Origin: Comamonadaceae bacterium
GTDB taxonomy: Bacteria > Pseudomonadota > Gammaproteobacteria > Burkholderiales > Burkholderiaceae_C
Assembly: GCA_021299875.1 (NCBI GenBank)
Contig: JAJTEW010000005.1
Span: 161,370-193,369 of the forward strand
Length of the DNA: 32,000 nt
Reading direction: 5' to 3'
Position 1 is the first letter of the stretch. Every line of letters begins with the position of its first letter. The notes beneath the pieces are model-generated. The model was not told the DNA's origin. It searched no databases and saw nothing but the letters and a program-made list of their open reading frames with translations. Below are positions 1 through 32,000 of the stretch, in pieces. The position numbers were made by a program, and so were the translations under genes.

Positions 1-57
1 TGACTCTCATTTCTTGATTCCTCTTGGCTGGTCGTGTGGATGTTATCACTGGATAAA

Positions 58-270
58 TTAAACCCCATGGTGCCGCCACACGCTGTCCACCTGCGTTTCA
101 CGCCAAGCAATCACCTGAACGGTCTTGGAAAACACCGATTCGATGGCCACCCATTTCACAGGTACCGTTTTCAACTCAGACCGAATTGCCAACTGACCCA
201 GAAGTGCTTTAAACGCCTGTTTGTGTGCAGAGCGTTGTTCGAATGGCGTATTCCCGATGATTCGTACCAA
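58..270 (-). pseudogene. Degenerate copy (A) of the small Trp-rich gene that is intact at 12202-12426
   Basis: The C-terminal part (IESVFSKTVQVIAWRETQVDSVWRHHGV) aligns with EAVFSKAVQVIAWRELQDDSVWRQGWVQ of the 12202-12426 copy. The KHF(W/L)VS motif lies in a different frame, so the copy appears frameshifted. Nucleotides about 65-160 align with 12205-12300. Confidence 0.4.
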
Positions 271-358
271 CTACCCCATCTAAAATGAGATGGGGAGCGG
301 CGTTTCACGTCGCTAGATTTCCTGCACTGAACTTTTCAAGCCGATCGCGAGCGTATCA

Positions 359-1684
359 ATGAGCACACAACACAAAATCGTCATCGTGGGTGGCGGCGCT
401 GGCGGTCTGGAACTCGCCACCCGACTGGGACGCACCTATGGCCGACGTCAGCGGGCGCTCATCACGCTGGTCGATAAAAACCGCACCCATATTTGGAAAC
501 CCAAGTTGCACGAAATAGCATCGGGCAGCATGGACTTGGGCGACCACGAAGTGGATTACATGGCACAGGCCCATTGGAACCACTTCACCTTTCGAATTGG
601 GGAGCTCAAAGGACTTGACCGCGCCAACAAAACCATCGAGCTCGCGCCCTATGTGGATGAGCAGGGCCGAGCGGTGACGCCCACCCAACACATCCATTAC
701 GACACGCTGGTCATTTGCATTGGCAGCTTGAGCAATGATTTCGGCACCCAAGGCGTCAAGCAGCACGCCTTGAAGTTGGAAACGCAGCATGACGCCAAGT
801 CGTTTCACTCCAGAATGGTCAATGCCTGTATCCGCGCGCACAACCAGGCCGGGGTGATCCACAAACGGCAATTGCATGTGGCCATCATCGGCGCGGGCGC
901 CACGGGGGTGGAGTTGGCGGCTGAGCTGCACCGAACCACGCGCGAGGTGGTGGCGTTCGGGCTGGACCGCATCGACGTTGACAAGGACATCAAAGTCAGC
1001 CTGATCGAGGCGGCCGATCGCATTTTGCCGGCCTTGGTGCCACGCTTGTCGCAAGCCACTGAGCAGCTGCTCTCTCGCTTGGGTGTTCAAGTGCTCACCA
1101 ACTCCAAAGTGATGGAGGTCATGCCCACGGGCATTCGCCTGGCCGATGGCCGCGAGATCGAGTCCGAACTGGTGGTGTGGGCTGCAGGCGTCAAAGCGCC
1201 TGATTTCTTGAAAGACTTCAGCGGCCTGGAAACCAACCGAATCAACCAGCTGGTGGTCCATGACACGCTTCAAACCTCGCGCGATCCCGATATTTTCGCT
1301 TTGGGTGATTGCGCGGCTTGCCCTTGTTCAGATGCCGATGGCGGCCGAGCTGGCATCGTGCCCCCGCGCGCGCAAGCAGCGCATCAGCAGGCCACGCACA
1401 TGTGGATGCAAATTCAACGCCGCCTGGCCAACCAGCCTCTGAAGCCTTACCGCTACAGAGACTTTGGCTCATTGGTGTCGCTGGGCAAATTCAGCACAGT
1501 GGGCAACATGATGGGTGGCTTGATCGGCAAAAGTCTGATGATCGAGGGGTATTTTGCCAAGCTCATGTACCTGTCTTTGTACAAACTGCACGAACTGGCC
1601 ATTCACGGCGTCCTCAAAACCACGCTCTTTACCCTCTCGCGAATGATCACCAAGCAAACCAACCCCACGGTGAAGCTGCATTGA
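359..1684 (+). CDS. ndh: Type II NADH dehydrogenase (NDH-2), FAD-dependent pyridine nucleotide-disulfide oxidoreductase
   Basis: 441 aa. The N-terminal KIVIVGGGAGGLE dinucleotide-binding motif, a second GAGATGVE motif, WAAGVKAPDFLKD..GLETNRINQLVV and the C-terminal KLH align along the full length with E. coli Ndh as I remember it. Confidence 0.93.
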   Translation: MSTQHKIVIVGGGAGGLELATRLGRTYGRRQRALITLVDKNRTHIWKPKLHEIASGSMDLGDHEVDYMAQAHWNHFTFRIGELKGLDRANKTIELAPYVDEQGRAVTPTQHIHYDTLVICIGSLSNDFGTQGVKQHALKLETQHDAKSFHSRMVNACIRAHNQAGVIHKRQLHVAIIGAGATGVELAAELHRTTREVVAFGLDRIDVDKDIKVSLIEAADRILPALVPRLSQATEQLLSRLGVQVLTNSKVMEVMPTGIRLADGREIESELVVWAAGVKAPDFLKDFSGLETNRINQLVVHDTLQTSRDPDIFALGDCAACPCSDADGGRAGIVPPRAQAAHQQATHMWMQIQRRLANQPLKPYRYRDFGSLVSLGKFSTVGNMMGGLIGKSLMIEGYFAKLMYLSLYKLHELAIHGVLKTTLFTLSRMITKQTNPTVKLH

Positions 1685-1861
1685 GTCCAGCGAGAGTCGG
1701 ATGACGCCCTGAACCAACCCAATCCAAGCCACCGCGCGCAAGGCTTGGTTGAATGTCATCGGCCCAGCCAGCACGCGGGTGGCGATGTTTCCTGCATCCG
1801 GCGCAATGCCCGCGGTGTAAGCGTTTTTGCTTAGCCCATGGGCGCTTCCTCCCCAACACCT

Positions 1862-2080
1862 TGAATAAATTTTTGAGGTGTTTTCTTGTTCATATTTGTT
1901 AAATTAATTATTTTATGCGTAAATATTAATGAAATTTACAAATTACGATATAAACAATAAAAATCGTAAAAACATTAGTTTATTAATATTTTAATACTAA
2001 AACTTTTAAAAATTACTTAAATAATAAAACACGGATTTTTTAGTTAAAATTTAGGAAAAATCCTAACTAAAAAACCGTGT
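1862..2080 (+). promoter_or_regulatory. Extremely AT-rich leader/promoter region upstream of tpsA
   Basis: About 220 bp of almost pure A/T (taaatattaatgaaatttacaaattacgatataaacaataaaaatcg...) sit between GC-rich flanks, directly 5' of the TpsA start codon. The composition is typical of xenogeneic-silencer (H-NS/MvaT-like) targets and curved promoter DNA. Confidence 0.45.
2029..2080 (+). promoter_or_regulatory. Long AT-rich hairpin ending at position -1 of the tpsA start codon
   Basis: acacggattttttagtta (2029-2046) pairs with taactaaaaaaccgtgt (2064-2080), about 17 bp with one bulged A. An inner alternative palindrome is ttagga-aaaa-tcctaa (2051-2066). No Shine-Dalgarno sequence sits at normal spacing; the only agga is at 2053-2056, inside the loop. 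Confidence 0.4.
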
Positions 2081-5000
2081 ATGAACAAAATTTTCAAACG
2101 CATCTGGAGCGCCAACCGATGCGCCTATGTCGTCGTCGCCGAAACCGCACGATCAGTGGGTCAAACGAGCTCCGCCGTGAGCGGAGCCTTGATCGCCTCG
2201 GTGCTGCTCAGCACCGGTGCTGGCGCCCAAACCCTCGCGGCTGGTGTTTTACCCACAGGGGGGCAAGTGACTGCCGGCCAAGCCAGTATTGCCAGCCAAG
2301 GGGCGGTGATGAACGTGCAGCAAAGCAGTCAGCGCGCCGCCATCAACTGGCAGAGCTTCAGCATTGGCAGCGGTGCCACAGTCAACTTCCAGCAGCCAAG
2401 CGCCAGTGCTGTCACGCTCAACCGTGTGGTGGGCGCAGAGCGCAGCGTGATCGACGGCGCACTCAAGGCCAACGGGAACGTCTATATCCTCAACGCCAAC
2501 GGCGTCCTGTTCAATCGCAGCGCGCAGGTCAATGTTGGTGGATTGGTGGCCAGCACCTTGAACATCAGCGATGCCGATTTCATGGCAGGCAAGACCACCT
2601 TCGAGTCCACCGGCTCGCGCGGCAGCATCATCAACCTGGGCACGCTCACGGCCGCCAACGCGGGACACATCGCATTGCTGGGCCAGCACGTGGCCAACGA
2701 GGGGGTCATCAGCGCCACCCTGGGTGCGGCTGTGTTGGCCGCAGGGGATAAAGTTTCGCTTAACTTCAACGGCAATTCGCTGGTGGGCGTGGCGGTGGAC
2801 CGTGGCACGCTCAATGCGCTGGTGGAGAACAAGCAAGCCATCATGGCCGACGGCGGCCGGGTCACATTGACTGCCAAGGGCCTCGACCAGGTGATGCAGA
2901 CGGTGGTCAACAACACGGGTGAAATCCGTGCCCAGACCCTACAAAATCAAGAAGGCAAGATCTACTTGCTCGGGGGCATGACCAATGACCGCATTGAAGC
3001 CGGTGGCAACCTCGATGCGAGCGCACCCCATGGGGGCCATGGTGGCTTTGTAGAGACCAGTGCCGCCCATGTGCAAATCAAGGACGACGTTCGTGTCACC
3101 ACACAAGCTGCGCGGGGCCGCACTGGGACATGGCTGATTGACCCCAACGATTACACCGTAGCTGCGTCGGGCGGGAACATCACCGGTGTGGTGCTTGGCA
3201 ACCAACTGGCGACCAACAACGTAGAGATAAGTACGGCGTTGGCAGGTACTTCTGGCGGCAACGGGGACATTTTTGTCAATGACAACATCTCTTGGTCGAG
3301 CGGCAACCGACTGACGCTGACTGCTGAGCGCCATATCAAGATCAACGCCACGATCGACGCCTCGGGTGGTTCAGGCGGTGCAGTCACTTTGAACTACGGA
3401 CAGGGTGCAGTTGCTACAGCCAATACCGCTGGCTACGACTTCGGTCTCACCTCAACGGGCTTCGCCGGCAAAATCAAACTTCAGGCAGGGCAAAACTTCA
3501 CCACCAAACTTGGCTCAGATGGCGCGCCGATCAACTGGACGGTGATCACGCAACTGGGCAGTGCGGGTGACGAGACGCAGGCCGGGGCGACCAACAGCCT
3601 GCAGGGCCTTGCAGACAGCAGCCGTTTGGCTGGCAACTTTGTTTTGGGTGCTGACGTTGACGCATCGGCCACTGCTGGGTGGAACAGTGGACAGGGTTTT
3701 AAGCCCATTGGTTTGCTCACCAATGCCCAAACGGGGGATCCACTGAATGTGGGTCAAGCTTTTAGTGGGTCCTTCGATGGCTTGGGCAACGCCATCAACG
3801 GACTGCACATGGACCAAACGTCCTATGAAAGAGTCAGCACGGGACTTTTTGGGACCGTACTTTCCTCAAATTTAAAAAATTTGGAATTTAAAAATGCCAA
3901 TATCAAGGGTGGTAATGTCATTTCTACCCAAGCTTTTGCCGATCAGGATCGAGTCATCAGCGGCACAGGCATCCTTGCTGGCAATGCCATCAATACCAAC
4001 ATCAGCAATATTTTGATATCTGGACCCATCGGAAGCAATACCCTGACGGCCACGGGCAGGAACAATTTGGGTGGATTGGTGGGTAATTATGAAATTGCAA
4101 ATGATGCGTCACTGGATTATGGCGTCTCGAATATCTACGTCAACGCCACTTTGAATGTTGGGTATGATGCAGGAGTTGGTGGTATTAATGAAGACGTTGA
4201 TTACAATCGTACAGGGGGATTGTTCGGCAGTGCTTTTGGGTTTGGTAATAAATTTATTAACCTTAAAAATGTGCATTTTAATGGTTCTATTAATGATTTA
4301 ACATCGAGAGCGATGGAGAGAGTGGGGGGGCTGATTGGTTTATCTGGATTGATCAACATTTCGCATGCTACTGTCACGGCTAACATATTGGCATTAATTT
4401 CAGATCGGACTGCCCAATATATTGGTGGTGCTGTGGGTATCATTGAATACTCGTCTGATCAGAATATTGAGACAAACGGGACTTTGCCTTACTCATCTTT
4501 GACCGATATTGCTGTATCCGGCCATATTCGTGGCAGTGGGAATGTGGGCGGTATTGTTGGTCACACTGGCTATACTTTATTTAATAGGGTAAAAAATTCT
4601 GCAAATATCTCTTATGTCTATCGCAATGATTATTTTGGCGGATTGGTTGGGCGTGGTTATTCATTAAAAATATTGGACAGTTCTAACACGGGTCATGTGA
4701 CCGGTGGAGATCGTTATGTCGGAGGCTTTGTAGGTGAGGGGGGTGGGCTTGAAATTAGACGCAGTTTTTCTACTGGGAATATCACATCTGATTCTACCTA
4801 TTCTACCCATTCAGCACTGAAGCTCGGTGGACTGATTGGCTATGCTGCGTCTGGATTGATTTTATCTGACAGTTATTCCACAGGTGATGTCATGCCAAAA
4901 ACCGGAAAACCGGCTGGTGAAATTGGAGGGCTGATTGGCTGGTGGCGTTCAGGTGATAGGGATGATGTGATAACGGGGAGTTATTCATCCGGAAAAATTG

Positions 5001-6355
5001 GATCGGCTGCCAATCCATTTGGTAATAAAGTGGGTGGTTTGATTGGCAAAATGGAGAGCACCACATCCAGTAATTTTGCACAGATCATTGATTCGCGCTA
5101 CATTGGTCCAGGGATTTACGGTGCGGATGAGGTCGGGGGTTTGATTGGTACTATTACATGGACTCAGTCTGGCCAAAATTCGCTCCACAAAGTCGAGCGG
5201 AGCTACAGTACCGGATCCGTCACAGGGCGGGATTATGTTGGCGGTCTTTTTGGTAAAATCTCTAACCTTGCGGTCTCTGAAAGTTATGCCACTGGCCATG
5301 TATCCGGTCGTAATTTTGTGGGCGGTCTTGCAGGTGAGATTTCTACTGCATACACGGAAACAATAAATTACACCAATGTTTATGGCGTCGATCCTGATTA
5401 TCCCCATGTTGTTTCAAGCGTCAGAAATTCATATGCGAAAGGCAATGTCACCGCCTCTGGTGAAAAAGGAGGGGGGTTCATTGGTGGGCTGTTCTTCGGG
5501 AGTCTTGAAAATGTTTATTCCACAGGTGCGGTCATGGCTTCAACCCATGCTGGTGGTTTGGTTGGCAGTGCGGTTTACGATAAACCAGTGGGTGAGCTCT
5601 ATGGTTATGATGAAAATTCGAAGGAGGTTGCTTGCAGTATCTCGTCAGTTTGTAACTACGCCTATTTTAAAATAACGGGCAGTGAGCCAGCGCTTGCAAC
5701 AAATAGCGTCATTAACAGTTTTTGGGATGTGCAAACGTCAGGACTTGGAATGGTCAACAGCCCCCAACAAAGTGCGGGTGGAATTGGTCAATCAACAATG
5801 GAGATGCAAAAAAACACTCTTTTTAAAAATGCAGGATGGAGTTTGTCGACACCCATCAACGGCAGTTCTTATCCCTACTTGTTGTGGTTGGATGGACAAT
5901 CAACACCTGTTTGGCAATCTTATGGAACACCTGTATCTAATTTTGTACCCCCTGTAACGCCTCGCCTGCTCGCCCCCGAGTCGGGCCAAACTGGCGGCAA
6001 GACCTCTGATGTGCTGTTGCCCGCCTCTTACGTGGTCAACACTGCAGCACGGCTGAATACGGGCACCGCCCAGTCAATGCCTGGCAATGTTGTGACCATA
6101 CCGCCATCGCTGTCATTGCCGTTTGCACAAGGTGAGAACTTGTCGGTGATTTCGTCACCGAATGCCGTCGAGTCCACCACGCCCGTTACCCTCAGCCAGG
6201 CCTTGGTCATGACCCGTGAGCAGGGTTCGGGCGCGTCTGAAGGCACGGGTGAAGTCCGCGTGCCCGTGAGCCGCAACAGCCTGGTCGAGATTGTCAATGG
6301 TGGCGTCAGGCTACCTGGCGGTGTCGAGCAACAGCTCTTTGTGGTCCGCCAGTAA
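2081..6355 (+). CDS. tpsA: Two-partner secretion exoprotein (TpsA): ESPR leader, haemagglutination-activity (TPS) domain, GLUG-repeat passenger
   Basis: 1424 aa. MNKIFKRIWS...YVVVAE is an ESPR-type extended signal peptide. LPTGGQVTAGQASI...NWQSFSIG...NFQQPS...LNRVVG...NGNVYILNANGVLF is the TPS domain. About 15 (V/L)GG(L/F/I)(I/V/F)G GLUG-like repeats lie between about aa 600 and 1180. There is no VENN/pretoxin motif or recognisable C-terminal toxin. Confidence 0.9.
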   Translation: MNKIFKRIWSANRCAYVVVAETARSVGQTSSAVSGALIASVLLSTGAGAQTLAAGVLPTGGQVTAGQASIASQGAVMNVQQSSQRAAINWQSFSIGSGATVNFQQPSASAVTLNRVVGAERSVIDGALKANGNVYILNANGVLFNRSAQVNVGGLVASTLNISDADFMAGKTTFESTGSRGSIINLGTLTAANAGHIALLGQHVANEGVISATLGAAVLAAGDKVSLNFNGNSLVGVAVDRGTLNALVENKQAIMADGGRVTLTAKGLDQVMQTVVNNTGEIRAQTLQNQEGKIYLLGGMTNDRIEAGGNLDASAPHGGHGGFVETSAAHVQIKDDVRVTTQAARGRTGTWLIDPNDYTVAASGGNITGVVLGNQLATNNVEISTALAGTSGGNGDIFVNDNISWSSGNRLTLTAERHIKINATIDASGGSGGAVTLNYGQGAVATANTAGYDFGLTSTGFAGKIKLQAGQNFTTKLGSDGAPINWTVITQLGSAGDETQAGATNSLQGLADSSRLAGNFVLGADVDASATAGWNSGQGFKPIGLLTNAQTGDPLNVGQAFSGSFDGLGNAINGLHMDQTSYERVSTGLFGTVLSSNLKNLEFKNANIKGGNVISTQAFADQDRVISGTGILAGNAINTNISNILISGPIGSNTLTATGRNNLGGLVGNYEIANDASLDYGVSNIYVNATLNVGYDAGVGGINEDVDYNRTGGLFGSAFGFGNKFINLKNVHFNGSINDLTSRAMERVGGLIGLSGLINISHATVTANILALISDRTAQYIGGAVGIIEYSSDQNIETNGTLPYSSLTDIAVSGHIRGSGNVGGIVGHTGYTLFNRVKNSANISYVYRNDYFGGLVGRGYSLKILDSSNTGHVTGGDRYVGGFVGEGGGLEIRRSFSTGNITSDSTYSTHSALKLGGLIGYAASGLILSDSYSTGDVMPKTGKPAGEIGGLIGWWRSGDRDDVITGSYSSGKIGSAANPFGNKVGGLIGKMESTTSSNFAQIIDSRYIGPGIYGADEVGGLIGTITWTQSGQNSLHKVERSYSTGSVTGRDYVGGLFGKISNLAVSESYATGHVSGRNFVGGLAGEISTAYTETINYTNVYGVDPDYPHVVSSVRNSYAKGNVTASGEKGGGFIGGLFFGSLENVYSTGAVMASTHAGGLVGSAVYDKPVGELYGYDENSKEVACSISSVCNYAYFKITGSEPALATNSVINSFWDVQTSGLGMVNSPQQSAGGIGQSTMEMQKNTLFKNAGWSLSTPINGSSYPYLLWLDGQSTPVWQSYGTPVSNFVPPVTPRLLAPESGQTGGKTSDVLLPASYVVNTAARLNTGTAQSMPGNVVTIPPSLSLPFAQGENLSVISSPNAVESTTPVTLSQALVMTREQGSGASEGTGEVRVPVSRNSLVEIVNGGVRLPGGVEQQLFVVRQ

Positions 6356-6388
6356 CGGCGTTAATCCCTTATCCAGGAAATCATAAGA

Positions 6389-8101
6389 ATGAATACCAAA
6401 TGTCAACACGCCTTGGGGACGGGCTTCGCGCTTTCTTTGCTGCTGTCTGTTTCAGCACAAGCCCAGACGGTTCCAAATATTGGCGATGCGCTGCGCCAAG
6501 TGCCCTCGGTGCCAACCCAGAATAAGTCGGCTGCAGCACTGCCCAAAGTAGGTGGGATTCCCTTTGAGCCCCCAATGGTGCGCCTGCCCAGCGCTGGCCC
6601 GACTGTCCAAGTCAAGCGCTTTGAGTTTGTGGGTAATCGTGAGGTCAGCACCGATGCCTTGTTGGCCCAAGTGGCACAAGATGTTGGTAAACCCTACACC
6701 CTGACCGAACTGGAGGCGCTGGCCACCAAACTGACACGCTATTACCGCGTGAAAGGCTATTTTGTGGCCAGGGTCTACATTCCAGCGCAAGAAGTTGTAG
6801 ATGGCGTCGTCAAGCTGCGTGCGGTGGAGGGCAACTACGGCAAGTTCACGTTGGACAACAAGAGCTTGGTGCGTAACGACATCGTTCAAGGCATGCTCGA
6901 CGACGTCAAGAAGTACGACATCGTGTCGCTTGACACGCTGGAACGTGCCATGCTCATCATCAACGATACGCCCGGCAGCCAGGTGGTGCGCGCCGATGTG
7001 ATGCCCGGCGTCGAGGTCGGTACCAGTGACTTTGCGGTGGGCACGATCGCGGATCCCCGGTACGAGGGTTTTGTTTTAGTGGACAACCATGGGACCCGCG
7101 CTACAGGCAAGAACCGCACAAGTTTTAACTGGGATTGGAATTCGCCAACCGCCCGTGGCGATCGCCTGGGTGTGTCTGGATTGGCCAGTGAAAACAGCGG
7201 ACTGCTCAATGGCCGTGTGGCCTATTCAACCAACCTCACGCCCAGTGGCTGGCGTGGTGAAGTGGCTATTGGCAGAACTCAATACGAAGTTTCTCCCAGC
7301 ATCTTCAGTGCCGATCCGGCTCCCAGTGTGACTGGAACTGCAGATACCTATGCATTGAGTTTGAGCTATCCAATTCGTCGCATTCGGTCTCAAACCATTG
7401 AGTTGGAATTGGGCTACGCGCACAAACGACTGGAAGATGTTGTGGATTCTGGACCTGATGCGCGCTTGGTCACGCCCAAGCGAAGCGACGTGATCAGTGC
7501 TGCCATTAACCTGCGTGATGAAGGCTATTTTTGGGGGTTTGATGGCCTCACCCAAGCCAATGTGGGTCTCACGGCAGGTCAGCTCCGTGTGATCGGCGAC
7601 GCCCTGACCACGGACCAGGCCGTCAATGGACCGCGAACCCATGGGCGCTTTGACAAGTTCAATGCCAGCTTGAGCCGTGTGAGTTTGCTGCCAAATCTTT
7701 TCAGTTTGACTGGCATTCTCAAAATTCAACGTTCATTGGGTCAAAACCTTGATGGCACTGAGCGCATGGGCGTCGCGGGTGTGGGTGGCGTCATGGCTTA
7801 CCCCAGCGCTGAGCTTTCTGGCAGCAACGCATCTTTGGCGCGTCTGGAACTGGCCAGGCCTTTGCCTGTTTTTGAACAGGTTGTCAGCCAGTGGTCGATT
7901 TTTGCCAACTGGGGCAAAGCGCAAGAACTGAAGTCTGACGGTCATCGCTCGCTCAACGATGTCGGCATCGGCTGGACTGCGCGGCACAGCAGTGGGGTTT
8001 TGGTAAAAACCTATCTGGCCCACCGTTTGGATGCCATGCCTGCACAAAGCGAAACCACGCCACGAAACAAATTGTGGATTCAGGCGGGCTACGTGTTTTA
8101 A
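6389..8101 (+). CDS. tpsB: ShlB/FhaC/HecB-family outer-membrane transporter (TpsB)
   Basis: 570 aa with a signal peptide (...LLLSVSAQAQ). It has POTRA-type segments (VKRFEFVGNREVS...LTRYYRVKGYFVARVYIPAQEV.DGVVKLRAVEGNYGKF) and a C-terminal beta-barrel ending in an aromatic residue (..IQAGYVF). It lies 33 nt downstream of tpsA. Confidence 0.9.
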   Translation: MNTKCQHALGTGFALSLLLSVSAQAQTVPNIGDALRQVPSVPTQNKSAAALPKVGGIPFEPPMVRLPSAGPTVQVKRFEFVGNREVSTDALLAQVAQDVGKPYTLTELEALATKLTRYYRVKGYFVARVYIPAQEVVDGVVKLRAVEGNYGKFTLDNKSLVRNDIVQGMLDDVKKYDIVSLDTLERAMLIINDTPGSQVVRADVMPGVEVGTSDFAVGTIADPRYEGFVLVDNHGTRATGKNRTSFNWDWNSPTARGDRLGVSGLASENSGLLNGRVAYSTNLTPSGWRGEVAIGRTQYEVSPSIFSADPAPSVTGTADTYALSLSYPIRRIRSQTIELELGYAHKRLEDVVDSGPDARLVTPKRSDVISAAINLRDEGYFWGFDGLTQANVGLTAGQLRVIGDALTTDQAVNGPRTHGRFDKFNASLSRVSLLPNLFSLTGILKIQRSLGQNLDGTERMGVAGVGGVMAYPSAELSGSNASLARLELARPLPVFEQVVSQWSIFANWGKAQELKSDGHRSLNDVGIGWTARHSSGVLVKTYLAHRLDAMPAQSETTPRNKLWIQAGYVF

Positions 8102-8277
8102 CGTGGCATTCCCCCAAACCCCTAGACATCTTTCAAAGCGCAGTGAGACCTTGCCGCTCAAGCCTGTGGTGGCTGAGTTGATCGAGATGCACATGGTGTT
8201 GAACACGATTGTGGAAACCCGCATTTGATCCGCATAATGAAGCTTTTGATCTCGTCACCTTTGATTGAGGAAATGCC

Positions 8278-8550
8278 ATGAAATTTTTCCATACGGATGT
8301 CGGTTTACGACAAGCCGGTGATGTGGTGGAGGTGACCATCTCTTCAGTCGCCAACGTTCGGCTGATGGACACCAATAACTTCAATTTCTACAAAAAAGGA
8401 ATGAAGCACATTTACACGGGCGGCCTTGCGCGTGAGTCACCCATCCGATTGACCGTCCCGACATTTGGGCATTGGCATGTGGCGATCGACATCAATGGCG
8501 TAGAGGGCTCCAGCGGACTCAAAGCCGGCGTGAAAGTGTTGTCTGCTTAA
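8278..8550 (+). CDS. DUF1883-like small protein
   Basis: 90 aa. MKFFHTDVGLRQAGDVVEVTISSVANVRLMD.NNF..YKKG..H.Y.GGLA..SP.RL.VP..GHWHV.ID matches the DUF1883 pattern as I recall it. A good RBS (gaggaaatgccATG) is present. Confidence 0.65.
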   Translation: MKFFHTDVGLRQAGDVVEVTISSVANVRLMDTNNFNFYKKGMKHIYTGGLARESPIRLTVPTFGHWHVAIDINGVEGSSGLKAGVKVLSA

Positions 8551-8830
8551 AGTGGCCGCTTGACCAACACGCTCGCCAAAGCTCACCATCCGGCAGCGCA
8601 CGCCAATCAATTTCCAGTCGTTCATCCGGGATACGGCAGCTACTCTGGTTGTAGCGGGTGTGGGTCTGAAAGTTTTTTTCGTGTCGGCTACGGGGTTCTT
8701 TGGGGTGATGCCGTTGCGCAGTTCGATCAGGGTGATGGAGACGAGTGAGGGAAGGATCAGAGGGTGATGGGTCATCTGTGTGAGATAGACTGGTTGAAGC
8801 CTCAATTCCATTTTTTCACACACAGTTCGT

Positions 8831-9403
8831 ATGAAATCCATTGAAAACTCATTAGAAGCCTTGATTTTCAACAGCCGTTGGCTGTTGGCACCTTTTTACT
8901 TGGGCCTGGTGGTCGGTATCGTGATGTTGTTGGTGAAGTTTACGCAAGAACTTTTTCACGTACTGCCTCACATTTTCTCTTCCAGTGAAAGCGAAGTGGT
9001 CCTGGCGGTTTTGGCCTTGGTTGATCTCTCCTTGGTGGCCAACTTGCTTCTCATCGTCATCTTCAGCGGATACGAGAATTTCGTCTCCAAGATCAACACC
9101 AAAGGGCATGAGGACCGGCCCGAATGGATGGGCCAGGTGGATTTTGCGAGCCTGAAGATCAAGGTGATCGCCTCCATCGTGGCCATCTCGGCGATAGAGT
9201 TGCTCAAGAGCTTTGTGAACCTCAGCATCCTGCTCAAATCCGGAGGTGACACCCCCGCAATCTGGTCAGAGGCAGACCAAGCCATTGCGTGGAAAGTTGG
9301 CATTCATGTGTGCCTTGTCATCACGGGCTTGCTCTTTGCCTACATGGACAATATCTCGGAACGAACCCACGCGCTCAAGCACAAAGGCCATTCCGAGCAT
9401 TGA
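8831..9403 (+). CDS. yqhA: UPF0114/TIGR00645 family inner-membrane protein (YqhA-like)
   Basis: 190 aa. SRWLLAPFYLGLVVG...KFTQELFHVLP...FSGYENFVSK...IKVIASIVAISAIELLK aligns closely with E. coli YqhA. Confidence 0.85.
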   Translation: MKSIENSLEALIFNSRWLLAPFYLGLVVGIVMLLVKFTQELFHVLPHIFSSSESEVVLAVLALVDLSLVANLLLIVIFSGYENFVSKINTKGHEDRPEWMGQVDFASLKIKVIASIVAISAIELLKSFVNLSILLKSGGDTPAIWSEADQAIAWKVGIHVCLVITGLLFAYMDNISERTHALKHKGHSEH

Positions 9404-9407
9404 GCCG

Positions 9408-9465
9408 CGCTTGTTGAGCCAAAGGTTTGACGGCGGTCCATTTCGTCAGCAGCAGCTTGTTGGAA
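9408..9465 (-). pseudogene. Fragment (codons about 6-24) of the Trp-rich gene
   Basis: The minus-strand reading NKLLLTKWTAVKPLAQQ matches PKKLLLTKWTAVKPLAKQ of the 12202-12426 copy. The nucleotide match is to 12355-12412. The fragment starts immediately after the yqhA stop codon and its 3' part is missing. Confidence 0.55.
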
Positions 9466-9638
9466 AAGTTGATGTCTACATTTGCTGGCAACGCCAGGAG
9501 AGGATCAACATGACCCTTTGTGAACTCAGTCCCATCGAATGCCGCTCGAGTCTTGGATTGACGACATCGATCAGTCCCAGTTTGACGGCGCATCGCCGGT
9601 TTAAAAATGGTTGTCAAACAAACAAAGAAAGATGGATC

Positions 9639-10478
9639 ATGAAATTTGGTCTCACTGCATTTTTTTCTGTCATGACTTGCCTGTCCTCGGCTTGGGCGCA
9701 AGCAATTCCACCGCATGCTGAGGGCTTGAATGAGGAATTGGTGGAAGTACAGATCGATGGTGGCACACAGCGTGCTGTTGTTTCGCGTCTCCAGGGTAAG
9801 CCTGATGGATCGAAGTTGTTGGTGCTGCTTCCTGGATATCCTTCGGTTGTGCGTCCAGAATTGAGCAACGGGATCATGACGAATAGCCCGTTGCTGGGTA
9901 ATTTTCTGATTCGAGCACGCAGGCATCTCGTGACCGAACACGTCATGACTTTGTTGGTGGACTGTCACAGCCAGATGGGTGATGTGTGCAGGCCCGAATA
10001 TCAAAGTTCAAAAGAGCGCTACAAACATGTCAAAGCTGTCATCGATGCCGCCAGAGCCAAGCATCCTGCCGTCAAGGAGGTGTACCTGATCTCTACGAGC
10101 ATGGGCTCGATTTCTTCCGCGTTCATCGCCCTCAACGGTCAGACAGAGTTTGCTGGCGTTATTCATACCGCCTCCATCGATCCAACGGCCCCCAGGTCTT
10201 ACGTTCAACTCAATAACTTTGATTACGCTGCCATCAAGATTCCACAAGCATTCATTCACCATGTGGAAGACCCCTGCCCCGTCACTCAATTTGCTTACTT
10301 CCGAACAGTCGCTCAGAAGTACAAAGTGCCTTTGATTTCGGTGACGGGGGGCGGTGATTTTCGGGGTCCGCCTTGTCAAGCTTTTACCCAGCATGGGTTC
10401 AGGGGGAAAGAGCTTGTGGTGATGAGGCACGTACTGAAAATGCTGAGCACGTCACCATGGGTGTCTGAGGAAATCTGA
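9639..10478 (+). CDS. Secreted alpha/beta-hydrolase-fold protein (putative)
   Basis: The likely start is MKFGLTAFFSVMTCLSSAWAQA (signal peptide) inside the longer ORF 9246-10478. It has an S-x-S-x-G nucleophile-elbow candidate (YLISTSMGSISS) and late His/Asp candidates. The function is not recognised beyond the fold. Confidence 0.55.
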   Translation: MKFGLTAFFSVMTCLSSAWAQAIPPHAEGLNEELVEVQIDGGTQRAVVSRLQGKPDGSKLLVLLPGYPSVVRPELSNGIMTNSPLLGNFLIRARRHLVTEHVMTLLVDCHSQMGDVCRPEYQSSKERYKHVKAVIDAARAKHPAVKEVYLISTSMGSISSAFIALNGQTEFAGVIHTASIDPTAPRSYVQLNNFDYAAIKIPQAFIHHVEDPCPVTQFAYFRTVAQKYKVPLISVTGGGDFRGPPCQAFTQHGFRGKELVVMRHVLKMLSTSPWVSEEI

Positions 10479-10532
10479 ACCGTTGAATAAAACCAAACAG
10501 TTCTGACGGGTGTTGCTCTTTGACCATGAGCC

Positions 10533-10568
10533 GTGTTTGGGGGTTCAGTGGGTTCATGAGTGATGGTG
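10533..10568 (-). pseudogene. Fragment (leader plus codons 1-6, MNPLNP) of the Trp-rich gene
   Basis: ggggttcagtgggttcatgagtgatggtgc matches 12408-12437 (ggggttcagtgggttcatgcgtgatggcgc). Homology stops after about codon 6-8. Confidence 0.5.
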
Positions 10569-10788
10569 CTGAAGTTTCGATCTGGACTGTTTCGGCAGGG
10601 GAGGTCGGCAACATGGTTTTTGCCACTCGCTACGACAGCTATGAAGCCTATGGCAAATGCATGGATGCGGTGTATGCAGACCCTGCATTTCAAGCATGAC
10701 AAGTCAAAGGAACTGCCAGCGGTTTGAGCAGTTGGGTTCGCAGTAACTTGGCACGCCAATTACCGATTTGAAACGCAGGCCAATCATA

Positions 10789-10820
10789 GCTGTGTAGCTT
10801 GTTCGTTCACGCTACACAGC
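10789..10820 (+). terminator. Perfect 10-bp stem hairpin, possible terminator
   Basis: gctgtgtagc (10789-10798) and gctacacagc (10811-10820) flank a 12-nt loop. The T-run (cttttc) starts only about 5 nt after the stem, so this is not a textbook intrinsic terminator. Confidence 0.35.
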
Positions 10821-10937
10821 CAAGCTTTTCAGGGCATGCTGGCAGCACCAAGCGATTGAGGCCATCGTTTGAGACGTGTGGCGTGGCCAAATGGCAATGA
10901 TGAAAGAAGAGTTCAGCTTCGCCGTGGTCAGCCCGCA

Positions 10938-11018
10938 TCAATCCCAACCCTGCCGCCACATGCGGTCTTCTTGCAGATCACGCCAAGCAATCACCTGCGT
11001 CGCCCTTGAAAATGCAGC
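10938..11018 (-). pseudogene. 3' fragment (last ~27 codons) of the Trp-rich gene (copy Y)
   Basis: The minus-strand reading AAFSRATQVIAWRDLQEDRMWRQGWD* aligns with the C-terminus of the 12202-12426 copy. Homology ends at about 11018, next to the AT-rich block. Confidence 0.55.
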
Positions 11019-11065
11019 CCTGAACGAATTGACAAAATAAATGATGGTTTGGAGAGTTAGATGCA

Positions 11066-12049
11066 TTATTTAAAAACTTCAATAAGAAAGTTTTTAATGT
11101 AATCATCGGCTATTTTTTCTGCTTGAGGATTTTTCCCGATGGTATAGCCAGGTTTCACGCACTTATCAAAACCGGCTGGTTTTTCCAAGTTGAATGGCGC
11201 CATGACGCCATCATTCCTAATTACCAACCATAAACCCTTATCAGTGAAAATCGTATGACAATCCCTTAGGTTAATTGTCTTTCGAAAAGACAATTGAGAA
11301 TTGACTTCCCAAGCGTGATGTGCATCAGGTATGATCAGGTATTTTGAATAAGAATCTTTTTTATTTAAATTGTTAAATTTCTTTTTACATACTTCCAGGT
11401 CCAAAGATTCATCTTTTTCGCCCACAATAAGAAGAAAGGGGATTTCTGTTAATTTTGGTGTTTCGAAACTGAATTGACACCCGCCATATAAACTAATATT
11501 GGCTGCAAATTTATGGTTTGTTCTTGATATTTTTGAGGTAATATTGTCCAAATTAAGGTAATAAGATGTAACCCCGCCAAATGAAAATCCAATAACTCCA
11601 ATTTTGGACTCATCAATTGCGTTGATGCCTGCAATGTGATTCAATCCCGCTATGGCATCTGCGGCTTGTGCAAATGGTGAGACTTCAAACAACCGTCTTG
11701 CGTGTGGCATCTTCTCGACACCTCTTGACAGGTAGGAATCAATGACCAAGGCATACATGCCAAGTCGATTGAATTTTTCACCATAATTTAATTCTCGGCC
11801 ATCTGAAATTCCACCGCTGCCGTGCAAGACGATCATGGCGGGTGCTTTGGGTGAAATCGGATGATTAGGAACAAATAATTTGCCTTTGACCGTGATTTCG
11901 CGCCACTTCTCTTGAACAACATCTTCGTATTGACGTGGGTTCAATGACCTGAATTCAATTTCTTGAATTTCTTTGGTTGATGCGCTTTGGGCTGCGGAAG
12001 ACCCCGATACAACGAGAAGGGCCAGAGTAAGTAGTATTGGTACTTTCAT
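11066..12049 (-). CDS. Secreted dienelactone-hydrolase-like alpha/beta hydrolase
   Basis: 327 aa with a signal peptide (MKVPILLTLALLVVSGSSAAQS). It has an HGSGG oxyanion-type motif, a G-F-S-F-G-G nucleophile elbow and a late DAHHAW His. The gene is markedly AT-rich compared with its flanks. Confidence 0.7.
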   Translation of the reverse strand: MKVPILLTLALLVVSGSSAAQSASTKEIQEIEFRSLNPRQYEDVVQEKWREITVKGKLFVPNHPISPKAPAMIVLHGSGGISDGRELNYGEKFNRLGMYALVIDSYLSRGVEKMPHARRLFEVSPFAQAADAIAGLNHIAGINAIDESKIGVIGFSFGGVTSYYLNLDNITSKISRTNHKFAANISLYGGCQFSFETPKLTEIPFLLIVGEKDESLDLEVCKKKFNNLNKKDSYSKYLIIPDAHHAWEVNSQLSFRKTINLRDCHTIFTDKGLWLVIRNDGVMAPFNLEKPAGFDKCVKPGYTIGKNPQAEKIADDYIKNFLIEVFK

Positions 12050-12201
12050 TTTTAATGTTATTGTTGATAAAACTTAAATTTATATTCAATTGGCAATTCA
12101 GTCAAGTTTGAAAATTGAAAACATACTGCTTGCTGAGCATGTCCGTTGATCACCTCGAAAGTTGTCGGAACGACACTGTCACGGGGGGACCGTTCAACAG
12201 C

Positions 12202-12426
12202 TCACTGAACCCAACCCTGCCGCCACACGCTGTCGTCCTGCAGTTCACGCCAAGCAATCACCTGCACGGCCTTGGAAAACACCGCTTCGATTTCCACTGA
12301 TTCAATCGGGGCAGTGGGATCGTCAGGTTGAATCACCCGGCTGACCAGAAAGTGCTTTTGCTTGGCCAGAGGCTTGACGGCGGTCCATTTGGTCAGCAGC
12401 AGTTTCTTGGGGTTCAGTGGGTTCAT
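12202..12426 (-). CDS. Small Trp-rich protein (resembles the TIGR02450 Trp-rich family), intact copy Z
   Basis: 74 aa: MNPLNPKKLLLTKWTAVKP..KHFLVS....VEIEAV.SK....IAWRELQDDSVWRQGW. The conserved Trp pattern matches what I recall for TIGR02450. The family assignment is from memory only. Confidence 0.6.
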   Translation of the reverse strand: MNPLNPKKLLLTKWTAVKPLAKQKHFLVSRVIQPDDPTAPIESVEIEAVFSKAVQVIAWRELQDDSVWRQGWVQ

Positions 12427-12709
12427 GCGTGATGGCGCTCAAGGCTTGCTTTGCATTTCCCGCGCCACCGCCTCGGCCAGCTCGATCACCGCCATGGCGT
12501 AGTAGCTGCTCCAGTTTTAAGCGTATTAAAGAGTTCTTGAAACTGTGTTTTTCAACGTGCCACAGCGTGCCAGCCACCGAGCGTAGTAGCCTCATTCACA
12601 GTGGTTCGATCGTGTTCAAGCGTAGCCGATAAACGTCGTTGAAAACGCCATTGCTGACATGTTGGCTGTGCCAATGAGGTCTTCATTCGACTGCCATTGT
12701 GGGTGGTGC

Positions 12710-12885
12710 ATTTGTAGCTAACCTTTCGGTGTGCTACTTTTTATGGGCGGTGAATGGCTCGTGCAGTGGAATCGGAGAATCTTTTTTTGAGAGTCAGCAG
12801 TGGCTGCCTCACGGCAGTGTGTTGAACCGTTTTCGAGCCTGATTGGCAGCGTGCCCCACGCTAAACCGCCAGGTTAGCTACAAAT
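12710..12885. repeat. Perfect 15-bp inverted repeat pair upstream of the integrase gene
   Basis: atttgtagctaacct (12710-12724) and aggttagctacaaat (12871-12885) are separated by 146 bp and lie 45-220 bp upstream of the integrase ORF. They are candidate arm or regulatory sites. Confidence 0.5.
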
Positions 12886-12928
12886 TTCAAATTCAGGTTG
12901 CCCTGACCGCTGGGTCGAAATTACGCTT

Positions 12929-14230
12929 GTGTCTATGCAAGATTTGGAACGGCAGCAGGCAGCAAACGACACCCAATATTTCCCGCCACGGCACCGCACA
13001 TTGCCCATCTTGGCGTCTGTCTCGCCCATTGCTAACTACCCAAGCAAGTTGAGAATATTCAAGACCATGGCCAGCAGGTATTGGCAAGTGCGCTGCTACC
13101 TAAAAGGCAGGACCTACACACAAAGCCTCAAGACCACCAACAAGCAAGCGGCCATCAGTGCGGCCAAGCAGTTCTTTCACATCAAGACAGCTGAGCTGTA
13201 TTCAGATCAAGTGACTGCTCGCGGTGACAAGAGTCCCAAGTTTGCCGACCTGCTGCCAGCAGTCCTTCAAGGCTTGCAAGCCAGGGTCAAGCGAGGCGAG
13301 TTTGCTGCTGCCAATATCCCCATCTTTTTGCAACGGATGCACAACAGTATCCTGCCGTACTTTGGTGATATGACCATGGACAAAATTGGCTACAAAGAGT
13401 TGTCGGCCTTTATGGAGATGATGAGCAATCGGGACTTGACAGCCACAACAGTGCATCAGCACATGGTGGCCATACGCAAGATCTTTGCGCACGCACACGG
13501 CAACAACATCATCCAGAACCTTCCCAAGTTCCCAGTCATCAAAGTCGCAGACAAGCCTCGTGGCAGTTTTACACTGGCCGAATACCGTGACCTAGTGAGT
13601 TTGGCTCGGCAGCGCATTGGCCAACCCGTGCCCCAAGCGTTCTCCAAAAAATACCGCAGCAGCAGTGAGATTCTTGAACGGCATGGCGTGATCAATACAG
13701 ATTTGCATTGGCTCATTCGTTTCATGGTCAATGGCTTCATGCGTCCCGGTGACATCAAATTCTTCAAACACAAACATGTCACCATCGTTCGTGGCAAGCA
13801 CATCTACTTGAGACTGAACTTGCCCGAAACCAAGAAGCACGACAAGCCCATCGTGACCCTGCAGCCCGCGGTGTTTGTTTATGAACGCCTACTGGCCAAG
13901 CAAATTGCAGAAGGCTATGGCGGGCCCAACGACTATGTGTTCTTGCCCGAGTTGGACGACAGGAAATGGCTGTTGGTGGTCTACGGGTGGCAGTTCATGT
14001 ATCTGCAAAGTCTGGCGGGTATAGCTGGCAATGCGGCCAACGGCCAAACCAGAACAATCTACAGCTTGCGGCACACGGCCATGACATTCCGGCTGCTTTA
14101 TGGCGGCAAGATTGACTTGCTGACACTGGCACGCAATGCTCGTACCAGTGTGGAGATGATTGAGCGGTTCTACGCCAGCAACTTGACGGCAGAGATGAAC
14201 ATCGACTTGCTGCAGGGCAAGCGAACCTAG
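12929..14230 (+). CDS. Tyrosine-type site-specific integrase (apparently intact)
   Basis: 433 aa; an alternative start is ATG 13067 (MASRYWQVRCYLKGRTY..). The C-terminal catalytic region reads IYSLRHTAMTFRLLYGG...LARNARTSVEMIERFY, with the R-H box and a candidate catalytic Tyr. Confidence 0.88.
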   Translation: MSMQDLERQQAANDTQYFPPRHRTLPILASVSPIANYPSKLRIFKTMASRYWQVRCYLKGRTYTQSLKTTNKQAAISAAKQFFHIKTAELYSDQVTARGDKSPKFADLLPAVLQGLQARVKRGEFAAANIPIFLQRMHNSILPYFGDMTMDKIGYKELSAFMEMMSNRDLTATTVHQHMVAIRKIFAHAHGNNIIQNLPKFPVIKVADKPRGSFTLAEYRDLVSLARQRIGQPVPQAFSKKYRSSSEILERHGVINTDLHWLIRFMVNGFMRPGDIKFFKHKHVTIVRGKHIYLRLNLPETKKHDKPIVTLQPAVFVYERLLAKQIAEGYGGPNDYVFLPELDDRKWLLVVYGWQFMYLQSLAGIAGNAANGQTRTIYSLRHTAMTFRLLYGGKIDLLTLARNARTSVEMIERFYASNLTAEMNIDLLQGKRT

Positions 14231-14246
14231 GCAGCAGTGCAGACTG

Positions 14247-14267
14247 ATCGTCCAGTAACAAGACGAT
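14247..14267 (+). repeat. 21-bp site S1: ATCGTC CAGTAACAA GACGAT
   Basis: The 6-bp inverted arms are perfect and the 9-nt spacer is asymmetric. The site lies 17 nt after the integrase stop codon. Confidence 0.8.
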
Positions 14268-14402
14268 GTAGATGTTTTTTTACACGACAGTTTTGGTGCA
14301 TGCGCGTAGCAAATGTTGTTGAAAGGGATACTGACTACACATTTTTAGCAAGCTGATAGGCAGCAGTGCCGCGATGATTGAGTGTAAATCCTTTATCATT
14401 AT

Positions 14403-14431
14403 TTGCATATAAAAAATAAAATTGTTAATAC
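14403..14431 (+). promoter_or_regulatory. Possible sigma70-type promoter
   Basis: TTGCAT (14403-14408), a 17-nt spacer, then TAATAC (14426-14431). The ATG at 14445 would leave a very short leader with no clear SD. Confidence 0.3.
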
Positions 14432-14444
14432 TTGGGAATTTAAT

Positions 14445-15149
14445 ATGACTACTGCCACTTTTATGGAAAATTTCAGCAGCGATTTGGTCTCTATCAAAGT
14501 GACTGGAGATGGTGCCAATGTTTGGGCGTACGCGATTGACGCAGAGACCTATGCCCGCATTTCCGAGGACTGTGGCGATGAAGACCCAGTTGATGTGATC
14601 ATGGACGAGTACCAAGTGGGACAGTTGGTTTGCTGGGGTATAGATGAATCCAGCGGTTGCACTGTATCTATGGATGTGGCCGGAAAATCCACTTTATTAA
14701 AAATCGTCCATACCTACGATGGTTATGACATCGATGAAGCAGTTAAGGATCGCAATCTTTCCGCTTCCACACCAATTATTGAGTACAACAGTGACGCGGC
14801 AGAGAGACTTGGCGCTGTTTTCGACCTAAGCGATTTGAGTCATGTTTTTGTGGACTCAATAACCTGGAAAGACATAACTCTGCAGCTTACGTTGCCTGTT
14901 GTGGCTAGAGATTTTGATCAGCGTAAACTTTCGCTACTGGTTTGCGGTATGGACTCTGAAACTGAATTGTCAGCACTCACTTACCAGACCGGCTTATTGA
15001 ATGGCCTGGAAGCCGACATCATTGGCGTCATCTATGACGGCAAAAAATACTTCTTCCAGTCCGAATGTAAGCGTGCTTTTCAGCAACGTCGATACATAGT
15101 TGGTCGCACGGATGATGGCTGGGAAATTGACGAAAAAGTTACAATCTAA
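14445..15149 (+). CDS. Acidic hypothetical protein, 234 aa
   Basis: This is an open frame whose likely start is MTTATFMENF, inside ORF 14403-15149. I recognise no domain. It lies between the inverted sites S1 and S2. Confidence 0.5.
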   Translation: MTTATFMENFSSDLVSIKVTGDGANVWAYAIDAETYARISEDCGDEDPVDVIMDEYQVGQLVCWGIDESSGCTVSMDVAGKSTLLKIVHTYDGYDIDEAVKDRNLSASTPIIEYNSDAAERLGAVFDLSDLSHVFVDSITWKDITLQLTLPVVARDFDQRKLSLLVCGMDSETELSALTYQTGLLNGLEADIIGVIYDGKKYFFQSECKRAFQQRRYIVGRTDDGWEIDEKVTI

Positions 15150-15151
15150 AA

Positions 15152-15240
15152 GTATAGGGAGAGGTCACAATTTAACGGCAATGATTGAGCAGCACTACTC
15201 AAAGTTGACGGCGACGATGGCAGCCGACAGGTTGGCTTAA
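15152..15240 (+). pseudogene. Relic 3' end of a tyrosine integrase gene
   Basis: It reads ..GHNLTAMIEQHYSKLTATMAADRLA*, which parallels ..ARTSVEMIERFYASNLTAEMNIDLL of the intact integrase. No upstream coding part is present. Confidence 0.5.
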
Positions 15241-15260
15241 ACGTCTGGTTACTGGACGAT
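15240..15260 (-). repeat. 21-bp site S2; the plus strand reads AACGTC TGGTTACTG GACGAT, the normalised form is ATCGTC CAGTAACCA GACGTT
   Basis: S2 is inverted relative to S1, and the spacers are identical at 8 of 9 positions. It overlaps the TAA stop of the integrase relic. Confidence 0.75.
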
Positions 15261-15295
15261 ACAATGATCAGATAATTGATTGCATAATTCCATTA

Positions 15296-15361
15296 TTACT
15301 TAAGCAATTCCAAAACAAGTTGAGGTTGCGAATTTGCTTGTGCCAGCATGGCCGTTGCTGC
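15296..15361 (-). other. In-frame continuation of the flagellin reading frame beyond its TGA stop
   Basis: The 21 codons after the TGA at 15362-15364 read AATAMLAQANSQPQLVLELLK then TAA. That is the canonical flagellin extreme C-terminus (compare E. coli FliC ..AQIIQQAGNSVLAKANQVPQQVLSLLQG). Confidence 0.8.
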
Positions 15362-17908
15362 TCATTCGATTATTTGAGCTTTAGCTAAATTTGTGGTTTC
15401 AATTGCATAGTTTGTGTCATTAATTGAGCTACGGGATGATTCCAAATTCATATTTAAATTTATTAAATTATCGCCAATATGTGTTAAGGCATTAATATTT
15501 GAACCTAAAATTGATCGTTGAGAGCCAATATTATTGATTGCGTAATTAATCCTATCAATGGAAAGTTGAGCCAAGCCAGTCGTAATTAGGCTAACACCGT
15601 CAGTAAAACCTTGTGTAATAACCGCGCTTGGTATTGATGGTGCACTGATAGAATCACCAGTAAATAAACTTATATCTGGAGTATTTGTATTTGTGATAAC
15701 GCTAGTAAAAGTTATTTTGTTATCGGTCTCTAATCCAGACCGAAATCCGGACAAGCTGCCTGAATATGCACCACTATTTTGTTGTGGTCCAGTTGTATTG
15801 CCAGAAGTTAAATTTGAATATGCAAGAGCTACTTCAGTCGCATTTAAAGATGATGTGGCCGTAAATTTTAATCCGGAAATCTCCAACGATTGACCTATTT
15901 TCATTGGGGAAAACGTTAAAGTGTTTTTTTCAGTTAGGGCAAGAATGTCTGATATGCCTTGTGTAAAATTAATTAAAGGTAAATTCTGCGGAGATTCTAC
16001 CGCAGTACTACCACTTATCTCGAGATCAGTAACATTTGTATTGGAATTCGTACTTGTAACATTTATTATTGTTTTAAAATATTGATTACCTTGTGCAATA
16101 TATGGAACTTTTATGATTGTACTGGTTGAGAAATCACTTCTAAAAGTTCCGGAATATCTGCCATTTGCAGAGTTTGCAGGTCCAGTTGTGTCAGATGGAG
16201 AAATTCCAGAAAAAGCTGATGCTACTTCATCAGTAGTTAGAGGCTTGTTAGCTGTGAATCTCAGCCCCCCAATTGATAACCATTGCCCTGTGTACATCGC
16301 GGAAAAACTAATTTTAACCTCTTCTGTTGCACCAGTAGGTGATGCACCTTGAGTAATAGTGCTGACAATTGGTTGTGGATTTGCGGTAGTATACGCAGAT
16401 ATTGGTGCTTGCATTAAATAGTTACTGGTAAATTTGACAATTTTACCATTTGCTGGACCAGTCGAAAATGGATCTCCCGATGTGTTGAACGATCCATATA
16501 GAGAACTGTATGCAAAATAATTATTGCTTTCACGATTAGCAAAGATAGTTGCAACTTGATTTGCGTTAAGAGATGTTGATGCTCTAAAGCTTAACCATTT
16601 ATTATTGTTCCAAATAGTAATGGTTTGATTCGGTTGTAAATCCGTAAATTCGATTTCAGCAACTTCAGGATTTCCGGCATATATCGGTGCACCTTGCGTT
16701 GTACTTATTGAGGGTAATTCTAATTCACGCATCCCTTCTCCCCTATTTAAAATTTGAGAACCAGGTCTATGAATACTATTTGTGAAAATCACTGTGTCAC
16801 CGATGGTCGAGCTACTATCATACGACCAAAATAATCCACCGCTAAATGTCCCGTTGTTTGAGGATGGTCCAGGTGTGACGCCTCCATTTATATTCGAAAA
16901 TGCAATGGCTACTTCTTCAGCAGTTAAAAATTTATTTGCAGTAAATCTGAGGTTATCAATTGTAATGGATTGCGATTGTTGCAAAGGGTAGAATTTAATT
17001 TCATTTATTGTTCCTTTACCTTCAACAGCTATATTTCCCTGAACTGTAGCTATATTGGGTAGTACCAATTTATCAACACCATTTGTACTAATTGAAATAT
17101 CCGATACATTTATATTTGAAATTACACTTGATGCAATTAATTCACTGCCATTGGCACTTGCTGTTGAGTAGTTTTTAAGAGTTCCATCGTATTCTCCATA
17201 ACTGCTTCCTTGACCGAACTTTGCCCCAGCCGTCATATTGGAAAAAGCTGAAGCAACTTCATTTTCAGTTATATTTTTACTGGCTGTAAAATTTAATCCG
17301 TTTAATGTTATCGATTGCCCTAGTTGCAAAGATGTAAAATTAATTTTCGCTGACTCAGTTACCCCACCACTATAGCTTTGACCAACACTTCCAACAAGAC
17401 CAATATCAGATAGTCCTATTCCACTTATTGACACTGGAAATTCATGATCTTTATTAGCTCCTATTTGTAATTTTTGATTTATAAAAGATCCATCTAAAAG
17501 TTTTTTTCCATTCCATGTTGTTGATTCTTTTAGACGTAATATTTCTTTTTGAATTTCCATTGCTTCTAAATGTAAATAATAGCGTTGTTCATCACTATAT
17601 GTATCAGTTGAAGCTTGTATTGTGAGTTCTCGCATCCGTTGCAATAAATCAGTTATCGAGCCTAAAGCTGATTCTGCAGTTTTTATCAAACTGATACCGT
17701 CTTGAATGTTACGTATTGCTTGGCTAGACCCTCGAATTTGGCTTGTCATTTTGTTGACAATTGCTAGACCTGCTGCATCATCTTTAGCATTGTTAATTCT
17801 CAAGCCTGTCGAAAGTCGTTGCATTGCTGTTGAAACTTTTGATTGGTTAGACCGCAACGATTCCTGCGCAAGAAGCGCTGAAGTGTTGGTTCTAACAGTC
17901 AATGACAT
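15362..17908 (-). CDS. Giant flagellin-family protein with five tandem central repeat domains, ended prematurely by an in-frame TGA
   Basis: Starting at MSLTVRTNTSALLAQ, the flagellin N domain reads RLSTGLRINNAKDDAAGLAI...IRNIQDGISLIKTAESAL..I..LLQRMRELTIQA. The C domain reads ...SQRSILGSNINAL...L.SSRSSINDTNYAIETTNLAKAQIIE. The centre holds five units of about 115-130 aa, each with L(N/R/K)FTA.K.L...EVA.AFS and each ending in TQG. The gene is strongly AT-rich. Confidence 0.85.
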   Translation of the reverse strand: MSLTVRTNTSALLAQESLRSNQSKVSTAMQRLSTGLRINNAKDDAAGLAIVNKMTSQIRGSSQAIRNIQDGISLIKTAESALGSITDLLQRMRELTIQASTDTYSDEQRYYLHLEAMEIQKEILRLKESTTWNGKKLLDGSFINQKLQIGANKDHEFPVSISGIGLSDIGLVGSVGQSYSGGVTESAKINFTSLQLGQSITLNGLNFTASKNITENEVASAFSNMTAGAKFGQGSSYGEYDGTLKNYSTASANGSELIASSVISNINVSDISISTNGVDKLVLPNIATVQGNIAVEGKGTINEIKFYPLQQSQSITIDNLRFTANKFLTAEEVAIAFSNINGGVTPGPSSNNGTFSGGLFWSYDSSSTIGDTVIFTNSIHRPGSQILNRGEGMRELELPSISTTQGAPIYAGNPEVAEIEFTDLQPNQTITIWNNNKWLSFRASTSLNANQVATIFANRESNNYFAYSSLYGSFNTSGDPFSTGPANGKIVKFTSNYLMQAPISAYTTANPQPIVSTITQGASPTGATEEVKISFSAMYTGQWLSIGGLRFTANKPLTTDEVASAFSGISPSDTTGPANSANGRYSGTFRSDFSTSTIIKVPYIAQGNQYFKTIINVTSTNSNTNVTDLEISGSTAVESPQNLPLINFTQGISDILALTEKNTLTFSPMKIGQSLEISGLKFTATSSLNATEVALAYSNLTSGNTTGPQQNSGAYSGSLSGFRSGLETDNKITFTSVITNTNTPDISLFTGDSISAPSIPSAVITQGFTDGVSLITTGLAQLSIDRINYAINNIGSQRSILGSNINALTHIGDNLINLNMNLESSRSSINDTNYAIETTNLAKAQIIE

Positions 17909-18341
17909 CGGTACTATCTGAACTAAAAGAGTATTAAAGTGCGAAGTGCAACCAAGCTTAGCAAGCACTTTTCATGCCCAAATAATATTTTTGATAAATG
18001 AGTACTTTTTTAATAAAAAATATCGTTAGTATATTTTTTTCCCTATGGGCCGGCAAATTTTTGCCGCTTGATGTCAGCAATCTGTTGAGTACTTGCTTGA
18101 CTAGACCAATGTTAAATACTGAATAAGGATGCATTTACATCCAGTGCTACCCACCCCAGCTTGTGTTCATCATCTCGTTTATGCACGGGAGAGTCCAAAT
18201 GGGGGGATTTCGTCAAGCATTTTCATCCCAGCACTTTTTTCTTTGACATGCTCGACTGGAGTATTTTTCGCGCATGTATTCCATCTTTTTCTGACTGTTC
18301 AGCAAAGCACGGAATTTCTTTTGGGCCACTAGTTGATAGCC

Positions 18342-18362
18342 ATCGTCCATCAACAGGACGAT
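18342..18362 (+). repeat. 21-bp site S3: ATCGTC CATCAACAG GACGAT
   Basis: The arms are perfect. S3 lies 38 bp from S4 in the same orientation, downstream of the minus-strand gene 18392-19267. Confidence 0.7.
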
Positions 18363-18379
18363 CAAGCTCACAACATCAA

Positions 18380-25158: not shown

Positions 25159-25344
25159 GTGGAACAGCGGATAGCATGCGGCCTAATCAAATGGGCGCTT
25201 TCACCTTTGTGAGCCTGTTTGGGGCCTTCGCACCCTCTCGCTGCGGGCACGCTTAAGCCTTCGGCCCCTGCAAGATTCGCTTGCGCTTAATCCACCGATT
25301 CGACAGCGCAAACATCACCAACAAGCCCAGCCGCGCATTGCCCC

Positions 25345-28149
25345 TCACTGTAAACGGCTGACCCCGGGATAGCGTTCGCTTGCTGACAGCGCACGGGTCA
25401 CGTCGTGATTGGCGGTCACACGGCCCCCCAAAGTAACCACGGAAACTCGTCGAGCAACGTTCTTGCTCTGGGCGTCGTAGTCGTAGACCACAGCGCTGAT
25501 GGATCCGGTGGTGACCTCGGTCAGGAAGCCCCTGACCGACGATATCGAAGTGCCGCCCGCCGCCAAGTTTGCAACGGGTGTCACGGCTCCGGCGGCGGGA
25601 TTGAAGCGCATGAGTTTGCCGTTCGTTGTGCCGTAGTACAAGGCACCGTCACTGGCCGACAAGAAGCCTGTTGATGGCACATCGGGCAAGTCGCCGACCA
25701 CCTTGGTCAACACCGGTGCGCTGCGGCACAGGTCGTCTGGGCCTAAGCCTCGATCAATGGTCCAGATCGACCCACCCGGGTTGCCATCGGCCCGTTGTGC
25801 CATGGCCATGTACATGGCGTTCTGTGCTGCCACAAACACTGGGCCTCCGACCGGAAGCCCCTCGCTGGCTGGCCGGAACGCGCTGTTTGGGCCAAAGGTA
25901 AGTGATTTGATCGAGATCTTGGGGTCGCTGATCCGTGCGCAAGCGACGGTGTAAATGGGAGCACCCACTGAGATATCGCCTTCTGCCGCATAGTAGACCG
26001 CGTCATCACGGATCGCCGGTTTCCAGTCGTTATCGGCAGGCAGGCGGGATGCGAAAACCTGCACCCACTCGGTGGCCTTCAACGTCTTCGTGTCCACATG
26101 CAGCAGCTTTTGTCGATAGTAGCCACCGTCTCCGCTTGAGACGCCTGACTTTTCAGCAATTGCTGTGAGCCAAGCTGAATCGCCTTGCCCAAGCACGAGT
26201 TCTGCTCCCAGGTAGGCTATGTCTGTCACCTCGGCCATCCGGACGGGCTCCATGGTGCTGCGCTGGTAGATCACCACGCCCAGGCCACCGCCGGCCCTGT
26301 CTCTCGAACCACGATGACCGCCGAGACGCCCAGAATCGTAGCTTGGGGACGTCAGCGAAATCAGGCCGATGAGATGGTCAGGCCCGAGCGGCTGAAGCTT
26401 GCCGTAGGGATAGGCTCCGCGGTCTGGGTCGATGGGCACCGAGGTAATCTTTCCGTTGAAACGGTCATACTTGTTCACCACGTGTGATGCCTCGTTCGCA
26501 GCACTGGCCAACCACACGACGTAGCGGTCGAGAACGCCGTCGCTGGCCGAACTGCCCGTTGCCGGATTACCGTGAAAATATTTCCCCAAAGTGGCCGAAC
26601 CGGTTGCCAGGGTCTTTCTGAAGAAAAGTCGGCTGGGATCCAGTTCCAACAACTGCGAAGGCGTGCACGGCAAAACTGAATTGGGCCTCTCATCGCAGAT
26701 GCCGGCAGCAACGTCGGTTGAGGCAGCAAATAACAGCCCCGACGCCGGTGACGATGTGAGCCCGGCAAAGTAGCTGCCGAAGTAACCTTTGGGCTCGTCT
26801 CTGATCCAGGCCGACATCGTGCTGGCGTTACTTAGGTTGAGGCTTGCTGCCTGCGACAGCAGCTTGGGTGCCGAAATCTGCAAACTGGTTTCGGCGTCGA
26901 GGCCGCTGCAGGCAACCAGCGATTCGTTGCTAAAGGATATGGGCAACACCCCCTCGATACGGTGGCAGTCGATCTCGGCCAGCCTGTAAAGCGCGGTATT
27001 GCTCCCGGGTGGGCCAAAAATCTGAGCCTCGCGGCTTTGTATGTCCTCGACTGTCCAGCGCACGGTACCACTCGCGTCTTCGAACAGGTAGCGCCCAAGT
27101 CGCTTGCCTACGGGATTGAACTGGCTGATCGCGGTGAAGGTCCAAGGCCGTGACAGGTCATTTCCCACGGGCGGTGCAAGGCTGAAGATCCGCCCGTTTT
27201 TGGTGTAGGTGGCCGCGCCGCCCACTGAACCAGCAGGCGCGCAGGCTACAGCCGTGGGATCTGCAGCGTTCAAGATGTAGCGCGAACCCTGCGTGCCCAG
27301 CAAGATCTTGGTGCGGTCGCGTGACCACACCATCTCCGTCTTCTCACCGACGAGTCCACTGCAAAGACCTTCTTCCATATCGCGTGAGAAAAAGTCATAG
27401 ACCACGGTTTCTTTCAGGTAGTTTGCGCTTCCCTGGTCGAGCACCACATGCAATAACAGCCCGCGGCCAGCGCGGCCACCGTCGACCATGACCATCAGCG
27501 ACTTGCCATCTTTGCTTACAAGCGGGGTGCGAATGGTGTTGTTCGGTCGCAGATCTGAGACGGTGATGCCGGGACCTGCGGTCTTTCCTGCGCCCCTCGT
27601 GTCCAATGTCTTGAGGAGCTCCAGTTTGTCGGTGACCGGATCGAAACGCATGAGAACGATTTGGTTCTCAGAAGGCAAGGACGAGTTGCTCAAGAACCCG
27701 TAGAAGCGACCGTCAACTTCGTTGAAGGCGAAAGAATGCTCGTTTGGGCTGGTGTTCCTCATGAATGGTCTGCCGGTGAAGGTCTTGACCACTTTGGAAC
27801 CGCTGCCGTCAAACTGATAGATCTCGCCCAGGCGCGTGGCGCCGCCGCTTTGAGCAACCAGCGCTAGGGAGCCGAACAATTCCGCCGGCAGAGGCGTGTG
27901 CGCCACCGGCGTACCTGAGGCAGCGGCCACAGTCGTACCCACTGCCGAGTCGGTGGTCACGGACCGCTCGGCCAAAACAAAGGGCCCCTCGATGGTTGTT
28001 ATTGTTATGGCTGGAATGACACTGAGATCCCTAGGGGGCAGTGCGTCAGCCGTTGGAGCATCGGAACCACCAGAACAGGCGGTTACAGCAAGCGCTACAG
28101 TGACTAAGAGGGTGAGGTTGCAGATGGACTTCATAATGATTATTTTCAT
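25345..28149 (-). CDS. Large predicted lipoprotein, 934 aa, unknown function
   Basis: A GC-rich long ORF. The N-terminus MKIIIMKSICNLTLLVTVALAVTAC carries a lipobox Cys. The sequence is Gly/Ser/Thr-rich and beta-strand-like, and I recognise no family. Confidence 0.7.
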   Translation of the reverse strand: MKIIIMKSICNLTLLVTVALAVTACSGGSDAPTADALPPRDLSVIPAITITTIEGPFVLAERSVTTDSAVGTTVAAASGTPVAHTPLPAELFGSLALVAQSGGATRLGEIYQFDGSGSKVVKTFTGRPFMRNTSPNEHSFAFNEVDGRFYGFLSNSSLPSENQIVLMRFDPVTDKLELLKTLDTRGAGKTAGPGITVSDLRPNNTIRTPLVSKDGKSLMVMVDGGRAGRGLLLHVVLDQGSANYLKETVVYDFFSRDMEEGLCSGLVGEKTEMVWSRDRTKILLGTQGSRYILNAADPTAVACAPAGSVGGAATYTKNGRIFSLAPPVGNDLSRPWTFTAISQFNPVGKRLGRYLFEDASGTVRWTVEDIQSREAQIFGPPGSNTALYRLAEIDCHRIEGVLPISFSNESLVACSGLDAETSLQISAPKLLSQAASLNLSNASTMSAWIRDEPKGYFGSYFAGLTSSPASGLLFAASTDVAAGICDERPNSVLPCTPSQLLELDPSRLFFRKTLATGSATLGKYFHGNPATGSSASDGVLDRYVVWLASAANEASHVVNKYDRFNGKITSVPIDPDRGAYPYGKLQPLGPDHLIGLISLTSPSYDSGRLGGHRGSRDRAGGGLGVVIYQRSTMEPVRMAEVTDIAYLGAELVLGQGDSAWLTAIAEKSGVSSGDGGYYRQKLLHVDTKTLKATEWVQVFASRLPADNDWKPAIRDDAVYYAAEGDISVGAPIYTVACARISDPKISIKSLTFGPNSAFRPASEGLPVGGPVFVAAQNAMYMAMAQRADGNPGGSIWTIDRGLGPDDLCRSAPVLTKVVGDLPDVPSTGFLSASDGALYYGTTNGKLMRFNPAAGAVTPVANLAAGGTSISSVRGFLTEVTTGSISAVVYDYDAQSKNVARRVSVVTLGGRVTANHDVTRALSASERYPGVSRLQ

Positions 28150-28173
28150 TTAGTAATTAATTTAACTGGATGC

Positions 28174-28617
28174 TTAATTCATGAAATAGGCAAGTGCAAT
28201 CAACATTGCCAGGATGGCAATGATTCGCCACGCGCTTGCTTGGGAGTTGGTGCCGGAATTCAACAATGTCACAGGCTCTGAGGTGGCCAGAATTGGCTCA
28301 TCTTTGTTCGGGGCCACCTGTGCCGCTTCCGTTGCATCCGAAGGAGGCTCCTCATTGACGAGCTCTAGGTGGTCGAATGCCAGTCCCAGTTTGCGCAGGA
28401 GTTTGACCCCAGTCGTGTACTTGATGCTTTCCGAATAAAAGGCCGAGCAACCACCCGTTTCCAGCTCTTGCAGCTGTTTCAAACTCAGCGTGTTCTCCAT
28501 GGCTAAGGTAGTTTGCTCAAGACCGGCCGCCTGGCGCCCCTCCACCAGCAAACTCGCATAGTCTGCTGACCAGATTTGAGATCTGCTGGTACTGGGCGAA
28601 GTCATTTTGATGGGCAA
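28174..28617 (-). CDS. Membrane-anchored helix-turn-helix protein (RodZ/HTH_25-like N-terminus, C-terminal TM helix)
   Basis: 147 aa. LLVEGRQAAGLEQTTLAMENTLSLKQLQELETG resembles the RodZ-type HTH. The C-terminal WRIIAILAMLIALAYF is a TM segment. The gene sits 24 nt upstream of the lipoprotein gene on the same strand. Confidence 0.6.
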   Translation of the reverse strand: MPIKMTSPSTSRSQIWSADYASLLVEGRQAAGLEQTTLAMENTLSLKQLQELETGGCSAFYSESIKYTTGVKLLRKLGLAFDHLELVNEEPPSDATEAAQVAPNKDEPILATSEPVTLLNSGTNSQASAWRIIAILAMLIALAYFMN

Positions 28618-28771
28618 TGATTAGTTATTGGTATCCATCCCTACCACTGTAGTCAAGCAATCCAAGCTAGTGCATGTAACGCGTTACATTCAAGATTGTT
28701 TTGAAGGCCTTCACAGTCACCTATGCAATTTCAGTTGTCAGCCCTGATTTTTTTAATGCGCCTTTTTTCTC

Positions 28772-30343
28772 ATGAAGCACCATTCCCTCCAATTCGATAA
28801 CTCAGTCAAAGCGGTTTTGGGTTCCGAGACCTTCAAGCGGGCTTCAAAAATCTGCAAACTGCTCGAATTCTTGGCAGACAGAACTGCTGCTTTAGGGGCA
28901 GAGAACGTCACCGCTCAATTGGTGGCAACCGCGTTCTTTCAGCTCACTGCGCAACAAGCCGAGAAGTCCTCCATTCACCGTGTCCAAATTAGTCGCCTCA
29001 AGACGCTACTAACTGACTTCTACCGGCAAGAGGGACGCAACCAAAGCTGGCAATTGAGCATCCTTGCAGGTTGTTACGGCCTTGATTTGGTGCCCAGTGC
29101 GGACGACCAATCCAATTTTTCGCCGCGTCTGGCCATCATTCCGTTTCAGAACCTGGGGGGAGACTCTTCGCAGCAGGAGATATGCATCGGTATGGCGCAT
29201 GACTTGATTCACATGTTGGCGCAGACCCGTACGCTGAGGCTGATTTCTATGACCCATCAAATGGACTATTCAGAAGCCTCGCGTGCCAAGTTTTTATCGG
29301 CCGCGAATGAGAACGCCGATTACGTCTTGGATGGCTCCGTCCGGTTCAAACCCGGAGGGTATGAAATCTTGTCCAAACTGACGGATGTGAAGACTTGCCA
29401 AGTGATGTGGTCACAAAAATTCGAGCTCCCAAGCGATCCAACTCAGTTGTTCGAGTTTCAAAATGAAATCGCCCTCAAGATTGCAGCTTCGCTGGCTACG
29501 CCTTCAGGGGTCATTTCACGCCTGGTTCGAAACAAGCCCTCAGACGGGTCGGCTTATGCGGCCGTTCTCCACTTTTATGCCCACACTGAAAAGTACACCC
29601 CCCAATCGCATGCGATTGCCAAAGCGTCTCTGCTGTCAGCAGTCCAAAATGCACCGCTGTATGCAGAAGCTTGGGCTTGCCTGTCTGGTATTCACTGGAA
29701 CGAGCATGTCTTCGGTTTTGAAAAGGCTCTTACGGACAGTAAGGCCTTAGACGAATCCATCCGTTGCGCCATGCATGCTTTGACGTTAGCTCCGGACTGC
29801 GTTACAGCCATCTATGCATTGGCGTCATCGCATTATCAAAGAGGCGAAAAATCGCTTTTTAAAGAATATTCAAGCAAAGTATTGGAGCTGGCGCCTTACA
29901 GATCAGACATCGTGGCAGGGATCGGGGTGTTCACTGCATGCAATGGGGACTGGGAGGGTGGCCTAGTACTCATGGACCGCGCCCGTGAACTCACCCCTTT
30001 GCATCCAGATTGGTACTGGCTCCCGTATTACGCCAACGAATATCGGCAAGGGAACTTGGACAAATCGCTAGATTACCTTTCCAAGGTCAATCCACAGACA
30101 TTTCCGCAAAGTCTGCTGTTTTTTGCAGCCATTCAAGCTCGACAAGGTAAGCACCCTGCTGCGCTGAAGACGTTCAGTGCCTTGAAAAAAATCTTTCCTG
30201 ATCTTTCTGAGAATCTTCCGATTTATCTGCAACGTCTGTTTCCACATTCCGAGATGCGTAATCTGTTGCTTGCCGACTTGCTTGATCTACAAGCGGAGTC
30301 TGCAAGTGAAACTGGTAGCGGCTTGTCCATAACAAATTTTTAA
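28772..30343 (+). CDS. TPR-repeat protein with a TolB-N-like module
   Basis: 523 aa. PRLAIIPFQNLGGDSSQQEICIGMAHDLIHMLAQ matches the LAVLPF.NLSGD..QEYF.DG...L pattern found in many regulator/TPR proteins. The C-terminal half is TPR-like. Confidence 0.65.
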   Translation: MKHHSLQFDNSVKAVLGSETFKRASKICKLLEFLADRTAALGAENVTAQLVATAFFQLTAQQAEKSSIHRVQISRLKTLLTDFYRQEGRNQSWQLSILAGCYGLDLVPSADDQSNFSPRLAIIPFQNLGGDSSQQEICIGMAHDLIHMLAQTRTLRLISMTHQMDYSEASRAKFLSAANENADYVLDGSVRFKPGGYEILSKLTDVKTCQVMWSQKFELPSDPTQLFEFQNEIALKIAASLATPSGVISRLVRNKPSDGSAYAAVLHFYAHTEKYTPQSHAIAKASLLSAVQNAPLYAEAWACLSGIHWNEHVFGFEKALTDSKALDESIRCAMHALTLAPDCVTAIYALASSHYQRGEKSLFKEYSSKVLELAPYRSDIVAGIGVFTACNGDWEGGLVLMDRARELTPLHPDWYWLPYYANEYRQGNLDKSLDYLSKVNPQTFPQSLLFFAAIQARQGKHPAALKTFSALKKIFPDLSENLPIYLQRLFPHSEMRNLLLADLLDLQAESASETGSGLSITNF

Positions 30344-30724
30344 TATCTGTTGATGGCAAACGTCTGTCCGACAGCACATATGACCCGATGACCGCTCACG
30401 CTGCACACCTGACTTGAAATGGCGCAGCTCTAAAGACTGCTTCGGGCCTAACTCAGTTATATACCCAAGTTTTTACCGGTCACCAAGAAATCCGTCTTAA
30501 AACCAATTTTTCCGGCTTCAGTACCCTAGGTTCATGACGTCCAAAGAGCACGCGCTGTAGGGTTGATTTGTAGGAGGCTTGCGCATTAAGTTAGGTCTAA
30601 CAATCACAGACCCTTGTCATGAGGTGTCGGTTCACCCGACACTTTGTGTCATAGCCTTCTAAATGAAATGTCGGTTGTTGTGATCAGGTCCTGACCATCG
30701 CATCGGCTTAACCGGTCATCTGCC

Positions 30725-31440
30725 CTTGCCATTTGTAGTCCTACAGATCAAACACGACCACGCATTCATTTACCGATATGTCATATGCGCTAGTACATAG
30801 AGCGAACTGGCGTTCGCTAGTGACTTCGCCATCCCTGTCGCTCTTTCAGAGCTCAGTGATTGGCTCATCACTTATGTCTACTTCGTAGTTCGAAAGTTCA
30901 GTGTGACCCAATGGTTTAACGAGAATTTTTTGATTTACAGATGTTTTCTTCAGTAGCTGATCAGTGATGTTTGACTTGGGACTTTCGATAGATTCAACCC
31001 ACACTGAGCCTTCTTGACCAGGCTCAGCATGGGCAAGGCTCGGTCTTTCGATGAGTTCTTTACTCCACAGCACTTGAGCACAACCATCAGCATGGGAAGG
31101 GCGGTTTCGCGGTCTCCTTTTACGTGCAGCTTCAAAATGAAACGCAACTTGCGAGGACAGCCAAAGTGCCAACTGTCCGCGGTGTTCGCAAGTTGCGGTG
31201 TGGTCTGCAGAGCTTGCTCGTGATTCGCGGGGCTAGGCCCCACAATCTTTGTGCTGAAAATATTCGTTCGCTTCTTGAGTCAATTGGCCAGCAACCGCCA
31301 ACAGCATCCTTCTCGGGTAGTGACTACAAGTCTCCGCTACCGCTCGGAATTTCCGTCCCTGCGAACACCACTGTCCAGGTTTAGGGCGTCATTGCAACTG
31401 AGTGACGCAGCTCTTGTTTCTCGGTAGAGATTGCGGGCTT
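30725..31440 (+). ncRNA. Copy 2 of the large hairpin-rich non-coding element
   Basis: It is homologous to 21950-22560 and carries no conserved ORF. The hairpins at 30801-30818, 31003-31027, 31229-31241 and 31386-31408 correspond in position to copy-1 hairpins but have different stem sequences. Confidence 0.55.
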
Positions 31441-31599
31441 CAACTGTTCTTCGATCCACCCGCTATGTTTATTTATCACCTAGACAAAAGTGGCTAACGA
31501 AACTGGGTTTTTTTGATGGGTTTTCCAATGTCCCGCCAAGTGCTCGGGATACTAAGCCACGGCGGTTGCCCTGACCCCGTGGTCGATCACACAATTGTC

Positions 31600-31632
31600 T
31601 GTGCTTTACAAACATTTGAAAGGAAAAGCACA
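31600..31632 (+). promoter_or_regulatory. Conserved hairpin enclosing the RBS (copy 2)
   Basis: tgtgcttt (31600-31607) pairs with aaagcaca (31625-31632). The geometry relative to the ATG at 31632 is the same as at 23071-23103. Confidence 0.45.
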
Positions 31633-32000
31633 TGTCCACAGCATCAACAACACCCATCGCGTTCTTGCAGTCACTCAAGGTCACAGCGGCCAAGAAAACA
31701 GTCAGCAACAATCCTCAAGTACATCGCCGCATGAAGTTGGCCCGTAAGTTGTGGGAGCAAATTCAGCTGGCAAAAAGTCAAGCTGATGGAACTCAATTCA
31801 CCATGACCCGTTTTCGCTCTGTCACTGATCCTGATGGCAGTCGCCGCAGTGTGGAAATTCCCCGTCGTGTTCGCCCATGGTGGTGGACCACTGAAGCCAA
31901 TAAGTTAGCCCTGAACATCAGGTATGGCGCTCGCAAGCTCGAAATCAGCAAGGGCAAAAGTGCTGTGGAAATTGCCACTGCGGCTGAATTGGTACCCACT
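31632..32000 (+). CDS. Paralog of the 23103-23543 protein, partial (runs off the window)
   Basis: MSTASTTPIAFLQSLKVTAAKK...RRMKLARKLWEQIQLAKSQADGTQF...VRPWWWTTEANKLALNIRYGARKLEISKGKSAVEIA stays open to position 32000. It is absent from the ORF track because no stop codon falls inside the window. Confidence 0.7.
   Translation, partial: MSTASTTPIAFLQSLKVTAAKKTVSNNPQVHRRMKLARKLWEQIQLAKSQADGTQFTMTRFRSVTDPDGSRRSVEIPRRVRPWWWTTEANKLALNIRYGARKLEISKGKSAVEIATAAELVPT

Follow-up and report, generated by a model that had tools for sequence, protein, structure and literature searches.

A truncated flagellin gene with five tandem outer repeats in a mobile-element setting in Limnohabitans

On the minus strand of the window (the whole 32,000-nucleotide stretch of DNA that was analysed), an open reading frame runs from an ATG at 17908 to a TGA at 15362-15364 and encodes a flagellin that ends ..NLAKAQIIE. 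Our preferred reading, which we hold to be probable, is that of a laterally acquired secondary flagellin, carried as mobile-element cargo in Limnohabitans (Betaproteobacteria) and recently knocked out, not recoded. The anatomy of the gene can be read directly, the stop is genuine, the segment that it removes is identifiable, the surroundings are those of a mobile element, and relatives of the gene are intact.

The ancestor would have been a filament-type flagellin with canonical D0/D1 helices, an outer region in which a beta-rich domain of ~115 aa is repeated five times in tandem, and transcription from a sigma-54-type promoter. In the Limnohabitans lineage, an invariant Gln codon lying 22 codons before the normal end would then have become TGA, leaving a product without the distal half of the C-terminal D0 helix, which should fail to polymerise and bind FliS poorly. 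Most likely, the gene amounts to a young pseudogene; at best it would encode a flagellin incapable of assembly. The product has probably lost its function as a flagellin, and the truncation would be recent relative to any further decay. What weakens this reading is that the stop is the single disabling lesion: the N-terminal domain, the remaining ORF and the post-stop codons look intact, so decay lacks an independent sign.

By itself the truncated gene is ordinary, being no more than a nonsense allele of an accessory flagellin. Limnohabitans, a genus that encodes flagella, is abundant in lakes, yet to our knowledge all of its cultures are non-motile. An accessory flagellin, be it expressed or dead, bears on whether and how Limnohabitans uses flagella in nature. 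The Limnohabitans core genome is reported to include flagellar assembly genes (bioRxiv 10.1101/839407), so the genus has a flagellar apparatus.

Anatomy of the flagellin gene

The features of the gene and its flanks are as follows.

17964..17979, minus strand: sigma-54-like -24/-12 element GGGCATGAAAAGTGCT, a motif match whose first base lies 71 nt 5' of the ATG
15365..17908, minus strand: truncated flagellin CDS, 848 codons; product identical to WP_414015763.1, annotated as a flagellin of Limnohabitans sp.
17486..17896, minus strand: N-terminal D0/D1 helical region (Flagellin_N, aa 5-141; Pfam)
17036..17380, minus strand: repeat R1 (aa 177-291; repeat HMM)
16691..17035, minus strand: repeat R2 (aa 292-406; repeat HMM)
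16346..16690, minus strand: repeat R3 (aa 407-521; repeat HMM), the most divergent copy
15956..16345, minus strand: repeat R4 (aa 522-651; repeat HMM), with an insertion of ~15 aa
15608..15955, minus strand: repeat R5 (aa 652-767), 47-51% identical to the last repeat of the related flagellins P0002, P0003 and P0004
15368..15559, minus strand: C-terminal D1 and proximal D0 helix (Flagellin_C 1-64/86, aa 784-847; Pfam)
15362..15364, minus strand: premature in-frame TGA; homologues have Gln (115/116) or His (1/116) here
15296..15361, minus strand: 21 untranslated in-frame codons AATAMLAQANSQPQLVLELLK, then TAA (15296-15298); distal C-terminal D0 helix

Both flagellin domains named in the original prediction are matched in Pfam. 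Flagellin_N is covered over positions 1-137/139 (E 3.8e-40, 137.6 bits), and in the AF2 model the N-terminal region has helices at 2-34, 41-100 and 106-129; a GTG at 17968 is an alternative start. The label "giant", in contrast, has to be given up: with flagellin size classes set at >800 aa for large and >1000 aa for giant (PMC6248924), a protein of 848 aa, or 870 aa with readthrough, is large and falls short of giant. The low GC content that had been noted is borne out, as the gene has a GC of 0.36 and a GC3 of 0.23, compared with 0.44-0.59 and 0.45-0.73 for 18 of the 19 other window ORFs; the one low-GC neighbour is a dienelactone-hydrolase gene at 11066-12049 (GC 0.39, GC3 0.36). Its isolation from other flagellar genes also holds, since no flagellar family was found among the 20 main window ORFs or the JGI-called genes over 22.5 kb. 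A megablast search of the locus against E. coli genomes gave 0 matches, and no convincing intrinsic terminator was found 3' of the gene.

The gene had further been described as lacking a sigma-28 promoter and a strong Shine-Dalgarno sequence, and neither was found: a consensus search gave no sigma-28 site upstream of the flagellin in the window or in the related loci L004, L005 and L006, and there is no good Shine-Dalgarno before the ATG at 17908. The absence of a sigma-28 promoter is accounted for by the sigma-54-like -24/-12 element, which is common to the two nearest relatives. The consensus match is 9/12 in the window versus 10-11/12 in the relatives, where the better sites lie at -130 (L004) and -128 (L005). 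From these motif matches, we infer that transcription of the flagellin is sigma-54 dependent.

The centre of the protein (aa 177-767) consists of five repeats of 108-130 aa each. All five of the tandem copies predicted earlier match the repeat HMM, with E values from 2e-24 to 4e-38, while their pairwise identity is 29-48%. Tandem Repeats Finder detects no repeat at the DNA level in the gene, and hence the duplications are old. Of the structure prediction and structure search that had been proposed for the repeat, the former gave an AF2 model of R5 with a pLDDT of 85, and a fold search of the PDB gave weak matches only, at TM ~0.5, to the outer domains of phage tail sheaths; the best flagellin in this search was 9atl, with a TM of 0.45. 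At the sequence level, the repeat profile had no significant match in Pfam or among PDB sequences, and no PDB flagellin matched at E<=1. The repeat domain is found in 775 protein clusters, which comprise flagellins, giant FliD caps, RTX proteins and one phage protein. Given that the more distant flagellins P0074, P0061 and P0049 carry it and are located in canonical flagellar loci, the repeat is a genuine filament outer domain. The ~115-aa repeat is an extracellular domain without annotation, and it merits family definition.

The premature stop codon and its interpretation

That an error of sequencing or assembly produced the TGA, the actual gene being intact, can be considered a practically negligible possibility. 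The same triplet is present in three separately assembled JGI metagenome contigs (L001-L003), which are 99.98-100% identical to the window over 14-22 kb and differ from it by few SNPs, 0 of which fall within the flagellin gene. The products encoded by Logan contigs and the NCBI Limnohabitans protein record stop at the same residue, as do all three of the members of the four-member P0001 cluster that reach the 3' end. The error that would have undone the claimed truncation is therefore contradicted by concordant assemblies, although the JGI, Logan and NCBI samples possibly represent one near-clonal population, such that "fixed" here means fixed in a narrow sample. No intact allele at >=90% identity was found among ~15 billion proteins. 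Scans of the metagenome_contigs collection, with the protein and with a DNA pattern left free at the stop codon, gave no hits; this collection evidently does not contain the samples behind the JGI contigs. It should also be noted that the contig L009, which encodes P0122, at first resembled a second disrupted allele; its sequence agrees fully with the window as far as 16599, after which the contig closes with 209 nt that are unrelated and could reflect a chimera or an insertion.

As had been claimed, the TGA is followed in frame by 21 codons that match the flagellin terminus, and it removes the terminal D0 helix segment. In the translated ORF, Flagellin_C is incomplete (1-64/86, 39.7 bits), while appending a Gln and the 21 post-stop residues extends the match to 1-86/86 at 68.9 bits, a gain of ~29 bits. 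Because the domain is completed and the score rises, the post-stop codons encode the genuine domain end. The 22 residues removed are kept in all homologues examined (n=116). They make up the distal half of the C-terminal D0 helix and have their counterpart in residues 473-494 of Salmonella FliC. Polymerisation depends critically on the ends of the flagellin chain, and it is to the C-terminal D0 segment that FliS binds (PMC8306008, PMC7248283).

The comparison of orthologs at the TGA codon, which had been called for, yielded 115 Gln, 1 His and 0 stops among the 116 homologues. The relatives have CAA, CAT and CAA at this position, and at least two substitutions are therefore needed to reach TGA. 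Of the original claim of a very recent nonsense mutation, the truncation is real; the single step does not stand, given that CAA or CAT to TGA takes at least two changes, and "very recent" is undemonstrable. The 63 nt 3' of the TGA have no excess divergence: relative to P0004, 4 of the 21 residues after the stop differ, versus 7 of the 24 just before it. No other lesion was seen in the 848 flagellin codons. For neutral decay through a TAA intermediate, the two substitutions that lead from CAA or CAG to TGA, together with the lack of downstream divergence, would be slightly awkward; the pattern seems to fit better with a CGA (Arg) intermediate, or with selection for a leaky stop.

Reassignment or recoding of the TGA finds no support. 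This genome reads TGA as a stop: the codon terminates 9 of the 20 window ORFs and is internal to none of them, usage that speaks against an alternative code with TGA as a sense codon, and the flagellin itself has five TGG codons and one TGA. No SECIS-like or other stimulatory RNA structure is predicted 3' of the TGA; the region folds with an MFE of -20.8 kcal/mol (z -0.85), and 43 of 200 shuffled sequences fold at least as well. A tRNA scan of the window, for an attachment site or a suppressor tRNA, returned 0 tRNA genes. With TGA an ordinary stop here, a z of -0.85 and no stop in any homologue, the readthrough or recoding alternative raised in the original prediction is not upheld.

A leaky or programmed stop, where most of the product is truncated, exportable and non-polymerising while rare readthrough (for example by Trp-tRNA) yields an assembly-competent subunit, is in our judgement quite improbable. 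Of the bacterial stop codons, TGA is in general the most prone to leak, which counts for such a mechanism, and a step from TAA to TGA, within the two substitutions needed, goes the way that selection for leakiness would predict. All 21 codons past the stop are open and fit the family consensus as well as the pre-stop residues do; nevertheless, 21 open codons alone are weak evidence, and the 116 homologues show 115 Gln, 1 His and no stop here. The base after the flagellin TGA is G, a context not known to be leaky in E. coli, and there is no predicted stimulatory structure downstream. Furthermore, readthrough would place an unusual residue at an invariant Gln of the D0 core.

Alternatively, the truncated protein may itself be the functional form, a non-filament flagellin that leaves through flagellar export and presents its five exposed domains as an adhesin or as a decoy for flagellotropic phages or grazers. 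We regard this as unlikely. The flagellar export signal of model flagellins is the N-terminal region, which is intact here as judged by Pfam; the truncated allele is the sole one seen in several samples, and the repeat domain is present in secreted RTX proteins. Secreted non-structural flagellins such as FlaC provide a precedent (PMC8306008). On the other hand, the truncation occurs in no relative, the full C-terminus being kept in 116/116 homologues, and export should fall with the loss of the FliS-binding segment. A functional truncated form also leaves the intact post-stop codons unexplained. Very improbable, in our estimate, is a combination of the two, in which the TGA would be a selected leaky stop giving two isoforms, an abundant exported non-polymerising decoy or adhesin and a rare readthrough subunit that enters the host filament. 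In its wider form, this very improbable idea has the element family exchanging surface proteins through its cargo slot, a flagellin in some members and a porin in another, with altered exposure to phages or grazers as the effect. A knocked-out accessory flagellin remains our preferred explanation.

The mobile element and its cargo slot

The genes and sites around the flagellin are listed below.

12929..14230, plus strand: 433-aa tyrosine recombinase (int433), at one edge of the backbone
14403..15149, plus strand: 248-aa ORF (GC 0.44), an apparent co-cargo gene between inverted palindrome copies (14247, 15240)
15240..15260, no strand: 21-bp palindrome (consensus ATCGTCCAGtAaCTGGACGAT), in the gap that separates the flagellin gene from the 248-aa ORF, 36 nt beyond the TAA
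18342..18400, no strand: two palindrome copies (18342-18362 and 18380-18400), 5' of the flagellin, at the 3' end of the 291-aa gene
18392..19267, minus strand: 291-aa backbone protein (u291), directly 5' of the flagellin and co-directional with it
19408..20936, plus strand: backbone pair of a 262-aa protein (u262) and a 247-aa clamp-loader-like AAA ATPase
20997..21584, minus strand: 195-aa tyrosine recombinase (int195), catalytic domain only, a backbone gene

The backbone of the element (int195, AAA ATPase, u262, u291 and int433) recurs in many Betaproteobacteria, and three tyrosine recombinases lie within 12 kb. The neighbouring proteins of 291, 262, 248 and 184 aa were assigned to no family by searches of Pfam, NCBIfam, PHROGs and PADLOC. 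The same backbone carries intact flagellins in L004 (P0003, 39% identity) and L005 (P0002, 41%), and it is found without a flagellin in 16 further genomes; in L014, a porin-like gene occupies the slot held by the flagellin in the window. From this distribution, the flagellin gene is variable cargo in the slot of an integrative element. Its distance from flagellar genes is explained by its being such cargo. The u291/u262-AAA block is inverted in L004 relative to the window.

An equivalent of the palindrome at 15240-15260 follows the flagellin gene in L005, and the pair at 18342-18400 is conserved in L013, L014 and L005. The 21-bp palindromes were considered as integron attC-like or recombinase core sites; their symmetric 10-1-10 form is better suited to a dimeric DNA-binding protein.

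These observations describe a family of small integrative elements of freshwater Betaproteobacteria whose slot repeatedly carries a flagellin and, in one case, a porin. This fits the idea of flexible islands that diversify the surface structures which phages and grazers encounter.

Relation to known flagellin systems

The closest parallels in setting are island-borne secondary flagellin loci of Enterobacteria: E. coli flnA, whose ~35-kb island the tyrosine recombinase Int1157 excises (PMC3378880), and Salmonella fljB, which is paired with the Hin invertase. As in these systems, the flagellin is on acquired DNA, far from the regulon and beside site-specific recombinases, and the host's own flagellar genes are expected elsewhere; the segment bears integrases, has a low GC3 and lies away from flagellar genes, which is what marks a flagellin as island-borne. 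The two nevertheless differ from the present case in several respects. The backbone here combines two or three tyrosine recombinases with a clamp-loader-like ATPase and two proteins of unknown function, none of the element genes was recognised as a FljA-like repressor of a resident flagellin, the promoter looks sigma-54-type, and the allele is truncated. As for switching of the flnA/fljB kind, the hint is limited to the inversion of the u291/u262-AAA block between L004 and the window.

With the large and giant flagellins of Bermanella and Oleibacter (Thomson et al. 2018, PMC6248924), the protein shares canonical D0/D1 regions and a hypervariable region that has grown because a self-folding outer domain was duplicated in tandem. 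The giant flagellins have two DE regions and belong to a flagellar locus, whereas there are five repeat copies here and the gene is mobile-element cargo; as the repeat profile matched no PDB flagellin sequence, homology of the repeat to the DE region, a Pseudomonas-type outer domain, would be conjectural.

Flagellin pseudogenes of non-motile lineages likewise combine a premature stop with a conserved residual frame downstream, although here there is one lesion without further decay, and the gene would be an accessory xenologue rather than a resident flagellin. Finally, export of the truncated product would make it resemble Campylobacter FlaC, in being a flagellin homologue that passes out of the cell and builds no filament. 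FlaC, however, keeps both termini and lacks the central domain, while the protein described here has lost its C-terminal tip and has a very large central region.

Stop codon of the flagellin

The flagellin gene of the window lies on the minus strand, with the following landmarks.

ATG 17908 to TGA 15362-15364, minus strand: flagellin ORF, translated end ..NLAKAQIIE
TAA 15296-15298, minus strand: second stop, after 21 same-frame codons, AATAMLAQANSQPQLVLELLK
GTG 17968, minus strand: possible upstream start

The ORF matches Pfam Flagellin_N over positions 1-137/139 (E 3.8e-40) and Flagellin_C over only 1-64/86 (39.7 bits). When Gln and the 21 post-stop residues are appended, the Flagellin_C match becomes complete (1-86/86) and rises to 68.9 bits; thus, the earlier claim that these codons align residue for residue with a flagellin terminus is correct. 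By our own count against Salmonella FliC, the TGA falls on Q473 and residues 473-494 are lost, among them Q484, N488, S491 and R494, which PMC8306008 lists as lining the channel.

The TGA is real. Three JGI metagenome samples yield contigs that share 99.98-100% identity with the window across 14-22 kb; these encode the same 848-aa product with the same TGA and downstream codons, and their few SNPs fall outside the flagellin gene. The exact product is also recorded as WP_414015763.1 (flagellin, Limnohabitans sp.), and a Logan cluster member (868 aa from a GTG start) stops at the same residue. The sequencing or assembly error considered in the original prediction is therefore next to impossible. 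No intact allele was found in the 90%-identity cluster or elsewhere among ~15 billion proteins, where the closest other relative is only 41% identical. It should also be noted that one contig (L009; GCA_031545255.1, JAVQHW010043777.1) matches the window at 100% up to the middle of the third repeat (window ~16599) and then runs for 209 nt (7227-7435) through unrelated AT-rich sequence to its end, giving a 417-aa product; either a chimeric assembly or an insertion carried by a different population could account for this.

Readings of the truncated allele

Most likely, Limnohabitans acquired a secondary flagellin horizontally, and a nonsense change would then have disabled it recently in a near-clonal population. 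The original prediction looked to orthologues for the codon at this position: of 116 homologues, 115 carry Gln there, one carries His and none a stop. The window has GAA-TGA where relatives have CAA-CAA, CAA-CAT or CAG-CAA, so reaching the stop from the family codon takes two substitutions or more. Compared with P0004, a further relative, the downstream segment is not more diverged (4/21 differences post-stop, 7/24 pre-stop), which fits a young lesion. These figures alone leave some small probability that the stop is leaky, selected as such, and yields two isoforms. We consider such a stop very unlikely, and the readthrough or recoding first entertained finds no backing in the homologues or in the RNA 3′ of the stop, whose predicted folding is no stronger than that of shuffled sequence (z -0.85). 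Nor does anything point to TGA being read as sense: it closes 9/20 window ORFs and is internal to none, and the flagellin has five TGG codons.

According to the literature, the segment that the truncated flagellin lacks is critical for polymerisation and is where FliS binds (PMC8306008, PMC7248283). That this truncated flagellin is itself secreted and functional is unlikely. Cultured Limnohabitans are all reported to be non-motile; the core genome of the genus reportedly has flagellar assembly genes (bioRxiv 10.1101/839407; see also PMC6971282), so a resident export apparatus is plausible in this genome.

The locus unites an island-borne secondary flagellin, resembling E. coli flnA (PMC3378880) in this respect, with a tandem outer domain and a nonsense allele that is, as such, ordinary. 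The backbone that recurs from element to element is most worth pursuing, along with its 21-bp palindromes and the repeat domain, for which no annotation exists.

The flagellin gene as cargo of a mobile element

As originally noted, the GC content of the flagellin gene (0.36; GC3 0.23) is well below that of most other window ORFs (0.44-0.59; GC3 0.45-0.73). This AT-richness is confined to the window copy, its relatives having GC 0.46-0.59, near that of their own flanks. The orphan position also stands, with no flagellar family among the 20 main window ORFs or the genes called by JGI across 22.5 kb; its isolation is explained by the gene being cargo on a mobile element. The neighbours, which also include hydrolases and several proteins without a family match, are as follows.

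2081-8101: two-partner secretion pair, a 1424-aa TpsA-like exoprotein (ESPR signal, TPS domain, GLUG motif), then a ShlB/FhaC-type transporter
11066-12049: dienelactone-hydrolase-family gene, the AT-rich exception among other ORFs (GC 0.39, GC3 0.36)
12929-14230, 20997-21584 and 23651-24682: three tyrosine recombinases, all within 12 kb
20193-20936: clamp-loader-like AAA ATPase (phrog_168, E 2.4e-21)
23103-23543: DUF6641 protein, accompanying tyrosine recombinases in most related loci
25345-28149, minus: 934-aa ORF, GC 0.59, no match in Pfam, PADLOC or NCBIfam
28174-28617, minus: 147-aa ORF, GC 0.53, no match in Pfam or PADLOC

The dienelactone-hydrolase gene, which flanks the 433-aa recombinase on the outer side, may likewise be of foreign origin. 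GC also dips to 0.43-0.47 at 4001-6000, within part of the exoprotein gene.

A locus with an intact relative (L004; P0003, 39% identity) has five genes in common with the window.

Identity between L004 and window proteins
195-aa recombinase: 53%
291-aa protein: 28%
262-aa protein: 36%
AAA ATPase: 25%
433-aa recombinase, C-terminus: 54%

The 195-aa recombinase consists of the catalytic domain alone, as in FimB/FimE-type invertases. The block of the 291-aa gene and the divergent 262-aa/AAA pair (window 18392-20936; L004 1842-4272) is flipped relative to the flagellin and small recombinase, which could reflect an ancient rearrangement or a recombinase-driven inversion. In L005 (intact P0002, 41% identity) a 291-aa homologue lies immediately upstream of the flagellin, as in the window. 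A genome search with an alignment of three 291-aa proteins found 16 loci (Limnohabitans, Polynucleobacter, Methylophilaceae, Dechloromonas, Polaromonas and others) with the same backbone and no flagellin. In Limnohabitans sp. MMS-10A-192 (L014 6997-8001) a porin-like outer-membrane protein gene fills the slot after the 291-aa gene, which suggests that the slot collects cell-surface proteins. P0006, a more distant relative, lies beside guaA on an ICE-like island, at the end that carries the integrase.

A near-perfect 21-bp palindrome, ATCGTCCAGtAaCTGGACGAT, has seven copies in the window (0.86 expected by chance), all in the island.

14247-14267, 15240-15260, 18342-18362, 18380-18400: palindrome copies
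19462-19482, 20940-20960, 22949-22969: palindrome copies

Most are at gene boundaries, flanking the flagellin gene and a 248-aa ORF. Related Limnohabitans elements keep the palindrome where the window backbone has it (L005 1860 and 5993, with equivalents in L013 and L014), and more distant elements lack it; it is probably a binding site for an element-encoded protein.

Repeat domain and candidate promoters

The five predicted tandem repeats were recovered: units of ~115 aa span aa 177-767 (window 15608-17380), the entire hypervariable region, and each matches the repeat HMM (E 2e-24 to 4e-38). Such a tandem outer domain is also found in large and giant flagellins, but in the size classes of PMC6248924 the protein is 'large', not 'giant'. 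Mutual identity is 29-48%. The duplications are old, as no repeat is visible in the DNA; the first and last repeats pair best with those of the nearest relatives (41-51% identity), and hence at least the outer repeats predate the split. In the AlphaFold model of the fifth repeat, the domain is compact and rich in beta structure, with a single helix (pLDDT 85); in that of the full-length protein (pLDDT 76.8, pTM 0.39), the D0/D1 helices are present and low-confidence linkers connect five such domains.

The repeat is a domain without existing annotation, with no sequence match in Pfam or PDB and only weak PDB fold matches (TM ~0.5 to phage tail sheath outer domains, 0.45 to a Stenotrophomonas flagellin). 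One phage protein (BFVD A0A1P8VWA9) is a strong fold match (TM 0.86). When 1.84 billion representatives were searched with the repeat profile, 775 clusters (50% identity) came up at E<=1e-3, with flagellin termini in only 36/147 new top hits. Other carriers are giant FliD cap proteins (up to 7 or more copies), RTX proteins, an ALTTAQ/He_PIG protein and other large surface proteins, the longest of 4408 aa; P0127, P0130, P0133, P0137 and P0143 are examples of repeat-domain proteins. Given that the repeat-carrying flagellins P0074, P0061 and P0049 are housed in canonical flagellar loci, the repeat is a genuine filament outer domain, yet not specific to flagellins.

As predicted, no sigma-28-like site precedes the flagellin, in any of four loci. 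Candidate sigma-54-type -24/-12 elements occur in three.

Window, -71: GGGCATGAAAAGTGCT, 9/12 positions
L004, -130: TGGCACGGAATGTGCT, 11/12
L005, -128: TGGCGTGGTTCTTGCT, 10/12

Against a background of ~0.27 sites per kb per strand at >=9/12 (0.05-0.18 at >=10/12), the window site is not significant by itself; jointly, the three are suggestive, by inference. A sigma-54 activator adjoins the flagellin in two canonical repeat-domain loci.
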